Positions 1 through 12,589 of a DNA stretch of 12,589 nucleotides are shown here, one piece after another. Positions within the stretch are counted from its first letter, which is position 1. The number at the start of each line of letters is the position of its first letter. The position numbers and the translations under genes are program-made. The notes beneath the pieces were generated by a model. It was not told where the DNA came from and ran no database searches. It was given only the letters and a program-made list of their open reading frames with translations. Origin of the DNA: a virus. The DNA lies in UHGV virus genome UHGV-0247912; one strand, given 5' to 3'.

Positions 1-1158
1 GAGATAGCTGATCGTGATGGCCTGTCAGCCAGGATAAGCCCAAAAGGGAAAATTACTTTCCAGTACCGTTACAGATTCAACGGTAAGCCAGTGCGAATGA
101 AGATCGGTGAATACGGGAAAATGAGTCTGAAAGACGCCCGCTATGCGGTGTCTGAATACAGGGAGTTGCTTACGAAAGGGAAGAATCCGGCACTGTGCGT
201 AAAGCAGGCCATAGCCTTTGAGCAGGGCAAGCGATCTATATCCGACGTAGTGGAAGACTATCTATCCCTGCCGAACGTCATTAAGCTGGTGGCATATAAA
301 GAAGTCAAAAGCGCATTGATGCGCCACGTAGTCAACAAGTACGGCGACTACATAGCTGACGACGTAACGACAAAACAGTGGATGGATATATTTGGCGAGA
401 TCACTGCGGCGGGTCACGCGGTTACGGCTGGTTTGATATTGAAGCGAATGAAAATCATCGTTAACAGCGCAATCAGGCGTGGGCTAATGACTAACACGGC
501 GATAAACAATATCCGTGTAGCTGACGTTGGCGAGCATTATGCGGTGGTGGAGCGTTACCTTTCATGTGAGGAGATAGGCCACTTCTGGCGCACGGTAGAC
601 AGTTCGCAGATCTATCCGCAGAACAAAATAGCCTTAAAGCTATTATTGCTAACCGGGTGCAGGGTTGGTGAATTGCAGAAAATGAGAAGGGAACACCTAG
701 ATCTGGACAACGGTGTATGGACCGTTCCGGCGGCGGTGGCGAAGACAAGAAGTGAAATCAGGCGGGGATTATCTGACTTGTCGATAAAAATGCTCAGGGA
801 GGTTTTAACCTCCCATGAGTATGATTATGTATTCCCGCCAGTGATTAACGGCGGCAACAGGCCAGTAAACGTATCAGTGATAAAAGTAGCTGCAATATTC
901 GTGCGTAAAAGGATGGGCGGTAAATCATGGTCCTGTCACGACCTCCGCAGGACGTGCCGGACACACCTTTCAGCTATAGGTGTTCCGGTACATATTGCAG
1001 AAAAGATCTTAGGCCATTCATTAAGGGGAATACTGGCGGTGTACGACAAATATGATTATCTTGATGAACAAAAGGAGGCACTAAATAAGTTTGCTGATTA
1101 TGTGTTATCTTTGGCTGACGTTAAACCAATCCGATCAAAGAACTGCATTACGTCCTGA
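1..1158 (+). CDS. int: tyrosine recombinase / phage integrase (P4-type); N-terminus lies upstream of the window
   Basis: Frame 1 is open from base 1 (EIADRDGLSARISPKGKITFQYRYRFNGKPVRMKIGEY...), typical integrase N-terminal domain. C-terminal catalytic region has HDLRRT, LGHS and a Tyr near the end (AVYDKYDYL), i.e. the R-H-R-Y pattern. Stop TGA at 1156-1158. Confidence 0.9.
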   Translation, partial: EIADRDGLSARISPKGKITFQYRYRFNGKPVRMKIGEYGKMSLKDARYAVSEYRELLTKGKNPALCVKQAIAFEQGKRSISDVVEDYLSLPNVIKLVAYKEVKSALMRHVVNKYGDYIADDVTTKQWMDIFGEITAAGHAVTAGLILKRMKIIVNSAIRRGLMTNTAINNIRVADVGEHYAVVERYLSCEEIGHFWRTVDSSQIYPQNKIALKLLLLTGCRVGELQKMRREHLDLDNGVWTVPAAVAKTRSEIRRGLSDLSIKMLREVLTSHEYDYVFPPVINGGNRPVNVSVIKVAAIFVRKRMGGKSWSCHDLRRTCRTHLSAIGVPVHIAEKILGHSLRGILAVYDKYDYLDEQKEALNKFADYVLSLADVKPIRSKNCITS

Positions 1159-1328
1159 TAGCGGTACATAACGCCACGCCCGGTCCCAAGTACGTCAACC
1201 GGGTCGGGGAACGGAGTTCCGTTCCGTTCCCATTTTTTACGCCATAAGTAAAACGTTCCCCTGCTAATTCCCCCAAGCATCCGGCAGATGGCAGGGCGAC
1301 TAAGAAGGATTGCCCCGGTTTTATCCAT
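1098..1328 (-). CDS. xis: excisionase / AlpA-family small DNA-binding protein (putative Xis)
   Basis: 76 aa; HTH then FPDPVDVLGTGRGVMYRY, resembling the lambda Xis/AlpA pattern (FPPPVKDGREYLF). RBS GGGGGA about 6 nt before the ATG. Start overlaps the upstream stop (TAATG); 3' end overlaps the convergent int by 61 bp. Confidence 0.65.
   Translation of the reverse strand: MDKTGAILLSRPAICRMLGGISRGTFYLWRKKWERNGTPFPDPVDVLGTGRGVMYRYQDVMQFFDRIGLTSAKDNT
1207..1239 (+). terminator. candidate rho-independent terminator downstream of int, embedded in the convergent xis coding sequence
   Basis: GGGAACGG (1207-1214) pairs with CCGTTCCC (1224-1231), 8-bp stem and 9-nt loop, followed directly by A-TTTTTT (1232-1238), about 50 nt after the int stop. 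Confidence 0.4.
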
Positions 1329-1990
1329 TATTTATCCCCCGTGTATTCAACGTGTCCGATACATCCATCAATAATAGCTTGCGCCATATTGCGATAATCG
1401 CACGAAAAATCATTGTCGTGGTTAAAGTCAATCTCTTTTGCCGCGTCTTCACCCATAACATTGACAGCAAGTGCAAGCGCGATTTCAGCAAGTGCCTTTT
1501 CTTTCGGATCTATATGCAGCTTGAAAGAGCATGTTGTCCATGATAGCGGCCTCTCGCCACAAAAATCTTCCTTGCTTTCACATATAGCCCATTTATCACC
1601 AACATATTTAAACCTGACGACATCAAGAATAGTTCCACTTGTCAAACCTACGCAATCAAGCCACACATTAACAGGAGGCTTATCACCTACGACCCATTCC
1701 GTTTTTTCTTGTTGTGTTTCGCAGTCACGGCGTTCATCTTCGATTAATCCATCAATAATTTCACTTTCTTTATTCATGCCGTCATCATCCTTGTTAGATA
1801 AATTAGCGTATTTATCAAATTTCCAGCTTGCCGCCATAACTGAATAAGTGCCGCGAGTATCAGCGCGGACGCCAACTAAATAGCATGATCCAAAATTGTA
1901 TTCCGTGCGGCATGTTGTTACCTCAAACGATGGGTAAACATCAGGGTTAGTGCGATGACGAATTATGCCAATTACTCTTGATTCACTCAT
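1328..1990 (-). CDS. hypothetical Cys/His-rich protein (220 aa), low-GC cargo gene
   Basis: ORF 1328..2005 in the track; ATG at 1990 is preferred because it is preceded by GAGGA (the track start at 2005 is TTG). Local GC about 32-43% against about 50% in flanking phage genes. No recognisable family. Stop overlaps the xis start. Confidence 0.6.
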   Translation of the reverse strand: MSESRVIGIIRHRTNPDVYPSFEVTTCRTEYNFGSCYLVGVRADTRGTYSVMAASWKFDKYANLSNKDDDGMNKESEIIDGLIEDERRDCETQQEKTEWVVGDKPPVNVWLDCVGLTSGTILDVVRFKYVGDKWAICESKEDFCGERPLSWTTCSFKLHIDPKEKALAEIALALAVNVMGEDAAKEIDFNHDNDFSCDYRNMAQAIIDGCIGHVEYTGDK

Positions 1991-2005
1991 TTTGTTTATC
2001 CTCAA

Positions 2006-2182
2006 TTACGCCACTGTTACATTGTCAACCTTAATAAAATATTCAGGATGATTTTCTATTTCGTGCTTAAAGTGCGCGTGACACAATCGCCACTCACGCG
2101 CCTGGTTGTGAAAGTAATAAACGTATTCGCCATCAACCTTATACAAAATGCCTGTAGGTTTAGCCATGTAATAACTAGCCAT
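2006..2182 (-). CDS. small hypothetical protein (59 aa), nin-region ORF
   Basis: Found by manual translation (below the ORF-track size cutoff): MASYYMAKPTGILYKVDGEYVYYFHNQAREWRLCHAHFKHEIENHPEYFIKVDNVTVA. ATG overlaps the NinB stop (TAATG), suggesting translational coupling. No family recognised. Confidence 0.35.
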   Translation of the reverse strand: MASYYMAKPTGILYKVDGEYVYYFHNQAREWRLCHAHFKHEIENHPEYFIKVDNVTVA

Positions 2183-2613
2183 TATTGCCCCCAGCGTTTT
2201 ATAAATTCCTCGTTTAATTTCGTATCACCTGACCATTGAACATTATGTTCAGCACCGAACGAGTAGATCAGTTCGATTAATTCGCTAAATTCCGCTTTAC
2301 TCATCCGGCTGGTTGATGTTCCCAGCACAACAAAGCCTGATTTGTCCAGGTTAGGGACAACGCCATATTTCTTAAGCCCGGCAGTGAATACCGCCTTCCA
2401 GTCTTCCGGCGACAGCCTCTTACCGTACCAATTAACCTGATCACTAATGTCGGTTAGCAACGCCCATAGAAGGCTATTTTGGCTTAGCGAGCGGGTTTTC
2501 TCCTGGATGGTGATTATCAGCGGGCTTTTGCTATCAGGCTGTATTTCCCTTATCTGCCTGATAGCATTTTCTTTCACGGCGTCGTTGACTATCTCAAATC
2601 TAATTTGCCTCAT
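2182..2613 (-). CDS. ninB: NinB-family recombination protein (lambda Orf/NinB-like)
   Basis: 143 aa; MRQIRFEIVNDAVKENAIRQIREIQPDSKSPLIITIQEKTRSLSQNSLLWALLTDIS follows the pattern of lambda NinB (MKKLTFEIRSP...VVTIQERNRSLDQNRKLWA...). Start overlaps upstream stop (ATGA). Confidence 0.85.
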   Translation of the reverse strand: MRQIRFEIVNDAVKENAIRQIREIQPDSKSPLIITIQEKTRSLSQNSLLWALLTDISDQVNWYGKRLSPEDWKAVFTAGLKKYGVVPNLDKSGFVVLGTSTSRMSKAEFSELIELIYSFGAEHNVQWSGDTKLNEEFIKRWGQ

Positions 2614-2807
2614 AATACACCGTTGCTATTTTTCCATTGCGCCCGCGCATACATAATCGCCTGCAAAGAAATTAGCCGCGAGCTTGTCATGTATTTTTCC
2701 TTTAATCTTTTCATATCAACCGTAACAGGCTTATCAGGATCATCGCCGCGCATGTATTCCGCGATAGTGCTTAAGTCTTCCACTGTTAAATCCAAATCCT
2801 TGTTCAT
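2610..2807 (-). CDS. small hypothetical protein (65 aa), acidic N-terminus
   Basis: ATG at 2807 preceded by AGGGGGA; stop overlaps the ninB start; continuous with neighbouring minus-strand genes. Confidence 0.5.
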   Translation of the reverse strand: MNKDLDLTVEDLSTIAEYMRGDDPDKPVTVDMKRLKEKYMTSSRLISLQAIMYARAQWKNSNGVL

Positions 2808-2816
2808 AATTCCCCC

Positions 2817-3023
2817 TTACACAATCCGCATTGTGTTTCTTAATTCCCCACGCAGCGCCCGTAATGCATCGCGCATTGGCACGAAAACACTGTTGAATTT
2901 TACGTGTTTATATTTCCGCATCAGTGGCGGTGTATAAACCATCGCGCCGCAAGAATTGCATGGAAAACGGAAATGTGATTCATCAATGAATGTTTCAACT
3001 GAATAAAAGATTACCCGTCTCAT
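2817..3023 (-). CDS. small hypothetical protein (68 aa) with a CxxC motif
   Basis: ATG at 3023 overlaps the stop of the upstream gene (ATGA); contains FPCNSCG. Confidence 0.45.
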   Translation of the reverse strand: MRRVIFYSVETFIDESHFRFPCNSCGAMVYTPPLMRKYKHVKFNSVFVPMRDALRALRGELRNTMRIV

Positions 3024-3547
3024 AACTCTAACCCAGTTTCGCTGTTAAGTTTTTCGATTTCAAATACTGGTTTATCCGGCAGCAGGCCGTTATTTTTCCG
3101 GTATTCGTTCAGGCGGCTGTTAAATTCAAATACGATAGGACTCGAACAACCATAGAAGCGAGCTGATCTAAAAAAGTATTTCCCATCAAATTTATTAATT
3201 GTTAATAAATTTTCACTGCCTAACATCTTTAAAACCCGACAAATTTTCCTCTGTTTTATTTCGAGTTTTAATTCTTTTTTAACATCCTCAGCAGAAAAAT
3301 AATCGCTACTATTTAGAAATAAAGGCATGATTTTTTTTATTGCCATTTCGCGCACTGACTTCAAGCAATATGATAATCGCGGCCCTCCCATTTCCACAGG
3401 AATAATAGCGCCGTCAGAAACCATATCACGCAAACTATTAACGATCTCGATTTCAGGACCTGGAATAGATTTAATAATTGTTGCTTCACCAGCAACAGTG
3501 GCATCCTGTAAAAATTTCGCTATTTGTGTTTTATAAATGGTTTTCAT
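3020..3547 (-). CDS. hypothetical protein (175 aa), strongly low-GC cargo gene (moron candidate)
   Basis: ORF 3020..3583 in the track; ATG at 3547 preferred (GAGG about 9 nt upstream; the 3583 start is GTG inside the terminator hairpin). GC counted at about 30% over 3121-3360 against about 52% in the adjacent helicase gene. Possible winged-helix-like segment near the C-terminus. No family recognised. Confidence 0.6.
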   Translation of the reverse strand: MKTIYKTQIAKFLQDATVAGEATIIKSIPGPEIEIVNSLRDMVSDGAIIPVEMGGPRLSYCLKSVREMAIKKIMPLFLNSSDYFSAEDVKKELKLEIKQRKICRVLKMLGSENLLTINKFDGKYFFRSARFYGCSSPIVFEFNSRLNEYRKNNGLLPDKPVFEIEKLNSETGLEL

Positions 3548-3565
3548 TGTTTCTAGCCTCGTTTT

Positions 3566-3606
3566 AAGCACAAAAACATCCACCAGAAAGCGGTCAACTT
3601 TCCGGT
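3566..3606 (-). terminator. candidate rho-independent terminator after the helicase gene (tR2-like position)
   Basis: On the minus strand CCGGAAAG-uugaccg-CUUUCUGG (8-bp stem including one G-U) followed by UGGAUGUUUUUGUG; it sits between the DnaB-family gene stop (3627) and the low-GC gene start (3547). Confidence 0.4.
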
Positions 3607-3626
3607 AAGCCGTTTGCTCAAGTTAA

Positions 3627-5042
3627 TTAAAAAGATGCGTTATTCTGATTGTTTCGTTGGTTAAATCGGCTTGTGCGATGATTCATGGACTGAATACATG
3701 CAGACGCTGCGCGGGCCTGGTCACAAGGGAGGATATTGCCGTTGTCATCAAACCGCTGGTAAACAGTGCCAGTTTTCCCGTGACGGTTTTTAGATACAAT
3801 TATTTCCATATATTCGCGTGCTACAGACTGTTCATCGTAGTAACCATCGCGGTACACCATGATGATCCTGTCTGCATCTTGCTCAAGGTTCCCTGAATCA
3901 CGAAGATCAGAATTGTTAGGACGCTTGTTCGGGCGCTCCTCAACGCGGCGGGACAACTGCGCCAGCGCCAACACTGGTACGCGCAATTCTTTCGCCATCA
4001 TCTTCAACGACCACGACAATTGCCCTACAGCGAGATCGTGACGTTCGGCCTTAGCCAGCTTCATCAACCCTATGTAGTCAATCATTACCATACCCATGCT
4101 GGGGTGTTCCTGTTTCATCCGTTCTACGGTGGCGCGCATTTCCTCAACCGTTAACTGCGAAGCGTCAACGATCCACACATCAAGGTTAGCAAGTGCGCTC
4201 ATTCCCTGGCCGACATGCGCCCAACCATCATCATCAAGTTTTACCGGATTGCGCAGGCAGTCAGTTGATAAATTACCAGCGCCAGCGATGGCACGTTCGG
4301 TCATCTGATCGAGTGACATCTCAAGCGTGAAGAACAAAACGCCAACACGCTGATCCTTGCTGCCAGGGTAAGGGCATTCAGCAGCAGCGCGGGCAATTGC
4401 CAGCGCCAACGCAGATTTACCAGACCCAGGACGTCCGGCGAGAAGCACCAAATCAGTAGCGTTAATGCCGCCTAACATTTCGTCGAGTGGTTCTATCCCC
4501 GTTTTGATGTTGTCAGAATTGACACCGCATTCCATGCGTTTGCTTAACACCTCCGTGTATTCCTGTACCGCATCGCGCAACAACACCGGAATGATCTTGT
4601 CTTTCGTTACCTTTAATTTTGAATACCGGGAATCAAAATCCTTCATCGTTTCTTTGACTACTTCAAGCGTCCCCGTTTCCAGTTTGTAGCGCATATCGTC
4701 GATGAGTTCCAACATCTGCCGCCGCTGGTGCTCTTCACGTAGTAGCTGTGCGTATCCCTTCAGGTTGGCAGCAGAAGGACACGATCGCGCCGTTTGCATC
4801 AGTGGTACAAAGTTTTCATTGCCAATCTCATCGCCAACCAATAACGCGTCTATAAGATTTCTGTTTCTGGCTTGCGCCCGGATAACTTCAAACGCACGTT
4901 TATAAAGCGGGATCGTGAACACTTCAGGATCAAGCGTGGCGAGAACATCTTGCGCGTTAGGAGTAAGGCCACCCAACAACAGCCCGCCGATAACTGACGC
5001 CTCACGTTCCTGCCGTAGTGAGTTTATTTGCTCAGTTACCAT
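3627..5042 (-). CDS. replicative DNA helicase, DnaB family
   Basis: 471 aa; Walker A GRPGSGKS, DnaB-type motifs (FFTLEMS, IIVSKNRHGKTG, RFDDNG); RBS GGAGGAAA 8 nt before the ATG at 5042. C-terminal tail is longer than in E. coli DnaB. Confidence 0.9.
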   Translation of the reverse strand: MVTEQINSLRQEREASVIGGLLLGGLTPNAQDVLATLDPEVFTIPLYKRAFEVIRAQARNRNLIDALLVGDEIGNENFVPLMQTARSCPSAANLKGYAQLLREEHQRRQMLELIDDMRYKLETGTLEVVKETMKDFDSRYSKLKVTKDKIIPVLLRDAVQEYTEVLSKRMECGVNSDNIKTGIEPLDEMLGGINATDLVLLAGRPGSGKSALALAIARAAAECPYPGSKDQRVGVLFFTLEMSLDQMTERAIAGAGNLSTDCLRNPVKLDDDGWAHVGQGMSALANLDVWIVDASQLTVEEMRATVERMKQEHPSMGMVMIDYIGLMKLAKAERHDLAVGQLSWSLKMMAKELRVPVLALAQLSRRVEERPNKRPNNSDLRDSGNLEQDADRIIMVYRDGYYDEQSVAREYMEIIVSKNRHGKTGTVYQRFDDNGNILPCDQARAASACIQSMNHRTSRFNQRNNQNNASF

Positions 5043-5060
5043 TATGTTATTTCCTCCGGT

Positions 5061-6179
5061 TTACAAAATGGAAAATTCAGGGTAATAAACAAAGCGCCCG
5101 ATCTCTCCATGATCCTGGCTGTAAATAATAACCGCCGCCAGGCGACGCGACCGCCAGCCGCCATTAGTCGAATAGGCATCCTTACCCGCTAACGTGCCGT
5201 GATACTCAACAACGCCAAGCGATGACTCGATCAGCCGTTGATGATGCCAGTGCCCGCAGTGGGCGTAAACAGCAGCAGACTTGCCGAAATCCTCGCGCCA
5301 GTCAGCTACGCAAGCAGACAATAAATTTTCTGGCTTTTTGATAGTGTGCCCGTGGTGGTAAGCAAGAAATGTTTTGCCGTACTGTGTGTGGTGGACGATA
5401 GCAGGGGACACATCAACCGTCACGCGCGGTTCATCTTCGTAAAAAGCCGCCAGCGCCGCACGTAGCCAAATCATGCCTGACTGATCGTGATTGCCTGATA
5501 ACACCTGGATTTCAACATCTTTATGATTTAACAACATCTTTCCTACCGCCCGCCGTACAGACCGGATCGCCACATAAACAAGTTTTGCGTAGCGACTATC
5601 CTGATCAAGAATATGCCCGCTTGTTGGCGTAACCGGGACCATACCATCAGAATGAAGCAGGTCACCACCGAGAAGTAAGACGGCTTTTTCAGACATCGGA
5701 GCAGCGCCAACGGCATAATCAAAGAAGTTATTTAGCACGCGTTCAGCGATCCCAGTGTCGTAGCTCTCGCCGCATTCAGCTTTATGGGCAAGCGCCCCGA
5801 TATGCAGATCAAACACAGGATAAAGGGCCAGGCTTTTTTGAAAATCAATTTCAGGCACTGGCACAGCCTCCGCGCGTGGTATTTCATCAGTGAAAGCGTC
5901 GCGGGCCGCTTCCATTAGCTGTTCCATTTCTTCGCGGTCACGGGCTGTTTTAATCCAGCGCATGATAACATTGCCGTTCTTATCCACTAGCAACGACTCA
6001 CCATTGACGCCAAAACCAGGCGCGCGGCGTGTTGATAATAAACCCCGTTTCGCCAGTTTTGCGCCCAGGCGTTCGACATTGCGTTTAGACATGCCGTACT
6101 TTTCAGCGATCTGTTTGTACGTTAATCCGTTGTTATATTCAGCGATCAATTGCTCATCACTGATTTTTCTTTGCGACAT
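5061..6179 (-). CDS. HTH domain + calcineurin-like metallophosphoesterase domain protein (372 aa)
   Basis: ATG at 6179 with GGAGGG RBS (the track start at 6203 is an alternative start codon). N-terminal HTH (LTYKQIAEKYGMSKRNVERLGAKLAKRGLL); phosphoesterase-type motifs FDLH, GGDLLHSDG, GNHD, HHGH, GHWHH. Confidence 0.7.
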   Translation of the reverse strand: MSQRKISDEQLIAEYNNGLTYKQIAEKYGMSKRNVERLGAKLAKRGLLSTRRAPGFGVNGESLLVDKNGNVIMRWIKTARDREEMEQLMEAARDAFTDEIPRAEAVPVPEIDFQKSLALYPVFDLHIGALAHKAECGESYDTGIAERVLNNFFDYAVGAAPMSEKAVLLLGGDLLHSDGMVPVTPTSGHILDQDSRYAKLVYVAIRSVRRAVGKMLLNHKDVEIQVLSGNHDQSGMIWLRAALAAFYEDEPRVTVDVSPAIVHHTQYGKTFLAYHHGHTIKKPENLLSACVADWREDFGKSAAVYAHCGHWHHQRLIESSLGVVEYHGTLAGKDAYSTNGGWRSRRLAAVIIYSQDHGEIGRFVYYPEFSIL

Positions 6180-6212
6180 AATGTTAATCCCTCCAGTTAA
6201 CAAAATGTATAC

Positions 6213-6944
6213 CTACTTACACGCAAAAAGTTCAGACACCCAAAGTTGACCCTTAGCAGTAAATAGTGATTGGACGTAACCTCCAGCCGAACATTTTACC
6301 ACTCCATAGCCTTTGTCTACGAACCACTGCTTGAACATACGCCCGCCGCGCTTAATTCTCGTATCGTACACGTCAACCTGTTCAAGTTTTTTGTTGAGTT
6401 GCGTAGCAGTCATACCCAAAGGCTTGGCAACCTGTGTAGCGTTGCGATGCTGTTCGTTTCTTACAATCGCATCACAGACAGCCGCTTTCGGTGCTAATTC
6501 CTTATTTTCCAGCGCCAGACGATCAATTTCTTTCTGTGCTAATAGTTTTTGTTCAACCTCATCAGCCCATGCGCGAGCCGCCGCCACCGGATCAGTGAAA
6601 TCCGGCAAAGCTGGCTGCCGTACCTGTTTTTCGAGTTCCTGCCAGCGATCGACAAGTCGCGCCGTAAATTCAGGGCAGTTTTGAGCAACGACAATTATAC
6701 TATCTCGCTTGCCCTGCTCGCCTTCAAAAACGTAGGCCTTATCTTTTACCTTGAATCCTAAGTTATTGATTCTTTCGAGAAACTGCAATGCAGGACGCCG
6801 GATTACACCTTTATCAGCAAGGCGTTCTATAGAAACAAGCATGTTATCGTGACGGAACTTATTAACTCCGTTCCACTTATTTAGAAAATCAACGATCTCA
6901 ATACTGTTCATCTTAACAGCATCAAACACCATTAATTCAGACAT
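6213..6944 (-). CDS. rha: Rha-family phage regulatory protein / antirepressor-like (Rha N-terminal domain + ANT/KilAC-like C-terminal domain)
   Basis: ATG at 6944 with GGAG RBS. N-terminus has SIEIVDFLNKWNGVNKFRHDNMLVSIERL (the RHDN signature of Rha); C-terminus has ATQVAKPLGMTATQLNKKLEQVDVYDTRIKRGGRMFKQWFVDKGYG. Confidence 0.7.
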   Translation of the reverse strand: MSELMVFDAVKMNSIEIVDFLNKWNGVNKFRHDNMLVSIERLADKGVIRRPALQFLERINNLGFKVKDKAYVFEGEQGKRDSIIVVAQNCPEFTARLVDRWQELEKQVRQPALPDFTDPVAAARAWADEVEQKLLAQKEIDRLALENKELAPKAAVCDAIVRNEQHRNATQVAKPLGMTATQLNKKLEQVDVYDTRIKRGGRMFKQWFVDKGYGVVKCSAGGYVQSLFTAKGQLWVSELFACK

Positions 6945-7076
6945 TGTAATTTCTCCGTAAAACGCGCTACAACGCAAAAATCCCACCGCGTAACCCGTTT
7001 GCACAGGTTGCAGTGTCTTATTGCGTTATAGACGCTCTCAGGTGGCTAATTTTTGATTTACAGGATGGTATGAAGG

Positions 7077-7178
7077 TTATAGATTGACCAGAAGGAACAA
7101 ACCGCCGAACAAAGCGACGTTAACGGCGATTGCAGCAGCGATGGCAAAAGCCAGGGCAAAAACGTGTTTACCGTCCAT
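7077..7178 (-). CDS. small hydrophobic single-helix peptide (33 aa)
   Basis: MDGKHVFALAFAIAAAIAVNVALFGGLFLLVNL; strong RBS GAGAGGA about 8 nt before the ATG at 7178; hand-translated codon by codon. It is the C-terminal part of track ORF 7077..7439. Confidence 0.45.
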   Translation of the reverse strand: MDGKHVFALAFAIAAAIAVNVALFGGLFLLVNL

Positions 7179-7311
7179 TTTGAAATCCTCTCTAAAACGC
7201 TCTCTAACGAGATAAATAGCTAAAGGTATGCAAGTGTAGCACTCAATGCTTTTTAGCTCGCTGGCGAGCTTGTTTTGCGGGTAATTTTGTGTTTTTGCGG
7301 ATCGTGTTTGG

Positions 7312-8364
7312 TCAAAGAGCGCCACATCGTGTATCACGTAGCGTTTTTGGTTTAAGCAGGAAATCAAGTGTCGCAGTGAAGCCATCGCCGAAGTAAAAAT
7401 CTGAAGCATTGTTTTTGAACGTTTCAAAGTAGGCGACAAAGCCGTTAATGCTTTTGTCTTTCAGGTAGTCAGTGAACGCATAAATCTTGCGTTCAAGATC
7501 CCGATCCAGTTCGGCAGGTGGCAACATGCCATCAAACGTGCTGTTAAATGCCTCCACTACGTCGGCAGCGTTTGCAGTGGCTGACAGTTTGCGCCATTTT
7601 TCAGCATCAGCCAGATACCCATCAAATTTAGTCACCCGGCAAATGTTTATAGGCTTAGGTGTTCCACCACGGCTACGCCATTGCGTTAAAGCCCACTCAA
7701 TCACTAATGTGATCTCATCCTCCGTATACGCTTTACGTGTTTTTGTTTCTGTCAGTAGTTCTACGAATGGCTTAGCATCACGACATTTACACCCTGCCTT
7801 TTCGTTGTAGAAGTCAAGGCAACGCAATGCCGCATCGCTTATCTGAAAGTCACCATCCTGATTAACTTCTTTTCTTTTTATATTTTTCTTTTCTTCTTCT
7901 GTTTCTTTTTCTTCTTCTACTTCTATTTCTAATTCATGACCCTTTCCTGACCCGGTCATGACCCTATCATGACCCTTTGGTGTTGGATTGATTAACTTTT
8001 CTAATTTTAATTGCTCCTTCGCTGTGTTTATGGCGGCCCTGTAAGCGCTTTTAGAAGTCATTGATTGGTCCAGCCTTTTCAATAACTTTAAACAAGTTAT
8101 GTGGCCTTGAGAACATTCAAACAAACCAATTTCGATGAAGTATTTCATCATTTCTTCTATACGTTTTTCAGTAGATCCGACGTTTCGCGCAATGATTCTC
8201 GCGTCATGTCGTAGGTCAAAAGTCAGATTGTGCTGATCTACGTCATAAGTTATTAGTTCGAGGCAATACCAATAAAGCCCGTACCCTTCCAGGCCATAAT
8301 CTAACAAAACGTTTTGAAGTTTTTCATCGCGGTTCGCATCGCTGTCATGCTTAAACCACTTCAT
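7312..8364 (-). CDS. replication initiation protein / replisome organizer (O-like, phage replisome-organizer N-terminal domain type)
   Basis: 350 aa; N-terminus MKWFKHDSDANRDEKLQNVLLDYGLEGYGLYWYCLELI matches the replisome-organizer N-terminal domain pattern; acidic/basic linker; RBS GGAGGG; lies directly downstream of the immunity region. Confidence 0.8.
   Translation of the reverse strand: MKWFKHDSDANRDEKLQNVLLDYGLEGYGLYWYCLELITYDVDQHNLTFDLRHDARIIARNVGSTEKRIEEMMKYFIEIGLFECSQGHITCLKLLKRLDQSMTSKSAYRAAINTAKEQLKLEKLINPTPKGHDRVMTGSGKGHELEIEVEEEKETEEEKKNIKRKEVNQDGDFQISDAALRCLDFYNEKAGCKCRDAKPFVELLTETKTRKAYTEDEITLVIEWALTQWRSRGGTPKPINICRVTKFDGYLADAEKWRKLSATANAADVVEAFNSTFDGMLPPAELDRDLERKIYAFTDYLKDKSINGFVAYFETFKNNASDFYFGDGFTATLDFLLKPKTLRDTRCGAL
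7861..7933. repeat. AT-rich homopyrimidine/homopurine tract next to the iterons (candidate DNA unwinding element)
   Basis: About 70 bp almost entirely C/T on the plus strand (cttcttttctttttatatttttcttttcttcttctg...); encodes the Glu/Lys-rich linker of the initiator. Confidence 0.5.
7934..7977. repeat. four tandem 11-bp iterons (TCATGACCCTT-like), candidate origin of replication inside the initiator gene
   Basis: Plus strand units: 7934-7944 tcatgaccctt, 7945-7955 tcctgacccgg, 7956-7966 tcatgacccta, 7967-7977 tcatgaccctt. Units 1 and 4 are identical; the period is one helical turn. Confidence 0.6.
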
Positions 8365-8367
8365 AGA

Positions 8368-8625
8368 TCATCCCTCCGGCAACATCACTACATAGACATC
8401 ACTGAATGCATCAAGACGACAAACAAATCCTTTATCCATTAACGCGGCGAAGGCATCATGTACCGTATGAACAGGAAGTTCACACATTGCGGCTACTTCT
8501 TTGCGTGATGCATCATGTACCCGTCCTTTGTTATCTGCCTTTTCAGCCAGAGCCATTAAGACAAGTTTTTGAATCGGGCTATTAAGTTTTACGTTCCATG
8601 CTTTACTAATCATGTTTATACTCAT
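8368..8625 (-). CDS. small HTH / winged-helix DNA-binding protein (85 aa), first gene of the rightward-type operon (Cro/CII position)
   Basis: ATG at 8625 with AGGAG RBS (track ORF 8368..8703 starts earlier without an RBS); KLVLMALAEKADNKGRVHDASRKEVAAMCELPVHTVHDAFAALMDKGFV looks like a winged-helix DNA-binding domain. Confidence 0.55.
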   Translation of the reverse strand: MSINMISKAWNVKLNSPIQKLVLMALAEKADNKGRVHDASRKEVAAMCELPVHTVHDAFAALMDKGFVCRLDAFSDVYVVMLPEG

Positions 8626-8733
8626 CGCATTTTCTCCTATGGTTAGAGTGAACGCGCGGGCGGGCATCCCATTAGCATTAGATAGCAGTGACTGACCGCT
8701 CAACAGATCCCGCCGTTGCGTGATATTTGTTTT

Positions 8734-8767
8734 TCGCTTCGCAGCGACACCGGATTTTTAAAGAGCA
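8734..8767 (-). promoter_or_regulatory. candidate nutR-like site (boxA-like plus hairpin) in the minus-strand leader
   Basis: Minus strand reads TGCTCTTTAAAAAT (close to lambda nutR boxA CGCTCTTAAAAATT), then 6 nt, then hairpin UCGCU-GCGA-AGCGA. Confidence 0.3.
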
Positions 8768-8809
8768 TAAGGTAAGTGCCTTTTTGTGCCTTCCGTATCT
8801 TTTTCCTTG

Positions 8810-8929
8810 CGTCTTTGCAAGTATGGCCTTACCTTGTCTGCAAGTTTACAAAATGGAATTTTAAGATCAAGGCTTAAAATACACGTTTTGTGACTTGCAT
8901 CAAACTTTTTGAGGTTATAGGGTAGCGAC
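8810..8929. promoter_or_regulatory. divergent immunity control region (PR-like and PRM-like promoters, candidate operators)
   Basis: Lies between the divergent cI-type gene and the minus operon. Heptamer TGCAAGT at 8816-8822 and 8839-8845 and its complement ACTTGCA at 8893-8899. Possible minus-strand promoter TTGATG (8905-8900), 16-nt spacer, TATTTT (8881-8876). Exact operators and promoters are not resolved. Confidence 0.4.
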
Positions 8930-9577
8930 ATGAAAACAAAATGGTATGACTTAGCAAAGCAGCTCATGCGGGCGCAGGGCATGAGCCAGGATTCACTCGC
9001 GGATCGTATGGGGATAACTAAAGGCGGCCTGTCACACTGGCTGAACGGTCGCCGAGAGCCAAATCTTGAAGATATTGCGCGGATTATGCGCGAGCTTGGT
9101 CGTCGGCAGTTTACTGTTACACATGATGGCATGGTCATTGATGATTCTGTTTCTAATACACTTCAGGCCGTGCCGCCGCGTGATTTAGGTAGTTACCCGG
9201 TTATTGACTGGAAGGACACAGTAAACAATATGGATGACGCAAGGCGTTCAGCATTACGACACGTTACGACTAGCGTTATTTGTTCAGATGACAGTTACTG
9301 GCTGGTTGCCAAAGGTGAATCAATGAACGCGCCGCAGGGGTTGAGCATCCCGGCGGGGACGATGATACTTGTGGACCCGCACGCGCCAGCTATTGACGGC
9401 AAACTGGTTATAGCCCAGCTTGAGGAAGGGCAGATACCGACGTTTAAACAGTTGATTATTGATGGAGGTCAAAGGCTTTTACGTTCGCTCAATCCGCTGT
9501 ATCCGCCAATCCCTATGAATCCAGAATCAAAAATTATAGGCGTGGTGGTTGATGCGAAGATCGTAAACCTGCCATAA
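8930..9577 (+). CDS. cI: cI-type phage repressor (N-terminal HTH, C-terminal LexA/S24 autopeptidase domain)
   Basis: 215 aa; HTH GMSQDSLADRMGITKGGLSHWLNG; C-terminus GESMNAP...TFKQLIIDGGQRLLRSLNPLYPPIP parallels lambda cI ([24 protein letters not shown]) including the catalytic Ser and Lys. Confidence 0.9.
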   Translation: MKTKWYDLAKQLMRAQGMSQDSLADRMGITKGGLSHWLNGRREPNLEDIARIMRELGRRQFTVTHDGMVIDDSVSNTLQAVPPRDLGSYPVIDWKDTVNNMDDARRSALRHVTTSVICSDDSYWLVAKGESMNAPQGLSIPAGTMILVDPHAPAIDGKLVIAQLEEGQIPTFKQLIIDGGQRLLRSLNPLYPPIPMNPESKIIGVVVDAKIVNLP

Positions 9578-9582
9578 ACATT

Positions 9583-9607
9583 AGCCGCCGAATGGCGGCT
9601 TTTCTTT
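9583..9607 (+). terminator. rho-independent terminator after the repressor gene
   Basis: AGCCGCC-gaat-GGCGGCT (7-bp GC-rich stem) followed by TTTCTTT, 6 nt after the stop codon. Confidence 0.65.
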
Positions 9608-9699
9608 GCCTGGAAAACACCAAAACGTAAACAGAAAACGTTATTTATTATTTAAATATCAATGGCATATAAAATATTTTAAAAAAGTATACAAAATGG

Positions 9700-9728
9700 A
9701 TTGACTCGATGTTTTACGGGGCGTATAT
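9700..9728 (+). promoter_or_regulatory. strong sigma70-type promoter (PL-like), AT-rich upstream region
   Basis: -35 TTGACT (9700-9705), 17-nt spacer, -10 TATATT (9723-9728); very AT-rich 9640-9698 (UP-element-like). Confidence 0.5.
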
Positions 9729-9983
9729 TGCGAGTCAAAGGAAGGGCGCAGGTAACAAAAGCAACTTCCTGGCACTTTAAAAATCAGGCTTAACACCTTG
9801 TCAACCGTGGAGTAACTCCCCGATGGGGGACCGAAAGCGGCACTGATAACAAGGCGCATGGGGTGTTTAAAGCGTTACATCCCCCACGAAACCGCACGCA
9901 AGGCGACGAGTCAGCTTGCTTGGAGTGAGCAAGGTCACGCCGGGAACGGCGATGATTGCGGGATTAGTTGAAAGATGTTAAGC

Positions 9984-10021
9984 CGCTCATTAACAATCTG
10001 GTCAGCCGCTGGAAGTGCGGC
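9984..10021 (+). promoter_or_regulatory. candidate nutL site: boxA-like CGCTCATTAACAAT plus boxB-like hairpin
   Basis: CGCTCATTAACAAT (9984-9997) resembles boxA (CGCTCTTA / GCTCTTTAACAA); 7-nt spacer; hairpin GCCGC-UGGAAGU-GCGGC (10005-10021) with a purine-rich loop; sits just upstream of the N-like gene. Confidence 0.5.
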
Positions 10022-10077
10022 AATTAACGAAGATGATTTTTTATTAAGTATCATCAAGGATATACGGAGATCAGATT

Positions 10078-10368
10078 ATGAGCGTTACAATTATATATGG
10101 TAAATGTGATAGCAAAATGAATGCCAGGGAACGCAGAAGGATAAAAAGAGAAAACGAAAGAAAATCATCACCTGCAATCAATAAAACAGACAATGTGGAT
10201 AAAGCTATTCGATTTGCAAACGAGGAAAGATGCAAACCAAATAGCATTAAAGAACGTCGCAAAGGATCAGTAAAATGGTATACGGAAAATGAAAGCGGCA
10301 GCTACTACCACGCAACGCAACCACGCCATTTAGGGGAAAAACCCCTGGATAAAGTCCGCTACCATTAA
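10078..10368 (+). CDS. N: N-like transcription antitermination protein (arginine-rich motif)
   Basis: 96 aa; N-terminus MSVTIIYGKCDSKMNARERRRIKRENERK has an arginine-rich motif like lambda N (MDAQTRRRERRAEKQ) and, from memory, P22 gp24; first gene after the PL-like promoter and nut-like site; RBS GGAG 8 nt upstream. Confidence 0.7.
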   Translation: MSVTIIYGKCDSKMNARERRRIKRENERKSSPAINKTDNVDKAIRFANEERCKPNSIKERRKGSVKWYTENESGSYYHATQPRHLGEKPLDKVRYH

Positions 10369-10398
10369 TACAAAATGTAAACATCCGGAGGTGACATT

Positions 10399-10521
10399 AT
10401 GGTTATTCAGGCGCTTCAATTCAAACTGGCAGTAGCGGAAATGCTTCACGATGCCGAAATGTGGAGCGCCGCGAATAAAGCCTTATACATAGTGTTAACA
10501 GCACGGGAGATTAAATGGTGA
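10399..10521 (+). CDS. small hypothetical protein (40 aa), translationally coupled to erf (Arf-like position)
   Basis: Manual translation: MVIQALQFKLAVAEMLHDAEMWSAANKALYIVLTAREIKW. RBS GGAGGTGA before the ATG at 10399; its stop overlaps the erf start (ATGGTGA). Confidence 0.45.
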   Translation: MVIQALQFKLAVAEMLHDAEMWSAANKALYIVLTAREIKW

Positions 10522-11159
10522 AAACAGAGTTACATAAAAAGCTATGGACGATTCAGCAAACGCTGAACGCGCCGAAAAATCAGCGTAATAATTTTGGTGG
10601 ATATAATTACAGGTCGGCGGAGGATATTTTAGAGGCGGTTAAACCACTGCTTCAAAGTATTACGCTGACTGTAAGCGATGAAATTGTCCTGATCGGCAAT
10701 CGCTATTATGTGAAAGCTACGGCGACGCTAAGCGACGGTGAAGACGAAATAGCGGTAACGGCTTACGCCAGGGAAGAAGAAAGCAAGAAGGGAATGGACG
10801 CAAGCCAGCTAACAGGTGCGACATCAAGTTACGCGCGAAAATATGCTTTGAACGGTTTATTCTGCATTGATGATGCGCGAGATCCTGATACTGACGCATA
10901 CGCTAAGCAGACAGGCCAGCAGCCTCGCCAGCAGAAAAACCCACCAAAACAACAACCACAGCAGCAGAAAGCGCCGCCAAATCCTGATGAAGTATTAGCA
11001 CGTTTCTGTGATGCAGCAGCGAAAGCGCAGGACGCTAACAAGCTGCGTGAAATATTTGGCAAATGCTGGAAATTACTACCGGAAGGATCGGAACATCGAA
11101 TCAAGGCAAAAGATGTTTATGACATCCGGGTAGCAGAGCTTAACGGGGAGATGGGTTAA
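10515..11159 (+). CDS. erf: Erf-family single-strand annealing recombination protein
   Basis: 214 aa; NFGGYNYRSAEDILEAVKPLL...GNRYYVKATATLSDGE...AREEESKKGMDASQLTGATSSYARKYALNGLFCIDDARDPD matches the conserved Erf core (P22 Erf-like); Q/P-rich linker. Confidence 0.9.
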   Translation: MVKTELHKKLWTIQQTLNAPKNQRNNFGGYNYRSAEDILEAVKPLLQSITLTVSDEIVLIGNRYYVKATATLSDGEDEIAVTAYAREEESKKGMDASQLTGATSSYARKYALNGLFCIDDARDPDTDAYAKQTGQQPRQQKNPPKQQPQQQKAPPNPDEVLARFCDAAAKAQDANKLREIFGKCWKLLPEGSEHRIKAKDVYDIRVAELNGEMG

Positions 11160-11563
11160 TGAGTTTAAATTCAATCACGCTGGGCGGGAATATCGGTAAT
11201 GATATGGAGGTTCGCTACACACAAAACGGGAAAGCGATTGGTAGTTTTCCGTTAGCTGTAACGAATGGCTACGGCGATAATAAGCGGACAATGTGGGTCA
11301 CTTGCCTGGTATTTGGTGAGCGTGCGGAAAAATTAGCGCCACATATCCGCAAGGGTGGAAAAATAGTGGTAAGCGGTCGCCTGGATGTTCGGCAATATGA
11401 CCGGAACGACGGCACGAAGGGAACGGCGGTAGAAGTGGCGGTTAACGAATTTGAATTCATGAACGTTAACCAACAAGGCCAGCAGCAGAAAGCGCCTCCG
11501 CAGCAGCAGAATAATAACGGGAATAATCCGCCGATGGACTTTGATGACGATATCCCGTTTTGA
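11159..11563 (+). CDS. ssb: single-stranded DNA-binding protein (short phage SSB)
   Basis: 134 aa; OB-fold N-terminus (ITLGGNIGNDMEVRYTQNGKA...), Q/N/P-rich linker and acidic C-terminal tip DFDDDIPF; start overlaps the erf stop (TAATG). Confidence 0.9.
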   Translation: MSLNSITLGGNIGNDMEVRYTQNGKAIGSFPLAVTNGYGDNKRTMWVTCLVFGERAEKLAPHIRKGGKIVVSGRLDVRQYDRNDGTKGTAVEVAVNEFEFMNVNQQGQQQKAPPQQQNNNGNNPPMDFDDDIPF

Positions 11564-11578
11564 TCCAATAGGTTAGCG

Positions 11579-11857
11579 ATGGTTGATTATCTAAAACCGC
11601 CACCACCGCCACGAACAAAAGAGCAAGTATTAAAAGAAGCCCGTGATCAAATCGATCGCGGGCTTTTTTTATGCGGCACGGCAGCGGAACGGATGGCAAA
11701 AAGATTTAGTGACCTGTACGCAAAACAAATATGGTTCGACAACTGGCAGGCAAGTTTTTATCCGCTGCAAAGAAAACCGGATATGCACTGGCCTGAATAT
11801 GTCGATCCACGTATGCGCAAATATCGCGGGCGTATGGGCCAGGTCATTAACGATTAA
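11579..11857 (+). CDS. hypothetical protein (92 aa), proline tract near the N-terminus
   Basis: Continuous with the erf-ssb operon; stop 12 nt before the next gene; weak RBS. No family recognised. Confidence 0.45.
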   Translation: MVDYLKPPPPPRTKEQVLKEARDQIDRGLFLCGTAAERMAKRFSDLYAKQIWFDNWQASFYPLQRKPDMHWPEYVDPRMRKYRGRMGQVIND

Positions 11858-11869
11858 TGAGGTGTTATC

Positions 11870-12094
11870 ATGATTGAAGAAAAAGAAGTAGATAAGGAAA
11901 TTCCTGACGGTTGTGATGAGCTTATTTGTTTTGACGGCGGCCTGTATGAGTTCGAAACGTCTGCAGGGTGGCACGATAAATGGCCTAAGCCTACTCGCCA
12001 GGAATTAAGCGACCGTAAATCATTCGGCGAAGATGCCGAACGGCTGGCTAATAACAAATGGCTTGATAAGTTAATTGCGGAGGGTGGCAAATGA
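11870..12094 (+). CDS. hypothetical acidic protein (74 aa)
   Basis: RBS GAGGTG 5 nt before the ATG at 11870; stop overlaps the next start (ATGA). Confidence 0.5.
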   Translation: MIEEKEVDKEIPDGCDELICFDGGLYEFETSAGWHDKWPKPTRQELSDRKSFGEDAERLANNKWLDKLIAEGGK

Positions 12095-12204
12095 GCTTTG
12101 CAAAAATTGCCGCATTGCTTGCGGCTTTATCTATCGCCGTGCTGTATCTCAGTGTATCTCTTTATATCACGGTAGCGATCATTAAACTCATTACTAACAT
12201 GTGA
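12091..12204 (+). CDS. small hydrophobic membrane peptide (37 aa)
   Basis: Manual translation MSFAKIAALLAALSIAVLYLSVSLYITVAIIKLITNM; RBS GGAGGGTGG upstream; overlaps the upstream stop. Confidence 0.4.
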   Translation: MSFAKIAALLAALSIAVLYLSVSLYITVAIIKLITNM

Positions 12205-12212
12205 GGCCAATC

Positions 12213-12332
12213 ATGAAAGTCGGTAAGGATATTGTGACTGTCGCGTTTTGCATTATTTGCTTCCTGTTTGTGGTTGTTTCTTGTGGCGCATTTGCTGCGT
12301 TGGTTAGCTTTATTTTTAGAGGATTGCCGTGA
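12213..12332 (+). CDS. small hydrophobic membrane peptide (39 aa)
   Basis: Manual translation MKVGKDIVTVAFCIICFLFVVVSCGAFAALVSFIFRGLP; RBS GAGG 6 nt upstream; stop overlaps the next start (TGATG). Confidence 0.4.
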   Translation: MKVGKDIVTVAFCIICFLFVVVSCGAFAALVSFIFRGLP

Positions 12333-12589
12333 TGAAAACATGGGATGCAAAGGCTGGTGATCTTGTTGTGTTGCCTGAATATCGTGATGACCCTGGCCTG
12401 GTTGTACTGAATAAGATATATAACGATCTCGAGCGCCCGCTAGTGGTTAAATACCTGGACGGAACAATCATAGAACCGCGCTACTTTGATGAGATTGAAC
12501 TAAAGGCCCACAATGTTCGCGTTAAGCCGTTCCGTGCTTATGTTGAAAACCACTGGCGGAAATTGTTCGCCGGACTGAATGGGATGTTT
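12332..12589 (+). CDS. hypothetical protein, 3' end outside the window
   Basis: Open frame from ATG 12332 to the window end with no stop (MKTWDAKAGDLVVLPEYRDDPGLVVLNKIYNDLERPLVVKYLDG...); RBS AGAGGA upstream. Confidence 0.45.
   Translation, partial: MKTWDAKAGDLVVLPEYRDDPGLVVLNKIYNDLERPLVVKYLDGTIIEPRYFDEIELKAHNVRVKPFRAYVENHWRKLFAGLNGMF

Follow-up and report, generated by a model that had tools for sequence, protein, structure and literature searches.

Both lambda and P22 carry, beside att, a tyrosine integrase and a small winged-helix recombination directionality factor (RDF). The xis and int genes of lambda point the same way, with a head-to-tail overlap, and PL serves both; xis lies distally in an early operon that is antiterminated by N and controlled by CI. 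Integrases uncoupled from this arrangement have precedents in Phi24B (PMC3064807) and KplE1 (PMC2951348, PMC3509656). In this regard, the Int/Xis pair of the Shiga-toxin phage Phi24B (vB_EcoP_24B) has been experimentally validated (Fogg et al. 2011, PMC3064807). Its int, of the P4 type, is inverted with respect to lambda and has its own promoter. The convergent xis overlaps the 3' end of int by 17 bp (1389-1405) and closes the classical PL operon (N, ssb, gam, bet, exo), an early operon under the control of CI. A second case is the IntS-TorI module of KplE1, HK620 and Sf6 (Panis et al. 2010, PMC2951348; 2012, PMC3509656). In KplE1, torI is the last prophage gene at the attR end, where it neither converges with nor overlaps intS, and integration takes place into the tRNA argW. 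Our literature search on convergent overlapping int/xis pairs found no dedicated study besides these KplE1 and Phi24B papers.

More recently, the mEpimmI coliphages (mEp021, mEp515, mEp554, mEp010, mEp013 and mEp044) have been described (Negrete-Mendez et al. 2025, PMC11893012), among them the close relatives of the DNA analysed here, complete plaque-forming siphophages of 53-55 kb with virion proteins verified by MS. High synteny, including the layout discussed here, extends across all 48 mEpimmI genomes, and the integration site, either ydaM(dgcM), abgT or mppA, is set by the type of integrase (PMC11893012). The repressor of mEp021, Rep021, was tested experimentally in the same work, which never names an excisionase, offers only an 'AlpA-family transcriptional regulator' in its list of core proteins and is silent on any overlap between int and its helix-turn-helix (HTH) neighbour (PMC11893012). 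As published, nutL lies upstream of the repressor gene, on the replication-operon side of cI.

The stretch of DNA analysed here (hereafter the window) comprises 12,589 nucleotides of the virus genome UHGV-0247912. Its best database match is an E. coli prophage inserted in dgcM (94% covered, 94.9% identical), and mEp515, mEp554 and mEp021 cover 77-91% of it at ~89% nucleotide identity (megablast), all four elements keeping the gene order of the window. On this comparison of similarity and synteny, which spans the 12.6-kb window, the DNA is a further variant of the gut coliphage group published in 2025 and no new kind of element. With good confidence, we assign it to the 'mEpimmI' (mEp021-like) group, as the early region of a temperate siphophage or of a prophage, in which positions 1-1328 hold a site-specific recombination module made of int and the gene that most probably encodes its excisionase. 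Both the window and mEp021 have a type I integrase and the same 61-bp overlap, whereas a zinc-ribbon gene of mEp021 is replaced in the window by a KilAC gene, and the HNH and methyltransferase genes of mEp021 are absent from the window.

The original prediction had ordered the genes as int(+), xis(-), cargo, NinB, helicase, initiator and regulator, followed by cI(+), N, erf and ssb, and Pfam and PHROG profiles confirmed this order (Table 1). In agreement with the strand assignments, the GC skew changes sign at ~1200 and ~8800. The product of 5061-6203 has a counterpart in the related locus L003 that PGAP names 'metallophosphoesterase family protein', and the replication-initiation genes at 7312..8703 match PHROG 4617 (replication initiation, 4.2e-22) and correspond to gp13/gp14 of mEp021. 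The repressor is 94% identical over 198 aa to mEp021 gp15 (Rep021), and the Gp17 of the window, 93% identical to that of mEp021, keeps the arginines 17, 19, 20 and 24 conserved in the group (its NARERRRIKR stretch gives R17, R19, R20, R21 and R24). In the relatives, the genes for Gp17, Erf and SSB are the start of an operon that runs on to NinF/NinG/RusA/Q and the late genes. The cargo genes orf225 and orf58 found no match in Pfam, PHROG or NCBIfam, and Rfam at gathering thresholds gave no known RNA element in the window.

Table 1. Features of the 12,589-nt window, with the evidence for each.
Feature	Position	Strand or place	Evidence or remark
Tyrosine integrase, P4 type	1..1158	+	Pfam, PHROG, homologues
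Winged-helix protein, 76 aa, probable recombination directionality factor	1098..1328	-	Last cistron of replication/NinB operon
Convergent 3'-3' overlap, 61 bp	1098..1158	both strands	Read from ORFs
Candidate int terminator, hairpin + T6	1207..1240	+	Terminator scan; function inferred
Right boundary of int/xis/att cassette	1296..1297	~codon 10-11 of HTH gene	Megablast, alignments
TAATG junction orf225/HTH gene	1326..1330	-	Sequence
orf225 + orf58, between NinB and HTH gene ('cargo')	1328..2182	-	Homologues in same place in mEp021, mEp010, L003
NinB	2182..2613	-	Pfam NinB 3e-46
Replicative DnaB-type helicase	3627..5042	-	Pfam DnaB_C 4.8e-76, DnaB 5.3e-12
Metallophosphoesterase-type protein, N-terminal HTH	5061..6203	-	PHROG 704, 1.2e-141
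KilAC protein	between metallophosphoesterase and Lin1244_N genes	-	Domain annotation
Lin1244_N replication protein	7312..8364	-	Pfam Lin1244_N 7.2e-11
O-like wHTH	8368..8703	-	Head of operon; relatives annotate shorter 81-aa form
Candidate nutL	8734..8767	-	boxA-like + hairpin; assignment inferred
CI-type repressor (HTH_3 + Peptidase_S24), immunity I	8930..9577	+	Pfam
N-like antiterminator Gp17	10078..10368	+	PHROG 271
Erf	10515..11159	+	Pfam ERF 7e-42
SSB	11159..11563	+	Pfam SSB 1.5e-23

The integrase is encoded in frame 1 of the plus strand, which, read from base 1, has no stop codon before the TGA at 1156-1158. Its gene lacks the 5' end, because the window starts inside it: in the 95%-identical prophage, the homologue begins 57 nt further upstream, and 19 N-terminal codons fall outside the window. 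Both the Phage_integrase (1e-20) and Arm-DNA-bind_3 (3.8e-16) models of Pfam match above their gathering scores, PHROG 1 integrase matches at 1.8e-63, and the translation contains the box residues LLTGCRVGEL, HDLRRT, LGH and AVYDKYDY. An arm-binding (DUF4102) N-terminus followed by an R..HxxR..H..Y catalytic domain places it among the P4-type tyrosine recombinases. Identities reach 89% with the integrase of mEp021, 49% with the type II integrase of mEp010 and 32% (8e-62) with Phi24B Int.

On the minus strand, an ATG-initiated ORF of 76 aa (1328->1098) meets the 3' end of int, and the 61-bp overlap predicted at 1098-1158 proved to be exact. The last 20 codons of int are paired with the last 19 codons plus the stop of the HTH gene, leaving the int TGA opposite the conserved YQD codons of the latter. 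Two annotations have the overlap independently, those of mEp021 in GenBank (int 186..1400, HTH 1340..1570) and of E. coli LP-26-E1-261 by PGAP (5944..7158 and 7098..7328). It is barely credible that the overlap is an artefact of annotation or chance in which expression of one ORF in fact stops short of the annotated end. A convergent 3' overlap of 8-61 bp, with both ORFs conserved, recurs in all 19 int/HTH modules examined, the experimentally studied Phi24B pair included; the two ORFs are intact in all relatives, and the stop codons of both genes are fixed by sequence. Such a reading could appeal to the Int residues beyond ~ADYVL, which are not conserved among homologues, and to the low confidence of the final 10 residues of the HTH model, but the overlapped part of the HTH gene also encodes a conserved and confidently modelled C-terminal helix (residues 57-66; YRYQDV motif). 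With 61 bp, the window and mEp021 have the longest overlap among the 19 modules, and overlap length follows the non-conserved tail of Int after the EQ motif, with 16-17 residues corresponding to 8-25 bp and 28 residues to 61 bp. The overlap itself would mostly be a by-product, the C-terminal tail of Int continuing antisense to the C-terminal helix of the excisionase until a stop codon is reached.

From its sequence and surroundings, the 76-aa HTH protein is very probably the cognate excisionase of the window integrase. As other small RDFs, it has fewer than 100 residues, is modelled by AF2 as a winged helix and is encoded beside an integrase. A profile of its family aligns over its full length to Phi24B Xis (prob 86%, E 4.8e-6, 52 columns), a remote link that pairwise BLASTP recovers only marginally (E 0.003). 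The family is small, since an exhaustive HMMER search gave just 19 clusters, and a word-index protein search with the HTH protein yielded E. coli proteins alone, all of them near-identical. A convergent int homologue (38-44% identical) accompanies the HTH homologue, with an overlap of 8-46 bp, in 16 of the 18 loci, which come from at least 13 genera of Enterobacterales and share no further gene with the window except ssb in two of them. In the other two (L006, L008) the HTH homologue lacks a convergent int and lies beside a different, co-directional xis-like/int pair. Moreover, the HTH gene closes a recET/erf operon in prophages of Citrobacter, K. oxytoca and Sodalis and in phages Oslo and Pm34, and thus occupies the classical position of xis.

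It is unlikely that the protein is instead a transcription factor of the AlpA/PrtN type with no part in directionality, be it an activator, a repressor or an antiterminator acting for example in int or late control, so that adjacency to int would reflect only the control of int expression. A case for it can be made from the sequence models, which are generic for HTH proteins: in Pfam the sequence matches HTH_23 alone, the window protein has no match to AlpA (PF05930; one of 16 family members at E 0.2, 12 bits vs 21) or to HTH_17 (PF12728; two of the 16 match), and it misses the cut-off of the NCBIfam model Xis_Gifsy_1 (15 bits vs 60). The winged-helix fold is likewise found in MerR-like domains that are no RDFs (GlnR, BldC, gpNu1, PrtN, AlpA activators), AlpA and PrtN activators as well as MerR-like regulators are among the fold neighbours, and the profile matches P. 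aeruginosa AlpA, if weakly (E 0.31). The AlpA-family regulator named as a core protein of the mEpimmI group (PMC11893012) would agree with such a role. Foldseek with the HTH model gave no match at E 1e-3 or better, and sequence searches of PDB returned only a spurious stretch of glutamate decarboxylase and a weak one of AlpA. Against a pure regulator stand the full-length profile alignment to a validated Xis of the same geometry, the swapping of the gene along with int and the att core, as fits att-specific DNA binding, its occupation of the xis slot at the end of lambdoid recombination operons, and the lack of any other excisionase candidate beside int. Both roles are in any case compatible, because TorI is an RDF that also regulates the int promoter.

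For the excisionase assignment, fold, profile match to Phi24B Xis, cassette co-variation and convergent synteny all bear out the 'xis' label originally given to 1098-1328, short of proof. The int/HTH pair of the window can be predicted to be the same kind of module as Int/Xis of Phi24B, with a P4-type int inverted relative to lambda and a convergent xis candidate that closes an early operon. Differences from Phi24B are the longer overlap, the attB, which is not that of the mEpimmI-type element, and the operon that the gene closes, here the replication/NinB operon. KplE1/TorI was considered as the closest relative and rejected, given that its RDF gene lies at the opposite prophage end and that it integrates into a tRNA, Phi24B offering the better fit. 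The AlpA-family excisionase of GIsul2 (PDB 8c3t) is 20-22% identical to the HTH protein, which differs from it in a longer wing and an extra C-terminal helix plus tail.

As had been predicted, the order of modules differs from that of lambda and P22. The replication/NinB operon occupies the place of lambda PR, starting back to back with the promoter region of cI, and runs into xis/int. The tyrosine integrase and the probable winged-helix RDF beside att are shared with these two phages, and so would be, with lambda, the distal place of xis in an early operon antiterminated by N and controlled by CI. In contrast with the co-directional pair of lambda, int(+) and the HTH gene(-) are convergent. 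The immunity region has the topology of lambda in mirror image (replication operon <- P / P -> cI -> P -> N), and the operon downstream of cI, in the position of lambda PL (N-like, erf, ssb), points away from xis/int. On the other hand, lambda has Q and the late genes behind the replication operon, whereas the mEpimmI layout has them behind the N/recombination operon. Going by topology alone, we infer a lambda map with one inversion reaching from the recombination genes to ninB, 'rearranged' being valid only in an evolutionary sense. Replication and recombination blocks lie on swapped sides, and therefore xis is found on the replication operon and Q with the late genes on the N/recombination operon.

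The original prediction had gone further, proposing a different attachment-site position or a rearranged or satellite-like element. That a rearranged, defective or satellite-like island, or an unusual place of att, explains int beside the replication/nin operon is highly improbable. The gene order unlike that of lambda and P22, the absence of late genes inside the window and the frequency of P4-type integrases and AlpA-like genes in satellites and islands would favour such an origin. The relatives with the same early region are, however, plaque-forming phages of 53-55 kb with Q, lysis and virion genes and with the identical order. Satellites and PICI-like elements are ~10-20 kb long and lack virion and lysis genes, a description that the element, judged from its close relatives, does not fit. 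On the map of mEp021, the N/erf operon is followed by NinF/NinG/RusA/Q, lysis, terminase, head and tail genes, and part of this late region is seen in the related loci L003 and L026. A private rearrangement is likewise contradicted by synteny, the layout being common to 48 genomes, well-characterised relatives among them. As for att, both the site and the int promoter lie beyond the window and are described here from the 95%-identical prophage, where att is found directly upstream of int, as usual. Its core consists of 12 bp, TCCAGACAGGAC, inside the 5' end of dgcM, and the site adjoins int upstream and the tail-fibre end, as in lambda. Integration linked to a tRNA, for which a gene near int had been suggested as worth looking for, was rejected, since ARAGORN detected no such gene either in the window or in 19 related loci.

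A comparison of integrase types revealed how the module travels. Between type I and type II modules, int and the HTH gene are 49% and 46% identical, respectively, in adjoining DNA of at least 90% identity. On the right, megablast matches of phages and prophages with type II integrases begin at window position 1296/1297, with at least 90% identity beyond this breakpoint and ~50% (protein) to its left, and the left boundary lies in the P arm of attP. By sequence comparison, att core, int and the small HTH gene are exchanged as one cassette. With ~1.6 kb, this cassette is portable: Salmonella and Proteus lambdoid phages have it, as do prophages across many genera of Enterobacterales. It ends the recombination operon in lambdoid phages and the replication operon in mEpimmI phages. 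Since the identity of the operon varies, the conserved rule would be that xis comes last on a repressor-controlled early operon and that int has its own promoter. Two points go beyond the literature reviewed, the HTH protein as the very probable excisionase of mEpimmI phages and the operon-swapped plug-in of one and the same cassette. Annotation of prophages should also benefit, as the HTH gene is usually labelled hypothetical.

These features suggest a simple regulatory logic. In the 95%-identical relative, the interval from the att core to the int start codon contains direct repeats and a site resembling a promoter, and the P arm (attR side) has direct repeats about one helical turn apart, ACCAAATA twice and AAWATCAAAAAC twice. 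The int gene, which is read inward from the att site, would have its own promoter inside the att arm and thus stand outside the control of CI, and Int may repress this promoter, as in KplE1 and Phi24B. Repressor-independent expression of the integrase is predicted, which might bear on multiple lysogeny, as in Phi24B. The excisionase gene, in turn, would come last, as a translationally coupled cistron, in the early operon lying back to back with the cI promoter. In this line, the stop of orf225 (1330-1328) and the ATG of the HTH gene (1328-1326) share one base in a TAATG junction, also present in L003 (7328), which suggests that translation of the HTH gene is coupled to that of orf225. A candidate nutL, on the transcript toward the replication genes and the HTH gene, consists of a boxA-like TGCTCTTTA (8767-8759) followed by a hairpin TCGCT-GCGA-AGCGA (8747-8734), its exact assignment being putative, and the N-like Gp17 would antiterminate the operon. 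With xis on this operon, the excisionase would be made only after inactivation of the repressor, and its presence alone would turn Int from integration to excision.

The conserved 3'-3' overlap could add a further layer to this switch if the transcripts of int and xis, being antisense to each other, made the expression of Int and Xis mutually antagonistic, a proposal that we consider rather doubtful. The int transcript may end at the hairpin at 1207-1240, antisense to two thirds of xis, and the Gp17-antiterminated early transcript may cross xis into antisense int, so that antagonism may arise from convergent transcription and RNA pairing. If true, the overlap would provide a sib-like retroregulation that sharpens the choice between integration and excision in the whole Phi24B/mEpimmI module family. 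The hairpin with its T6 run is the best terminator-like site in the scan of the window (11 pairs, 6 of them G-C) and lies in the int sense 50-80 nt past the int stop, inside the HTH ORF and opposite the codons KKWERNGTPFP. mEp021 likewise has a hairpin and T run (-12.0 kcal/mol), and so does mEp010, though its stem differs (-14.4). An int-sense terminator inside xis as a family-wide feature was discarded and remains a lead only, for beyond the three mEpimmI module types that have it, distant modules and Phi24B show it weakly or not at all. The T run of the hairpin is itself partly dictated by the conserved KKW codons.

At ~89% identity, 77-91% of the window aligns with the Escherichia phages mEp515, mEp554 and mEp021; it also matches 35 E. 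coli chromosomes, the best of which reaches 94.9% identity across 94% of the window. Protein identity to mEp021 amounts to 94% for the repressor (Rep021), 93% for the N-like protein (Gp17) and 89% for the integrase; the N-like protein has arginine at positions 17, 19, 20, 21 and 24. The mEpimmI group, to which mEp021 belongs, was described in 2025 and consists of temperate, Nus-dependent siphophages of human faecal origin, termed "non-lambdoid"; its 48 genomes are highly syntenic, and attB depends on the integrase type: the 5' end of ydaM (dgcM), abgT or mppA (Negrete-Mendez et al. 2025, PMC11893012). The gene order of the original prediction, int(+), xis(-), cargo, NinB, helicase, initiator, regulator, then cI(+), N, erf, ssb, was borne out, and the GC skew changes sign at the assigned strand switches. 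That order had been thought odd, and a rearranged or satellite-like element had been suspected. The whole annotated mEp021 genome, with int(+) followed by HTH, NinB, helicase and replication genes, all (-), and then by the (+) genes for repressor, Gp17, erf, ssb, anti-RecBCD, methylases, NinF, NinG, RusA and Q, has the same architecture; its (+) genes continue through lysis, terminase, head, tail, J and fibres up to the other att end, the late genes being attached to the N/recombination operon. Synteny comparison thus indicates that int next to nin is the normal arrangement throughout a phage group already described, whose members are complete, and neither suspicion was sustained. The replication operon is mosaic (window 5061-7004 versus mEp021 6080-9224): a 1.5-kb zinc-ribbon gene occupies in mEp021 the position of the KilAC antirepressor-like gene, an HNH endonuclease and an N4/N6 methyltransferase are extra in mEp021 and absent from the window, and the 380-aa metallophosphoesterase/HTH gene has 73% nucleotide identity to Klebsiella siphophages Sin4 and IME328.

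Features of the window and of the attachment site in a 95%-identical prophage
Feature	Position	Strand	Remarks
int	1-1158	+	frame 1, open from base 1 to TGA at 1156-1158; 385 residues encoded in window
Small (xis-like) gene	1328-1098	-	ATG ORF, 76 codons
Common stretch of int and small gene	1098-1158		61 bp, tail to tail
Terminator-like hairpin, strong	1207-1240	+	GGGAACGGAGTTCCGTTCCGTTCCC + ATTTTTT; int-sense strand, inside small-gene coding sequence
End of nucleotide similarity to type II-integrase phages/prophages	1296/1297		exact; about codon 10-11 of small gene
Two genes without known function, then NinB		-	between small gene and helicase
DnaB-type helicase; metallophosphoesterase with HTH; KilAC protein; Lin1244_N replication protein; O-like wHTH		-	KilAC gene at 6213-7004
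boxA-like, then hairpin	8767-8734	-	TGCTCTTTA
boxA-like + A-rich stretch	8759-8767	-	TGCTCTTTAAAAATC
boxA-like + A-rich stretch	9772-9786	+	GCACTTTAAAAATC
Exact copies of 10-mer TACAAAATGG	8847-8856, 9690-9699, 5062-5071	+	
Imperfect inverted repeat, 27 nt	8839-8865 / 8873-8899		includes one TACAAAATGG copy
cI, N-like protein, Erf, SSB		+	
Bidirectional hairpin, perfect	9583-9600		AGCCGCCGAATGGCGGCT; T runs on both strands; directly past cI stop
Promoter-like site	9701-9729		10/12 matches, best in window
Direct repeat at prophage junctions	L003 5756-5767; L026 8161-8172		TCCAGACAGGAC, 12 bp; strain LP-26-E1-261, the two prophage ends

The labels "rightward-type" and "leftward-type" given to the two operons are apt, because the immunity region has the lambda topology in mirror image: the start of the leftward replication operon and the cI promoter region are back to back, and cI is followed by a terminator, a promoter-like site, a boxA-like element and the N-like gene. 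The far ends differ from lambda, since NinB is kept with the replication genes, xis/int coming next, whereas NinF, NinG, RusA and Q come after the recombination genes, 18 kb away in mEp021. On topological grounds the map can be read as a lambda map with the block from the recombination genes to ninB inverted; the inversion would concern the ancestry of the whole mEpimmI group and does not speak for a recent rearrangement. The nutL site published for mEp021 is on the leftward-operon side of cI and nutR1/nutR2 are on the Gp17 side, and the boxA-like elements with A-rich stretches on both divergent early transcripts appear to fit nutL and nutR1, the boxB hairpins having no confident assignment. 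The hairpin past cI parts this gene from the promoter of the N-like operon. With at most one mismatch, the 10-mer occurs nine times in the window, against 1.3 copies expected by chance; two exact copies flank cI, one in each early promoter region, and the -35 of the best promoter-like site is directly adjacent to one of the two. The copies and the inverted repeat near cI are candidate CI operators.

An unusual attachment-site position had also been proposed. The att site was read from the 95%-identical prophage of strain LP-26-E1-261, where int lies 188 bp from dgcM, the opposite end adjoins zntB, and the 12-bp repeat TCCAGACAGGAC, the att core, occurs at both junctions. The attR side bears the first dgcM codons (MITHNFNTLDLLTSPVW, complementary strand), and insertion therefore took place at about codons 14-17 of dgcM, in agreement with the mEpimmI paper (PMC11893012). 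As read from this relative, att would lie at its ordinary place, immediately upstream of int and beside the tail-fibre end; the proposed unusual position was not confirmed, and no tRNA gene is present in the window or in 19 related loci. The stretch between att core and int ATG of the relative has a single promoter-like site (TTAACT-17-TAAAAT), three direct copies of TCCGTNCAA and two of GTRACCAAAA; judging from this relative, the int promoter must be inside the att arm. Integration parts the promoter and first codons of dgcM, a diguanylate cyclase gene, from the remainder; PGAP still annotates a full-length-looking dgcM at attL, and the truncated gene is immediately downstream of the phage leftward early operon, on the same strand.

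The int frame was judged to be cut by the window edge because its homologue in the closest prophage begins 57 nt further upstream, leaving the first 19 codons outside; its product matches Pfam Phage_integrase (1e-20) and the P4-type Arm-DNA-bind_3 (3.8e-16). The 61-bp overlap of the original prediction stands, as given by the ORF coordinates and by independent annotation of an identical overlap in mEp021 and one E. coli genome. That it could be an artefact is excluded, for the stop codons are fixed by the sequence and the overlap is conserved, tail to tail, in 19/19 modules examined (8-61 bp). Its length follows that of the Int C-terminal tail beyond the ...Y-D-x-EQ... region, which is conserved; the tail has 16-17 residues where the overlap is 8-25 bp and 28 where it is 61 bp, the small protein ending constantly 10-18 residues past its YRYxxV motif in the 19 modules. 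In the window, the C-terminal helix of the small protein, conserved and confidently modelled, is encoded opposite the non-conserved Int tail LSLADVKPIRSKNCITS, and YQD codons of the small gene face the int stop TGA. The most economical reading has tight convergent packing as the trait that is conserved, the int frame running into the other gene until a stop, and the window/mEp021 type is the extreme case among the 19 modules. The hairpin with T run inside the small gene is also found in mEp021 and, with another stem, in the type II phage mEp010, and distant modules lack it; should int transcription end there, its mRNA would be antisense to ~2/3 of the xis-like gene.

Sequence models do not decide whether the small protein is an excisionase: its sole above-threshold match is the generic HTH_23, and Xis_Gifsy_1 (E 0.017), AlpA (E 0.2, one relative) and HTH_17 (2/16 relatives) fall far under their cut-offs. 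The family is small, a search of 1.8 billion proteins giving 19 clusters at 50% identity, and in the mEpimmI paper only an "AlpA-family transcriptional regulator" is mentioned among the core proteins (PMC11893012). The AlphaFold model (pLDDT 83) has a strand-helix-helix-wing-helix order, and its neighbours in a viral structure library are Excise, AlpA, PrtN and TorI proteins. Such a fold is compatible with a role purely as a transcription factor, of the AlpA/PrtN kind, and recombination directionality factors (RDFs) such as TorI act as regulator and directionality factor both; a pure regulator is nevertheless less likely in view of the link to Phi24B Xis and of the exchange of the gene together with int and att. 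In this regard, the family profile covers the full length of Phi24B Xis in hhalign (probability 86%, E 4.8e-6), and Phi24B Int shares 32% identity (8e-62) with the integrase of the window. Phi24B, whose xis was validated experimentally and whose int is expressed independently of CI (Fogg et al. 2011, PMC3064807), carries an int of the P4 type that is transcribed from the att side inwards, its 3' end overlapping by 17 bp with a 60-aa xis on the opposite strand.

As for the exchange, nucleotide similarity to type II-integrase relatives ends within the small gene, DNA identity of at least 90% giving way to protein identity of 49% (int) and 46% (small protein), with the geometry unchanged and a 43-bp overlap. 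Because one breakpoint falls at codon 10-11 of the small gene and the second in the P arm of attP, a single exchange unit of ~1.6 kb is indicated, comprising part of the P arm, core, P' arm, int and most of the small gene. A P-arm segment with a terminator hairpin and TGTGTACCAAATnGnGACCAAAT is common to type I and type II attP (last 120 bases of loci L002 and L027; mEp021 150-175); cores and P' arms differ, and type II has ATCGTGTCA repeats. Type I also has the TGTGTACCAAA..GTGACCAAAA motif a further time, immediately before the int ribosome-binding site.

A scan that took one genome per species gave 18 loci, in Enterobacterales; 16 of these, spread over at least 13 genera, have an integrase (38-44% identity to that of the window) that converges on the small gene with an overlap of 8-46 bp, and no further window gene is present in them save ssb in two loci. 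The small gene is terminal in an operon with RecE/RecT/Gp157/methylase genes in prophages of Citrobacter, Klebsiella oxytoca and Sodalis. The lambdoid phages vB_SosS_Oslo and Pm34 have it at the end of the cI-N-kil-erf (or recET) operon, beside int and tail fibres, which is the classical xis position. Since the same cassette ends recombination operons elsewhere, the identity of the operon is secondary, and the conserved requirement seems to be the last place on a repressor-controlled, antiterminated early operon, either one. Fold, Phi24B Xis homology, cassette exchange and synteny agree, and the small protein is thus very probably the cognate directionality factor of int, so that the xis call was reasonable and is now better supported. 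Enterobacter adelaidei (L006 5965-7989) and a Symbiopectobacterium MAG (L008 5983-9736) have a homologue without convergent P4-type integrase; downstream of it are another AlpA/Xis-like ORF and a co-directional integrase from a different family, and the two loci may represent tandem or hybrid elements. Related int/HTH prophages of Citrobacter (L011 8105-10083) and Klebsiella oxytoca (L018 8461-10435) adjoin the same host genes (DUF481 gene, PfkB kinase), which suggests a conserved non-tRNA attB for this integrase subtype.

The small gene, joined to its upstream neighbour by a TAATG junction (coupling), is the last of a tightly packed leftward operon of 7.6 kb. In the lysogen, CI would silence this operon and no excisionase would be made, while int would have a promoter of its own, inside the att arm, perhaps with autoregulation, as shown for IntS in KplE1. 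Upon repressor cleavage, Gp17-modified polymerase would reach the operon end and excisionase would appear with the replication proteins. Directionality would be set by RDF supply alone, the logic of Phi24B and KplE1, which differs from the co-transcription and sib retroregulation of lambda.

A published phage group has this architecture, and for the convergent overlapping int/xis geometry Phi24B provides a precedent studied by experiment. The new content is modest overall: a very probable excisionase assignment for mEpimmI phages, the limits of a portable att-int-xis cassette common to lambdoid phages of several genera, and its attachment to the replication operon in the window. Erf and SSB have Q/P-rich low-complexity stretches (10950-11010, 11470-11560) with a common motif, QQQKAPP, and upstream of them 74 bp in erf (10773-10846) are 84-85% identical to Bacteroides phages, a match probably due to chance or composition. 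The mEp021 SSB was listed among virion proteins by mass spectrometry (PMC11893012).

Follow-up and report, generated by a model that had tools for sequence, protein, structure and literature searches.

The 12,589-nucleotide stretch of the virus genome UHGV-0247912 that we analyzed, here called the window, contains a 220-aa open reading frame between a NinB gene and a small helix-turn-helix gene. This ORF had been described from the sequence alone as a low-GC, cysteine- and histidine-rich cargo gene, coupled to xis and without recognizable motif. The locus thereby raises the question of whether the gene was imported or belongs to the phage itself, and of what its product might do. The reading frame is uninterrupted on the minus strand from the ATG at 1990-1988 to the TAA at 1330-1328 (CDS 1328..1990). 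A Shine-Dalgarno sequence (GAGGA, 1999..2003, minus strand) lies 8 nt 5' of the start codon, and in mEp021 an RBS (AGGAT) is annotated at the equivalent position. Over 33 distinct alleles, we determined a dN/dS of 0.275, with values below 0.32 in every segment, and because of this constraint the ORF is a genuine coding gene. The predicted protein is hence real, with an intact ORF and a good ribosome binding site.

Comparison with known phages identified the gene, by its sequence, as an orthologue of gp03 of mEp021 (mEp021_03, AXN54122.1), to which its product is 61.5% identical over 99% of the length. Identities to the genes at the same position in mEp010, mEp013, mEp021, mEp044, mEp515, mEp554, and MagusPhagus range from 51 to 79% over at least 98% of the length. 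mEp021 gp03 and its six counterparts belong to the same family, share the gene order and the mEpimmI group with the window, and are all annotated as "hypothetical protein". The N-terminal, middle, and C-terminal modules of the window's protein are, however, all of a different type than those of mEp021 gp03. We found 360 homologues, all from E. coli/Shigella or Caudoviricetes, and 483 E. coli contigs encode a protein 100% identical to the one studied here. When 1.84e9 representative proteins were searched with a profile HMM, only 9 clusters were recovered, all of them gp03 family or fragments thereof, and a scan of the GTDB species representatives revealed no relative.

Within its lineage, the gene was present in every phage examined. 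Among the 41 IMG/VR contigs with an mEpimmI-type NinB, 40 encode gp03, and the 41st stops 7 bp past NinB. In complete E. coli genomes, an mEpimmI NinB is present in 35 of 5426, and gp03 likewise in 35 of 5426, in one copy each; it was found in none of 15 loci with a non-mEpimmI NinB and without mEpimmI context. The order NinB, small ORF, gp03, small HTH/RDF gene, and convergent tyrosine integrase at the prophage end was seen in all 44 loci retrieved via gp03 and in 40 of the 41 loci retrieved via NinB. gp03 is thus a position-fixed, lineage-specific core gene of the mEpimmI (mEp021-like) temperate E. coli siphophages, a group whose frequency in a human-gut coliphage collection was reported to equal that of lambdoid phages (PMC11893012).

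The gene is the penultimate member of a leftward early operon and lacks a promoter or terminator of its own; a consensus scan found no sigma-70-like promoter or terminator flanking it on its own strand. The operon proceeds from the replication genes through DnaB, NinB, orf58, and gp03 to the excisionase-like HTH gene, ends convergent with int, and passes nutL, one of the Nut sites through which the Gp17 antitermination system works (PMC11893012). No RNA family was detected in the window by an Rfam search. The upstream anchor, the NinB/Orf recombination mediator (2182..2613, minus strand; Pfam NinB, 3e-46), is 94-100% identical across the lineage, with a dN/dS of 0.03. Between it and gp03 lies orf58 (2006..2182, minus strand), a small conserved ORF present in 44 of 44 loci in three types and without a family match in Pfam or PHROGs, whose stop codon (TAA, 2008-2006) is 15 nt upstream of the gp03 ATG. 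In the relative L103, the place of orf58 is taken by a 246-aa gene with weak, below-cut-off matches to BRO-N and Rha, and in strain MS 21-1 a gene annotated as BRO-N is inserted in the NinB-to-xis interval.

On its downstream side, gp03 is directly followed, as predicted, by an excisionase-like gene, with which the early operon ends. This HTH_23/AlpA-like gene of 76 aa (1098..1328, minus strand; Pfam HTH_23, 2e-6) is a probable excisionase (RDF); it matches PHROG 4745, "DNA binding protein", and its match to Xis_Gifsy_1 is weak and below the cut-off. The gp03 stop codon and the ATG of the HTH gene (1328-1326) overlap in the sequence TAATG; the gap to the neighboring gene is -1 nt on this side of gp03 and 15 nt on the upstream side. 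The proposed coupling to xis holds for this allele, but in mEp021 a gap of 3 nt separates the genes; it is the tight juxtaposition that is conserved, and not the overlap itself.

The adjacent tyrosine integrase gene (1..1158, plus strand; Pfam Phage_integrase and Arm-DNA-bind_3) is cut at its N-terminus by the window start and shows no in-frame stop from base 1. It is convergent with the operon and shares 61 bp with the RDF gene in a tail-to-tail overlap. A 50-kb sibling prophage, which is 97.6% identical over window positions 1000-2700, carries the complete 404-aa integrase gene adjoining dgcM. Across loci, the HTH type follows the integrase type in 55 of 55 cases, whereas the gp03 type does not. 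An identical gp03 was found beside an HTH gene of 45% and an integrase of 49% identity, and, conversely, a 59%-identical gp03 together with a 99%-identical integrase. The int/xis cassette thus swaps independently of gp03, with the boundary right at the gp03 stop codon. Given the missing co-variation with integrase type, we rejected gp03 as a member of an excisionase/integrase specificity cassette.

The suggestion of a foreign origin had been based on base composition, for which we used the sibling prophage as reference. The GC content of gp03 is 41.8%, compared to 45.6% for the window and 46% for the sibling prophage. Its 60-bp blocks extend from 32% to 47% GC, so that the low end of the range originally given (32-43%) stood while the upper end was too low. 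Nor are the neighboring genes uniformly at about 50% GC, as had been assumed: we determined 39.5% for orf58, 45.4% for NinB, 35.8% for orf187, 50.6% for the xis-like gene, and 47.6% for int. Relative to 663-bp windows of the sibling prophage, gp03 has a z score of -1.2, with 12% of the windows at equal or lower GC. Among the 85 CDS of that prophage it ranks 20 for GC (19 lower) and 8 for GC3 (34.8%). The original prediction had itself taken a GC content within the normal range of the element as an argument against foreign cargo, and the value lies within this range.

Searches for known families were negative. gp03 had zero matches in Pfam, PHROGs, NCBIfam, PADLOC, and PDB sequences, even at lenient thresholds (0 families in PADLOC-DB at E up to 1), which agrees with the earlier statement that no motif can be placed, and a Pfam scan of 28 diverse family members did not reveal a family match either. 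Profile HMM and structure-prediction searches returned only the gp03 family itself and, as folds, generic small barrels. The middle barrel begins with the residues TEW..G.KPP..VWL, which resemble what we take to be the W..G..PP..VWL-type motif of DUF551 (PF04448), presumably a small domain found in early proteins of prophages. This assignment was not supported, since 0 of the 28 diverse members matched it, even at E up to 10. Sequence and fold searches of PDB and BFVD gave no likeness to anti-defence proteins (Ocr, Ard, Acr, Tad, Gad etc.). The protein accessions of the gp03 family are not mentioned in any paper found in our literature search, and gp03 is not discussed in the mEpimmI paper and its supplements (PMC11893012). 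Overall, the original observations on the intact ORF and the missing motif were borne out, that on GC contrast held only in part, and that on histidine richness did not hold; of the interpretation, a real, motif-less protein abutting an excisionase-like gene remains, and foreign cargo does not.

With a pI of 4.7 and a net charge of -15, the protein is acidic; no membrane or export features were predicted. The AlphaFold model consists of globular beta-barrel and helical parts only, arranged in four modules. Residues 1-65 (1796..1990, minus strand) are predicted to form an N-terminal small beta-barrel of five strands (AF2 model 1, pLDDT ~77-83); this barrel was confident in one of two AF2 runs only, and the confidence was lost with a mixed-type alignment. 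It is followed by a near-invariant acidic segment, residues 66-92 (1715..1795, minus strand), with the sequence KDDDGMNKESEIIDGLIEDERRDC, which ends in the invariant C90. A helix is predicted here at residues 75-89, with low confidence (pLDDT <50); the segment has a net charge of -8, a column identity of 0.95-0.96, and a single type in 41 phages. Residues 93-160 (1511..1714, minus strand) constitute a hypervariable Tudor/SH3-like five-stranded barrel, and residues 161-220 (1331..1510, minus strand) a conserved helical C-terminal domain (pLDDT ~80-87; helices 162-179, 181-185, and 194-208) with a mean pairwise identity of 0.86. In a natural form of 127 aa, both the acidic helix and the middle barrel are missing.

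In fold searches, the modules matched generic small barrels only. The Tudor, SH3-like, and KOW barrels concerned (B. subtilis YfhH, 1sf9; PHF1/PHF19; the C-terminal Tudor domain of UvrD/PcrA; the KOW domain of Spt5) resemble gp03 in fold alone, at 2-15% identity. The gp03 barrels had no Foldseek match at E ≤0.001, and we recognized in them neither a conserved aromatic cage nor another signature of function. The combination of barrels, acidic helix, and C-terminal helical domain had no match in the fold searches either, and an internal duplication of the two barrels was not supported (hhalign E = 0.28).

The variation of gp03 is concentrated in the barrels. The N-terminal barrel occurs in 3 allelic types with between-type identities down to ~32-40%, and the middle barrel in at least 8 types with identities down to 21%. 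Polymorphism in the 12-kb early region is highest in the middle barrel, which has 8 types in 41 phages; the neighboring NinB, DnaB, cI, and Erf are at least 90% identical to the window copies in nearly all 41 phages. In 121 proteins, 2 N-terminal types are combined freely, and about equally, with 6 middle types. The dN/dS values of the modules are 0.19 (N-terminal), 0.09 (linker), 0.31 (middle), and 0.11 (C-terminal), compared to 0.03 for NinB. The barrel alleles are ancient, with dS saturated; purifying selection acts on each of them, and recombination through the conserved segments has reassorted them. Pairwise NG86 estimates gave no sign of pervasive positive selection (at most 2% of pairs with dN/dS >1), and the barrels may owe their diversity to ancient alleles and relaxed constraint, not to an arms race. 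We rejected a diversity-generating retroelement as its source, since no reverse transcriptase is annotated in the sibling prophage, indels are among the differences between alleles, and dS is saturated. A partner search by co-variation of allele types in the 41 phages yielded weak associations only (AMI ≤0.24), with adjacent genes or clade markers; such values can be accounted for by linkage or clade/population structure and thus do not pick out a partner.

gp03 is a core early gene of the mEpimmI phages and not imported cargo. The reading of its product that we favor, while holding it with less than even confidence, is that of a modular acidic protein resembling an adaptor or inhibitor. This idea is tentative and draws on the variation pattern, the acidity, and the position of the gene; no homology or structural match linked gp03 to an activity. 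The protein would be made early after infection or induction and not from the repressed prophage, and might then act as a protein-binding adaptor or inhibitor. Its exchangeable barrels would recognize a polymorphic partner, for instance a competing phage or, on the host side, a defence or takeover target, and the near-invariant acidic helix together with the C-terminal domain would supply a shared activity or serve for docking to a conserved partner. An accessory or anti-defence-type role may apply to gp03.

A more far-reaching proposal, which we consider rather unlikely, is that gp03 founds a new modular family of phage counter-defence or host-takeover proteins with the barrels as specificity cassettes. 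If true, two Tudor/SH3-like barrels would face polymorphic E. coli targets while the acidic helix and the helical domain inhibit or dock, and the alleles reshuffled at conserved joints would represent a cassette-type arms-race locus in a conserved early operon. Ocr, ArdA, and similar proteins are acidic phage-encoded inhibitors or DNA mimics. Like gp03, for which early expression is presumed, they are early, small, of strongly negative net charge, and without enzymatic motif or predicted membrane or export features. However, gp03 had no sequence or structural match to this class in the PDB or BFVD searches, and its negative charge appears, in the model, to reside in one helix and the C-terminal domain instead of being spread over a DNA-like surface.

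It is unlikely, too, that gp03 modulates excision or the lysis-lysogeny decision as a functional analogue of the lambda exo-xis proteins (Ea22, Ea8.5, orf60a-63), a set of early proteins that is encoded just upstream of xis and affects lysogenization and prophage induction. gp03 is universal in a temperate lineage and has the same relative place: it adjoins the excisionase-like gene where an N-antiterminated early operon ends. Lambda Ea22 is likewise an early gene upstream of xis without enzymatic motif, and its product is described as multi-domain and highly diverse in sequence between phages, with a preserved prolysogenic function (PMC7093339, PMC10834534). Yet gp03 lies directly upstream of the xis-like gene, whereas Ea22 is separated from xis by Ea8.5. 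Furthermore, Ea22 belongs to the PL/recombination operon with int on the same strand, whereas gp03 follows replication genes and int is convergent. The two share no detectable sequence or profile similarity, and homology to Ea22 or Ea8.5 was rejected at hhalign probabilities of 0.5% and 0.1%, respectively, for the family profile. The lack of a PHROG match and the independence of the gp03 alleles from int/RDF type also argue against such an analogue.

We regard as improbable that gp03 is a housekeeping factor, i.e. accessory to replication or recombination with NinB, Erf/SSB, the phage DnaB, or a Lin1244-type initiator. As a single-copy, position-fixed core gene beside NinB inside the replication/recombination operon, gp03 would be well placed for this, and retention in every member is also expected of a lineage-specific housekeeping function. 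Against it, NinB, DnaB, orf380, Erf, and cI are mostly at least 90% identical, as opposed to 21-40% and at least 8 types for the gp03 barrels; moreover, the pI of 4.7 makes direct DNA binding unlikely, and the natural short form dispenses with the middle barrel.

The cysteines of the protein invite a further reading, compatible with any of the functional ones. gp03 contains 9 cysteines (4.1%; family median 6), in line with the enrichment noted originally; the 4 histidines (1.8%) are not enriched, and most of the cysteines are not conserved. Across 121 homologues, only H12 and C90 are invariant, while C210 is present in 115, H213 in 113, and C197 in 102; C27, C36, C113, C137, C144, and C154 are variable cysteines of this allele. 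We found no CxxC or HxxH motif, no CxxH-type ligand pairs, and no Pfam zinc-finger match, and rejected a Cys/His zinc-finger or zinc-ribbon protein on the grounds of missing paired ligand motifs and Pfam match. What seems quite doubtful is a Zn-binding or redox-sensitive protein in which H12, C90, C210, and H213 form an inter-module site that clamps together the N-terminal barrel, the C-terminal tail, and the end of the acidic helix. The conservation of the four residues (C210 in 95% and H213 in 93% of the homologues), the enrichment of cysteine in a protein without predicted membrane or export features, and the joint loss of C210 and H213 in a rare divergent C-terminal type are consistent with such a site. 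The absence of CxxC or HxxH spacing, the 6-8 of 121 members without C210 and H213 that keep all else, and the 127-aa short form, which lacks the C90-bearing segment, speak against it.

Finally, a moron, i.e. low-GC cargo acquired for exclusion, lysogenic conversion, or anti-defence, in the NinB-xis slot is very improbable and largely refuted by distribution and composition: although GC3 is on the low side, the interval takes insertions in some relatives (L103, MS 21-1), and gp03 has no known family, its overall GC lies within the spread of the element, it lacks its own promoter or terminator and is tightly spaced, its expression within the early operon makes action from the repressed prophage unlikely, and, since it is present in every mEpimmI member examined and absent from all else searched, there is no donor.

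A mild GC depression and some cysteines are therefore no marker of foreign cargo here. gp03 is an uncharacterised, otherwise ordinary-looking core early gene; as a universal gene with reshuffled recognition-like domains, it is a sensible first candidate for the handling of variable host or competitor factors.

The window corresponds to the early/immunity region of an mEpimmI-group prophage. This group consists of non-lambdoid, temperate E. coli siphophages that are Nus-dependent and mEp021-like (PMC11893012). On the plus strand, a tyrosine integrase gene at the left end, cut by the window start, ends at 1158, and the right half carries genes for a CI-like repressor, an Arg-rich 96-aa protein (10078-10368, MNARERRRIKRENERK...; without family match), Erf, and SSB. 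The minus strand encodes, from the left, an HTH_23/AlpA-like protein (HTH gene), the 220-aa protein under study, a small ORF (orf58), NinB, two further small ORFs, a MarR-like ORF, a DnaB-type helicase, a 380-aa protein whose sibling counterpart is annotated as a metallophosphoesterase, a KilAC antirepressor-domain protein, a Lin1244-type initiator, and a 111-aa ORF. The 220-aa protein is the counterpart of mEp021_03 (AXN54122.1, "hypothetical protein"), hereafter gp03, and the order NinB, small ORF, gp03, small HTH gene, and convergent integrase is common to mEp021, MagusPhagus, and E. coli prophages. The Arg-rich ORF probably encodes the N-like antiterminator known from mEp021 as Gp17, and nutL of this antitermination system lies along the leftward operon. 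We found neither a sigma-70-like promoter nor an intrinsic terminator flanking gp03. This placement in an operon past nutL suggests that gp03 is an early or delayed-early gene, which would be silent in the repressed prophage.

The coding sequence of gp03 runs on the minus strand from an ATG at 1990-1988 to a TAA at 1330-1328, with a Shine-Dalgarno sequence (GAGGA, 2003-1999) located 8 nt and the stop codon of orf58 (2006-2182, minus strand) located 15 nt 5' of the ATG. A 225-aa version from a TTG start was rejected; since homologues begin at the Met of the 220-aa version, the latter is the correct reading. The dN/dS of 0.275 in this frame, across 33 distinct alleles from related loci, identifies a real coding gene. 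Its TAA shares one A with the ATG (1328-1326) of the 76-aa HTH gene (1098-1328, minus strand), resulting in TAATG. The original prediction put forward translational coupling to xis; the overlap holds in the window allele but is not shared by all alleles (in mEp021, 3 nt separate the two genes), and what is constant is the tight juxtaposition of both genes. Within gp03, a 19-nt direct repeat (1357-1375 and 1741-1759, 17/19 identical) encodes IIDG(C/L)I at residues 78-83 (acidic linker) and 206-211 (C-terminal domain). Because the family consensus at the linker site is IIDELI, the repeat may have arisen in the window allele by chance or through a small conversion event.

To determine whether gp03 is conserved, IMG/VR was queried with NinB instead of gp03, thereby avoiding circularity. 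NinB of the mEpimmI type (at least 94% identity) was present on 41 contigs; gp03 directly follows orf58 in 40 of them, and the remaining contig stops 7 bp past NinB. The gene was absent from all 15 loci with a distant NinB and no mEpimmI context, and present at one locus (L087) with a diverged NinB in an otherwise mEpimmI context. Searches of 5,426 complete E. coli genomes with NinB only, gp03 only (sensitive blastn), or the combined region matched 35 genomes in each case, always as one chromosomal copy. A family profile HMM retrieved nine clusters from 1.84 billion representative proteins, all of them gp03 family members or fragments, and 185,579 species-representative genomes yielded no match; no outside relative or donor was found in either collection. 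An identical protein is encoded on 483 contigs, where it is annotated as hypothetical in every case. Thus, gp03 is fixed in one phage lineage.

The base composition of gp03 had been regarded as a mark of foreign origin. Its GC content is 41.8% (GC3 34.8%), compared to 45.6% for the window and a mean of 46% for the phage group (PMC11893012). Blocks of 60 bp as low as 32% do exist, but the span across the gene is 32-47% rather than 32-43%, and the neighbours are not uniformly near 50%: orf58 has 39.5%, NinB 45.4%, orf187 35.8%, the xis-like HTH gene 50.6%, and int 47.6%. As reference we used the 50-kb sibling prophage of E. coli LP-26-E1-261 (97.6% identity over window positions 1000-2700). Compared to all of its 663-bp windows, gp03 has a z-score of -1.2, 12% of these windows have an equal or lower GC content, and gp03 ranks 20th for GC and 8th for GC3 among the 85 annotated genes. 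The value therefore lies within the normal range of the element, an outcome that by the original prediction's own terms speaks against it. The MarR-like orf187 (3020-3583, minus strand; PHROG 1687 only) has the lowest GC content in the window (35.8%, GC3 31.9%) and falls into three allelic types of about 35% mutual identity among sibling phages; judged on composition, it looks more foreign than gp03. The described richness in Cys and His applies to Cys (9 residues, 4.1%; family median 6) but not to His (4 residues, 1.8%). Across 121 homologues, H12 and C90 are the sole invariant Cys/His residues, C210 (95%), H213 (93%), C197 (84%), and C113 (81%) are common, and the other Cys residues are allele-specific. 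CxxC or HxxH patterns are absent from the protein.

At 55 loci, the HTH gene type matches the integrase type without exception: HTH genes of at least 88% identity pair with integrases of at least 88%, those of 45% with integrases of 48%, and a third type of 55% with integrases of 47%. This co-occurrence supports a role of the HTH gene as the cognate excisionase; its Xis_Gifsy_1 match falls below the cut-off. The type of gp03 is independent of that of the integrase. We rejected gp03 as part of the int/xis cassette, as strain 2017C-4173W12 combines an identical gp03 with the HTH type of 45% identity and with an integrase that is 49% identical and inserted at abgT; the cassette boundary thus lies at the gp03 stop codon. 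The int (plus strand, ending at 1158) and HTH (minus strand, ending at 1098) genes converge with a 61-bp tail-to-tail overlap, and the plus strand shows a terminator-like hairpin with a T-run within the HTH gene (1207-1231). Read-through from the early operon would yield transcripts antisense to the int 3' end, an arrangement that may resemble retroregulation.

No family match was obtained in Pfam, PHROG, NCBIfam, PADLOC, or PDB sequences, including at lenient thresholds and with 28 diverse members, confirming that the protein has no placeable motif. Two AlphaFold2 runs agreed on a modular architecture, predicted to comprise a five-stranded N-terminal barrel (residues 8-60; pLDDT ~80 in model 1, confidence being lost in model 2, whose alignment mixes N types), an acidic segment with a helix (64-94; low confidence, pLDDT <50), a five-stranded middle barrel (~95-158; pLDDT 84-88 in model 2), and three helices (162-208; pLDDT ~80-87). 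A fold search against BFVD gave no meaningful match, and relatedness between the two barrels was not detectable. The protein is acidic (pI 4.66, net charge -15), and its negative charge is mainly carried by the linker (-8) and C-terminal domain (-8). H12, C90, C210, and H213 could form a metal clamp, which would be compatible with all functional readings.

The pattern of variation is the one notable feature of gp03, which displays mosaic allelic diversity under purifying selection. Mean (lowest) pairwise identities are 0.64 (0.32) for the N-terminal barrel, 0.90 (0.56) for the acidic linker, 0.58 (0.21) for the middle barrel, and 0.86 (0.51) for the C-terminal domain, with dN/dS values of 0.19, 0.09, 0.31, and 0.11, respectively; pairwise dN/dS gave no evidence of pervasive positive selection. 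The N-terminal barrel falls into 2-3 types, the linker into one, and the middle barrel into 6-8, while the C-terminal domain has two types in 121 proteins (65% cut) or four in 41 phages (75% cut), one of them dominant. N-terminal and middle types are freely combined at roughly equal frequencies (for instance, 23, 25, 22, and 22 proteins for N1/N2 with mid3/mid4), implying recombination through the conserved linker, and dS between types is saturated, so the alleles are old. Among 41 sibling phages, the middle barrel has the most types (8) of any gene segment in the 12-kb early region; NinB (one divergent exception), DnaB, the 380-aa protein, the initiator, CI, and Erf are each of a single type. 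Other polymorphic genes co-vary weakly with gp03, which linkage or clade structure can explain. A natural 127-aa form, in which the N-terminal barrel is joined straight to the C-terminal domain, is found at the corresponding genomic position of a sibling phage (P0124); the acidic helix and middle barrel are thus a dispensable insert.

At 4517-5637 of locus L103 (Logan contig SRR32406413, from a sibling phage), the gene for the 127-aa form follows a 246-aa gene that shows weak BRO-N and Rha matches and replaces orf58, and strain MS 21-1 carries a BRO-N-annotated gene within the matched NinB-to-int region; the NinB-gp03 slot therefore accepts insertions. The KilAC/ANT antirepressor-domain gene orf263 (6213-7004, minus strand) is a truly accessory gene of the early operon, as it has five types and was detected in just 14 of the 41 sibling phages. 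The first leftward gene, orf111 (8368-8703, minus strand), adjoins the CI-like repressor and has five allelic types (29-100% identity), whereas the repressor is at least 90% identical in all 39 sibling phages in which it was detected, an unexpected mismatch for a Cro-like partner. In sibling prophage L102, a 456-aa gene (30259-31629) annotated as 'anti-CBASS protein Acb1 family protein' lies between the large terminase and minor head protein genes; given the adjoining terminase, it may be the portal gene.

Universal retention, inferred early expression, acidity, exchangeable recognition-like domains, and invariant parts point to a binder of a polymorphic partner. We tentatively favour gp03 as an early host-takeover or counter-defence adaptor, in which the barrels would bind the polymorphic partner and the invariant helix and C-terminal domain would supply a common activity. 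That gp03 modulates lysogeny or excision like proteins of the lambda exo-xis region appears rather unlikely: its position is a good analogy to that of Ea22, but it lacks homology to Ea22 and Ea8.5. A lineage-specific replication or recombination accessory is an improbable alternative, since its putative partners hardly vary. The foreign-cargo (moron) idea of the original prediction is hardly tenable, as composition, distribution, and the absence of own transcription signals contradict it.

Overall, we rate gp03 as a polymorphic early phage accessory protein, and nothing shows a new kind of system. Public phage genomes already contain its sequence, labelled as a hypothetical protein and unstudied; the present analysis adds a description of gp03 as a core, lineage-restricted protein of four predicted modules with cassette-like barrel alleles. 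If the barrels turn out to be specificity cassettes of a counter-defence protein, gp03 would be of greater interest.

Follow-up and report, generated by a model that had tools for sequence, protein, structure and literature searches.

The question raised by this locus is why the helicase, the HTH-phosphoesterase and a 40-aa ORF, three different genes in a 12,589-nucleotide stretch of DNA from the virus genome UHGV-0247912 (referred to here as the window), begin with such similar sequences. An earlier note on this DNA had described the initiation regions of the first two genes as near-identical, and this is borne out: the regions at 5043-5073 and 6180-6210 agree at 24 of 31 positions without gaps and at 26 of 31 once aligned on the ATG, against a background of about 11 matches (mode, 9-13) for the 171 pairwise comparisons of gene-start 31-mers across the window. 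The next-best pairs, with 20 and 19 matches, are those of the helicase and the phosphoesterase with the 40-aa ORF, and among the 82 genes (3321 pairs) of the related coliphage mEp021 the top two start pairs (24 and 22 matches) again come from these three genes. On alignment the likeness also reaches, as had been supposed, beyond the Shine-Dalgarno (SD) sequence and the start codon. What is shared comprises three elements: one of 17 bp ahead of the SD (5059-5075, site 1; 6196-6212, site 2; 10366-10382, site 3), GGAGG, and ACAT[AT]ATG at the start codon; within the window the pattern GAGG-N2-8-ACATWATG is found at these three genes only. The 40-aa ORF was rightly grouped with the other two in that it is the next-best match to both, but its arrangement in sense is different. 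The core of the 17-bp element, ACAAAATG, is on the plus strand in all three gene-start copies and so runs antisense to both leftward genes but in the sense direction of the rightward gene, so that the RNA would read CAUUUUGU in the former and ACAAAAUG in the latter.

The 17-bp element is a pseudo-palindrome with the consensus GT[AT]TACA-AAA-TG[GT]A[AT][AT]C and a dyad core of ATACA-N3-TGTAT. Its arms are unequal, one good and the other weaker, and in most window copies the dyad symmetry is imperfect, with a weak second arm. The motif is nonetheless real: ACAAAATG occurs 8 times in the window (0.99 expected), a count reached by none of 200 dinucleotide shuffles, TACAAAATGK occurs 4 times (0.13 expected), and a scan with the arms GTWTACA and TGTAWAC alone finds 4 window sites with at least 12 of 14 matches, against 0.16 in shuffles. 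It is also enriched in intergenic DNA. In an unbiased k-mer count over the intergenic DNA of mEp021 (6.7 kb), ACAAAATG ranks first (13 observed, 0.35 expected) and TACAAAATG occurs 10 times (0.1 expected). A position weight matrix (PWM) for the 17-mer scores 8 window sites at 13 bits or more (0.17 in shuffles) and places 18 of 21 mEp021 hits in intergenic DNA, which makes up 12% of that genome (p=4e-14); the matrix was trained on sites from these same genomes, so these PWM statistics are partly circular and the k-mer statistics are not. A chance origin of the motif copies is excluded, and mEp021-like phages carry about 20 of them, dispersed over the genome. We note that some PWM hits are mere SD-N-ACAAAATG start-codon contexts or boxA, and that the copies at 2139, 8844, 8932, 9687 and 10483 were absent from the earlier note.

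Four window copies sit in the short gap that separates one gene's stop codon from the SD of the next, at the helicase, the HTH-phosphoesterase, the 40-aa ORF and erf. At site 1 (GTTTACAAAATGGAAAA, plus strand, 21.7 bits by PWM), the phosphoesterase gene ends with a TAA (5063-5061) that falls within the motif, and the helicase SD GGAGG (5057-5053) comes next. The core of the site is identical in 27 of the 28 sequence variants found among 43 relatives, the remaining variant being one base off, and a copy is present at the same position in the diverged relative L051. A weaker partner (AATAACATAATGGTAAC, 5035-5051, minus strand, 7.2 bits, per-position p=0.0009) extends across the helicase start codon (5042-5040), with its centre 24 bp from that of site 1, and the SD is thereby flanked by the two; in L051 the core of the partner, likewise offset by 24 bp, is perfect (ACAAAATGG). 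Site 2 (GTTAACAAAATGTATAC, plus strand, 21.2 bits, arms 13/14) separates a KilAC/ANT-like gene, whose stop codon is at 6215-6213, from the GGAGGG (6194-6189) that serves the HTH-phosphoesterase gene as SD, and its best neighbour (ATTAACATTATGTCGCA, 6172-6188, minus strand, per-position p=0.006), at exactly -24 bp, overlaps the phosphoesterase start codon (6179-6177). In relatives the arms TATAC...GTAAAC of site 2 are kept with the centre flipped or varied, and in some the site is degenerate or lost and therefore dispensable there. Site 3 (TAATACAAAATGTAAAC, 19.2 bits) lies between the stop of 10078-10368, an N-like antiterminator gene homologous to Gp17, and the 40-aa ORF's SD (10387-10391); the 17-mer is conserved in relatives, with a variable spacer to the SD, and L051 has a copy at the same position (L051 11279). 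Here the best neighbour (GGTGACATTATGGTTAT, 10390-10406, plus strand, p=0.003), at exactly +24 bp, again overlaps the start codon (10399-10401).

The best-scoring neighbour within the 18-30 bp scanned is thus exactly 24 bp away in 3/3 cases, a spacing kept even at the 40-aa ORF, whose SD-to-ATG distance is unlike that at sites 1 and 2, and adjacent lambda operators are likewise spaced by 24 bp. It is because a weaker copy lies exactly this far away, over the start codon, that the initiation regions as a whole are alike. The fourth copy adjacent to a ribosome-binding site (TTATACATAGTGTTAAC, 10483-10499, 12/14 in the arms-only scan) has good dyad arms around a centre that is not an A-tract and is located just upstream of the erf SD (10505-10509). 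A further copy (TTATACAAAATGCCTGT, 2139-2155, 18 bits by PWM), with a G/T variant in the core in relatives, lies between ninB and the next leftward gene.

Other copies lie at early promoters. The gene at 8930-9577 on the plus strand encodes a CI/LexA-type repressor (Pfam HTH_3, 1.5e-12; Peptidase_S24, 5.8e-19) that is 95% identical by BLASTP to Rep021 of mEp021, which was shown experimentally to confer immunity (PMC11893012); the same paper defines no operator sequence for the mEp021 phage group. Both predicted early promoters flanking this gene are overlapped by the motif. On the leftward side, O1 (GTTTACAAAATGGAATT, 8844-8860, 22.7 bits) covers the -10 hexamer (TAAACT, 8848-8843) and the spacer of a putative early promoter with TTGATC (8870-8865) as its -35; relatives conserve the left half of the site and the promoter hexamers but differ in the spacer, and the site is conserved in L051. 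An alignment of the 43 relatives and L051 revealed an inverted copy, O2 (AGTCACAAAACGTGTAT, 8879-8895, minus strand), whose core is perfect (CATTTTGT) in most relatives, and O3 (GAAAACAAAATGGTATG, 8932-8948, 14.3 bits), conserved in relatives and L051, overlaps the repressor start codon and codons 2-6. On the rightward side, the copy at 9687-9703 (GTATACAAAATGGATTG, 23.1 bits) abuts and overlaps the -35 of the predicted early promoter TTGACT-17-TATATT (9701-9729), the best promoter match in the window. Motif and promoter hexamers are invariant among relatives, the spacer is variable, and the same motif-N-(-35)-17-(-10) geometry occurs at two mEp021 promoters. This single strong copy sits at about -49 to -33, a typical activator position, so the rightward promoter may be activated through it. 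Besides the nut boxA, the motif is the only substantial element that the two early regulatory regions have in common.

Comparison with more distant genomes indicates that the motif is conserved in position and co-occurs with the repressor clade. In the diverged relative represented by L051-L053, the helicase and Rep show 56% and 55% amino-acid identity, the recognition helix of Rep is identical, and the motif is kept at the same places, including upstream of the helicase and the 40-aa ORF, in the orientation opposite to that of the window and as two direct copies 24 bp apart. Copies are mostly sense in both operons of L051, compared with antisense in the leftward and sense in the rightward operon of the window. 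In three unrelated lambdoid prophages, whose Rep homologues are 43-52% identical, the repressor gene has arrays of ATACA-N3-TGTAT to its left and right (3+3 copies in L056 and L057, 3-4+2 in L054), and an array also flanks the Rep homologue in L055, which groups with L054. The spacing of operators in the switch region is about 35 and 53 bp in the window, against 33/25 bp in these lambdoid relatives. No PWM hits were found away from the repressor-flanking arrays in L054, L055 and L056, and a looser arm scan of the lambdoid prophages gave a few 8/10 matches outside the arrays, at about the shuffle rate. Across the repressor clade, the recognition helix of Rep is conserved alongside the motif.

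The arrays flanking repressor genes in unrelated prophages, together with the motif at both early promoters, point to an immunity operator, and we consider it likely that the shared element is a DNA-level operator, the putative site of the phage's own CI/LexA-type repressor. The look-alike stretches at the gene starts would most likely be extra copies of this master repressor's 17-bp site, in which case silencing of genes at the DNA level, and not tuning of translation, is their probable role. We infer that repressor dimers would bind the dispersed sites in the lysogen and during the establishment of repression, probably as cooperative pairs, and that bound repressor would block the entry of RNA polymerase into the replication and recombination genes or, alternatively, loop the dispersed sites with the promoter operators; the likeness of the mRNA leaders would then be a by-product of DNA sites. 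A Cro analogue would presumably bind as well. The MarR-like product of the first gene of the leftward operon is an unlikely candidate for such a specific binder, as it ranges from 29% to 100% identity among relatives in which motif and Rep are constant, and L051 has an HTH_3 protein in its place. The central A-tract is more conserved than a dimeric HTH operator would predict, which counts against the operator reading, as do the weak second arm of most window copies, the unlike spacing in the switch region and the dispensability of site 2 in some relatives; all eight strong window copies (8/8) are also on the plus strand, for which a symmetric site offers no explanation.

The earlier note had also suggested a boundary sequence used in module exchange, and some homology edges do coincide with the motif. 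Homology with about 10 prophages stops at 6211, the outer edge of site 2, and at least 7 unrelated upstream genes abut it; some relatives have an HNH gene directly upstream of site 1 and others lack it, and BLAST homology endpoints cluster at 5070-5080 and 6190-6220. To this extent the suggestion holds in part, as a correlation, with site 2 exactly at a mosaic junction and an HNH insertion next to site 1 in some relatives. It is nonetheless improbable that the element is a short gene-boundary linker whose main role is to serve as an exchange point between diverged phages. Most breakpoints lack the motif, among them the larger endpoint clusters at 3130, 3540, 6610 and 6960, 6/8 strong copies are not at breakpoints (the coincidence is confined to sites 1 and 2), neither the promoter copies nor the arrays flanking lambdoid repressor genes have such a role, and gene boundaries in mosaic phages are breakpoints anyway. 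A linker function is possible as a side effect of a conserved regulatory site. An HNH homing-endonuclease target was rejected as well, since about 20 motif copies exist, mostly far from any HNH gene.

The other suggestion, a shared translational control element, survives as far as shared control is concerned, and a role at the mRNA level has little to recommend it. Such an element might be a hairpin hiding the start (motif pairing with ACAUWAUG, SD in the loop) or an AU-rich UUUUGUAAAC enhancer of ribosome binding. The motif does abut a strong GGAGG SD at four genes, the minimum-free-energy folds of 3/3 regions pair the motif with the start-codon region, and the sense strand of site 2 presumably resembles the T7 gene 10 leader (TTTTGTTTAACTTTAAGAAGGAGATATACATATG). 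However, when the three regions and one mEp021 site were folded, the structures proved weak and did not surpass shuffled sequence (for the three regions, -4.6, -8.2 and -4.9 kcal/mol; z = 0.5, -1.5 and 0.7), and upstream of the L051 helicase the copies are direct repeats, so that no hairpin pairing can form there. A scan of the window against Rfam returned no family match, and a stable, conserved hairpin sequestering the ribosome-binding site was rejected on these grounds. The RNA moreover differs by gene (CAUUUUGU or ACAAAAUG), the core flips between relatives at one site, and most motif copies are at promoters or at places without an adjoining start codon; those upstream of -35 hexamers would not be transcribed from the promoter concerned. 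Arrays that flank homologous repressor genes in unrelated prophages are equally hard to reconcile with an element that acts in mRNA.

Least probable of all, and in our view a marginal option, is binding of the motif by a different protein, be it OmpR or some other regulator of the host, or a second phage regulator, for which the HTH-phosphoesterase or an early activator would be candidates. The phosphoesterase has an N-terminal HTH and sites 1 and 2 lie on either side of its gene, three promoters have the centre of the 17-mer near -41, where class II activators sit, and a literature search for the motif strings returned only primers and one OmpR site, that of Yersinia pestis ompF (TTTACATTTTGTAACACATA; PMC3050692), which resembles the motif; yet OmpR sites are tandem direct half-sites as opposed to the inverted arms seen here, and L054, L056 and L057 lack both the phosphoesterase and the MarR-like gene and still have arrays at the expected OR/OL positions. 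Other candidates were set aside: CII-like activator-dependent rightward promoters (by eye, no hexamer like a -10 follows the motif at a constant distance), a -35 or -10 role for sites 1-3 in antisense or internal promoters (no partner hexamer is conserved, and the DNA upstream of site 2 is nonhomologous among relatives), and UP elements, Fis, IHF and DnaA boxes (partial matches when compared by eye, with the invariant C and TG unexplained).

The operator reading provides a concrete candidate sequence for the operator of the mEpimmI coliphage immunity repressor, from phages that are common in the human gut, and predicts as direct repressor targets the helicase, the phosphoesterase, erf/ssb and the tail-region cassettes, including an antirepressor and an exclusion lipoprotein. 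It also offers a caution for annotation, as DNA-binding sites in short intergenic gaps can yield near-identical translation-initiation regions. More tentatively, we hypothesize that a lambda-type, SOS-cleavable repressor has had its operator spread to about 20 places, as strong-plus-weak pairs on either side of ribosome-binding sites in the replication and recombination genes and at the promoters of every reverse-oriented tail-region cassette, and that it might silence the whole prophage by roadblocks or multisite looping as a Gram-negative, dyad-site counterpart of mycobacteriophage stoperators; the sites could perhaps double as crossover points for module exchange.

The closest parallel is with the OR1-3 and OL1-3 operators of lambda, bound by CI and Cro. 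In both systems the repressor combines an HTH with S24 self-cleavage, the operator (here a candidate) is a pseudo-dyad of 17 bp whose halves are unequal, one consensus and one weaker, copies lie over both early promoters beside the repressor gene and one over the start of the repressor itself, neighbouring sites are spaced by 24-26 bp, and N-like antitermination with nut sites follows downstream. The motif itself is unrelated to the lambda half-site TATCACCGC, and the spacing in the switch region is also different. Lambda has six operators, all at two promoters, whereas here there are about 20 candidate copies genome-wide, several of them within operons by ribosome-binding sites and others, unlike in lambda, at the promoters of reverse-oriented tail-gene cassettes.

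Dispersed repressor sites have precedents of other kinds. In phage P1, the operators of the C1 repressor are many and scattered round the genome, and one controls the operon of a DnaB-type helicase (ban); C1 is not of the S24 type, its operator is an asymmetric 17-mer (ATTGCTCTAATAAATTT), and its operators generally lie over promoters, unlike the placement between stop codon and SD seen here. In L5 and other Cluster A phages, the repressor gp71 binds many dispersed stoperators, mostly in short intergenic gaps within operons, and their proposed or demonstrated action in the L5 lysogen is to halt elongation of transcription (PMC9283540, PMC6550527). The candidate repressor sites described here are similarly numerous and similarly located in short intra-operon gaps (18/21 mEp021 hits are intergenic). 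An L5 site, however, is a 13-bp sequence without symmetry, its repressor is monomeric and not of the CI kind, and it is set in one orientation relative to transcription, whereas ours are dyad sites with 24-bp pairing, a CI/LexA-like repressor as proposed binder and an orientation to transcription that is inconsistent between lineages. If the intra-operon copies do act as roadblocks or loop anchors, silencing by dispersed operators would not be peculiar to mycobacteriophages and P1 and would also have arisen with a lambda-type repressor.

The sequence places the window in the mEp021 (mEpimmI) group of temperate coliphages, of which it represents the early/immunity region; its DNA identity to mEp515 and mEp021 is ∼89%. 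An integrase gene precedes the leftward operon, which runs from a MarR-like gene in the Cro position (8368-8703) through genes for a Lin1244-type replication protein (7312-8364), a KilAC/ANT-like protein (6213-7004), an HTH-phosphoesterase (5061-6179), and a DnaB-type helicase (3627-5042) to ninB. A CI/LexA-type repressor gene (8930-9577) points rightward and is followed by a terminator (9583-9600), and the N-like antiterminator Gp17 (10078-10368) heads a rightward operon that continues with a 40-aa ORF, erf, and ssb. The repressor shares 95% identity with Rep021, its mEp021 counterpart, which blocks infection by six phages of the group; the paper that showed this immunity left the operators of Rep021 undefined (PMC11893012).

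An earlier note had pointed to near-identical initiation elements before three of these genes, and this similarity holds. The helicase and phosphoesterase starts match at 24 of 31 positions over the intervals first compared and at 26 of 31 when aligned on the ATG, against 9 to 13 matches per 31 for ordinary gene-start pairs in the window; the next best pairs (20 and 19) are these two starts against that of the 40-aa ORF, and the same three genes supply the two best of 3,321 gene-start pairs in mEp021. The shared parts are a 17-bp element upstream of the Shine-Dalgarno (SD) sequence, GGAGG, and ACAT[AT]ATG at the start, so that the likeness is not confined to the SD and start codon. The 40-aa ORF shares this likeness but not the common sense orientation that had been proposed, since the core stays on one genome strand and the mRNA would therefore read CAUUUUGU ahead of the helicase and phosphoesterase genes and ACAAAAUG ahead of the 40-aa ORF.

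We consider these elements most likely, judging from sequence comparison, to be additional immunity operators, each situated between a stop codon and the next SD: site 1 (5059-5075, helicase), where the TAA stop of the upstream gene falls within the motif, site 2 (6196-6212, phosphoesterase), and site 3 (10366-10382, 40-aa ORF). The proposed operator is a 17-bp pseudo-palindrome with the dyad core ATACA-N3-TGTAT. A weaker partner lies over the start codon at each site, and the mRNA leaders would thus look alike because two proposed DNA-binding sites bracket each SD.

The window holds 8 occurrences of the core word ACAAAATG where 0.99 would be expected, and 0 of 200 dinucleotide shuffles reached 8. 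Seven of the 8 occurrences are on the plus strand, starting at 2143, 5063 (helicase), 6200 (phosphoesterase), 8848 (in the gap separating the divergent MarR-like gene and repressor gene), 8936 (start of the repressor gene), 9691 (directly before the window's best promoter), and 10370 (40-aa ORF). A position weight matrix (PWM) for the 17-mer finds 8 sites of ≥13 bits (0.17 in shuffles), and a scan for the arms only (GTWTACA/TGTAWAC) finds 4 sites matching at ≥12 of 14 positions (0.16 in shuffles), including a fourth ribosome-binding-site (RBS)-adjacent copy upstream of erf (10483-10499) whose center has no A-tract. A motif-like sequence within the repressor gene (GTAAACAATATGGATGA, 9221-9237, 13.3 bits) is kept in most relatives, which may simply be protein conservation.

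Among 43 IMG/VR relatives, in which the repressor is 90 to 100% identical and identity of the MarR-like protein spans 29% to 100%, the motif is retained at all orthologous positions. The site 1 core is unchanged in 27 of 28 sequence variants, and site 2 reads TATACATTTTGTTAAC, TATACAAAATGTAAAC, TATACAAAACGTAAAC, or TATACATTCTGTAAAC in relatives, with the arms kept and the center flipped or varied. The rightward promoter varies in its spacer but not in the motif or either hexamer. Three copies are conserved in the switch region: O1 (8844-8860) covers the −10 element of the inferred leftward promoter TTGATC-16-TAAACT, the inverted O2 (8879-8895) has a perfect core in most relatives, and O3 (8932-8948) lies over the repressor start. 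Besides the nut boxA, the motif is the sole substantial element common to both early regulatory regions.

Other features of these regions were also seen. BoxA-like sequences lie downstream of the two early promoters (CACTTTAAAAATCA, 9775-9788, plus strand; GCTCTTTAAAAATC, 8765-8753, minus strand), at positions that agree with the published nutR1 and nutL of the Gp17 antiterminator; in L051, a diverged relative, the boxA GCTCTTTAACAAAATGG itself scores as a motif match. The strongest promoter, TTGACT-17-TATATT (9701-9739), is flanked by an 8-bp inverted repeat, TTGACTCG ... CGAGTCAA. TGCAAGT occurs three times between the MarR-like and repressor genes (8816 and 8839, plus; 8893, minus) and could represent another type of binding site or belong to the promoters. 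A candidate repressor maintenance promoter recognized by eye, TTGCAT-17-TAGGGT (8895-8930), could place the transcription start on the A of the ATG, possibly giving a leaderless repressor mRNA like that of lambda cI, with the O2 center possibly near −43.

The suggestion that the elements could be boundaries used in module exchange finds partial, correlative support. BLAST endpoints cluster at 5070-5080 and 6190-6220, coinciding with sites 1 and 2, and homology with ∼10 prophages stops at the outer edge of site 2 (6211), upstream of which at least 7 unrelated genes occupy one slot among relatives. This slot (window 6213-7004; loci L004-L007) holds KilAC/ANT, BRO, Rha, or a zinc-ribbon protein, or is empty. 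Directly upstream of site 1, mEp021 and mEp515 carry an HNH endonuclease gene (6080-6583 in the mEp021 locus L001) that is absent from the window (at 5076-5080). The stronger endpoint clusters, at 3130, 3540, 6610, and 6960, are however motif-free, and we read the breakpoint association as a by-product of site conservation where two genes meet rather than as the main role of the site.

Operator identity is argued mainly by prophages of quite different type whose Rep homologues (43 to 52% identity) retain the recognition helix. The repressor gene is flanked on each side by ATACA-N3-TGTAT arrays, at the places expected for OR and OL, in L054/L055, which carry a DEAD-box helicase, a primase, and a Q antiterminator (6925, 6958, and 6983; 7769 and 7794), in L056 from Enterobacter (128, 161, and 187; 919, 964, and 989, then boxA), and in the lambdoid L057 from Tatumella, with cro, cII, O, P, and N (2920, 2953, and 2979; 5336, 5366, and 5391). 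A PWM scan of L054, L055, and L056 found no matches outside the arrays, and a looser arm-only scan gave a few weak ones, at about the shuffled-sequence rate. We assign the motif to the repressor mainly because these arrays accompany Rep homologues in prophages that all lack the phosphoesterase and the MarR-like gene; the Cro analogue presumably binds it as well.

In the 6.7 kb of intergenic DNA of the complete mEp021 genome, ACAAAATG is the top overrepresented 8-mer (13 versus 0.35 expected), and TACAAAATG occurs 10 times against 0.1 expected. Intergenic DNA makes up only 12% of this genome and holds 18 of 21 PWM matches (P = 4e-14), with the PWM partly trained on mEp021 sites and the k-mer count free of such training. 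Motif copies mark the rightward early promoter and, within the tail genes, the divergent promoter region of each reverse-oriented cassette (37646-37687, 42045-42061, 43917-43970, and 52943-52993 in the mEp021 record; subtract 15000 for the L002 locus), which suggests that these cassettes are repressor-controlled early genes. The cassettes are gp63, gp65-68, gp71-74 (antirepressor), and gp80-81 (exclusion lipoprotein), and some of their copies form inverted pairs. The arrangement motif-N-(−35)-17-(−10) recurs at three promoters, namely window 9687-9729 (TTGACT/TATATT) and those of mEp021 gp68 (TTCACA/TATATA) and gp63 (TTCACT/TATAAA), and the motif lies upstream of the −35 element, making an RNA-level role impossible there.

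The diverged L051-L053 keep the synteny of the window, with amino acid identities of 56% (helicase), 73% (phosphoesterase), and 55% (Rep), an identical Rep recognition helix (GITKGGLSHWLNGRREP), and an HTH_3 Cro-like gene in place of the MarR-like gene. Here TATACAAAA[TC]G occurs at O1-O3, at the rightward promoter, and upstream of the helicase and the 40-aa ORF, in L053 alone also upstream of the phosphoesterase, and mostly in sense orientation in both operons. Their helicase gene is preceded by GTTAACAAAACGTATAC-AGGAGG-ATGTG-ACAAAATGG, direct copies 24 bp apart that cannot form a hairpin. At sites 1, 2, and 3 of the window, too, the top-scoring neighbor is exactly 24 bp away and overlaps the start codon (per-position P = 0.0009, 0.006, and 0.003). 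This spacing persists although the SD-to-ATG distance varies by gene, so what is conserved is a pair of DNA sites and not an RNA fold. The translational control element once proposed is argued against by these unpairable copies, by weak folds of the three regions (−4.6, −8.2, and −4.9 kcal/mol; z-scores 0.5, −1.5, and 0.7), and by an Rfam search that returned no match.

Some features sit poorly with a repressor operator: the A-tract center is conserved beyond expectation for a dimeric HTH site, the second arm is weak in most window copies, the rightward promoter has its strong site near −41, an activator-like position, switch-region spacing is unlike that of lambdoid relatives, and some relatives lack site 2. 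All 8 strong window copies are on the plus strand although the operons run both ways; in L051, unlike the window, strong copies follow the direction of transcription.

Operators of CI-type repressors form a known class of element. Lambda repressor binds its operators with pairwise cooperativity at 24-bp spacing, and dispersed operators are known from P1. We found no description in the searchable literature of a lambda-type dyad operator at ∼20 dispersed sites with RBS-bracketing pairs. Dispersed operators are also known from L5-type phages (PMC9283540, PMC6550527). By analogy with lambda and with L5, we propose that bound repressor would either bar transcription from the genes for replication and recombination or anchor loops with the promoter operators. 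The 24-bp pairs at sites 1 to 3 resemble the lambda operator spacing, and the intra-operon copies can be likened to L5 stoperators.

Follow-up and report, generated by a model that had tools for sequence, protein, structure and literature searches.

Roi and Rha are phage proteins with a link to the host factor IHF. Lytic growth of HK022 is inhibited by Roi in IHF mutants (Clerget & Boccard 1996, cited in PMC3430580), the product of P22 rha is detrimental to lytic growth without IHF, with rha itself being regulated by IHF, and products of the P22/phi80 Rha family block phage growth in IHF-defective hosts (PMC4936722). In the Stx 'Eru' phages, genes of the Rha or Rha/Ash type occupy the first positions beside cI, and their products were proposed as possible replication proteins (bioRxiv 10.1101/2021.11.24.469858). 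The KilAC/ANT domain is present in the antirepressors Ant1/Ant2 of phages P1/P7, from which the family takes its name 'antirepressor', and in AriS (LMRG_02920) from the Listeria phage phi10403S, where it lowers the RecA-dependent SOS response; this effect was seen on overexpression, and deletions tested at the native level brought no change in SOS (PMC9043618). In AriS-like dual-function regulators the N-terminal domain varies among AntA, Bro-N and pRha, and the ANT/KilAC C-domain is conserved (PMC9043618). A KilA-type C-terminal domain is also found in Gp07 of the Staphylococcus phage Phi11, where it inhibits growth in E. coli (PMC5944126).

The mEpimmI phages are Nus-dependent and non-lambdoid; antitermination by Gp17/nutL is known in this group, with Gp17 as an N-like antiterminator, and the manual core set of the group includes a 'KilAC-like antirepressor' (PMC11893012). 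We analyzed a stretch of 12,589 nucleotides from a virus genome (UHGV-0247912), hereafter referred to as the window, which represents the immunity and replication region of a temperate E. coli phage of the mEpimmI (mEp021) group, with ~90% nucleotide identity to its relatives (closest matches: mEp515, MagusPhagus, mEp044, mEp554, mEp010, mEp021 and mEp013). The gene considered here (6213-6944) is a new allele of the known Roi/Rha-KilAC family in a known phage group, and its close homologues are already annotated. It lies in an operon divergent from the gene for the CI-type repressor (Table 1). The initiator encoded upstream matches replication-initiation PHROGs, both O-like and DnaD-like, and possesses an O-like/DnaD-like C-terminus. 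The six mEp phages and MagusPhagus all have a counterpart of the short hydrophobic ORF that follows, annotated there as a 102-bp CDS in the same place. The metallophosphoesterase-like gene downstream is found in all related loci; the ATG at 6179, preceded by GGAGGG, is its true start.

Table 1. Features of the window discussed in the text (strand relative to the sequence as presented; residue numbers refer to the 243-aa protein).
Feature	Position	Strand	Basis
Integrase	91-1158	+	Layout
MarR-like gene and NinB	beyond DnaB in the operon	-	Layout
DnaB-type replicative helicase	3627..5042	-	Pfam DnaB_C (E=5e-76) and DnaB N-domain
HTH + metallophosphoesterase-like gene, 372 aa, conserved	5061..6179	-	phrog_704 'DNA repair exonuclease' (E=1e-141)
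Cassette, 739 bp	6212..6950	.	blastn breakpoints 6211/6951 against MagusPhagus and mEp010; junction sequences
Roi/Rha-family two-domain gene, 243 aa	6213..6944	-	ORF, Pfam ANT, PHROG 63, homologues
KilAC/ANT domain, residues 146-240	6225..6509	-	Pfam PF03374, 43.3 bits against a cut-off of 25.3 (E=5.2e-11)
Long predicted helix joining both domains, residues 119-162	6459..6590	-	AlphaFold2, pLDDT 53-65
Rha/Roi-type winged-helix-like N-domain, residues 11-108	6621..6914	-	AlphaFold2 model and homologues
IHF consensus match AATCAATAACTTA (WATCAANNNNTTR), end of R58 through L62	6759..6771	-	Consensus match
7-codon insertion W24-F30, turn between two HTH helices	6855..6875	-	Alignments
Ribosome-binding site GGAGA, part of the shared backbone, immediately upstream of the cassette	6952..6956	-	Junction comparison
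Structured non-coding stretch, conserved, directly upstream of the slot	6953..7047	-	RNA fold and relatives
Hydrophobic 33-codon ORF, conserved (MDGKHVFALAFAIAAAIAVNVALFGGLFLLVNL)	7077..7178	-	ORF list and annotation of relatives
Replication initiator / replisome-organizer-like gene	7312..8364	-	Pfam Lin1244_N (E=7e-11)
Winged-helix gene, 85 aa	8368-8625	-	Layout
CI-type repressor	8930..9577	+	HTH_3 and Peptidase_S24; cI annotation in relatives

The open reading frame of the gene extends over 6213..7004, with the ATG at 6944 as the sensible start, and homologues of the protein begin with the same MSELM. The best database match reaches an E-value of 1.9e-153 and 7101 proteins are found at E<=0.001, so the ORF is not a product of chance. 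A preliminary description of this DNA had placed a gene at exactly these coordinates, and start, ribosome-binding site and length (243 codons) all agree with it. It had also placed the gene between the replisome organizer and the helicase. The three genes do share one strand, but our gene adjoins neither of the others: the 33-codon ORF separates it from the initiator, and the phrog_704 gene separates it from DnaB. Transcription together with these neighbours, likewise proposed there, is plausible: the downstream gaps are 33 nt and then 18 nt, and a consensus scan for sigma-70-like promoters on the minus strand of the 367-nt upstream gap (6945-7311) returned none. Elsewhere around the gene, scans of the same strand for promoters and terminators yielded nothing convincing, with counts at the level of shuffled sequences. 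The non-coding stretch within that gap has an RNA fold of -51 kcal/mol (z=-2.9 versus shuffles) and is kept in 47 loci whatever the content of the slot downstream; a search of the window against Rfam matched no RNA family, and as the alignment fold contains just one compensatory pair, we make no claim for an RNA element or a terminator here. NCBIfam offers no family for the protein, and PADLOC detects no match to a defence system for it or for its neighbour.

The C-terminal half of the protein is a KilAC/ANT domain by a direct Pfam match, as the preliminary description had it. At the level of the whole protein the match to PHROG 63 is strong (E=2.5e-45); this family and PHROG 130 both bear the label 'anti-repressor Ant'. 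The assignment of the N-terminal half is less direct. Phage_pRha (PF09669) gives no match with the complete protein, and the N-terminus alone scores 12.7 bits (E=0.2), below the cut-off of 29.9. Because PF09669 is found at E<=0.001 in 31 of the 32 aligned homologues (the window protein being the sole exception), and because proteins 80-86% identical to it carry PF09669+PF03374 under the NCBI name 'Rha family transcriptional regulator', the N-domain is, by homology, of the Rha type in spite of its sub-threshold score, which upholds the other domain named in the preliminary description. Roi of HK022 likewise stays below the Pfam cut-off for Rha (25.2 bits), and the alignment of the window protein with P22 Rha shows the RH and I-N-x-L-G motifs to be invariant. 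The motif KFRHDNMLVSIERL corresponds to residues 29-42.

The apparent cause of the failed Pfam match is a 7-residue insertion directly preceding the RHDN motif: according to the alignment, it is the sole structural difference, and an 86%-identical protein does have PF09669. The same insertion is present in a 97% identical protein (P0001) with 11 member sequences. In the AlphaFold2 model (overall pLDDT 75, pTM 0.40) the N-domain folds as strand-helix-helix-beta hairpin-helix-helix with pLDDT of 82-91, falling to 73 at residues 21-30, where the insertion is modelled in the turn between the HTH helices; such an insertion could change or even abolish the DNA binding of the HTH. The first part of the long helix that joins the two domains (from PALPDFTDPVAAARAW) is shared in alignments with Bro-N variants of the protein. 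A sequence search of PDB retrieved nothing at E<=1, and Foldseek comparison of the model with PDB gave no match at E<=0.001 and only weak winged-helix resemblances of the MarR/TFIIE/LmrR type, so the predicted fold adds no functional information.

The gene is carried by a cassette whose flanks are both common to phages in which the slot is empty. In blastn comparisons of the window with seven sequenced relatives, positions 6211 and 6951 turned out to be essentially adjacent in MagusPhagus and mEp010, i.e. the slot is empty. With mEp515 and mEp554 the window has no more than the 3' part of the gene in common (6213-6614), the N-terminal coding part having been replaced in these two phages; mEp044 shares 6213-6741 and contains a second gene in the slot, so that a Bro-N+DUF559 gene lies beside a Rha+ANT gene; mEp013 and mEp021 have entirely different genes there. 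A tblastn search with the 243-aa protein found one place only per mEp genome, with mEp021, mEp010 and mEp013 absent among the matches listed. We also retrieved 80 IMG/VR loci by means of the conserved neighbour gene, about 40 of them of the mEpimmI type, and tabulated the slot for the 39 loci with a complete interval from initiator to neighbour. The most frequent occupants are proteins of 166-312 aa with zinc-ribbon (DUF4379/CapR) repeats and T5orf172/MUG113 (15 loci), followed by Bro-N+ANT (6), Rha+ANT with three N-terminal subtypes (6), a 351-aa protein with a DUF559 endonuclease-like end (5), Rha with another C-terminus (2) and a 77-aa MarR-like protein (1); four slots hold nothing. A sequence-anchored scan, which adds locus L036 and counts the short ORF of L043 as empty, gives six empty IMG/VR slots instead of four and, together with mEp010 and MagusPhagus, 8 empty slots out of 47. 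The insertion junctions are sharp and shared between relatives. All Ant-like occupants start with MSELM or MSDLM, so that the upstream recombination junction falls within the first codons. Among 5426 complete genomes of E. coli, 35 have the neighbouring gene at a coverage of at least 80%; only three of these 35 show even a partial nucleotide match to the 6213-6944 gene, and none matches it at 80% or more.

By synteny, then, the gene is an optional, exchangeable accessory cassette in a variable slot of the early operon. The preliminary description had regarded its position as unusual for a gene of a usually accessory type; that claim does not stand, as the position is itself an accessory slot, from which the cassette is precisely absent in mEp010 and MagusPhagus. 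The opposite finding it had named, a conserved fixture of the replication module with a role in replication, did not emerge either, synteny indicating that the gene is neither conserved nor needed. A function as a replication accessory factor, for instance one that helps to load DnaB at the origin, might be suggested by the location between the initiator and helicase genes and by the Rha-domain proteins at replication-gene positions in the 'Eru' phages (bioRxiv 10.1101/2021.11.24.469858). Yet 8 of the 47 related genomes have nothing in the slot, among them that of mEp010, a propagated phage (PMC11893012), and the slot is filled with unrelated genes in most of the others, and comparisons with Pfam, PHROG and NCBIfam show no similarity of the protein to any family of loaders or initiators. 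Because viable relatives have the slot empty or occupied by unrelated genes, the gene is, on this comparative evidence, dispensable for replication and no part of the replication machinery; a replication role, which synteny largely refutes, was rejected as highly improbable. Nor does the location call for one: lambdoid roi shares the pR operon with O and P, and a place in the replication-gene operon is therefore normal for the Roi family.

The same comparisons bear on whether the cassette is of any benefit to the phage. The slot could be a landing pad for free-standing genes of the DNA-binding or endonuclease type that pass from one related phage to another, and the cassette a largely selfish mobile element that brings its carrier little. 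The sharp, shared junctions agree with such a picture, as do the nuclease-like genes seen in the slot (zinc-ribbon+T5orf172/MUG113, DUF559, Bro-N+DUF559) and an HNH endonuclease gene inserted next door in mEp515, mEp021 and mEp010. The window protein, however, contains no nuclease domain recognisable by Pfam, and both its intact ORF and the preservation of the family in intact form across very many phages argue for a selected function, so we regard this explanation as decidedly unlikely.

The label 'antirepressor-like' used in the preliminary description is correct as a family label; as a statement on function it is opposed by the annotation of Roi, the closest characterised relative, as a DNA-binding protein. 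A true antirepressor would inactivate a CI-type repressor, either that of its own phage, thereby locking the lytic decision, or those of other prophages, thereby cross-inducing them. KilAC/ANT is indeed the domain of P1/P7 Ant1/Ant2 (PMC9043618), the names of PHROG 63 and 130 point in the same direction, and a gene for an S24-type CI repressor is located nearby. On the other hand, a classical role of this kind becomes less likely because the gene is situated downstream in an operon repressed by CI: with no promoter of its own detected by the consensus scan, it would be unable to start the induction of its own prophage. Antirepressors are expressed independently of their repressor, and, judging by the same scan, the window gene would not be. 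Related phages with an identical cI manage without the gene. Furthermore, in the Jedunavirus phage KpV79 the Rha+KilAC homologues lie in a stretch without an annotated repressor or integrase, which argues against a function tied to a repressor. Taking both sides together, we consider antirepressor activity unlikely; if present, it would be of a feed-forward or cross-prophage kind.

One feature of the slot concerns the C-terminal half in particular. Between the KilAC half of the window protein and the C-terminal half of Bro-N+ANT proteins from mEp515, mEp554 and the IMG/VR loci, identity amounts to 92-96%, so that Bro-N and Rha-type domains are swapped on a nearly constant partner; this observation fits the picture of KilAC as an effector drawn from AriS and Gp07. 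The protein could accordingly be thought of as a damper of the SOS response similar to AriS, with KilAC inhibiting RecA activity after induction and tuning prophage induction, and with the N-domain being of secondary importance. The AriS-like architecture and the swapping just described speak for it, and so does the CI protein of the window, which is of the S24 self-cleaving type; such repressors are RecA-dependent. What makes us judge it quite unlikely is that the SOS effect of AriS was obtained by overexpression, with SOS unchanged in native-level deletions (PMC9043618), that the evidence comes from Firmicutes and the similarity between the KilAC domains is at the family level only, and that the conserved intragenic IHF site described below would be left unexplained.

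The window contains two matches to the IHF consensus WATCAANNNNTTR, one of them inside the 6213-6944 gene at nt 174-186, which becomes nt 153-165 after discounting the 21-nt insertion. The identical 13-mer AATCAATAACTTA is found at the homologous codons of HK620 roi and at the equivalent position of the Rha domain in P22 rha, and in HK022 roi this place is taken by AATCAATGATTTA; each is the only match in its locus (9.7 kb, 8.7 kb and 10.7 kb, respectively), and the background amounts to 0.2 matches per kb on both strands of 451 kb of related loci. Among the slot genes, three types (L009, L011 and L037) have the consensus at nt 153, the L014 type has it in a different frame, at nt 184, and in all Bro-N genes it is found on the other strand, around nt 141; the peptides spanned by it differ (RINNL, IINDL). 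No exact match was found in two types of Rha slot genes, L012 and mEp044_11, the latter showing in alignment a near-match with one mismatch (AAACAATCACTTA), and neither the zinc-ribbon and DUF559 occupants nor the empty slots have the consensus at that position. More than 120 IMG/VR contigs contain the 20-nt block around the site, and of the ~90 distinct sequences that we inspected nearly all have it 144-153 nt into a Roi-type gene.

We read the intragenic IHF consensus as a hallmark of the rha/roi family that the window gene carries as well. For Roi and Rha the site itself is probably old knowledge. Roi reportedly binds within its own gene beside an IHF site; our literature search for papers on Roi together with IHF found none. 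Its persistence across reading frames, strands and types of N-domain may, on the other hand, not be old knowledge. One might speculate, though we would give it little credence, that the site is kept at the level of DNA, whatever the protein sequence, and that these genes double as cis-acting, IHF-dependent nucleoprotein elements. In that case, the element of the window phage, which follows the initiator gene and precedes that of the helicase, could act as a gate, set by the IHF level of the host, for transcription that proceeds into the helicase and nin-type genes, and the slot would then hold a swappable checkpoint by which host physiology acts on phage replication.

Against this background we propose that the gene is, on balance probably, an IHF-coupled early DNA-binding regulator, i.e. 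an accessory gene of the roi/rha family. It would be expressed only after CI repression has been lifted, on the transcript of the replication genes, with read-through helped by the N-like antiterminator Gp17. By comparison with HK022 Roi and P22/phi80 Rha, the Rha-type domain may bind DNA in a sequence-specific manner and tune early lytic development; its expression or action may be coupled to host IHF through the intragenic consensus, and, as with these homologues, the protein could impair phage growth in the absence of IHF. The relatives that suggest these functions are at most 40% identical to the window protein, P22 Rha only 20%. On the model of AriS from Listeria, KilAC would provide the constant effector half and the swappable N-domain the phage-specific targeting to DNA.

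In itself the gene is of little importance: what looked like a regulator embedded in the replication machinery is better described as an optional Roi-type cassette in a hot-spot. The slot may be of wider use, as it documents a hypervariable site within the replication operon of the recently described mEpimmI phages that samples a domain-shuffling set of Bro-N, Rha, KilAC, T5orf172 and DUF559. The residual interest lies in the fixed intragenic IHF consensus, here placed between initiator and helicase genes; its presence at one domain position from P22 Rha to the window phage provides a handle on an IHF-dependence that has stayed unexplained for 30 years.

Comparison with the systems described at the outset shows what the window gene shares with each of them. 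The Ant1/Ant2 proteins of P1/P7 have an AntA/AntB N-domain instead of a Rha-type one, and their genes are read from an immunity region dedicated to them, whereas the consensus scan detected no promoter belonging to the window gene. Gp07 of Phi11 has the same two-domain plan, a DNA-binding N-domain followed by a KilA/ANT-type C-domain, but its N-domain is of the Bro type, it comes from a staphylococcal phage and its phenotype is one of overexpression only. With its Bro-N and Rha N-domains on a 92-96% identical KilAC half and its early expression class, the slot agrees with the definition of AriS-like genes; AriS itself has an AntA/AntB N-domain, belongs to a phage of a Gram-positive host and possesses a KilAC domain very distant from ours, no link of AriS to IHF has been reported, and damping of SOS is not known from any member in enterobacterial phages. 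The 'Eru' phages resemble the window in having a Rha-domain gene in the early or replication region of a non-lambda-type E. coli prophage; the window phage differs in that it has a clear initiator as well as DnaB, with the Rha gene as an optional addition. P22 Rha combines PF09669 with PF10549 (an ORF11CD3 C-domain) in place of KilAC, and its gene belongs to the late region, where it follows the lysis genes.

The closest counterpart is Roi. A tblastn search of GenBank phages with the 243-aa protein hit 962 records, and beyond the mEp phages the full-length matches include Roi of HK620, H-19B, CUS-3, HK75 and many Stx phages, which align over 98% of the length at 40-41% identity; these genes adjoin ninF and are annotated either 'DNA-binding protein Roi' or 'anti-repressor Ant'. 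Roi of HK620 is collinear with the window protein over residues 1-237 (40% identity, E=1e-43) and Roi of HK022 is 39.8% identical to it, both having the Rha+ANT architecture. The N-domain is the better conserved half; KilAC of the window protein has diverged (43 bits compared with 113 for that of Roi) and resembles it only weakly, and the insertion in the HTH turn occurs in the window protein, not in Roi. The Roi phages are lambdoid and the window phage is not (PMC11893012). In HK620 the order of genes is pR-cro-cII-O-P(DnaB-like)-ninA-ninB-ninE-ninF-roi-...-Q, which places lambdoid roi in the nin region, after the helicase gene, whereas the window gene follows the initiator gene and precedes that of the helicase, two genes further upstream.

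The variable slot that lies between the initiator gene and phrog_704, occupied in the window by the Roi/Rha-family gene, holds in some other phages of this group genes whose products carry one, two, three or more tandem zinc-ribbon modules (DUF4379/CapR-homology, ~60 aa each) followed by a T5orf172/MUG113 (GIY-YIG-like) domain. These proteins are 166–178, 240, 303–312 or 495 aa long. A DNA-binding repeat here varies in copy number between phages that are nearly identical. A conserved non-coding stretch found in 47 of 47 related loci, regardless of slot content, folds into a long imperfect hairpin (terminal GCGCG-UUUUAC, z=-2.9). Its G-U pairs speak for the operon-sense strand. With a single compensatory pair, covariation is weak, and a search for an Rfam match to the hairpin returned none. 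The hairpin may serve as a terminator or attenuator, read through by Gp17, the N-like antiterminator of this group. A hydrophobic 33-codon ORF (MDGKHVFALAFAIAAAIAVNVALFGGLFLLVNL), which carries a 102-bp CDS annotation in 7 of 7 GenBank relatives, looks like a gene for a single-pass membrane peptide encoded within the replication operon.

Further upstream, the 85-aa protein matches PHROG "replication initiation" families just in their N-terminal winged-helix part (positions 1–89 of 223), and the product of the following gene combines Lin1244_N with an O-like C-terminus; the initiator function seems to be split over the two genes. No separate cro-like gene is obvious in the window between cI and the 85-aa gene, and no DnaC/P-type loader is evident in its replication operon.

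On the other side of the slot, the phrog_704 gene lies invariably immediately upstream of DnaB in every mEpimmI locus. Its protein product recurs at 59–67% identity in ~40 other viral contigs, without a nearby match to the window DnaB, and Klebsiella Sin4-like phages match the gene at the DNA level. The phrog_704/DnaB junction, merely an 18-nt gap in the window, is a second insertion hot-spot of the same operon. In mEp515, mEp021 and mEp010 an HNH/homing endonuclease gene lies between the two genes.

Features in the window and in compared loci (L-numbers)
Feature	Position	Strand	Remark
IHF consensus match, second in window	window 9445-9457	-	within cI coding sequence
85-aa protein gene	window 8368-8625	-	
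Initiator gene	window 7312-8364	-	next after 85-aa gene
Hydrophobic 33-codon ORF	window 7077-7178	-	between initiator gene and slot
Conserved non-coding stretch	window 6953-7047	-	directly upstream of slot
IHF consensus match	window 6759-6771	-	within Roi/Rha-family gene
IHF consensus match	L088 4653-4665		reference locus (roi or rha)
IHF consensus match	L090 4808-4820		reference locus (roi or rha)
IHF consensus match	L211 6836-6848		reference locus (roi or rha)
IHF consensus in slot genes	L001, L004, L005, L008-L011, L014, L021, L028, L037, L041, L073		
Zinc-ribbon + T5orf172/MUG113 slot genes	L016, L015, L039, L002 (mEp021_12), L007 (mEp013_12)		between initiator and phrog_704 genes
372-aa protein gene	window 5061-6179	-	phrog_704 match at E=1e-141 ("DNA repair exonuclease"); HTH at the N-terminus, remainder metallophosphoesterase-like
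HNH/homing endonuclease gene insertions	L001 5608-6162; L002 5034-5537; L006 1999-2589		equivalent to window ~5043-5060

An IHF consensus match recurs in most related loci at the position corresponding to that in the window cI gene. An additional ~140-bp segment that separates the slot gene from the phrog_704 gene in three loci (L024, L034, L035) has an IHF consensus of its own, in opposite-strand orientation and some 110 nt ahead of the phrog_704 start. Among slot genes, the consensus recurs in a different reading frame in the L014 type, and in inverted orientation in Bro-N cassette genes. None of the three reference loci has a consensus match besides the one in roi or rha, and the consensus, mostly AATCAATAACTTA, occupies a single fixed coding position of the Rha domain in the window gene, in roi of HK620 and HK022, and in rha of P22.

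Follow-up and report, generated by a model that had tools for sequence, protein, structure and literature searches.

A conserved 33-codon gene for a predicted transmembrane peptide, set between paralogous leaders in the early operon of mEp021-like Escherichia coli phages

The minus-strand open reading frame of 33 codons at positions 7077-7178 of the viral genome stretch UHGV-0247912 (12,589 nucleotides, the whole of it called the window below) is, as judged by sequence comparison, a genuine protein-coding gene under purifying selection, and its product represents a new, unannotated family within the small phage-encoded transmembrane peptides. Alignments of the same region indicate that the 133-bp spacer ahead of the gene is one of two paralogous intercistronic leaders, which bracket an exchangeable cassette of 235 bp. 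A hairpin in this spacer had previously been read, tentatively, as the end of an antisense RNA that might control the peptide; comparison with related phages shows this reading to be an artefact, one that arises when one sequence is viewed alone.

The window belongs to an E. coli temperate phage of the mEpimmI (mEp021-like) group. Seven E. coli phages of this group (mEp515, mEp554, mEp044, mEp010, mEp013, mEp021 and MagusPhagus) match the region at 84-94% identity, and in a set of 5,426 complete genomes of E. coli a similar region was met in 35 prophages. Members of the mEpimmI group are Nus-dependent, non-lambdoid temperate siphoviruses that have a CI-like repressor and an N-like antiterminator, and in a human-faecal collection their prevalence was reported to equal that of the lambdoid phages (PMC11893012). 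The genes of the window that are relevant here, with the peptide gene and its ribosome binding site (RBS), are the following.

91-1158, plus strand: integrase (family scan)
2182-2613, minus strand: NinB (family scan)
3627-5042, minus strand: DnaB-like helicase (family scan)
5061-6203, minus strand: exonuclease-like protein (family scan)
6213-6944, minus strand: Ant/KilAC-domain protein, the downstream gene in the peptide operon (PHROG 63, Pfam PF03374)
7077-7178, minus strand: peptide gene of 33 codons, ATG at 7178-7176 and TAA at 7079-7077, product MDGKHVFALAFAIAAAIAVNVALFGGLFLLVNL
7186-7193, minus strand (read 7193-7186): Shine-Dalgarno sequence AGAGAGGA, 7 nt 5′ of the peptide ATG, read from the sequence
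7312-8364, minus strand: replication initiator, the upstream gene in the peptide operon (PHROG 20981, 428 and 345; Pfam PF14297)
8368-8703, minus strand: small HTH protein (family scan)
8930-9577, plus strand: LexA/CI-type repressor, divergent (family scan)
10515-11159, plus strand: Erf (family scan)
11159-11563, plus strand: SSB (family scan)

The replication initiator joins a Lin1244-like N-terminal domain to a phage replication-protein C-terminal domain, and in the relatives it is annotated as "DNA replication protein O" or "putative replication protein". The peptide gene thus lies inside a repressor-controlled early operon together with replication genes. Promoters and terminators were sought by simple consensus scans (sigma-70 for promoters), and the sense (minus) strand between 6700 and 7700 contains no sigma-70-like promoter site by this measure, so the peptide gene is seemingly co-transcribed with the replication gene. 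Since a scan of this kind may miss a weak or non-canonical promoter, leader A (the spacer copy described below) may carry one, and the peptide may then also be expressed in lysogens. Two other elements were considered for this neighborhood. A replication origin in the spacer was rejected on the position of the iterons and the AT-rich tract, which sit inside the replication gene instead. The other is a boxA-like GCGCTCTTTGACCAA where the replication gene stops; it coincides with the final codons of that gene, which are conserved, no boxB-like A-rich hairpin follows it, and the published nut sites lie elsewhere.

The 33-codon ORF, the AGAGAGGA RBS and the spacer of 133 nt between the replication-gene stop (7312) and the peptide ATG, all described in the first-pass annotation, are indeed present in the sequence. 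Since 24 ORFs of at least 25 amino acids overlap the surrounding 2.5 kb, an ORF of 33 codons is by itself at chance level, and we judge the gene to be real by its conservation. In an alignment of eight sequences its start and stop are the same throughout, there are no indels, and 4, 5 and 19 columns vary at the first, second and third codon positions, respectively. A larger set of 42 related loci, made up of these earlier relatives, 32 further IMG/VR contigs and divergent prophages, holds 43 copies of the ORF, every one of 33 codons and free of indels, whereas the noncoding DNA that flanks it does contain indels. The 25 unique ORF sequences among them vary at 7, 10 and 21 columns by codon position, with a pN/pS of 0.18 in the peptide frame against 2.3 and 1.5 in the remaining sense frames. 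Among 34 unique related sequences the nucleotide diversity (pi) of the upstream spacer is 0.10-0.27, near that of the ORF third positions (0.198), except in the Shine-Dalgarno block, where it falls to its lowest value of 0.063. The published mass spectrometry of mEp021 dealt with virion proteins only (PMC11893012).

In the protein database the family forms 21 clusters, every one of exactly 33 amino acids, that are 78-97% identical. An exhaustive HMM profile search of 1.84 billion representatives returned only this family and two further entries, P0022, which is an N-terminally over-extended call, and P0023 (MDNKRMFALVFAFVMAIVVNAILFGGLFMLVNP), a divergent member of 33 amino acids that is 64% identical to the window peptide. 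P0023 is encoded on L044, a metagenomic contig of 16.6 kb with many small same-strand genes, whose only DNA matches are to rV5-like (Vequintavirinae) coliphages of about 136 kb. The L044 and window ORFs have 67% nucleotide identity, with 13 codons identical, 8 synonymous and 12 non-synonymous, and the flanks of the two genes show no more than background similarity, so that the ORF alone, and not the spacer, is common to both. In L044 the gene has its own RBS and its own terminator with an 11-bp stem, and leader B (described below) is absent. That the peptide is conserved although the flanks are unrelated argues strongly for selection on the peptide itself. The gene therefore combines the properties by which small ORFs are recognized as coding: purifying selection, a conserved start, stop and RBS, freedom from indels, and a homologue with unrelated flanks.

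Searches of Pfam, PHROG, NCBIfam and PADLOC gave no family match for the peptide (to E ≤ 10 for Pfam, NCBIfam and PADLOC); the lone library match was to the small membrane protein YldA, obtained with P0023 only and below threshold (E 0.038, 14 bits against a cut-off of 45 bits). In a literature search no paper was found to contain the peptide sequence verbatim. By tblastn there was one match among phage records (E = 7) and none among plasmid records, which is uninformative because the low-complexity filter masks the query. A pattern scan of genomes gave 136 matches, none of them confirmed by tblastn, and the exact peptide DNA pattern had no match among species-representative genomes. The family was thus met only in E. 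coli phages and prophages, by searches in which tblastn is blind to the peptide and the genome scan is limited. Small membrane peptides are routinely overlooked by annotation, and this one is no exception: PGAP omitted it in 35 of the 35 E. coli prophages that carry the gene, the mEp021 GenBank record likewise lacks it, and phage records based on PHANOTATE label the ORF "hypothetical protein".

With the family alignment AlphaFold2 predicts one helix, residues 3-31, at a pLDDT of 96, and residues 6-31 average 2.54 on the Kyte-Doolittle hydropathy scale. Together with the purifying selection, the constant length and the conserved RBS, this supports a genuine gene for a peptide with a single transmembrane helix, as initially described, comparable in its size and composition to small membrane toxins and modulators. 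Twelve residues are invariant across the family including P0023 (M1, K4, F7, F11, I17, V19, N20, L23, F24, G25, L27 and L30). G26 and P33 reach at least 90% conservation, and in three of the 34 unique sequences, those of the window, L028 and L040, P33 gives way to L33, encoded by CTA. The N-terminal Lys and His suggest, by the positive-inside rule, an N-in, C-out topology. At the other end the peptide finishes in just Asn-Leu or Asn-Pro, with no charged tail, and besides Asn20 the helix has no charged or amphipathic residues. Residues V6, L9, I13, A16, N20, L23, L27 and L30 follow a heptad (3-4) spacing. Such spacing together with a buried polar Asn typically drives association of transmembrane helices, and on this sequence pattern we propose a helix-helix interface of this kind, centered on Asn20, in the peptide.

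The reading that we favor, with moderate confidence, is that the gene product is an inner-membrane peptide of the early operon that acts within the membrane, either on a host protein or by self-association. A few N-terminal residues (MDGKH) would lie in the cytoplasm, the helix would take up about 26 residues, and two residues would remain as a tail. Since the gene has no promoter-like site of its own and lies in a repressor-controlled operon, it is most likely expressed only during lytic growth or induction, on the transcript of the replication protein, and would be silent in lysogens. The product would insert into the inner membrane with its N-terminus inside, and its Asn20/Gly25 face would make a helix-helix contact, through which it would bind a host inner-membrane protein or associate with itself. 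Because almost no residues lie outside the bilayer and the invariant residues cluster in the C-terminal half of the helix, with Asn20 and Gly25 among them at mid-membrane, the action is most likely inside the membrane. Its role would probably be accessory and directed at the host, for example superinfection exclusion or modulation of the envelope, of cell division or of a transporter. Its presence in two unrelated phage types of the same host favors a host target over a phage partner. A more far-reaching version can be put forward only tentatively, and we regard it as possible but doubtful: that the peptide founds a family of "intramembrane effectors", helices of 33 residues transferred horizontally between temperate mEpimmI siphoviruses and lytic rV5-like myoviruses, whose heptad face centered on Asn20 and Gly25 would dock onto one E. 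coli inner-membrane protein (for DNA entry, of the divisome, or a transporter) and so, at an early stage of infection, keep out superinfecting phages or reorganize the envelope. Because it is under purifying selection and shared among unrelated coliphages, the peptide stands out as a candidate, cheap and tractable, for a new interaction between phage and host at the membrane.

Several known groups of small proteins are informative in understanding how such a peptide might act. AcrZ, MgtS, MgrB, KdpF and CydX (with phospholamban as the eukaryotic archetype) are proteins of 30-50 amino acids with a single transmembrane helix and hardly any soluble portion, and regulators of the AcrZ type act by binding a larger membrane protein, for which they use polar or small helix residues that are conserved. 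The peptide resembles them in that its Asn20 and Gly25/26 are invariant or nearly so; unlike them, it is encoded by a phage and is probably expressed early. Phages also make early membrane proteins that exclude superinfecting phages or remodel the host envelope, among them T4 Imm, HK97 gp15 and P22 SieA, and the single-gene lysis peptides of ssRNA phages include the 37-residue LysM, which blocks MurJ. Like the peptide, these exclusion proteins and lysis peptides are small phage-encoded transmembrane proteins, and they work on the inner-membrane machinery of the host. The exchangeable accessory position of the peptide gene and its sharing by unrelated coliphages fit such a host-directed accessory gene. 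Compared with T4 Imm, HK97 gp15 and P22 SieA, however, the peptide is shorter, has no sequence similarity and has no PHROG match.

The peptide had also been called Kil-like. It is, like the lambda Kil protein, other Kil proteins and mEp021 Ipe, which harm the host when over-expressed, a small product of a phage early operon. Lambda Kil, though, is a soluble FtsZ inhibitor of 47 amino acids with no transmembrane helix, and the peptide has no sequence similarity to the Kil family by Pfam (to E ≤ 10) or PHROG, so that on sequence the label does not hold. Nor is the peptide Ipe, a toxic mEp021 protein that is encoded by a separate ORF and at 72-83 amino acids differs from it in size (PMC6379469). 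A "Kil-like protein" is also named in the mEpimmI paper.

We consider it unlikely that the peptide is instead a membrane-damaging effector, one that would form pores or depolarize the membrane in the manner of holins or of Hok and TisB and would serve lysis timing, metabolic shut-off or abortive infection, with repression of the early operon as its sole control and no RNA antitoxin. The very hydrophobic helix, with its Asn20, Gly25/Gly26 and heptad face, is compatible with the self-association that this would take, and the peptide is found in temperate as well as lytic-type phages. Against it, however, a pore-former made early would be expected to hurt phage replication, and apart from Asn20 the helix offers nothing charged or amphipathic. 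The surroundings argue the same way, as no lysis cassette is near and the neighbors are replication, Ant-like (anti-repressor), exonuclease and helicase genes. A holin or antiholin is likewise not indicated by this neighborhood or by the uncharged C-terminus, and no holin or toxin family was matched.

The DNA on either side of the peptide gene has a structure of its own, composed of two related leaders.

7179-7288, minus strand: leader A, about 110 nt, which makes up most of the 133-bp spacer and is a paralogue of leader B
6945-7053, minus strand: leader B, about 110 nt, conserved and structured, placed between the peptide gene and the gene after it, in whose RBS it ends

At its 5′ end (7288-7277) leader A has the motif AAAATTACCCGC. 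The window has two sites, and no more, for the 12-mer AAAATTAsCCrC, which was defined post hoc from them: 7288-7277 and 7053-7042, equally spaced in the two leaders. A 27-nt repeat at the 3′ end (7209-7183), which includes the peptide RBS, is 74% identical to the translation-initiation region of the next gene at 6974-6948, 235 nt away (family D3). Global alignment of leader A with leader B scores 86, against 35 ± 8 (maximum 62) for 500 dinucleotide shuffles, and the spacer hairpin at 7255-7270 occupies the position of hairpin 1 of leader B. The two copies are 234-236 nt apart in most of the relatives examined, and in both L009 and L046 a single 3′ variant is present in both copies.

Leader B folds at -43.7 kcal/mol (z -4.4), a value that none of 200 shuffles equalled. 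Among noncoding stretches the blocks at its two ends are the best conserved (pi 0.045 and 0.081), and two models of the fold, one a long hairpin and the other Y-shaped, keep 82-90% of their pairs in register across the relatives against about 40% when slid; covariation is weak. Leader B may be a terminator, an RNA-processing site of the RNase III type or some other element. Terminators t1-t5 were reportedly mapped in the antitermination study of Valencia-Toxqui in 2023. Leader A has the look of leader B in degenerate form.

That the leaders bracket a unit of exchange is indicated by its rearrangements. In L019 the 235-bp unit is duplicated in tandem, with the junction exactly at the leader 5′ motif; in L038 and L009 the cassette is attached to different upstream sequences; and the gene that follows leader B differs in mEp021, mEp013, mEp010, MagusPhagus and L009. 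In L010 and L011 the peptide slot holds an ORF for a MarR-like HTH protein of 77 amino acids, with the leaders still recognizable and leader B kept. Absence of the peptide from relatives in which the region is otherwise conserved had been named at the outset as a finding that would count against the toxin reading, and this check gave a divided answer: the peptide is missing from these two related prophages, where the flanks are conserved, and kept in 42 loci. The gene is dispensable in at least two related prophages. The paired-leader cassette is a concrete example of accessory-gene swapping in a phage early operon.

The leaders bring up another possible role for the ORF, as a leader peptide acting in cis, in which translation of the frame or pausing at its Asn-Pro-stop end would control how leader B folds, terminates or is processed, and hence the expression of the variable genes downstream. 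The ORF does end 24 nt before the strongly structured and conserved leader B, and the Pro33 that precedes the stop is conserved in at least 90% of the family. A C-terminal Pro before the stop slows termination in E. coli, as in TnaC. We nevertheless think this role very improbable. Conservation of the amino acids extends over the whole helix (the pN/pS of 0.18 above) and not just over a C-terminal arrest motif, and the window itself has Leu33. The first stem of leader B begins near 7048, about 29 nt past the stop (7079-7077), and so lies outside the footprint of a terminating ribosome, where the alternative RNA structure of an attenuator would be expected. The L044 gene, moreover, stands alone with a plain terminator and no leader B, whereas L010 and L011 retain leader B after an unrelated ORF of 77 amino acids.

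We return to the hairpin, on which the first-pass annotation had built a type I toxin-antitoxin reading that it called speculative. Two plus-strand elements of the window are concerned.

7255-7270, plus strand: hairpin AGCTCG-CTGG-CGAGCT, followed by TGTTTTG, the perfect, window-specific form of a degenerate inverted repeat
7057-7085, plus strand: antisense promoter-like site TTTACA-17-TAGATT (consensus scan; not conserved)

In that reading a cis antisense RNA, starting 3′ of the ORF and ending at 7255-7270, would keep the peptide, a membrane toxin, from being translated. The peptide does have a size and hydrophobicity that resemble those of type I toxins, and in the window an antisense transcript of about 185 nt, long enough to cover the whole ORF and its RBS, could run from the promoter-like site to the hairpin and T-run at 7255-7277. 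Both signals, however, are chance-level matches to a consensus. The antisense strand has one sigma-70-like site where 1.6 ± 1.4 are expected, and terminator-like sites, the hairpin included, number 3 in 1 kb and 8 in 4 kb, against 1.4 ± 1.3 and 5.0 ± 2.6 in shuffled sequence.

Neither signal is conserved. The -10 sequence TAGATT depends on a CTA at codon 33, which only 3 of the 34 unique sequences have; most of the others have TGGATT, in which the key A is missing. All six pairs of the hairpin form in the window alone; the 33 other unique sequences have 4-5 of the 6 (variants include ACCTCA/CGAGCT, AGCTCA/CGAGCT and AGCTCG/CGAGAT), no compensatory double change occurs among the 34, and in four of them the antisense T-run is degraded. 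The hairpin and the TGTTTTG after it are thus present as first described, but a role as terminator finds no support in this comparison. Neither strand of the spacer as a whole folds significantly (z -0.5 and +0.5 against shuffles), the hairpin is absent from the minimum-free-energy fold of each strand, and the sense fold leaves the Shine-Dalgarno sequence unpaired, just 3′ of the last helix. A search of Rfam with the peptide, spacer and leader region found no match.

The toxins Hok/Gef, Ldr, TisB, IbsC, ShoB, DinQ and ZorO of E. coli are, like the peptide, very hydrophobic single-helix inner-membrane products (19-50 amino acids) and often unannotated. Type I loci have in addition an antisense RNA antitoxin with a conserved promoter and terminator, a transcription unit of the toxin's own and a structured 5′ UTR; none of these was found for the peptide gene, which lies within a phage early operon. 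It belongs to none of the Hok/Gef, Ldr, TisB, Ibs, ShoB or Fst-type toxin families, no toxin or defence family of Pfam, NCBIfam or PADLOC being matched to E ≤ 10, and in the L044 homologue nothing but the ORF is shared. Since the small hydrophobic membrane-targeted peptide (33 amino acids, predicted helix 3-31, hydropathy 2.54) is the one type I feature that was found, the toxin-antitoxin reading is unsupported, and we regard it as extremely improbable. This negative result on the hairpin is as useful as the positive ones on the peptide.

Equally little credence is due to the idea that the ORF is non-functional, either an accidental frame in conserved noncoding DNA or the shadow of a true gene of 43 codons at 7084-7215 on the plus strand: short ORFs are abundant in the region, PGAP and the mEp021 record skip this one, and the plus-strand frame that shares its wobble positions and contains the 43-codon ORF also has a low pN/pS (0.31), but the sense frame has the lower value, a conserved ATG and Shine-Dalgarno sequence and a fixed length, and unless the frame is coding it is difficult to account for the conserved protein of L044, with its diverged DNA and unrelated flanks. 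Of 32 unique sequences, 7 no longer have the TTG start of the antisense ORF, and in others the ORF is interrupted by premature stops or frameshifts; for this reason we take it to be a by-product. In one lineage from a single metagenome (L013, L019 and L027) the ATG of the peptide gene is replaced by ATT and the product carries A8T and L9Q, changes that may reflect decay of the gene.

The 33-residue membrane peptide gene of the early operon is followed by the second of the two paralogous leaders that bracket it, leader B, which lies as follows:

6945-7053 (-), leader B, about 110 nt, separating the peptide gene from the variable gene that follows

Leader B is conserved and strongly structured (z -4.4), and an Rfam search with it returned no match. 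Modelling suggests that it may fold as a long hairpin or as a Y-shape, and it may serve as a terminator or a processing site. It is retained even in relatives in which the peptide has been replaced, and the replacement is the following gene, found in the E. coli KKa019 and PAR prophages:

L010 2301-2534 and L011 2301-2534, a 77-aa MarR-like winged-helix ORF

In both prophage loci this ORF occupies the place of the peptide and is flanked by the same leaders A and B, and its stop codon falls within the 5′ motif of leader B. The PGAP length for the ORF is 49 aa in L010, as against 77 aa in L011.

A different arrangement is present in contig IMGVR_UViG_3300045988_062505 (L019), where the 235-bp leader-plus-peptide cassette is doubled in tandem (L019 6760-7244), and the junction of the copies is the AAAATTAGCCAC motif. 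In the lineage formed by L019, L013 and L027 the peptide start is ATT, not ATG, and the peptide carries the substitutions A8T/L9Q. The arrangement in this lineage could have arisen by unequal crossover or by decay, or could be an artefact of assembly. We also note that in the rV5-like contigs another called ORF of exactly 33 aa precedes the peptide homolog by about 340 nt (L044 4560-4661, L045 847-948).

Upstream of the peptide, the replication gene (7312-8364) contains within it two adjoining elements, four copies of TCATGACCC/TCCTGACCC spaced 11 bp apart at 7934-7975 (repeat family D2) and a pyrimidine/AT-rich tract of GC 0.29 at 7859-7929. Judged from sequence, these look like a phage origin, with the repeats as iterons and the tract as unwinding element, embedded where the initiator gene encodes the linker of its product. 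The candidate origin would lie inside the initiator gene, as the λ ori lies inside gene O. The final codons and stop of the replication gene are covered by GCGCTCTTTGACCAA (7312-7327, minus strand), which is similar to boxA CGCTCTTTAACAA. This likeness is probably coincidental, since the sequence downstream of it shows no hairpin with the A-rich loop of a boxB and the published nut sites of the mEpimmI phage group are at other positions.

Elsewhere in the window, a Thr_leader match in the Erf/SSB-side operon (11609-11672, plus strand) scores below the Rfam gathering cut-off of 55 (28.8 bits, E 0.05) and is most likely due to chance. The CI-like repressor gene is followed by one further element:

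9583-9600 (+), strong terminator, AGCCGCCGAATGGCGGCT then TTTCTTT, immediately 3′ of the repressor gene

The equivalent post-repressor position carries an annotated terminator in the related phages mEp021 (TERM_1) and mEp515 (T1).

Follow-up and report, generated by a model that had tools for sequence, protein, structure and literature searches.

A probable replication origin in the linker-coding part of a Lin1244_N-type initiator gene of an mEp021-like coliphage

Positions 7866-7977 of the DNA analysed most probably form a vegetative (theta-type) replication origin, located inside the linker-coding part of its own initiator gene. The window was a 12,589-nucleotide stretch of the virus genome UHGV-0247912, and it comes from a temperate phage or prophage of E. 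coli that belongs to the mEp021-like 'mEpimmI' group. When the 1.4-kb initiator region (7300-8720) was searched, its nearest relatives were E. coli prophages (95%) and phages MagusPhagus and mEp515 (~89%). A preliminary description of the sequence had proposed a lambda-style origin embedded in the initiator gene. Every computational test applied to this proposal (domains, layout, cassette swap, family arrays and DNA conservation) was favourable, which at the level of sequence argues for it. The features discussed are listed in Table 1.

Initiator gene, repeat array and adjoining tract

The unit had been assigned to the linker-coding part of an initiator gene, and translation of the minus-strand ORF 7312-8364 confirmed this. 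The N-domain of the product was matched to Pfam Lin1244_N / DUF4373 (PF14297) over aa 3-87 at 43.1 bits (cutoff 25). When the N-domain was searched in isolation, Lin1244_N was the sole significant Pfam match, at 45.4 bits. Copies in E. coli prophages are labelled 'Lin1244/Lin1753 domain-containing protein' in RefSeq. PHROG matches fell on aa 132-350 (phrog_20981, phrog_428 and phrog_345). Of these, phrog_428 and phrog_345 are named 'replication initiation (O-like)', and the O-like matches spanned aa 132-350 or 220-348 only. Families called replication initiation protein were also among the PHROG matches of the C-terminal half. The C-terminal 86 residues were 36.7% identical to the end of the P22 gene 18 product (tblastn, E 6e-8). 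No NCBIfam family matched the initiator. A search against sequences of PDB chains yielded only a weak Crp/Fnr winged-HTH match for the N-domain (E 0.037) and none for the C-domain.

An AlphaFold model of aa 1-135 gave a winged helix, with helices at 51-62 and 66-78 and a beta-hairpin wing at 83-90. Mean pLDDT was 72.6, and the core blocks covering aa 51-80 reached 84-92. The best structural matches of the modelled N-domain included ORC/Cdc6 winged helices, a plasmid initiator and the DnaD N-domain. From the Lin1244_N and O-like matches, the likeness to P22 gp18 and the winged-helix model, the gene product appears to be an initiator made of two domains, in whose interdomain linker both repeats and tract fall. 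The N-domain extends to about aa 125 and the C-domain begins near aa 175; the order along the gene is N-domain, boxes, AT-rich tract, C-domain.

Four contiguous 11-bp units were located on the + strand, at 7934 (TCATGACCCTT), 7945 (TCCTGACCCGG), 7956 (TCATGACCCTA) and 7967 (TCATGACCCTT), where the preliminary description had placed four direct repeats. The array spans 44 bp (7934-7977). Read in the direction of the gene, its unit is GGGTCA(T/G)GA, of which GGGTCA is shared by every copy. The palindrome TCATGA had been ascribed to every repeat. It was found in three units, the one at 7945 having TCCTGA instead. ORF translation agreed with the peptide given for the repeats, KGHDRVMTGSGKGHE, which corresponds to aa 130-144 of the 350-aa initiator. 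Box 2 and the bases next to it make up a 10-bp palindrome, GGTCATGACC.

TRF reported a period of 11, 4.2 copies and a score of 64 for the array, in agreement with the repeat finder, and the array was the top short-range direct-repeat family of the whole window. Its lag-11 self-match was 0.818 over 33 nt. This value was reached at no lag from 7 to 30 in any of 500 dinucleotide-preserving shuffles.

The adjoining tract (7866-7931) has a GC content of 22.7% (77% AT) and is 91% pyrimidine on the + strand. It had been described as a 70-bp homopyrimidine, AT-rich tract; the AT-rich tract beside the repeats was recovered, with a length of 66 bp and a composition that is only pyrimidine-rich. No other 66-mer of the window is as strand-asymmetric, and the tract is a putative DNA-unwinding element. 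By predicted stability it ranked second lowest among stretches of 60-80 bp. The least stable stretch, 9642-9702, is intergenic and lies after the repressor terminator. It was rejected as an alternative origin because it is free of repeats, and no second iteron-like array was found by repeat search anywhere in the window.

On the gene-sense strand the tract is purine-rich, with a hexamer periodicity of the form (N)NTAGAA / GAAGAA. The third codon position is A in 91% of its codons vs 27% in the rest of the gene, and the codons ending in A include ATA, AGA, TTA and GTA. A charged linker rich in E, K and R is automatically purine-rich, and part of the composition of the tract could be a by-product of the protein. 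Comparison of Arg and Leu codons in the tracts across the family was suggestive, with a bias from picking the most purine-rich window.

Table 1. Coordinates of the initiator gene, its parts and neighbouring features in the window.
Feature	Coordinates	Strand	Description
Replication initiator gene, 350 aa	7312-8364	-	ORF; Lin1244_N N-domain, charged linker, O/P22 gp18-like C-domain
N-domain coding region (aa 1-129), presumed origin-binding	7978-8364	-	
Box 1 (gene order)	7967-7977	-	AAGGGTCATGA; frame GGT·CAT·GA
Box 2	7956-7966	-	TAGGGTCATGA; frame G·GTC·ATG·A
Box 3	7945-7955	-	CCGGGTCAGGA; frame GG·TCA·GGA; degenerate
Box 4	7934-7944	-	AAGGGTCATGA; frame as box 1; adjoins AT-rich tract directly
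AT-rich tract, putative DNA-unwinding element	7866-7931		66 bp; encodes E/K-rich linker
C-domain coding region (aa 175-350), presumed helicase recruiter	7312-7842	-	
Exchangeable origin cassette	7834-8630	-	Small winged-HTH gene, initiator N-domain, boxes and AT tract; blastn
Small winged-HTH gene, 84 aa, upstream of initiator	8368-8622	-	phrog_4617 and other N-terminal initiator-like matches
Phage DnaB-type replicative helicase	3627-5042	-	Pfam DnaB_C (4.8e-76), DnaB N-domain, phrog_19

Arrays and cassettes in related phages

Phages of Pantoea, Vibrio and Pseudoalteromonas encode homologues of the N-domain that are about 70% identical. C-domains differ among these homologues, as do the replication genes beside them, which encode a P-like loader, a DnaB helicase or an AAA ATPase. 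The six loci inspected all have (A/G)GTCATGA boxes at an 11-bp period; the array begins no more than a few codons from the domain end, and a purine-rich AT tract comes after it (e.g. CAAGATAAGATTAGATTAGATAAGAATAGA). The survey was widened to 108 further loci from IMG/VR and GTDB genomes. The 85 unique sequences came from phages of E. coli, Vibrio, Pantoea and Pseudoalteromonas and from MAGs spanning several phyla. A TCATGA array was present just after the N-domain in 58 of the 85, with exactly four copies in 38 of these 58 and a spacing of 11 bp in 128 of 165 cases. The lag-11 score was analysed separately because best-lag autocorrelation was dominated by the 5-6-nt periodicity of the tract. 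Self-match at lag 11 averaged 20.2 of 33 after the domain, compared with 13.6 and 13.1 for two control stretches taken from the same genes; as the loci are not independent, the p-values serve as a rough guide only.

Boxes of other sequence were found in several relatives. Loci L050 and L051 carry AACCATGGCAC five times (CCATGG-type boxes). Their N-domain is 75% identical to that of the window, with the differences concentrated in aa 64-97 (helix 3 and wing), and the tract and C-domain of L050 are almost the same as those of the window despite the different boxes. N-domains at 50-57% identity are followed, in the same layout, by GTCCCGAC/GTCGGGAC boxes or, at locus L100, by GAGTCAGGAGT boxes. 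Boxes were not found in a few family members (L085, L096 and L106-L108).

A natural exchange was seen among the mEp phages. Similarity to mEp010 and mEp021 (blastn) ends at 7833 and restarts at 8631, so the exchanged unit is about 800 bp long. A non-homologous cassette occupies the same place in mEp021, mEp010 and mEp554. The C-domain is 89-95% identical in five mEp021-type phages (including mEp021, mEp010, mEp554 and mEp044) and 70% identical in mEp013 (tblastn). The N-domain of these phages, mEp013 included, is unrelated to Lin1244_N and was matched to HTH_36 (E 1e-14). At the corresponding place in the linker they have four iterons of 22-23 bp that show internal dyad symmetry (e.g. GGTGACTCTGTGACACTACCCCC); the iterons of mEp021 are not those of mEp010, and an A-rich stretch comes next. 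Both in this cassette and in L050 and L051, the repeats co-vary with the N-domain while the C-domain is kept. Part of the co-variation is plain co-inheritance, because the two elements are physically linked.

Two proteins encoded in the cassette were considered as binders of the boxes. The small winged-HTH protein is a paralogue of the mEp021-type initiator N-domain (27-35% identity). Its gene is absent from every non-E. coli locus that still carries boxes. Its sequence is 60-100% identical among phages with identical boxes, with values as low as 60-63% for E. coli phages in which N-domain and boxes are unchanged. A protein that is missing where boxes persist, and that diverges to 60% beside identical boxes, is probably not the box binder. 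Because it does not track the boxes, the Lin1244_N domain of the initiator is, from these comparisons, the better candidate.

The initiator gene is followed downstream by the helicase gene, with three other genes between. The DnaB-type helicase is a likely partner of the initiator C-domain. A cI/LexA-type repressor gene at 8930-9577 is transcribed divergently.

A different use of the boxes would be as regulatory sites of the initiator or of another regulator (autorepression, transcriptional roadblock or handcuffing), with replication starting elsewhere in the genome. Plasmid iterons also mediate autoregulation, the small winged-HTH gene belongs to the same exchangeable cassette, and the window represents 12.6 kb of a genome of ~54 kb. 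This use is nevertheless distinctly unlikely as the explanation of the array. The AT-rich, strand-asymmetric tract always follows the boxes and would be needless for a pure operator; the sister cassette is lambda-like, with its four iterons and A-rich stretch at the same spot. In mEp515, which has the same module, the first 50 kb contain a single box cluster, that of the initiator gene, and the array is the only iteron-like one found in the window. The small winged-HTH gene, for its part, shows no co-variation with the boxes and is missing from most box-bearing loci.

Selection on the repeat as DNA

The same 11-bp word is read in three ways in the window: as GGT·CAT·GA (G-H-D/E), as G·GTC·ATG·A (V-M) and as GG·TCA·GGA (S-G). 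Box 3 is imperfect because a perfect copy in its frame, TCA·TGA, would contain a stop codon. Across the family, none of 47 stop-frame boxes was perfect, vs 55 of 88 and 80 of 88 for the two remaining frames, and the stop-frame boxes were usually off by one or two bases. Box 3 reads TCAAGA, TCATGG or TCATGT in other E. coli alleles. In more distant loci, the stop-frame copies read TCAGAA, TCAGCA or TCATGC, or one spacing is shifted to 10 bp.

Diversity was calculated from 29 unique E. coli-type alleles. The lowest diversity of the gene was found in the 44-bp array, with an overall pi of 0.021. Third-position pi was 0.029 in the boxes vs 0.107-0.127 in the two domains. The core GGTCATGA of boxes 1, 2 and 4 was invariant in all 29 alleles. 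There were always four boxes, and the tract gained or lost 6-nt GAATTA/GAAGAA units. Judged from these alignments, the array is selected as DNA and not as peptide, since the repeat period does not fit the codon frame and no other DNA of the gene is as conserved.

These data bear directly on the idea that repeats and tract are a by-product of a repetitive, low-complexity linker (HD-VM-type, E/K-rich) with no function as DNA, which they render very improbable. A protein repeat would not be expected in units of 11 nt, which is not a multiple of 3, nor from one DNA word translated in three ways, although the peptide motif H-D-x-V-M does recur in relatives. The linker encoded here is poorly conserved and probably disordered (pLDDT <50 from residue 126, i.e. 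over the last ten residues modelled), yet diversity at synonymous sites is lowest in the boxes, and the copies that are degenerate are precisely the ones in which a stop codon would otherwise arise. Box number is constant and the in-frame hexamer units are variable. Purine-rich codons are used by charged residues, but many relatives have tracts with a 5-nt periodicity, which is impossible for a protein repeat.

Least probable is a role of the palindromic boxes as a hairpin or cruciform, either an antisense terminator/attenuator or a recombination hotspot at the module boundary: a terminator-like stem (GGTCATGACC...TCATGACC) was called on the + strand at 7954-7974 and the region lies within the exchanged cassette, but the stem is followed by a poor T-run (CTTTGGTGTT), the 2.8-kb scan called seven terminator-like sites where shuffles predict 3.4 +/- 1.8, relatives retain the 11-bp phasing and the box number and not the hairpin potential, and the C-domain-side boundary of the cassette (7833/7834) is ~100 bp from the boxes, not inside them. 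All alternatives to an origin, taken together, are rather improbable.

Comparison with known origins and proposed mechanism

As far as can be judged from sequence, the layout is that of the initiator-gene-embedded iteron origins of the lambda / P22 / SPP1 kind, with repeats between two domains and an adjoining AT-rich region. The lambda origin consists of four 19-bp iterons and an AT-rich region in the middle of gene O (PMC7466680). In lambda, as proposed here, the origin is placed mid initiator gene, where a linker joins a DNA-binding N-domain to a C-domain that recruits a partner (PMC7466680). The preliminary description had invoked the logic of lambda ori in gene O, and the order N-domain, boxes, AT tract, C-domain does match that of lambda (PMC7466680). 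In both cases there are four repeats with internal dyad symmetry, the repeats are translated, and the AT-rich tract is on the C-terminal side. In both, the N-domain and the iterons are exchanged as a specificity module between related phages.

Several features differ from lambda. The N-domain is Lin1244_N and not Phage_rep_O, as in lambda O. The repeats are contiguous and 11 bp long, one per helical turn, whereas those of lambda are 19 bp (PMC7466680). A 6-bp palindrome is present in three of the four units, in place of an imperfect inverted repeat in each ~19-bp iteron. The likely partner is a phage-encoded DnaB-type helicase, in contrast to the P-type loader for host DnaB used by lambda. Membership in the lambda O family proper was rejected, as the N-domain is not homologous to that of lambda O and the iterons are not ~19 bp. 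The contiguous 11-bp sites fall short of the length of classical iterons, those of lambda (19 bp) or of plasmids, which counts against the origin reading.

The origin of P22 lies within gene 18, and gene 18 is adjacent to helicase gene 12. P22 shares with the window the gp18-like C-domain (36.7% identity) and a DnaB-type helicase gene of its own; unlike in P22, initiator and helicase genes are separated here by three genes, and the N-domains are unrelated. The iterons of plasmids typically measure 17-22 bp and are found outside the rep gene, usually together with DnaA boxes. No DnaA box was found near the array. The nearest TTATCCACA-like site (<=1 mismatch) was at 9009, >1 kb off, and the total of DnaA-box-like sites in the scan was not above chance. 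The array thus lacks a DnaA box within ~1 kb, unlike theta-plasmid iteron origins (RepA, RepE and pi, with winged-helix initiators). A DnaA-dependent origin of the oriC type or plasmid type was rejected because there are no DnaA boxes at the array.

SPP1 oriL is located inside gene 38 (PMC6316719). Gene 38 encodes the replisome organizer G38P, and oriL has repeats in direct orientation plus a DUE that is AT-rich; the initiator-gene-embedded design is shared with the window (PMC6316719). SPP1 differs in having a second origin (oriR), a separate loader (G39P) and a Gram-positive host. The N-domain gave no match to the Pfam SPP1-type organizer domain at E up to 5.

The following mechanism is proposed for the candidate origin. 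The initiator would be made from the early leftward transcript, and its Lin1244_N winged-helix domain would bind the four GGGTCA(T/G)GA boxes. Because the boxes are one helical turn apart, the bound proteins would line up on one face of the DNA, and the aligned initiators would form an O-some-like complex. Strain and protein contacts would open the adjoining 66-bp AT-rich, strand-asymmetric tract. The O/P22 gp18-like C-domain would then bring in the phage DnaB-type helicase, after which host primase and polymerase would take over, with host enzymes completing the replisome. Transcription of the early operon would pass through the site, as in lambda.

The mEpimmI genome paper makes no mention of an origin. 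No account of an origin of this type was found in the literature on mEp021, DUF4373/Lin1244 and TP901-1 origin repeats; the search covered mainly journals outside subscription, and earlier work may exist. The candidate origin is of a well-known kind; to this are added an architecture seen across the family, an explanation of the imperfect box by a stop codon, and natural variants of specificity.

A broader reading that joins these observations is offered tentatively. The Lin1244_N/DUF4373 proteins could be widespread origin-binding initiators, each with a portable origin unit, a tract element and varied partners. The unit may lie right after the winged helix and consist of about four 11-bp-phased boxes whose sequence tracks the domain, and the third copy of the box may be shaped by avoidance of a stop codon. 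A purine-rich tract with a 5-6-nt TAGA(A/T) periodicity may follow the boxes. This tract may be a specific single-strand or helicase-loading element and not a passive AT-rich unwinding region. The whole unit may plug into different C-domains and different helicase or loader partners.

For the recently defined mEpimmI gut coliphages, the origin would supply both a location for the start of replication and an initiator. Lin1244_N/DUF4373 occurs frequently in annotations of phages and prophages, where it is given as a domain of unknown function; it would gain a testable role in origin recognition. Ready specificity pairs are provided by the TCATGA and CCATGG boxes, which go with 75% identical domains, and by the two cassettes found on one C-domain. 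The array is also a case of overlapping codes, in which a putative protein-binding repeat with an 11-bp period is contained in coding sequence and a stop codon explains the imperfect copy. Origins of this type would be of practical use in prophage annotation and in phage-derived replicons.

Composition of the linker tract and of the least stable DNA

TAGA(A/T) was about four times more frequent than the composition-based expectation in the purine-rich tract (window 7866-7931, and the tracts that follow the boxes, the 11-bp repeats of the proposed origin, in the compared loci L008-L121). These motifs were spaced by multiples of 5 or of 6 nt; in 41 of 85 unique loci, the best autocorrelation lag was 5. 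A protein repeat cannot be the source of the 5-nt period.

The DNA of lowest stability in the window lies elsewhere, between the repressor gene's bidirectional terminator, which it directly follows, and a good sigma-70-like promoter, which it precedes. No repeats were found within this stretch, which probably serves the rightward genes as a promoter or regulatory region.

Locations of the features described in this part
Feature	Sequence	Coordinates	Strand	Remarks
Sister-phage iterons	L001	3615-3725
Sister-phage iterons	L003	3616-3726
Sister-phage iterons	L005	2110-2221
Sister-phage iterons	L006	2115-2227
Sister-phage iterons	L007	2106-2218
Lowest-stability DNA	window	9642-9702		intergenic, 10-13% GC
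Repressor gene terminator	window	9583-9600
Sigma-70-like promoter	window	9701-9729	+
Small winged-HTH gene	window	8368-8622	-	84 aa; directly upstream of initiator
Two genes between initiator and helicase	window	5061-7004	-
Homing-endonuclease gene	L003 (mEp010)	956-1546
Homing-endonuclease gene	L122 (mEp515)	6082-6636

Genes near the initiator and the helicase

The small winged-HTH gene encodes a protein that matches phage replication initiators at their N-termini (phrog_4617); the N-domain of the mEp021-type Rep is its paralogue (27-35% identity). The gene is included in the exchanged cassette; among phages with identical boxes, its protein ranges from 60 to 100% identity. It may have a role in replication regulation.

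Gene content of the interval between initiator and helicase varies across the sister phages. In the window, the HTH-containing product of one of the two genes matches phrog_704 'DNA repair exonuclease' (E 1e-141), and the other gene encodes a KilAC/Ant-like antirepressor (PF03374). In mEp010 and mEp515 a homing-endonuclease gene separates the helicase gene from its upstream neighbour; at 5042-5061 of the window there is no such gene, and the flanking ORFs are 18 bp apart.

Homologues without boxes and iterons of the sister phages

Boxes are absent after the N-domain in some homologues (loci L085 and L096). In two proteins, P0019 and P0034, the N-domain family PF14297 is paired with a T5orf172 domain (PF10544), and an insertion of the same T5orf172 type is suspected in L085 and L096. 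The arrangement resembles either another kind of fusion or a mobile insertion at the place expected for the origin.

The rep-gene linkers of mEp021, mEp010, mEp554, mEp044 and mEp013 contain four iterons of 22-23 bp (GGTGACTCTGTGACACTACCCCC and variants) that show internal dyad symmetry and for which the database records of these five sister phages carry no annotation. These iterons amount to a second, lambda-like type of putative origin within the same phage group.

Follow-up and report, generated by a model that had tools for sequence, protein, structure and literature searches.

Here we report that the 304-bp interval between a cI-like repressor gene and the divergent minus-strand gene of the virus genome UHGV-0247912 (positions 8626-8929 of the whole 12,589-nt stretch of DNA analyzed, referred to below as the window) is likely the left control region of a temperate phage, in which a divergent switch resembling lambda OR is joined to a long antitermination leader, cro is missing, and the repressor mRNA is probably leaderless. 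Comparison with relatives divides the interval into the switch (8836-8929) and the leader (8835-8626). The interval is unusually long because cro is absent and because a nutL leader of ~210 nt is placed between the promoter and the first gene. An earlier note had read this location as a long divergent immunity region, with about 304 bp separating the repressor from the first minus-strand gene; the comparison supports an immunity region, belonging to a temperate phage with a cI-like repressor.

Among E. coli isolates from the human gut, mEpimmI phages reportedly match lambdoid phages in frequency, and published descriptions of their switch have so far been confined to the repressor protein and the nut sites. 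Our comparative analysis supplies a testable map of the predicted early promoters on both sides, the candidate operators and the putative leaderless start of the repressor transcript.

Source phage and comparison set

By homology, the source phage of the window is a mEp021-like temperate E. coli prophage of the mEpimmI group. The region is 87-92% identical to the corresponding regions of mEp021, mEp515 and MagusPhagus, and it occurs in 35 E. coli prophages. We compared 44 close and about 23 distant relatives, and 29 distinct close variants were used for the conservation counts. When species-representative genomes were searched with the repressor alone as the query, no relatives were retrieved; they were found by an alignment-based scan. 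The sister set consisted of the contigs L052-L054 with the P0008 repressor and of the prophage repressor/cro pairs L047, L055, L058-L073, L088, L115 and L121, the pairs being hosted by Enterobacteriaceae, Vibrio, Photobacterium and Shewanella. The interval is bounded by the ATG of an 85-aa gene on the minus strand (8625-8623) and by the repressor ATG (8930), and RefSeq PGAP calls the identical gene pair, spaced by 305 bp, in a near-identical prophage.

The repressor and its start codon

The repressor gene (8930-9577, plus strand) encodes a 215-aa protein with HTH_3 (1.5e-12) and Peptidase_S24 (5.8e-19) Pfam matches. On the basis of its best PDB match, lambda cI 3bdn (E = 1.4e-20, residues 15-208), the protein is a lambda cI homologue. 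It is also a homologue of mEp021 Rep021 (gp15), which confers immunity (PMC11893012). The repressor retains the catalytic Ser (in GESM) and Lys (in FKQL), and a Thr-Val pair aligns to lambda A111-G112, leaving no Ala-Gly cleavage site; the missing site was noted for the mEp021-group repressor, and UV is reported to leave these lysogens uninduced (PMC11893012). The GenBank entry of mEp021 annotates its repressor from an internal ATG (198 aa), a start that would lose helix 1 of the HTH, and the comparison corrects this start-codon annotation.

A PRM-like promoter and a probably leaderless repressor mRNA

A sigma-70 promoter scan with a threshold of at least 9/12 returned no promoter inside 8626-8929, and the promoters proposed below are based on comparative evidence rather than on consensus strength. 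The predicted PRM-like repressor promoter (8895-8923, plus strand; -35 TTGCAT at 8895-8900, 17-nt spacer, -10 TAGGGT at 8918-8923) scores 6/12, below the scan threshold. Its -10 hexamer is invariant in 29/29 variants and is separated by 6 nt from the A of the start codon, so transcription would start at this A or 1-2 nt from it, giving a leaderless mRNA. The contig L052 has the counterpart TTGAAT-17-TAGGAT-6-ATG. Among 23 distinct relatives, 13 carry a TAnnnT hexamer 6-7 nt before the ATG, as compared with 2.7% per position in the background (binomial P about 3e-11, an optimistic value given the phylogenetic non-independence of the relatives), and most of the remaining ones have AATAAT 7 nt before the ATG, while an SD-like 4-mer precedes the ATG in only 1/23. 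The leaderless mRNA suggested in the earlier note thus has strong comparative support, and the repressor mRNA is probably leaderless. The -10 element proposed there, TATAGG, is indeed present at 8916-8921, but it lacks the T at -7 and reads GATAGG in 3/29 variants, and TAGGGT is the better fit.

A leadered mRNA has also to be weighed, in which the AGGG of the conserved ATAGGGT, placed 7 nt from the ATG, would serve as a weak Shine-Dalgarno sequence for transcripts from a promoter further upstream, such as one in the region of the operators O1 and O2 described below. The AGGG of the window and the AGGA of L052 are at an ideal SD distance from the repressor ATG, the proposed leaderless promoter reaches only 6/12, and the scan is empty on the plus strand of the interval. 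However, at the position of AGGG the relatives carry TATAAT, TATCAT, TATTAT, TATGAT or TACATT, which are -10 boxes and not SD sequences; the rarity of SD-like 4-mers among the 23 relatives points the same way, as do the operator positions, which are fixed relative to the repressor ATG throughout the family. The upstream plus-strand hexamer TAAAAT (8875-8880) is not conserved and was rejected as a repressor promoter. We consider a leadered mRNA unlikely as the replacement of the leaderless one. The two readings can coexist, with a leaderless maintenance transcript and SD use by read-through transcripts. For lambda PRE and PRM, a leaderless maintenance transcript and an SD-using read-through transcript are commonly described together.

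The predicted leftward promoter and operators

The predicted early leftward promoter PL (8843-8870, minus strand) consists of a -35 TTGATC (8870-8865), a 16-nt spacer and a -10 TAAACT (8848-8843), with a start at about 8836. Its consensus score of 8/12 is likewise below the scan threshold. The -10 is invariant in 29/29 variants, the -35 reads TTGATC, TTGACC or TTGATT, and the spacer is constant in length and variable in sequence. The same design recurs as TTGAAC-16-TAAACT in L052 and as TTGATT-16-TATACT in L047, and the geometry of both PL and the repressor promoter is repeated in each of these two relatives. A second leftward candidate, TTGATG-16-TATTTT (about 8903-8876), was rejected, its -10 being not conserved and shifting by 2 nt in variants.

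An operator core of (A/T)TACA-N3-TGKAW was deduced from the relatives, which carry up to three sites of the family type ATACA-N3-TGTAT, starting near -82, -49 and -22 from the ATG. Three corresponding positions were assigned in the window, and the assignment is supported both by position and by the relatives. The predicted operator O1 (TTACAAAATGGAA, 8846-8858) overlaps the -10 and the spacer of PL, is abutted by a copy of the heptamer TGCAAGT (copy b below), and starts at -84 from the ATG, as compared with -80 to -83 in the relatives. The predicted operator O2 (ACACGTTTTGTGA, or ATACATTTTGTGA in 11 variants; 8881-8893) has its centre at -43 relative to the repressor start and begins at -49 from the ATG (-48 to -50 in relatives). 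The third position, O3 (TTTGAGGTTATAG, 8908-8920), overlaps the repressor -10 and is degenerate; relatives have a strong site here, which begins between -22 and -24. The window operators are asymmetric, matching the consensus at 7/10, 6-8/10 and 5/10 positions, respectively, and the consensus palindrome ATACA-N3-TGTAT shows no enrichment over the window as a whole.

An operator matrix was built from the sites of the relatives alone and scored over 12,571 positions of the window, where O1 ranked second, a PR-proximal site third and O2 fifth. The top match lies at 10365-10383, outside both control regions. On the PR side, the predicted promoter PR (9701-9729, plus strand, TTGACT-17-TATATT) is accompanied by two operator-like sites, ATACAAAATGGAT (9689-9701) and TTACGGGGCGTAT (9714-9726, overlapping the PR -10), and the nutR1 boxA follows at 9772-9783. 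The O1 16-mer is the only long motif common to the two regions flanking the repressor gene.

From the positions of these sites we infer the promoter start sites, the occupancy of the operators and the activation exerted from O2. A dimeric cI-like repressor would bind the operators of the ATACA-N3-TGTAT type. Bound at O1, over the PL -10, it would shut off the replication operon, and bound at O2, at -43 of its own promoter, it would activate the repressor promoter as lambda cI at OR2 does for PRM. The third operator, located over the repressor -10 in relatives, would have decayed in this phage. A CRP-like site, TGTGA-N6-TCAAA (8889-8904), is probably incidental, its TGTGA being the right half of O2 that is conserved in relatives without TCANA.

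TGCAAGT heptamers and the leader palindrome

Two direct copies and one inverted copy of TGCAAGT had been reported in the interval, and these were confirmed as copy a (8816-8822, plus), copy b (8839-8845, plus) and copy c (8893-8899, minus). Window-wide, 4 copies are found against 2.1 expected, which is not unusual (35 of 200 shuffles reach 4), whereas three copies inside 304 bp are (0.05 expected, Poisson P about 2e-5). The copies are retained in 22-24 of the 29 distinct relatives. Copy b overlaps the PL -10/+1 region, copy c contains the -35 of the repressor promoter, and copy a forms the right arm of a palindrome, CTTGC-N6-GCAAG (8806-8821), which comprises most of this copy and would span roughly +15 to +30 once transcribed from PL. 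The palindrome occurs once per genome and may be either a 5' RNA hairpin or a protein site.

Could the heptamers and the palindrome be what the repressor, or a second regulator, actually recognises? Their clustering (three copies in 84 bp, P about 2e-5) and their conservation speak for such a role, together with a fourth, related copy located just after the PR -10 (TGCGAGT, or TGCAAGT in several variants) and with the palindrome, whose arms are kept while its spacer varies. However, only one heptamer copy has a properly spaced inverted partner, and the overlap of copies b and c with promoter hexamers and with the first transcribed nucleotides would by itself conserve both. Moreover, relatives with the same recognition helix family lack TGCAAGT at their operator positions, and the palindrome, unique in the genome, is absent from L052 despite an identical recognition helix. 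A recognition role is thus distinctly improbable, and, judged by location, the heptamers are elements that flank or overlap the promoters and operators and not the operator core, for which we retain the ATACA-N3-TGTAT-type sites.

The nutL antitermination site

The nut-like boxA and hairpin that the earlier note had seen in the minus-strand leader are real and correspond to the published nutL of mEp021. The boxA (TGCTCTTTAAAAA, 8767-8755, minus strand) is located about 70 nt into the predicted PL transcript, and its core, GCTCTTTAAAAA, is invariant in all compared mEpimmI loci that cover boxA. The boxA consensus is (T/C)GCTCTTTAACAA, of the rrn/lambda type. The boxA TGCTCTTTAAAAA agrees with this consensus at 12 of 13 positions. 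The boxB hairpin, UCGCU-GCGA-AGCGA (8747-8734, minus strand), begins 7 nt after boxA and has a GNRA loop, and all of its loop variants (GCGA, GUGA and GCAA) are GNRA. Both elements align with mEp021 nutR2, to whose CGCU-GAAA-UGCG the boxB is paralogous; the boxB also resembles those of nutL and nutR1 in L052 (CGCU/UGCU-GAAA-AGCG/AGCA).

The nutL of mEp021 is located upstream of the repressor gene (PMC11893012), and mEp021 Gp17 acting with nutL, nutR1 and nutR2 is reported to give Nus-dependent terminator read-through (Valencia-Toxqui 2023, as cited in PMC11893012). The window encodes a Gp17 homologue (N-like, phrog_271, 1.3e-13), and this protein, acting at nutL on the PL transcript, would likewise cause terminator read-through.

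Absence of cro and the identity of the 85-aa protein

A cro ORF had not been seen in the interval, and the comparison agrees: none of its ORFs is conserved. Those of 33-45 aa on the plus strand run across columns rich in indels, most variants lack the ATG at boxA, and a TTG extension of the 85-aa gene is out of register across alleles. The window has no other small HTH_3 gene, and tblastn with the L052 Cro gave no match in the window or in mEp021 1-50,000. In the relatives examined from enterobacteria, Vibrio, Photobacterium and Shewanella there are 20 distinct divergent ORFs, of which 19 are Cro-like HTH genes of 69-79 aa whose starts lie 104-118 bp (124 bp in L052) from the ATG of the repressor. 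As judged from these searches, the mEpimmI group is without cro, unlike all but one of the relatives examined.

The earlier note had suggested that the 85-aa HTH protein may serve as Cro; in that role it would bind the operators of the repressor and turn down repressor synthesis. Its gene (start region 8623-8638, minus strand, SD AGGAGA at 8638-8633) is small, is the first in the transcript divergent from the repressor, and encodes a predicted DNA-binding winged helix, which RefSeq labels a MarR-family regulator. However, the protein matches the phrog_4617 replication initiators (E = 1.8e-22, residues 1-83 versus profile positions 1-89 of 223), with four further matches to initiator or O-like PHROGs, and it has no Pfam match, HTH_3 included. 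The gene directly precedes that of a Lin1244_N/O-like replication protein, followed by DnaB, and the homology among phages of the same immunity stops near 8630, right at the ribosome-binding site of the 85-aa gene, which marks a mosaic breakpoint with the replication module. The mEp021 allele is only 34% identical and has a different putative recognition helix, although the operator region is about 90% identical, and the Cro that accompanies relatives of the repressor is an unrelated HTH_3 protein. A Cro function of this protein is therefore very improbable; by its matches and gene context, the protein is the N-terminal winged-helix domain of a replication initiator and not Cro. A Cro-like function could come from an unrecognised small protein or RNA encoded elsewhere.

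The conserved leader

The PL transcript would contain, in order, the 5' palindrome or hairpin, a variable hairpin, nutL boxA, boxB, a 106-nt conserved segment and the RBS of the first gene. The 106-nt segment (8631-8736, minus strand) is an untranslated leader located between nutL and the first gene, with a nucleotide diversity of 0.029, equal to that of repressor codon positions 1-2, while position 3 has 0.18 (~6-fold higher). Within it, a long-range stem (GGCGGGAUC / GAU-G-CCCGCC) is predicted, as well as a small hairpin in which CUCU pairs with the SD. A search of phages and E. coli genomes found the leader only in the mEpimmI prophage group, and an N-leader-like translational or processing element is suggested.

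Upstream of boxA in the transcript, the most variable part of the leader contains a small hairpin with a T-run, AAGGT-AAGT-GCCTT (8769-8785, given in plus-strand orientation), of which there is only a weak consensus. Owing to G.U pairs, this hairpin is more stable as plus-strand RNA in 15/15 sequence variants. A CII-type site, TTGC-N6-TTGC (8716-8729), and several plus-strand promoter candidates for an antisense RNA were inspected by eye and discarded, as no credible -10/-35 pair was seen.

These features invite the proposal that the leader (8631-8790) is a regulatory RNA performing part of the role of Cro, either as a plus-strand antisense RNA over nutL that ends at the 8769-8785 hairpin and T-run, or as an N-leader-like cis structure controlling the replication genes. 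The 106 nt are constrained like non-synonymous sites yet contain no conserved ORF, the hairpin with its T-run prefers the plus strand, a long-range stem and an SD-pairing hairpin are modelled, and the cro-containing sister phage L052 is without this leader. However, neither the scan nor manual inspection gave a convincing plus-strand promoter, global folds of the leader on either strand have ordinary z-scores (-0.87 and 0.01), an Rfam scan of the whole window at E <= 1 returned nothing in the interval, and RNAalifold on 24 distinct sequences detected no covariation, the region being too invariant to reveal any. On this balance a regulatory RNA is quite unlikely. The same low probability applies to its extension to a Cro-free lambda-type switch, in which cro would have been replaced by a non-coding segment of ~200 nt whose 106-nt core acts as an RNA-level regulator, in cis or antisense. 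If true, the RNA regulator and the non-cleavable repressor would set the lysis-lysogeny choice by controlling the Gp17-dependent expression of the replication operon. We favour the reading of the interval as a repressor-controlled switch with an antitermination leader, to which any role of the conserved segment itself is an inferred addition.

Comparison with known systems

The sister set shares the repressor family at 35-55% identity (55% and an identical recognition helix for the P0008 repressor of L052), the three-operator plan at about -82, -49 and -22, the -10-to-ATG geometry and a PL-type promoter, and L052 additionally shares the boxA/boxB nut sites and the Erf/Ssb/DnaB gene order. In contrast to the mEpimmI phages, every member of the sister set but L064 has a Cro-like HTH_3 gene of 69-79 aa that begins 104-124 bp from the repressor ATG, the segment 8626-8829 is missing from the whole set, and in L052 nutL follows cro, about 30 nt before the next gene.

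The phage of the window corresponds to mEp021 and the mEpimmI group (Negrete-Mendez et al. 2025, PMC11893012) in its repressor, in the positions of nutL and nutR1, in the Gp17 homologue of phrog_271, and in the identical order of the Erf, Ssb, DnaB and Lin1244 replication genes. The function of the Rep021 repressor and the nutL/Gp17 antitermination in mEp021 were shown by others, the latter in the mEpimmI antitermination study of Valencia-Toxqui et al. 2023 (Arch Virol 168:92), as cited in PMC11893012. The mEp021 paper covers the repressor protein and the nut sites but is silent on promoters, operators, a lack of cro and a leaderless start, and its supplements contain no nut, operator or promoter sequences (PMC11893012). 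Our comparison adds the homologies, the conservation patterns, the positional conservation of the sites and the absence of cro.

The system differs from lambda in several respects. The phage is without cro and cII, and its nut site precedes the first gene of the replication operon, whereas in lambda nut follows cro. The operators are 13-bp sites of the ATACA-N3-TGTAT type, about 35 and 27 bp apart, instead of 17-mers 23-24 bp apart, and the third of them is degenerate. The repressor has no Ala-Gly site, and the lysogens are reported not to be UV-inducible (PMC11893012). Taken with the absence of cro, these properties raise the questions of how lytic commitment is achieved without Cro and what the conserved leader does. 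The likeness to lambda includes a repressor homologous to cI, predicted operators placed between divergent promoters, a middle operator centred near -43 of the repressor promoter, the PRM-like distance of 6 nt between the repressor -10 and the ATG, and boxA/boxB nut sites that would be read by an ARM-containing N-like protein. The lambda order cI-rex-PL-nutL-N is also recapitulated here, with the repressor, a terminator, a second promoter, a nut site and the N-like gene following one another in one direction.

Genomic context

The region shares 87-92% identity with Escherichia phages MagusPhagus, mEp515, mEp021, mEp044, mEp010, mEp013 and mEp554, which represent the mEpimmI group described by Negrete-Mendez et al. 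2025 (PMC11893012), and it was found in 35 of 5,426 complete E. coli genomes, chromosomal in every case. The repressor gene (8930-9577, plus strand) encodes a 215-aa protein with HTH_3 and Peptidase_S24 domains, whose closest solved structure is lambda cI (3bdn, E = 1.4e-20) and whose mEp021 homologue gp15 (Rep021) confers immunity against all six phages tested (PMC11893012). The GenBank entry of the mEp021 repressor (record 11218-11814; 3353-3949 of our record piece L001) begins at an internal ATG and has 198 aa, a start that would remove the conserved MKTKW arm and HTH helix 1; the 215-aa start, annotated by PGAP and in mEp515, agrees with the Pfam HTH_3 match (residues 10-57) and the family alignment.

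Left of the interval, the minus strand carries the gene for an 85-aa protein (8368-8625) and those for a Lin1244_N/O-like replication protein, an antirepressor-like KilAC protein and a DnaB helicase. The repressor gene is followed on the right by a terminator, a strong promoter, nutR1, and the genes for an N-like protein (phrog_271), a Kil-like peptide, Erf and Ssb. This topology is lambda-like, with cI followed by PL-nutL-N in the same direction and a divergent replication operon, the exception being the content of the interval.

A switch of normal size joined to a long leader

The two divergent genes lie 304 bp apart (8626-8929), as the earlier note had measured. PGAP places them at 305 bp in a near-identical prophage, the difference being one T missing at about 8796, where the window reads G-TATC and 28 of the 29 distinct relatives have GTTATC or CTTATC. 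Homology with L052, one of three cro-carrying sister phage contigs (L052-L054), starts at 8830, and rightward of it the entire switch is in common. Left of the switch, L052 has cro, then nutL, and the next gene about 30 nt further; the window has about 200 bp without an L052 counterpart. Because homology stops at 8830 with this stretch unmatched beyond it, the interval combines a switch of normal size, its predicted starts about 94 bp apart, with a leader of ~210 nt.

Predicted promoters and the repressor mRNA

The putative leftward early promoter PL, recognized by comparison, has its -35 box TTGATC at 8870-8865 on the minus strand, a 16-nt spacer, and the -10 box TAAACT at 8848-8843. All 29 distinct relatives keep this -10, the -35 reads TTGATC, TTGACC or TTGATT, and many spacer positions vary while the length never does. 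Equivalents are TTGAAC-16-TAAACT at the same place in L052 and TTGATT-16-TATACT in the more distant locus L047. The predicted repressor promoter on the plus strand consists of TTGCAT (8895-8900), a 17-nt spacer, and TAGGGT (8918-8923), 6 nt before the A of the ATG, a geometry equal to that of lambda PRM (TAGATT, 6 nt, ATG). In L052 the corresponding sequence is TTGAAT-17-TAGGAT-6-ATG, with spacer and discriminator sequences unrelated to those of the window. The hexamer TATAGG, previously proposed as the repressor -10, is indeed present at 8916-8921, but it lacks a T at -7 and reads GATAGG in three variants, and the assignment is better given to TAGGGT, which is constant in 29 of 29.

The suggestion of a leaderless repressor mRNA gained support from the wider repressor family. 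Among 23 distinct members, a TAnnnT hexamer (TATAAT, TATCAT, TATTAT, TATGAT, TACATT) stands exactly 6 nt before the ATG in 12 and 7 nt in one, against a background of 2.7% per position; most of the others have AATAAT at 7 nt. A Shine-Dalgarno (SD)-like 4-mer at -16 to -5 occurs in only 1 of the 23. Together, the spacing in 13 of 23 and the near-absence of SD sequences support leaderless initiation as a probable family trait. The AGGG within TAGGGT could provide a weak SD for read-through transcripts, which is compatible with the leaderless reading.

Candidate operators and repeats

The repressor-cro intervals of relatives contain up to three 13-bp ATACA-N3-TGTAT sites, which begin at about -82, -49 and -22 relative to the ATG; the outer ones run into the -10 boxes of both promoters. 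A weight matrix built from the relatives' sites alone was applied to every one of the 12,571 window positions. Candidate O1 (8843-8861; core TTACAAAATGGAA, 8846-8858, starting at -84) ranks second, a site adjoining the -35 of the rightward promoter PR (9686-9704) third, and candidate O2 (8878-8896; ACACGTTTTGTGA, 8881-8893, starting at -49) fifth. A weaker candidate, TTACGGGGCGTAT (9714-9726), overlaps the PR -10 just as the relatives' O3 does, and the O3 position of the window itself (8908-8920) is degenerate (5 of 10). The 16-mer AAGT(T/A)TACAAAATGGA is the sole long repeat common to both flanks of the repressor gene, and TACAAAATGG with up to one mismatch occurs 9 times versus 1.3 expected. 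The centre of O2 lies at -43 of the repressor promoter, the same place as in lambda, where cI at OR2 activates PRM. Since the repressor -35 and -10 are weak, activation from O2 is a reasonable inference by analogy.

Three other sites that score highly with the matrix may represent additional operators or internal promoters, or may have arisen by chance; two or more are conserved in mEp021. The top match of the window, TTAATACAAAATGTAAACA (10365-10383), directly follows the stop codon of the N-like gene, and the others (5058-5076 and 6195-6213) lie at gene junctions within the leftward operon. The first repressor codons AAA ACA AAA TGG TAT (KTKWY; 8935-8947) also resemble the operator motif (AACAAAATGGTAT); this resemblance could follow from conservation of the N-terminal arm, or the sequence could act as a downstream site for autoregulation.

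The heptamer TGCAAGT occurs at 8816 and 8839 (plus) and 8893 (minus), the two direct copies and one inverted copy reported before. Its 4 copies in the whole window versus 2.1 expected are unremarkable; three inside 304 bp are unusual (Poisson P about 2e-5). The second copy (8839-8845) adjoins O1 and extends over the PL -10 and start region, and the inverted copy (8893-8899) adjoins O2 and takes in bases 1-5 of the repressor -35. Taken with O1 and O2, these two copies make up an imperfect inverted repeat of 27 nt whose centre is the PL -35. The first copy (8816-8822) overlaps the right arm of a separate perfect palindrome, CTTGC-GTCTTT-GCAAG (8806-8821), with conserved arms and a variable spacer, which is single in the genome, missing from the cro-containing sister phage, and located at about +15 to +30 of the predicted leftward transcript.

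nut sites and the conserved leader

The boxA and hairpin noticed earlier on the minus strand were found as boxA TGCTCTTTAAAAA (8767-8755) and, 7 nt further, boxB UCGCU-GCGA-AGCGA (8747-8734). The boxA core GCTCTTTAAAAA does not vary among all fetched mEpimmI loci covering this stretch. The boxB loop is GCGA, GUGA or GCAA, so that GNRA, a requirement for recognition of lambda-type boxB by N, is retained in all natural variants. Downstream of the rightward promoter lies a second boxA, GCACTTTAAAAA (9772-9783), corresponding to nutR1. The published targets of Gp17 are nutR1, nutR2 and nutL, of which nutL lies upstream of the repressor gene and nutR2 downstream of a cytosine methyltransferase gene (PMC11893012). 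By position and sequence, the boxA and boxB of the interval correspond to this nutL; the mEp021 nutR2 region, found downstream of the methyltransferase gene, aligns with both.

This nutR2 region (record 20117-20219, outside the window; 5318-5420 of record piece L050) is a compact paralogue of the PL-nutL module. It lacks the ~60-nt palindrome/hairpin segment, so that a PL-like promoter with an O1-like site (CCTTGTTC...TCCATTTTGTATACTT) is joined directly to ATGCTCTTTAAAAATCCGG and a hairpin of sequence CGCU-GAAA-UGCG. Thus, nutR2 may be served by its own repressor-controlled promoter beyond read-through from nutR1. Between nutR1 and the N-like gene, 9861-10077 is the most variable segment of the region (diversity about 0.35), with alternative sequences in otherwise near-identical phages and much of it seemingly missing in some relatives.

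From nutL to the ribosome-binding site, the 106-nt segment 8631-8736 has a nucleotide diversity of 0.029, compared with 0.029, 0.025 and 0.18 at repressor codon positions 1, 2 and 3 (6x below position 3), 0.125 at 8770-8800 directly upstream of boxA, and 0.18 in the promoter spacer region 8851-8885. This leader is confined to the mEpimmI group, and it showed no conserved ORF, no Rfam match and no exceptional folding energy. Predicted folds include a long-range stem (GGCGGGAUC / GAU-G-CCCGCC) and a small hairpin in which CUCU pairs with the SD. Just one paired substitution is common, a change of C to U at 8646 together with 8648 (RNA sense); the pairs would persist as G.U, but the variant is predicted to fold differently. 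In lambda, the N-leader combines nutL with an RNase III-sensitive structure and controls translation of the first gene. By analogy, a cis-acting control element is our most economical guess for the leader, at low confidence.

Owing to G.U pairs, a small plus-strand hairpin at 8769-8785 (AAGGN-loop-NCCTT, then T4-5) has a higher predicted stability as plus- than as minus-strand RNA in each of 15 sequence variants. Its form resembles that of a weak terminator pointing at the repressor gene, and no transcript for it to end is obvious.

Absence of cro

None of the interval's ORFs withstood comparison with the 29 distinct relatives, as expected from the earlier note, which had reported no cro ORF and proposed the 85-aa HTH protein as Cro. 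The latter proposal is contradicted by several observations. A Pfam search with this protein gave zero matches; it matches the first ~89 profile positions of phrog_4617 'replication initiation protein' (E = 1.8e-22) and resembles four more initiator or O-like families. DNA homology with five of the seven phages begins only at about 8631, the ribosome-binding site of the gene, and the mEp021 allele shares 34% identity and differs in its putative recognition helix. Cro must read the repressor's operators, yet this gene exchanges with the replication module among phages that have a single common immunity and control sequences about 90% identical. The 85-aa protein is therefore part of an exchangeable replication module, not Cro.

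The sister contigs L052-L054, with a 55% identical repressor, identical recognition helix and N-terminal arm, and a shared Erf/Ssb/DnaB order, have a 75-aa HTH_3 gene at 124 bp from the repressor ATG. Of the 20 distinct divergent ORFs in the enterobacterial, Vibrio, Photobacterium and Shewanella relatives examined, 19 are Cro-like genes of 69-79 aa beginning 104-118 bp from the repressor ATG, as measured after trimming artefactual upstream extensions. Neither the window nor 50 kb of mEp021 gave a tblastn match to the L052 Cro, no further small HTH_3 gene was found in the window, and PMC11893012 does not mention a cro gene in mEpimmI phages. Since all but one of these relatives carry cro and the window does not, its absence was rightly noted at first and is the unusual feature of the group. 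A different architecture is seen in Pseudomonas (loci L074-L138), where the divergent partner of 13 of 17 examined members of the repressor family, about 135 bp off, is a conserved non-HTH protein of ~113 aa in place of a Cro-like gene.

Comparison with the lambda switch

The repressor and nutL were already published; new relative to the accessible literature are the promoter/operator map, the predicted leaderless start and the loss of cro. The sequence-level conclusions are solid, and we infer promoter and operator functions from comparison throughout. Two defining features of a lambda-type CI/Cro switch are missing, cro and the Ala-Gly cleavage site of the repressor: at 9206-9250 (residues ~93-107), Thr-Val aligns with lambda cI Ala111-Gly112, and the catalytic Ser and Lys are retained. 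Ala-Gly is present in one close variant (P0006), and a canonical SAG in distant relatives (about 44-51% identity). Lysogens of mEpimmI phages are not UV-induced, which was linked to the missing cleavage site (PMC11893012). The working of the switch would resemble that of the lambda OR/PRM/PR switch and N-leader combined.

Follow-up and report, generated by a model that had tools for sequence, protein, structure and literature searches.

A recurrent 17-bp pseudo-palindrome as the probable operator of the CI-like repressor in an mEp021-like coliphage

In lambda, the repressor CI joins an HTH domain to an S24 self-cleaving domain and is encoded between two early promoters. Its operators at OR and OL are 17-bp pseudo-palindromes that lie near −16 and −41 of the early promoter and about 25 bp apart (OR2/OR1), with the terminal TTG of one site falling within the −35 element TTGACT, the arrangement of OR2 at PR, and one site at about −42 from the divergent maintenance promoter. 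The locus described here resembles lambda in these features as predicted from sequence, with a 25-bp spacing of sites at the rightward promoter, and its repressor gene likewise lies between two predicted early promoters. To our knowledge, repressor sites located inside operons of lambda-type systems have no established role. Cluster A mycobacteriophages carry repressor sites of another kind, the stoperators recognized by L5 gp71, which PMC9283540 describes as asymmetric 13-mers of one fixed orientation to which a non-CI repressor binds as a monomer. Phages of the mEpimmI group are non-lambdoid and Nus-dependent, and were as common as lambdoid phages in a human-faeces collection (PMC11893012). 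The mEp021 repressor Rep021 blocks infection by the whole immI phage group, and the repressor operators of the group were left undefined in that study (PMC11893012). The description of Erwinia phage Midgardsormr38, which has a related repressor, makes no mention of operators.

The DNA analyzed here (the window; 12,589 nt of virus genome UHGV-0247912) comes from a coliphage or prophage of the mEp021-like type (mEpimmI group): it shares ~89% identity with coliphage mEp021 and related phages, and over the immunity region it matches prophages of E. coli genomes at 99.8%. The gene map places on the minus strand a DnaB-type helicase (3630–5042), a 372-aa gene with weak N-terminal HTH matches (5064–6179; annotated in relatives as a metallophosphoesterase or DNA-repair exonuclease), an ANT/KilAC-like gene (6216–6953), a Lin1244-type replication gene (7315–8364), and a small HTH gene (8371–8631). 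On the plus strand, the CI-like repressor gene (8930–9577; Rep, 215 aa) precedes an N-like gp17 gene. Pfam assigns Rep, the orthologue of Rep021, an HTH_3 domain at residues 10–57 (E = 1.5e-12) and a Peptidase_S24 domain at residues 116–207 (E = 5.8e-19). No cro-like gene was seen adjoining the repressor, and the leftward operon does not begin with a Cro-type gene. The mEp021 GenBank record starts the repressor at 11218, and window positions 8930–9577 correspond to 11167–11814 of that record; the start 17 codons upstream, ATGAAAACAAAATGG (MKTKWYDLAK...), is backed by RefSeq prophages and by the Midgardsormr38, phage L, and ENT1 homologues.

Two further observations concern the replication region. 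The small HTH protein aligns by eye with the N-terminus of some relatives' replication initiators, and in one relative (L012) its gene is displaced downstream of the initiator gene. The minus-strand replication gene (7315–8364) contains the 9-mer CATGACCCT three times (7935–7943, 7957–7965, and 7968–7976), beside a related 9-mer, CCTGACCCG (7947–7955), and a 70-nt pyrimidine- and A/T-rich tract adjoins these repeats (region 7860–7978). The repeats look like origin iterons within an initiator gene, as in lambda O; the segment 7954–7974 is also among the terminator-like hairpins found by a scan.

Across this map, a pattern scan of the window located exact matches of the 15-mer GTWTACAAAATGGAW at 5059–5073, 8844–8858, and 9687–9701, with further copies carrying two mismatches at 6196 and 9221. 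The original prediction had placed the first two copies correctly and the third one nucleotide too far left, at 9686–9700; it had also counted six plus-strand copies and one minus-strand copy of the core octamer, and a recount of ACAAAATG gave seven and one. Enrichment against shuffled sequence, the check it proposed, was clear for both: five matches of GTWTACAAAATGGAW with at most two mismatches compare with 0.19 expected, and none of 200 dinucleotide shuffles gave five, while the eight copies of ACAAAATG compare with 0.99 expected on both strands and were never reached in shuffles. The concern that AT-rich composition could explain the motif did not hold up either, as a null of intergenic composition for the complete mEp021 genome leaves 15 intergenic copies of ACAAAATG against 0.67 expected and 8 strong matches to the position matrix described below against 0.19. 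The excess of motif copies is not due to AT-richness, and the recurrent 15-mer is a genuine, non-random feature. A strict symmetric 13-mer with at most two mismatches showed no excess in mEp021 (30 matches versus 29 under the null); a matrix captures the mEp sites better.

The 15-mer forms the core of a 17-bp pseudo-palindrome, (G/T)TWTAC(A/G)-N3-YGKAW. In keeping with the original prediction, which had looked to related phages for conservation, all copies are kept at equivalent positions in 13 relatives (88–99.8% identity); because these relatives are all at least about 88% identical, conservation by itself has limited power. At 5059, 6196, and 10366 the relatives retain the half-sites while the center flips. 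Upstream of the 372-aa gene, 46 loci yielded 32 sequence variants of the junction, the upstream flanks of which fall into several unrelated classes, with conservation beginning at about TATACA. In the alignment of these variants, the TATACA and TGTAAAC columns have low entropy, the three central bases read AAA, TTT, or TTC, and the bases separating the site from the Shine–Dalgarno sequence (SD) also vary; the A-tract center thus occurs in both orientations at one and the same junction. Conserved half-sites around a variable center point to a dimeric DNA-binding protein, and the pattern, as read from the alignment, is at odds with an RNA element and with passive hitch-hiking. The exact copies at 5059, 8844, and 9687 have a weak second half (TGGAW instead of TGTAT). 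Likeness to the consensus sequences of TyrR, OmpR, ArcA, PhoP, GalR, Fis, and IHF was considered and rejected owing to mismatched spacing or arrangement.

Comparison across phages indicates which protein may read the site. Four other phages have repressors with a Rep-like N-terminal domain, namely Erwinia Midgardsormr38, Salmonella L (c2), Klebsiella ST11-VIM1phi8.3, and Enterobacter ENT1, and their repressors have the Rep recognition helix GITKGGLSHWLNGRREP in common, in the form G(I/K)T(K/Q)G..(S/G)HWLN(G/A)RREP. Each of these phages carries three ATAC(A/G)-N3-(T/C)GTAT sites in the gap before the repressor gene, on the cro side where cro is annotated, and two or three more lie past the repressor gene (three of the four phages inspected). 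These inferred operators resemble those of the window in their core, which accompanies the same helix, and in the overlap of TGTAT/TGGAT-TGAC with a −35 element. Vibrio phage H8, with a different helix, has sites of the form ATTAC-N5-GTAAT instead. From phage to phage, the site changes with the recognition helix. A PDB sequence search with the repressor N-terminal domain returned generic lambda-like HTH proteins only and no informative DNA complex.

The symmetric matrix used throughout was built from 19 sites of these foreign phages only, and the window was scanned with it. The site at 10366 ranked first in the window (score 17.2), 9687 second (15.9), 8844 third (10.9; top 0.02% of positions), and 5059 fifth (9.4; top 0.04%); all three exact 15-mer sites lie within the top 0.04% of window positions, although the scores at 8844 and 5059 are merely moderate (9–11). 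Leave-one-out matrices recovered OL and OR only, in complete phage L and in 50.0 of the 50.5 kb of Midgardsormr38. Since a host factor would not follow repressor type over four host genera, the repressor is the best-supported candidate binder. The earlier proposal of a protein-binding site at both operator regions is thereby backed by comparative evidence; among the binders it named, the repressor is favored, and a Cro-like or 85-aa HTH protein and a host factor are disfavored. The HTH assignment of the small protein stands, with its size revised to 87 aa by a re-chosen start. In 5,426 E. coli genomes, the replication module and the repressor were each found in 35; every replication-module accession listed is also in the repressor list, and no heteroimmune sibling was seen among them.

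Turning to the promoters, the predicted rightward early promoter (plus strand, 9701–9729; TTGACT-17-TATATT) agrees with 10 of 12 consensus positions and is the top sigma-70 match within 4900–10500. The exact-copy site GTATACAAAATGGATTG (9687–9703), centered at about −41, supplies with its final 3 nt the first 3 nt of the −35 TTGACT, in a geometry like that of phage L TGTATTGACT, and is invariant in the 13 annotated relatives (L001–L013). A partner operator with a G-rich center, TTTTACGGGGCGTATAT (9712–9728), was found by half-site scoring 25 bp away, over the −10 TATATT and centered at about −16; it ranks third in the window when half-sites alone are scored (11.9), and its half-sites YAC(A/G) and CGTAT are retained in 13 of 13 relatives while the adjoining spacer bases vary. 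Adjacent sites in relatives are 25–26 bp apart. Within the long untranslated leader that runs from this promoter to the gp17 gene lies a 13-nt inverted repeat (9787–9799 and 9972–9984; 92% complementary, arms 172 nt apart), which may form a long-range RNA structure around nutR1.

The predicted leftward early promoter (minus strand, 8843–8870) comprises the −35 TTGATC (8870–8865), a 16-nt spacer, and the −10 TAAACT (8848–8843). All relatives have TTGAYC as the −35; the promoter agrees with the consensus at 8 of 12 positions, below the sigma-70 scan threshold, and its activity is putative. Operator O1, GTTTACAAAATGGAATT (8844–8860), contains an exact 15-mer and lies over the spacer and −10, centered at about −16. 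The O1 part is kept in the 13 relatives as GCAAGTTTACA(A/G)AATGG, while the remaining, distal spacer bases vary. Operator O2, on the minus strand AGTCACAAAACGTGTATTT (8877–8895, in a register ambiguous by 2 nt within the window), is the mirror image of O1 and one arm of a 27-nt imperfect palindrome (8839–8865 and 8873–8899); relatives keep it as AAATAC(G/A)TTTTGTGACT, and the mEp021 copy scores 13.1 with the matrix. The two left operator sites are 33–35 bp apart, versus 24–26 bp between sites elsewhere. O2 is centered about −50 from the leftward promoter and about −42 from a tentative repressor-maintenance promoter (plus strand, 8895–8921; TTGCAT-15-TATAGG), which is predicted from sequence only. 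This candidate has a short, 15-nt spacer, and no SD precedes the ATG at 8930; it is a weak candidate for a maintenance promoter that would give a nearly leaderless rep mRNA. With sites over the −10 or −35 on each side, both predicted early promoters therefore appear to have repressor-type sites where binding would repress them.

Downstream of the predicted leftward promoter lies a nutL-like element (minus strand, 8734–8767), with boxA TGCTCTTTA at plus-strand coordinates 8759–8767 and a 5-bp stem with a GCGA loop at 8734–8747. A near-identical boxA in mEp021 follows an operator-bearing promoter-like sequence before nutR2.

From the sequence and conservation of the sites, their positions relative to the predicted promoters, and their co-occurrence with the repressor type, we infer binding, repression, and autoactivation as follows. 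The 17-bp dyad is probably the operator for a dimer of the CI-like repressor (8930–9577), with a role that includes shut-off of the early promoters. In a lysogen, repressor on 8844–8860 would cover the −10 of the leftward early promoter, and repressor on 9687–9703 and 9712–9728 would cover the rightward −35 and −10; the occupied operators would exclude RNA polymerase and so keep the replication operon and the N-like antiterminator operon off. Repressor at 8877–8895, at about −42, could boost its own production, in the manner of lambda CI at OR2. The sites at 5059, 6196, and 10366 might be auxiliary sites for the repressor, where it would form a roadblock to read-through or anchor a loop, which is the least certain step. 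Most likely, the operator belongs to an ordinary phage switch of the CI-like repressor, of a well-known kind. This reading yields a testable operator sequence and site map for the mEpimmI repressor, together with a proposed consensus for the operators of a broader repressor clade, that of Salmonella phage L included.

The three auxiliary candidates are promoter-less. The first, GTTTACAAAATGGAAAA (5059–5075), is an exact 15-mer copy that includes the stop codon of the preceding 372-aa gene and lies 1 nt upstream of the helicase SD; it is conserved across 37 loci (19 sequence variants), and no convincing −35/−10 was found there, the −10-like hexamer being TAAACC. The second, GTTAACAAAATGTATAC (6196–6212), is a two-mismatch copy that follows the stop codon of the ANT/KilAC-like gene and precedes the SD of the 372-aa HTH gene. 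The third, TAATACAAAATGTAAAC (10366–10382), emerged from the matrix scan, occupies the gap from the stop codon of the N-like gp17 gene to the SD of the small gene after it, and is conserved in 43 loci. Each is 0–4 nt upstream of an SD and inside an operon, a placement just upstream of gene starts that would be moderately unusual for an operator. Inspection by eye and a sigma-70 scan gave no convincing internal promoter at the three junctions, and their predicted RNA folds are no better than those of shuffles (z −0.5 to +0.5). Tentatively, each junction also has a weak motif-like site over the start codon, at 5035–5051 (helicase), 6172–6188, and 10390–10406; at all three, this site is 24 bp center-to-center from the stronger one (counted by hand), and each ranks just within the top ~1% of window positions by matrix. 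The 24-bp pairing could, tentatively, reflect shared ancestry of the junction sequences.

In an alternative account, these three copies are not working operators and belong instead to a translation-initiation or module-boundary cassette (site, SD, and RACATWATG) that was spread by recombination and kept for its SD, the copies being at most homology patches for gene shuffling. The three junctions do have ~35 nt in common, including the SD and start context; the left edge of the site is roughly where variable genes (ANT/KilAC, BRO, Rha, DUF559, HNH) stop; and the −10-like hexamers of the junctions are without key bases and hence not promoters. Retention of the half-sites while the center flips and the site-to-SD bases vary, however, indicates selection on the dyad and not hitch-hiking; the 10366 copy, moreover, is the best match in the window to foreign-phage operators, and the site has decayed in a few relatives, so that it is separable from the SD. 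We regard the cassette as possible but distinctly the less probable account; auxiliary repressor binding remains the preferred reading of these copies. The operator-plus-SD cassettes mark points of variable-gene swapping. The gene upstream of the 372-aa gene (6213–6953) is a swap point, occupied among L001–L050 by ANT/KilAC, BRO, Rha, DUF559, or zinc-ribbon genes, or by nothing, with similarity resuming near the left end of the operator-like site at 6196–6212; in mEp021 and mEp515, an HNH endonuclease gene precedes the helicase.

Weaker copies occur in or near coding DNA, at 8932–8948 (GAAAACAAAATGGTATG, over rep codons 2–7) and, from pattern and matrix scans, at 9221–9237 and 2139–2155; their conservation is confounded by coding constraint, and we claim no function for them. 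The sequence at 2139–2155 (TTATACAAAATGCCTGT) and a further weaker motif-like sequence at 1321–1348 (TTATCCATTATTTATCC / TTATCCCCCGTGTATTC) lie near small genes at the integrase end, and the first is conserved in mEp021.

A second alternative accepts a phage-encoded binder other than Rep: the 87-aa HTH protein, the N-terminal HTH of the 372-aa protein, or an unrecognized Cro. Lambda Cro uses the same operators as CI, the 372-aa HTH gene has the motif immediately on either side, and residues 10–65 of the 372-aa protein give sub-threshold HTH matches. The small HTH protein, which has no Pfam match, was compared with the equivalent genes in L001–L013 and falls into at least three divergent classes, differing even in the presumed DNA-reading region, among relatives that keep the motif; because the protein varies while the motif, like the repressor, is constant, it is an unlikely binder. 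For the 372-aa protein, distant homologues (59–67% identity) from IMG/VR, in Klebsiella-type phages of about 50 kb, showed on informal inspection nothing like the motif over the 70 nt that precede the gene start, which counts against that protein as binder and makes these homologues unusable for co-variation. The motif also tracks the CI-type helix in phages that have neither HTH gene. Overall, a different phage protein seems improbable, and Rep remains the favored binder.

Still less credible is binding by a host protein, be it a DNA-bending factor or a global regulator (Fis or IHF, for example). The motif lies in A/T-rich regulatory DNA and partly resembles the Fis consensus, GNNYAWWWWWTRNNC, but positions beyond that consensus are invariant, strong sites in the foreign-phage relatives occur at OL and OR only, and the motif changes with the repressor helix (as in H8) across hosts of four genera. 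Similarly remote is a by-product of promoter −10 context, of an RNA element at ribosome-binding sites, or of A/T-rich intergenic composition, to which the doubling of the right half (TG-TAWAYT) as a −10 hexamer at several promoters and the abutment of three copies on SDs might point, but against which stand the 9687 copy upstream of a −35 in opposite orientation, the lack of −11A or −7T in the junction copies, junction folds like those of shuffles together with a flipping center, and the matched null of 0.19 against the 8 mEp021 matrix sites observed.

Sites of this type are not confined to the immunity region in mEp021. Across that complete genome, the 15-mer with at most two mismatches occurs 13 times, and 11 of these copies are intergenic in a genome with 12% intergenic DNA (p = 6e-9). 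All 8 strong matrix sites are intergenic, against 0.19–0.77 expected, and only one of the 8 is at an immunity-region promoter. In several matches, as judged by eye, a TTG-type −35 is followed 16 nt downstream by a −10-like hexamer made up by the right half of the site; these promoter-like matches lie before gp26, before the nutR2 boxA, and in late-region divergent intergenic DNA beside accessory genes. Leave-one-out matrix scans of phage L and Midgardsormr38 found no such dispersed strong sites, so the spread is a feature of the mEp021-type group. Speculatively, and we would rate this as somewhat unlikely, the mEp021-type CI-type repressor silences the prophage at many points, through operators close before the SDs of the helicase gene, the 372-aa HTH gene, and the gene that follows the N-like antiterminator, in promoter-like DNA ahead of a third nut site, and in divergent late-region intergenic DNA beside accessory genes. 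If so, the weak start-codon sites would pair with the SD-proximal operators 24 bp away, and silencing would in part block transcription entering from variable upstream genes. The dispersed copies may show how a CI-type repressor keeps control of a mosaic genome in which there are several early promoters and three nut sites.

Set against the described systems, the locus departs from lambda in its site sequence, in a repressor without an adjacent cro gene, in a left region with two sites 33–35 bp apart and not three, and in the extra sites inside operons and across the genome. Compared with phage L, Midgardsormr38, ST11-VIM1phi8.3, and ENT1, many mEp copies differ in combining GTTTACA with a weak TGGAW half; in phage L and Midgardsormr38 the strong sites are confined to OL and OR, whereas those of mEp021-type phages are mostly elsewhere. 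Like the stoperators of cluster A mycobacteriophages, repressor-type sites occur here both at the early promoter and in many intra-operon intergenic gaps. Unlike stoperators, these are pseudo-palindromes and not asymmetric, one-orientation sites; they are dyads with a flipping center, and far fewer in number. Should many-point silencing prove true, it would constitute a dyad-site, enterobacterial counterpart of the mycobacteriophage stoperators.

Follow-up and report, generated by a model that had tools for sequence, protein, structure and literature searches.

The DNA around position 9700 of the window (the whole stretch of 12,589 nt that was analysed) very probably harbours the strong early promoter of an N-like operon in a prophage of the mEpimmI group, with a perfect 8-bp inverted repeat bracketing the promoter being incidental and an invariant 16-mer block just upstream of the −35 hexamer being the likelier control site. 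This joint reading removes a false lead, the repeat, and assigns the sequence to the ordinary early promoter of an already described phage group. The repressor operators of the mEpimmI phages are undefined in the accessible literature, and the 16-mer provides a concrete candidate; together with three promoter–nut modules and a conserved structured block of leader RNA, it appears a more promising subject than the repeat.

Identity and gene context of the locus

The segment is 93.6–99.6% identical to the phages mEp021, mEp010, mEp515 and MagusPhagus (93.6% to mEp021), and several E. coli chromosomes carry prophages 100% identical to it. This DNA identity, together with the synteny of repressor, terminator, nutR1, gp17, erf and ssb, identifies the locus as the early region of a temperate E. 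coli prophage of the mEp021 group (mEpimmI). The mEpimmI phages have been described as temperate coliphages that are Nus-dependent and non-lambdoid, encode a CI-like repressor (Rep021) together with the N-like antiterminator Gp17, and have three nut sites, of which nutR1 was reported upstream of gp17; the mEp021 repressor blocks all six mEpimmI phages that were tested (PMC11893012).

The order of the elements in the window is repressor gene, terminator, promoter, N-like gene, erf and ssb, and in mEp021 the operon extends on into the nin genes, Q and the lysis genes. The CI-like repressor gene (8930–9577, + strand), a homologue of the Rep021 gene, is an open reading frame with Pfam and PHROG matches and with HTH_3 and Peptidase_S24 domains. 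It adjoins the promoter region on the same strand, upstream; its product matches the lambda repressor (3bdn, E=1.4e-20), and the same gene (gp15) is annotated as the repressor in mEp021. A G+C-rich hairpin at 9583–9600, found by our terminator scan (TERM_1) and annotated in mEp021 (t1), is the predicted terminator of the repressor transcript. The first gene of the following operon is the gp17 homologue (10078–10368, + strand), an open reading frame whose product matches PHROG 271 (anti-termination protein N-like, E=1.3e-13). The nutR1 site on the + strand, with boxA GCTCATTAACAAT at 9985–9997 and the boxB hairpin GCCGC-TGGAAGT-GCGGC at 10005–10021, was recognised by comparison with relatives lacking an insert in the leader, by compensatory changes in boxB and from the published description (PMC11893012). 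The designation "PL-like" that the earlier note had given to the promoter is thus borne out by its surroundings: the CI-like repressor gene precedes it on the same strand, and a nut site, an N-like gene, erf and ssb come after it.

Some other elements of the neighbourhood may be mentioned here. The first gene of the leftward operon (8368–8625, − strand) encodes 85 amino acids and corresponds to gp14 of mEp021, annotated as MarR-like; its match is to phage replication initiators, in their winged-helix N-terminal part (PHROG 4617, E=1.8e-22), rather than to Cro, and no obvious Cro homologue adjoins the repressor gene. Downstream of ssb, at 11609–11672, there is a sub-threshold match to the Rfam family Thr_leader (28.8 bits versus a gathering score of 55), which is limited to the terminator-hairpin part of the model (AAGCCCG...CGGGCTTTTTTT) and is probably an ordinary intrinsic terminator.

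The early promoter

The best match to a sigma-70 promoter anywhere in 8300–10600 consists of the −35 hexamer TTGACT (9701–9706, + strand) and, 17 bp beyond it, the −10 hexamer TATATT (9724–9729, + strand), together agreeing with the consensus at 10 of 12 positions. For comparison we collected 47 viral-contig loci encoding the repressor, 44 of which contain the promoter region, representing 35 distinct sequences including the window. The −10 hexamer and the length of the spacer are unchanged in all 35 and the −35 hexamer in 34 of them, while the sequence of the spacer drifts, its upstream half (9709–9718) being the most variable part of the region. Near-consensus hexamers at a 17-bp spacing, conserved in this manner, are what one expects of a sigma-70 promoter. 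Its geometry predicts a transcription start at 9736 on the + strand, 7 nt past the −10 hexamer, with the purines at 9734 and 9737 as further possible starts.

Upstream of the hexamers, the + strand is markedly rich in A+T at 9640–9700 (85%, versus 54% for the window), resembles an UP element and, judging from its composition, may act as one; it includes a perfect palindrome, TAAAATATTTTA, at 9670–9681. The sigma-70 RNA polymerase of E. coli would recognise TTGACT and TATATT with the aid of this A+T-rich region, and transcription starting near 9736 would produce a leader of ~340 nt containing nutR1, followed by gp17, erf and ssb. We found no definition of a promoter or a repressor operator for the mEp021 group in the accessible literature, including PMC11893012.

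The inverted repeat and its fate among relatives

The perfect 8-bp inverted repeat with a 22-bp gap that the earlier note had described around this promoter does exist, with its arms one base further to the right than that note had placed them. In the left arm, TTGACTCG (9701–9708, −35 to −28 relative to the predicted start), six of the eight bases are those of the −35 hexamer, and two more base pairs complete the octamer; the right arm, CGAGTCAA (9731–9738, −5 to +3), falls in the discriminator and start-site region. The arms, whose centres are 30 bp apart, bracket the spacer (17 bp) with the −10 hexamer, and the repeat can be extended neither inward nor outward.

Perfect 8-bp inverted repeats with a spacer of at most 30 occur in the window in 20 registers (~13 separate places), compared with 7.7 ± 3.5 in dinucleotide shuffles, and are therefore common in this DNA. 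When the two hexamers were fixed and the remaining bases drawn from the local composition, some 8-bp repeat bracketed the −10 hexamer in ~0.7% of simulated trials, a frequency calculated after the repeat had been noticed. The repeat exceeds chance only weakly. Within the OR region (8700–8930) the octamer is not matched even when one mismatch is allowed, and its matches throughout the window are at chance level (9 observed versus 9.1 expected); its absence from OR upholds two points of the earlier note, namely that it does not recur there and that it is not the main repressor operator.

All eight pairs are kept in 21 of the 35 distinct sequences (60%) and in most loci overall, seven pairs in 11, six in two and five in one, leaving 14 distinct relatives, mEp021 included, with only 5–7 of the eight pairs. 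The changes are one-sided. Those in the left arm are T to C at 9701, C to G at 9707 and G to T or A at 9708, the variants of this arm being CTGACTCG, TTGACTCT, TTGACTCA and TTGACTGG; those in the right arm are G to A at 9734 (nine distinct sequences), T to G or C at 9735 and C to A at 9736, with the variants CGAATCAA (nine distinct sequences, among them mEp021), CGAGGCAA and CGAGCAAA. Between the −10 hexamer and +7, no base varies as much as position 9734, which differs in nine of the 34 distinct relatives. In a count over 16 distinct 51-mers, no pair had changed on both sides, covariation scored 0.000, and pairing was disrupted at six of the eight positions by at least one sequence. Since mEp021, the archetype studied by experiment, carries TTGACTCT and CGAATCAA (6/8 pairs), the perfect repeat is an allele of the lineage of the window only; among four further E. 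coli prophages, three likewise carry CGAATCAA.

The left arm is conserved because the −35 hexamer lies in it. The arms are broken freely and never compensated among relatives with the same repressor, and the repeat is therefore most likely a coincidence; the most suitable description is an incidental allele carried by a strong early promoter of the ordinary kind. It would then be no working part of the promoter, its left arm amounting to the −35 hexamer plus two bases and its right arm to ordinary discriminator and start-site sequence that probably became complementary by happenstance in this lineage.

A scan of species-representative genomes revealed no more distant relatives, and a search of viral contigs with Gp17 retrieved the same phage group only. 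The sole heteroimmune relatives (L046–L048), with repressors 37–38% identical, carry another gene downstream of that for the repressor and therefore offer no equivalent promoter for comparison.

Alternative roles for the repeat

The earlier note had proposed a site for a dimeric regulator, and the octamers might be pictured as half-sites of a dimer, or of a dimer of dimers, clamping the promoter from −35 to +3 and blocking RNA polymerase. A perfect 8-bp repeat sitting exactly over the −35 hexamer and the start site, its retention in 21 of the 35 distinct relatives, and a distance between centres of 30 bp, which is about three helical turns and would put the arms roughly on one face of the helix, all speak for such a clamp. 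Nevertheless, we consider it very unlikely. The arms are not co-conserved, with one to three one-sided changes in 14 of the 35 distinct homoimmune relatives and none of them compensated, and mEp021, with its 6/8 pairs, has common immunity with other members of the group. The −35 hexamer accounts for the conservation of the left arm, the right arm includes the base that varies most in the core promoter region, and the octamer is missing from the other early control region (OR). The half-sites bound by helix-turn-helix dimers are typically spaced ~10 bp apart, and 30 bp is far from this value. Co-conservation, recurrence at other promoters and a spacing of one helical turn, the marks of an operator, are thus all missing from the repeat.

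The second suggestion, a structure in the nascent RNA, founders on the position of the left arm, which at −35 to −28 lies upstream of the start site and is wholly absent from the transcript of this promoter, so that this transcript cannot form the hairpin. The repeat might still act as a hairpin in RNA that passes the repressor terminator, affecting read-through or stability, or as a DNA cruciform or hairpin when the promoter melts; indeed, for the 51-nt segment the folding energy is −7.7 kcal/mol as DNA (z = −4.0 versus shuffles) and −13.0 kcal/mol as RNA. Such roles are, however, extremely improbable, given that both arms are present only in transcripts escaping the strong terminator at 9583–9600, that no covariation maintains the pairing, that the hairpin is lost from the minimum-energy fold of the mEp021 allele, and that 8-bp arms with a 22-nt loop form cruciforms poorly. 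Just as little probability attaches to the idea of an overlapping antisense promoter whose −35 hexamer is a second TTGACT, contributed by the right arm on the − strand (9738 to 9733), creating two promoters face to face. The − strand does have TAAAAC 16 nt downstream of this TTGACT, but TAAAAC is without the essential final T, belongs to the most variable stretch of the region (9709–9718) and was not reported as part of any − strand promoter by our scan, and in many relatives the change of 9734 from G to A turns this −35 hexamer into TTGATT. There is also a very slim chance that, in the sub-lineage with all eight pairs, the repeat is a recently acquired site for an accessory regulator, or a DNA or RNA hairpin, tuning the N-operon promoter and lost from mEp021-like alleles. 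Sequence by itself leaves this little room for a lineage-specific role because the 51-nt segment folds better than its shuffles.

Two further candidates around the right arm were considered and set aside. The motif TGCAAGT, conserved in three copies within the OR region, might be a half-site with TGCGAGT of the right arm as a fourth copy; mEp021, with TGCGAAT at this place, keeps just one of the three OR copies exactly. Homology between the start-site regions of the leftward and the N-operon promoters, which would have assigned a role to the right arm, was likewise rejected (alignment score 20, versus 22 ± 4 for shuffles).

An invariant 16-mer as a candidate control site

Control of the early promoter would more probably be exerted via the invariant block at 9682–9700 than via the repeat. 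The 16-mer AAGTATACAAAATGGA (9685–9700, + strand), a candidate binding site of a regulator, occupies −51 to −36 and abuts the −35 hexamer; positions 9682–9698 are, unlike their flanks, invariant in all 35 distinct sequences. Motif comparison identified a second copy, AAGTTTACAAAATGGA, in the OR region (8842–8857, + strand). The 16-mer is the only motif common to the promoter and the OR region, the match with 8842–8859 extending to 16 of 18 positions, which was equalled by 0–2% of shuffles. The window contains six matches to the 16-mer with three mismatches or fewer, versus 0.34 expected. In mEp021, sites with at most one mismatch occur in exactly three places (11079, 11922 and 20142), corresponding to the OR region, the N-operon promoter and a position just upstream of nutR2; four further copies in mEp021, all intergenic, have two mismatches each.

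Read on the opposite strand (TCCATTTTGTAWACTT), the 16-mer falls within the leftward early promoter upstream of nutL, TTGATC(8870–8865)-16-TAAACT(8848–8843) on the − strand, where it supplies the −10 hexamer and the last part of the spacer. The copy before nutR2 of mEp021, which is invariant in five phages, likewise covers the −10 hexamer and the adjoining spacer end of a promoter-like sequence, TTGTTC-16-TATACT, located 15 nt before boxA. The leftward promoter and this pre-nutR2 site can be aligned over 40 nt with a score that no shuffle reached. Each of the three published nut sites may thus have its own upstream early promoter. The 16-mer takes an activator-like position (−51 to −36) at the N-operon promoter and lies over the −10 hexamer at the other two.

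Given its recurrence and invariance, the simplest reading of the 16-mer would be a common protein-binding site, and one DNA-binding protein, most plausibly the CI-like repressor, would bind its copies. At −51 to −36 such a protein could activate or repress the promoter, or its site could coincide with the UP element. As in CI operators, the motif is present at all early promoters and invariant in homoimmune phages, but it is devoid of their two-fold symmetry, with only the 6-bp core GTATAC being palindromic; this asymmetry would be unusual for a CI-type dimer. It seems to us more likely that the asymmetric 16-mer lets one phage protein coordinate three early promoter–nut modules than that the repeat serves an accessory regulator.

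We found no dyad common to the copies of the 16-mer and, with half-sites of 6–7 bp and gaps of 0–11, no convincing classical palindromic operator in either control region, only A+T-rich dyads, namely ATTTTAAG-N7-CTTAAAAT in the OR region and the palindrome TAAAATATTTTA ahead of the N-operon promoter. The OR dyad was rejected as it is not conserved among homoimmune relatives, and ACAAAATGGTATGACT (8936–8951), which matches 9691–9706, falls within the beginning of the repressor coding sequence (MKTKWYD) and is regarded as a coding coincidence.

The principal competitor of a protein-binding site is a reading of the 16-mer on the − strand (TCCATTTTGTATACTT) as the core of a divergent leftward promoter, with TATACT (9691–9686) as the −10 hexamer, which would produce a short RNA antisense to the terminator and to the 3′ end of the repressor gene. 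TATACT fits the −10 consensus at five of six positions, and the same 15–16 nt provide the −10 hexamer, with the spacer end before it, in both the leftward promoter and the pre-nutR2 site. However, no −35 hexamer is conserved at the appropriate place (AACATC here; TATGTC, TATACA and AACACC in relatives), there is no TGn of an extended −10 hexamer, and the T tract of the terminator is poor on the − strand. We therefore consider a divergent promoter rather unlikely and favour a protein-binding site.

Two more occurrences of the motif deserve a brief mention. In mEp021 (L049, 20070–20200), the predicted terminator t4 lies between two conserved copies of the 16-mer in inverted orientation. In the window, a further copy, CGGTTTACAAAATGGA (5057–5072, + strand), with 14 bases identical to 8844–8857, is found at the junction of two leftward replication genes and is also present at the equivalent junction of mEp021 (6060).

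The OR region and the repressor start

The OR region (8839–8930) contains a 61-bp imperfect palindrome with 27-nt arms (8839–8865 and 8873–8899) that are 70% complementary. It also contains a possible weak promoter, TTGCAT(8895–8900)-17-TAGGGT(8918–8923), whose transcripts would begin with the A of the repressor start codon ATG (8930). A start at this position would possibly give a leaderless repressor mRNA, as in the case of lambda PRM. The ribosome-binding site annotated for the repressor gene in mEp021, GGGCG, is implausible.

The heteroimmune relative L048 (2400–2503), whose repressor is 37% identical and has the same N-terminus (MKTKWYDLAK), carries three copies of GTATACAT plus GTTTACAAAAT in its OR region. 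Its TATAAT placed exactly 7 nt before the repressor ATG suggests a leaderless repressor mRNA here too. The AAGTATACA core common to both groups hints that their operators are related.

The gp17 leader and its nut site

Most relatives share a 198-nt block (9787–9984) in the gp17 leader, situated between a degenerate boxA-like sequence, GCACTTTAAAAATCAGG (9772–9788), and the boxA adjoining boxB, GCTCATTAACAATCTGG (9985–10001), the two being identical at 13 of 17 positions. The block is absent from nine viral-contig loci (in the case of mEp013, mEp044 and mEp554, no more than 64% of this segment is matched); relatives without the insert have the canonical TGCTCTTTAACAAT, then 7 nt and the same boxB. 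It occurs in one copy per genome, is confined to this phage group and is near-invariant in relatives whose flanks differ by 5–10%.

A 13-nt stem (9787–9799 with 9972–9984) closes the block, and the leader as a whole (9736–10090, block included) has a fold z of −4.2; a search of the leader against Rfam gave no family match. Within the block, a hairpin at ~9913–9931 exhibits three compensatory pairs in three E. coli prophages. The changes in this hairpin are non-conservative in the annotated 37-aa open reading frame gp16 (9858–9971), and their combination with compensatory pairs therefore points to an RNA constraint rather than to a protein.

The boxB hairpin itself has been replaced in STEC308, RM9245 and E21845 (L050–L052, ~1420–1436), which have GCTAC-TGAAAT-GTAGC instead of GCCGC-TGGAAGT-GCGGC. 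The changes in the stem (GCTAC/GTAGC) are compensatory, and the new loop is that of nutR2 of mEp021.

Comparison with known systems

With the dimer operators of the CI, Cro and LexA type, the repeat has in common a perfect dyad overlapping core promoter elements. Such operators have half-site centres about one helical turn apart and recur at every regulated promoter, whereas the centres of the present repeat are separated by 30 bp, and it is restricted to a single promoter and not conserved among homoimmune phages.

The closest counterpart of the locus is the early rightward region of mEp021 (gp15, terminator t1, nutR1 and gp17), with which it shares the gene order, both hexamers, the 17-bp spacer and the 16-mer; mEp021 differs in having TTGACTCT and CGAATCAA instead of the perfect arms.

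The parallel with the PL–OL/nutL/N region of lambda extends to the location of the promoter downstream of a cI-type repressor gene on the same strand, to an N-like antiterminator gene that comes first and is preceded by boxA and boxB, and to the recombination genes that follow. Because the N-like gene comes first, the promoter functionally corresponds to lambda PL, although the nomenclature of the mEp021 nut sites would make it rightward. Unlike lambda PL–OL, it displays no visible array of three 17-bp pseudo-palindromic operators; its recurring motif is asymmetric and its leader is ~340 nt long. The operon of mEp021, furthermore, runs on to nin, Q and the lysis genes, as that of lambda PR does and in contrast to the PL operon.

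Follow-up and report, generated by a model that had tools for sequence, protein, structure and literature searches.

In phage lambda the leader of the N gene is structured and RNase III-sensitive; its structured part is found between N and nutL, the latter a few tens of nucleotides away from the start of the transcript. In rrn leaders the elements follow the order boxB-boxA-boxC, after which the 16S processing stem begins with its 5′ strand, and the put elements of phage HK022, about 70 nt long and made of two stem-loops, work without a phage protein. The closest described system is that of coliphage mEp021, one of the mEp group of non-lambdoid phages (PMC11893012). According to that source, Gp17 of mEp021 has been demonstrated by experiment to be an early antiterminator, with the sites nutR1, located upstream of gp17, nutR2 and nutL; it also cites Valencia-Toxqui et al. 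2023 (Arch Virol 168:92) for terminator read-through that depends on Gp17 and Nus factors.

The window, that is, the whole stretch of 12,589 nt analysed here, is 99.4% identical at the DNA level to phage MagusPhagus and 93-97% identical to mEp010, mEp515 and mEp021; judged from its sequence, its phage is a mEpimmI-group (mEp021-like) coliphage. Positions 9735-10077 are read here, with a probability of roughly 0.7, as the 5′ leader of an early operon under repressor control in such a phage; this leader would carry an RNA module of about 197 nt and end in the nutR1 site (Table 1). From the start predicted from the promoter, at about 9735, this leader extends for some 343 nt to the ATG at 10078. 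Both promoter hexamers are unchanged in all relatives, and the terminator of the repressor gene (9583-9600) lies directly 5′ of the promoter. The original prediction had called this start PL-like: a sigma-70-like promoter is indeed present, and the label holds as an analogy only, the authors of the mEp021 study having named this direction 'R' (PMC11893012). As a whole, the leader is predicted to fold with an energy of -113.6 kcal/mol (z = -3.67), which none of 100 shuffled sequences equalled.

Table 1. Features of the early leader and its surroundings, in window coordinates
Feature	Position	Strand	Basis or remark
Early promoter, TTGACT-17-TATATT	9701-9729	+	Predicted; consensus scan score 10/12; transcript start about 9735
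5′-proximal hairpin, GGAAG...CUUCC, variable loop	9740-9768	+	Predicted (RNAalifold); long form only
boxA′ (GCACTTTAAAAAT), second boxA-like element	9772-9784	+	3 nt upstream of the module
Facultative structured RNA module, about 197 nt	9787-9983	+	Predicted fold; closed by a 9-bp helix, GGCUUAACA (9787-9795) with UGUUAAGCC (9975-9983)
Module hairpin UCCCC-GAUG-GGGGA	9817-9830	+	Minimum-energy and consensus folds
37-codon ORF, annotated gp16 in mEp021	9858-9971	+	Judged not protein-coding
Module hairpin GGGGUGU-loop-ACAUCCC	9860-9883	+	Minimum-energy and consensus folds
Covarying hairpin CUUGCU(U)-GGAGU-(G)AGCAAG	9915-9933	+	Compensatory changes
Hairpin GUCA-CGCCG-GGAA-CGGCG-A-UGAU, GNRA tetraloop (GGAA or GAAA among variants)	9934-9956	+	Minimum-energy and consensus folds
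boxA of nutR1, CGCTCATTAACAAT	9984-9997	+	Exact pattern match
boxB hairpin of nutR1, GCCGC-UGGAAGU-GCGGC	10005-10021	+	5-bp stem, 7 nt after boxA
Hairpin GAUGAU-12 nt-AUCAUC, between boxB and the gp17 ribosome-binding site	10032-10055	+	Predicted
gp17, N-like antiterminator	10078-10368	+	93% identity to mEp021 Gp17

At the 3′ end of the leader, within its last ~95 nt, the identification of 9984-10021 with the published nutR1 of mEp021 is well supported by position, motif and conservation. Specifically, its boxA, CGCTCATTAACAAT, is one position off GCTCTTTAAMAAT and is GCUCUUUAACAA-like, in agreement with the consensus for NusB/NusE binding; in this position, the relatives with a short leader have the consensus boxA TGCTCTTTAACAAT. 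The boxB hairpins of the relatives, spaced from boxA as in the window, are GCUAC-UGAAAU-GUAGC, UGCAC-UGAAAU-GUGCA, UCGC-UGAAAU-GCGA and GCACU-GAAA-AGUGC. There are, in other words, five different stems, the stem covarying and a purine-rich loop (UGGAAGU, UGAAAU or GAAA) being retained. A covariance model of the nut site was abandoned, as MAFFT set the boxB stems out of register. The layout boxA-spacer-boxB is common to nutR1, to the nutL candidate in the window and to the nutR2 region of mEp021.

The protein encoded directly downstream matches PHROG 271, 'anti-termination protein N-like' (E = 1.3e-13), and, weakly, the Pfam N_peptide model (E = 0.019; 15.9 bits, below the cut-off of 27.9 bits). 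Its arginine-rich motif, NARERRRIKRENERK, spans residues 15-29, and the arginines R17, R19, R20, R21 and R24 are at the positions named in PMC11893012; moreover, across the relatives this motif varies in parallel with the boxB loop. The window and mEp021 are of the same phage group, with the same protein, including the arginines, and the same position of the site upstream of gp17; mEp021 itself has the long leader with the module, and in the nut/N part no difference is seen. By this likeness, boxA would recruit host NusB/NusE and the boxB hairpin would be bound by the arginine-rich motif of Gp17, the resulting RNA-protein complex staying on RNA polymerase and leading to read-through of downstream terminators. 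In the predicted transcript, the nut site is placed downstream of the repressor-adjacent promoter and upstream of a terminator-like hairpin, which is followed on the same strand by a U7 run (11637-11671).

The features of a lambda-type nut site that were tested are all found here, namely boxA, the boxB hairpin, the location in an early transcript and an arginine-rich cognate antiterminator. The likeness to lambda N/nutL includes a repressor-controlled early promoter just upstream, an arginine-rich cognate protein encoded just downstream, and a 5-bp boxB hairpin within 6-8 nt after boxA, its loop GNRA-like and rich in purines; for the mEp021 system it also includes Nus-factor dependence, as given in PMC11893012. 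Differences are the score of Gp17, under the Pfam N_peptide cut-off, and the number of nut sites, three here (PMC11893012) against two in lambda. The expectation of an N/nut antitermination system, with a leader that ends in a boxA-like and a boxB-like element, is hence borne out by the covarying boxB stem, by the PHROG match and 93% identity of Gp17 and by the shared nut layout. This part is already published: the nutR1-Gp17 system of mEp021-like phages is re-identified, with nothing new there.

What is possibly new is an optional folded RNA module between a duplicated boxA and the nut site. PMC11893012 does not discuss this module, nor do the terms gp16, non-coding, sRNA and intergenic occur in it; in the mEp021 GenBank record the module is annotated just as the hypothetical protein gp16. 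The module sits between boxA-like repeats, with boxA′ on its 5′ side and the true boxA directly on its 3′ side. A scan of the 12.6-kb window for GCTCTTTAAMAAT with at most two mismatches gives three matches, namely boxA′, nutL and the nutR1 boxA. The boxA′ element is identical in all long-form sequences. One of its core positions deviates from the consensus, and its complementarity to the plus strand of the nutL boxA amounts to 88%; no boxB-like hairpin is found within 10 nt of it. With Rfam 15, searches of the whole window (E up to 1) and of the region (E up to 10) gave no match in 9700-10100, the only hits being chance snoRNA matches on the minus strand, and ARAGORN detected no tRNA or tmRNA. 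The original prediction had spoken of a possible extra regulatory RNA element; this idea has gained in substance, as the 5′ 250 nt hold a facultative, conserved, folded module that is most likely non-coding.

Relatives were collected by blastn with word size 11 in phage records and E. coli genomes, and by two scans of IMG/VR with 15-mers, after which 218 loci were examined by local blastn. Among 59 sequences, comprising the window and 58 loci in which some contigs are represented more than once, two leader forms can be distinguished, 46 long and 13 short. In the short form only about 40 nt separate the transcript start from boxA. The module is carried by mEp021, mEp010, mEp515 and the window, as well as by 31 of 35 E. 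coli prophages, and is missing from mEp013, mEp044, mEp554 and ten more unique short forms. Because the phages mEp013, mEp044 and mEp554 are viable, the module is not essential. In addition, the two forms differ also in about 35 nt upstream of the module, and their relationship is therefore that of a module swap and not of a clean insertion. Two aspects had escaped the original prediction: that the module is a discrete cassette lacking in some relatives, and that boxA-like repeats flank it.

Every match to the module is at least 93% identical and lies in the same phage context. In each of the 31 E. coli genomes it is present in a single copy, at one place and always in the same prophage context, and no copy in other contexts was found in phage records, IMG/VR or metagenomes. 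A gapped pattern of the module gave 11 matches in metagenomes and none in species-representative genomes; against phage records outside the mEp group, blastn detected no similarity. Relatives of Gp17 at 60-73% identity have either a short leader or the same module, with no new module variants. Nucleotide diversity in the module is 0.017, compared with 0.05-0.08 in the neighbouring coding and non-coding DNA, that is, 3-5 times lower than in the flanking genes. This low diversity could reflect recent spread by recombination instead of purifying selection.

These data bear on the idea that the module is a functionless insertion, a mobile-element remnant or a recombination scar, tolerated since it folds on itself and leaves nutR1 intact. 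Its ends are perfect 9-bp terminal inverted repeats, GGCTTAACA (9787-9795) and TGTTAAGCC (9975-9983), boxA′ and boxA form 17-nt imperfect direct repeats on either side, and its presence is polymorphic among viable phages. Terminal inverted repeats are thus seen, as in miniature inverted-repeat elements, but multiple copies at different sites are not: there is always one copy at one site in the 31 genomes, and phages, plasmid-free chromosomes and metagenomes have no copy at other places. The reduced variability relative to the flanking genes, the swap of the upstream 35 nt together with the module and the compensatory changes in one of its hairpins, described below, all speak against a mere insertion, which we consider unlikely.

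The 206-nt core that was folded for the module has a predicted folding energy of -78.8 kcal/mol (z = -3.16), with 2 of 200 shuffled sequences folding as well, and the centroid structure is near the minimum-energy structure. At the base of the module is an imperfect rod of about 19 bp, consisting of 9 + 3 + 5 bp with two 1x1 mismatches; the middle 3-bp segment is lost in the E21845-type lineage. Several G-U pairs in the helices suit an RNA made from the plus strand. The best comparative evidence comes from the covarying hairpin of Table 1, which in the lineage of E21845, RM9245, STEC308, L221 and L223 reads AUCACU...AGUGGU. Three pairs are changed on both sides and one U-A pair becomes U-G, 100% of the alignment cells being still paired. 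As the three compensatory pairs all come from one lineage, they amount to one evolutionary event.

In the other module hairpins the variation is of a different kind. In the UCCCC/GGGGA hairpin it is chiefly the loop and the lengths of the runs that vary, one variant breaking a pair, and no compensatory change was found in it among the relatives. The GGGGUGU/ACAUCCC hairpin shows one G-U to G-C change and variable loop positions. In the hairpin with the GNRA tetraloop, one C-G to U-G change keeps the pairing, but a G to A substitution, which is frequent, leads to an A-C mismatch, unpaired in the consensus. An alternative pairing of CCUUGU (9796-9801) with ACAAGG (9849-9854) is also conceivable. 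A check of covariance across homologous phages had been proposed from the start. It speaks for two hairpins, the covarying one of the module and boxB, and leaves most helices without comparative support. Since 8 of the 10 predicted helices never vary, it is thermodynamics alone that speaks for the overall fold; such invariant helices are neither supported nor refuted by comparison. Moreover, with every module match at least 93% identical and in the same context, there is too little variation for a real covariation test.

The hairpins of the original prediction are real features, several of them displaced by 1-7 nt. The UCCCC/GGGGA hairpin has a 4-nt GAUG loop and begins at 9817, in place of a 3-nt loop at 9821-9833, and the CTTGCT-TGGAGTG-AGCAAG hairpin, now seen to covary, lies at 9915-9933 and not at about 9922-9940. 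Similarly, the predicted pairing of GGGG with CCCCC takes the form, in the minimum-energy fold, of GGGGUGU (9860-9866) with ACAUCCC (9877-9883); GGGG is at 9860-9863 and not at 9861-9864, and CCCCC is at 9881-9885, as indicated originally.

The conserved segment could in principle encode the 37-residue protein Gp16, annotated in mEp021, mEp010, mEp515 and MagusPhagus; phage annotation pipelines do call this ORF, and nearly every copy has its 37 codons uninterrupted. The substitution pattern, however, is that of neutral sequence, with 4 synonymous and 16 non-synonymous changes for 22.7 and 88.3 available sites, respectively. Their distribution over the codon positions is 9:5:6, with no third-position excess, and the two other frames behave alike. 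In one variant, seen in two loci, the stop codon is lost. Changes in the covarying hairpin alter five gp16 codons, including Q to W and G to C, the sequence AAGG stands just 3 nt before the ATG, and the peak of conservation (9769-9868) is found upstream of the ORF. The product has no PHROG or Pfam match. In none of the 31 RefSeq genomes carrying the cassette does PGAP place an annotation under the 231-nt query, nor does it do so across the whole leader in the eight genomes inspected over that length. Gp16 as a small protein is thus very unlikely, and the candidate gene was rejected on its substitution pattern. A second ORF, of 42 codons (9975-10103), differs in length between phages, and a 27-nt deletion removes part of it in a sublineage. 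With gp16 evolving neutrally and losing its stop in one variant, and with this second ORF unstable in length, the claim that the leader contains no credible ORF stands. Most likely, gp16 as annotated in these phages is no gene, and the segment is most likely non-coding and part of a discrete, optional and conserved folded RNA.

As to what such an RNA may do, we tentatively propose that the module and boxA′ are a functional RNA domain, not recognised before, in a leader for processive antitermination, and would represent a new RNA family confined to mEpimmI phages. The domain could be a scaffold that alters the assembly of Gp17 and Nus factors on RNA polymerase, or a stable RNA excised between the two boxA elements, in the manner of a miniature rRNA operon. 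Most likely, the module would act in cis on its own transcript. Specifically, formation of the closing helix would bring boxA′ next to boxA and boxB, and the leader with the helix closed would resemble the short form with an added folded domain. This domain could tune the assembly of the Gp17-Nus complex, or else the stability of the leader and the expression of gp17; a cut by a double-strand-specific nuclease in the basal rod is also conceivable. In lambda the structured part follows nutL; here a folded module of about 200 nt and the second boxA-like copy precede the nut site. Similarly to HK022 put, a structured RNA is encoded downstream of an early phage promoter and ahead of the first early gene, where antitermination signals are placed; unlike put, which was compared by description only, the locus has a protein/nut system, and its module, with about 8 helices, measures about 197 nt.

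A possibility of lower standing, and in our view a doubtful one, is that the module is cut from the early transcript at the closing rod and that the product, a stable small RNA, works in trans; it might be a regulator or a decoy for a host or phage factor. The self-contained, well-defined fold with its 9 + 3 + 5 bp closure would fit such a product, as would the high conservation and the invariance of long unpaired stretches, expected of binding surfaces. The arrangement, moreover, recalls an rRNA-operon leader, with boxA, a processing stem, structured RNA, the other strand of the stem and again a boxA. This is a resemblance and not a membership: by analogy, boxA precedes a strand of a long-range helix that encloses a structured RNA, with another boxA after the 3′ strand, but the enclosed RNA measures 197 nt here against 1.5 kb. 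On the other hand, the module has neither a terminator nor a promoter of its own, and the rod falls short of classical RNase III substrates in length and regularity, besides losing its middle 3 bp in the E21845-type lineage. The one candidate target tested, MicA, was not significant.

This candidate corresponds to a separate idea, namely that the module is a target mimic, or sponge, for the host small RNA MicA. The ompA translation-initiation region is the classical MicA target, and MicA regulates both ompA and lamB. Between positions 9844-9858 of the module and the ompA translation-initiation region, 15 of 16 nt agree (ompA and MicA sequences from MG1655). Furthermore, UGAUAACAAGGCGC, most of which falls in a predicted loop, pairs with nt 8-22 of MicA at an opening cost of 2.9 kcal/mol compared with 4.0 for ompA. 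It would also agree with this idea that ompA and lamB receptor mutants were used in tests of phages of this group (PMC11893012). The duplex with MicA nt 1-26, however, reaches only -18.8 kcal/mol compared with -23.1 for ompA. A value as good is obtained with 350 of 5000 dinucleotide shuffles (7%, uncorrected for the many small RNAs considered), and better values, as low as -25.6, are reached at several unrelated sites of the window. The pairing energies are thus not beyond chance, and the MicA/ompA mimic, the least probable of the readings considered, was dropped.

The effect of an upstream RNA domain on N-type antitermination is directly testable, because natural variants with the module (mEp021, mEp010, mEp515) and without it (mEp013, mEp044, mEp554) exist in one laboratory collection and a nut-terminator-GFP reporter has been published for the mEp021 system. 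Should the module prove inert, the finding shrinks to an annotation correction.

Further predicted structures are found in the leader outside the module. A hairpin abutting boxA was considered as a general leader feature and rejected, since the nutL leader is weak in this respect (z = -1.66) and short leaders fail (z = -0.6 to +0.5). In the alignment of the long forms (A3), RNAalifold pairs columns 22-26 with 49-53, which corresponds to the 5′-proximal hairpin; its stem is retained with one G-C to G-U change, its loop is variable, and no pair is changed on both sides among the long-form relatives. As in the lambda N leader, a long untranslated leader is accompanied by predicted pairing over the start region of the antiterminator gene, here a helix of 9994-10002 with 10068-10076 (z = -2.9). 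Relatives lose pairs of this helix without compensation, and it is therefore only a lead. The GAUGAU/AUCAUC hairpin is deleted in the E21845-type lineage and weaker in locus L029, and must accordingly be dispensable.

The leader, that is, the 5′ untranslated stretch (9735-10077) between the early promoter and gp17, lies within 821 bases that are 99.4% identical to those of Escherichia phage MagusPhagus and share 93-97% identity with mEp010, mEp515 and mEp021. All of these relatives are Nus-dependent, non-lambdoid temperate coliphages of the mEpimmI group (PMC11893012). In mEp021, according to PMC11893012, citing Valencia-Toxqui et al. 2023, early antitermination is mediated by Gp17, whose targets are named there as nutR1 (upstream of gp17), nutR2 and nutL. 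The 96-residue Gp17 of the window is 93% identical to the mEp021 protein, matches PHROG 271, 'anti-termination protein N-like' (E = 1.3e-13), and carries arginines at positions 17, 19, 20, 21 and 24, the same five described as conserved in Gp17 (PMC11893012). The product of the ORF following gp17 weakly resembles Kil, a septation inhibitor of lambda (sub-threshold match to Pfam Lambda_Kil, E = 2e-4; PHROG 2055, E = 1.4e-3).

Features of the window around the leader (module helices and sub-domains as predicted folds)
Feature	Position	Strand	Remarks
S24/HTH repressor gene	8930-9577	+	
Repressor gene terminator	9583-9600	+	
Early promoter TTGACT-17-TATATT	9701-9729	+	strong, sigma-70-type
boxA′ GCACTTTAAAAAT	9772-9784	+	immediately 5′ of closing helix
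Closing helix, 9 bp, GGCUUAACA/UGUUAAGCC	9787-9795/9975-9983	+	extended by UCAAC/GUUGA
First sub-domain		+	closed by CGUGG/CCACG; three hairpins
Hairpin UCCCC-GAUG-GGGGA	9817-9830	+	first sub-domain
Weak GCG/CGC hairpin		+	first sub-domain
Hairpin GGGGUGU/ACAUCCC	9860-9883	+	first sub-domain
Second sub-domain		+	closed by CCGCA/UGCGG
Hairpin CUUGCU/AGCAAG	9915-9933	+	second sub-domain
GNRA-capped hairpin	9934-9956	+	second sub-domain
nutR1 boxA CGCTCATTAACAAT	9984-9997	+	
nutR1 boxB GCCGC-UGGAAGU-GCGGC	10005-10021	+	7 nt after boxA
gp17	10078-10368	+	96 codons; directly after leader
Kil-like ORF	10399-10521	+	40 codons; immediately 3′ of gp17
erf, then ssb		+	downstream of Kil-like ORF
nutL candidate: boxA TGCTCTTTAAAAAT, CCGGTG (6 nt), UCGCU-GCGA-AGCGA	8767-8734	-	

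A boxA-spacer-boxB layout is common to nutR1, the nutL candidate and the mEp021 nutR2 region, the latter being located ~7.9 kb downstream, after the cytosine methyltransferase gene (TGCTCTTTAAAAAT, CCGGCA, GCGC-UGAAAU-GCGU). The nutL candidate sits in the leftward early leader, in the interval that separates the divergent early genes and upstream of the HTH and replication genes; its boxA is preceded, at a distance of 3 nt, by a predicted hairpin, AAGGUAAGGCC/GGC-ACUUACCUU. Relatives have boxB stems of four further kinds at the site of nutR1 (GCUAC...GUAGC, UGCAC...GUGCA, UCGC...GCGA and GCACU...AGUGC) with UGAAAU or GAAA loops and, since these stems differ yet all pair, the hairpin is maintained by compensatory change. 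In parallel, the C-terminal half of the arginine-rich motif reads IKRENERK in UGGAAGU-type phages versus MKRAAEQD in UGAAAU-type ones, a pattern that a matched protein-RNA pair would show, and we infer that a GNRA-type tetraloop (GGAA, GAAA or GCGA) can form in each of the boxB loops. Given the Gp17 identity and the compensated boxB stem, the N/nut interpretation of the original prediction was right, and nutR1 can with high confidence be assigned to the established N/nut mechanism; the system is already published for mEpimmI phages and nothing in it is new. About 1.65 kb downstream of nutR1, a strong terminator-like hairpin of intrinsic type (GCCCGUGAUC-AAAUC-GAUCGCGGGC followed by a U7 run; 11637-11671, plus strand) lies inside an abc2-like (anti-RecBCD) ORF (11579-11857); it causes a sub-threshold Rfam Thr_leader match and is probably subject to Gp17-dependent read-through. 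A predicted 9-bp helix encloses boxB (segment z = -2.9), pairing the boxA 3′ end and spacer (9994-10002, AAUCUGGUC) with the interval between the gp17 Shine-Dalgarno and ATG (10068-10076, GAUCAGAUU). This arrangement recalls the translational autoregulation of lambda N; in relatives the helix is partially retained, with no compensatory changes.

The leader also contains a real extra RNA element, a discrete, non-coding module of ~197 nt (9787-9983) that is optional and strongly conserved. In an alignment of the repressor-gp17 interval, mEp013, mEp044 and mEp554 are without ~215 nt of the window leader. Among 59 sequences, 46 have the long and 13 the short form, with 337-366 and 125-151 nt, respectively, separating the -10 region and the ATG; gp17-nutR1 occurs in 35 of 5,426 complete E. 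coli genomes, 31 of these 35 with the long form. Short leaders run from the transcript start through ~40 purine-rich, unstructured nt (fold z -0.6 to +0.5) to a boxA with the consensus sequence, TGCTCTTTAACAAT; long leaders usually have a degenerate boxA (CGCTCATT... or CATTCTTT...) adjoining boxB. Because the ~35 nt preceding the extra segment also differ between the two forms, the difference reflects exchange of a module, not clean insertion. Sequence searches, IMG/VR included, find the module in mEpimmI-type phages only (4 phage records, 31 E. coli genomes and 11 metagenome contigs), always as a single copy, in an unchanged context and at 93% identity or more; species-representative genomes gave 0 matches. 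No Rfam family matches the leader region, even when it is searched by itself at E up to 10, and searches for tRNA and tmRNA found none. The Gp17 family is small (31 clusters at ≥60% identity), and the leaders of its most distant members are short or contain this module. The terms gp16 (the annotators' 37-codon ORF at 9858-9971, overlapping the module), non-coding, sRNA and intergenic do not occur in PMC11893012, and the module appears to be undescribed so far.

Minimum-energy and consensus folds of the module are concordant, with two sub-domains. For the 206-nt core, the minimum free energy is -78.8 kcal/mol (z = -3.16), and the centroid is almost equal to the minimum-energy structure; the reverse strand also folds well, though less definedly, and the plus strand accommodates several G-U pairs, one of which occurs in 10 of 21 sequences. 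The leader features originally predicted are real, at slightly different coordinates. The boxA-like copy boxA′ came to light through its inverted match with the nutL boxA. GCTCTTTAAMAAT with up to 2 mismatches has only three matches in the window, namely boxA′ and the boxA elements of nutL and nutR1, so that the module is bracketed by boxA-like direct repeats. CCUUGU (9796-9801) and ACAAGG (9849-9854) are perfect and invariant complements, offering a putative alternative pairing or pseudoknot at the expense of the closing rod's lower part.

Over 34 unique long-form haplotypes, nucleotide diversity is 0.017 in the module and 0.006-0.018 across 9769-9918; the repressor gene (0.051), gp17 (0.068), erf (0.070) and the promoter-proximal spacer (0.08-0.09) are all more diverse. 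That the module is an inert insertion is improbable. A role of the gp16 protein is more doubtful still: the ORF shows 4 synonymous and 16 non-synonymous distinct substitutions over 22.7 and 88.3 sites (ratio ~1), no codon-position bias (9:5:6, the other two frames being alike) and loss of its stop codon in one variant, in line with the original view that the leader holds no credible ORF. The NCBI pipeline annotates nothing under the cassette query (231 nt, window 9755-9985) in 31/31 carrying RefSeq genomes, and the whole leader is free of gene calls in 8/8 carrying genomes examined with their surroundings. In the lineage of E21845, RM9245 and STEC308, the 9915-9933 hairpin changes to AUCACU/AGUGGU: three pairs are altered on both sides, one U-A becomes U-G and all cells remain paired, while the overlapping gp16 'codons' undergo L→I, A→T, S→I, Q→W and G→C replacements. 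None of 500 shuffles reached the observed both-side-changed cells or covariation score, and no slid register did as well as the structure. We conclude that the module is probably constrained as nucleic acid, not protein, and that at least one of its hairpins appears to be selected as structure. The whole covariation signal of the module comes from this hairpin in a single lineage, the remaining eight helices being invariant or varying on one side only. The covariance check proposed originally supports boxB and the 9915-9933 hairpin; because the comparative data are too shallow, no more than one helix of the extra element is validated, and its complete fold remains a thermodynamic prediction.

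The most likely reading, with a probability of about 0.3-0.35, is that the module acts in cis as a leader domain. It would be transcribed only from the repressor-controlled promoter, having no promoter or terminator of its own. Since the module starts 3 nt after boxA′ and ends at the real boxA, the closing helix would place boxA′ beside the nutR1 boxA, re-creating a compact boxA′/boxA/boxB junction. Presence of the module coincides with the degenerate proximal boxA, which would fit boxA′ sharing NusB/NusE loading, or the domain otherwise assisting complex assembly. The imperfect ~19-bp rod at the domain base could be a nuclease processing site; a released RNA acting in trans is possible, though rather unlikely. 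The GC-rich 5-bp-stem hairpin CGCCG-GGAA-CGGCG (9938-9951) has GGAA or GAAA loops among variants, tetraloop types also found in boxB variants, and one frequent variant has an A-C mismatch within the stem; it could be a second Gp17-binding hairpin. Scarcely credible is a mimic engaging MicA: 9844-9858 (UGAUAACAAGGCGCA), mostly within a predicted loop, equals 15/16 nt of the E. coli ompA translation-initiation/ribosome-binding region, the MicA target, and can pair with MicA nt 8-22 (both sequences verified against MG1655), but 7% of leader dinucleotide shuffles pair equally well and unrelated window sites pair better, so that the match is taken as chance. In practice, these results correct the gp16 annotation and pose a cleanly testable question on an RNA domain flanked by duplicated boxA elements.

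Other repeats occur in the window. The motif TACAAAATGGA adjoins the -35 box of the early promoter (9685-9700) and is also found at 8842-8857, 5057-5072 and 6194-6209, recurring near the divergent promoter; in L237 two copies in inverted orientation, at 7478-7492 and 7544-7556, closely precede mEp021 nutR2. The motif may serve as a binding site for a regulator or be an element associated with promoters. At 7934-7975, inside a replication-protein ORF (7312-8364, minus strand), five or six head-to-tail copies of an 11-bp repeat (TCATGACCC plus 2 nt) resemble origin iterons such as those in the lambda O gene.
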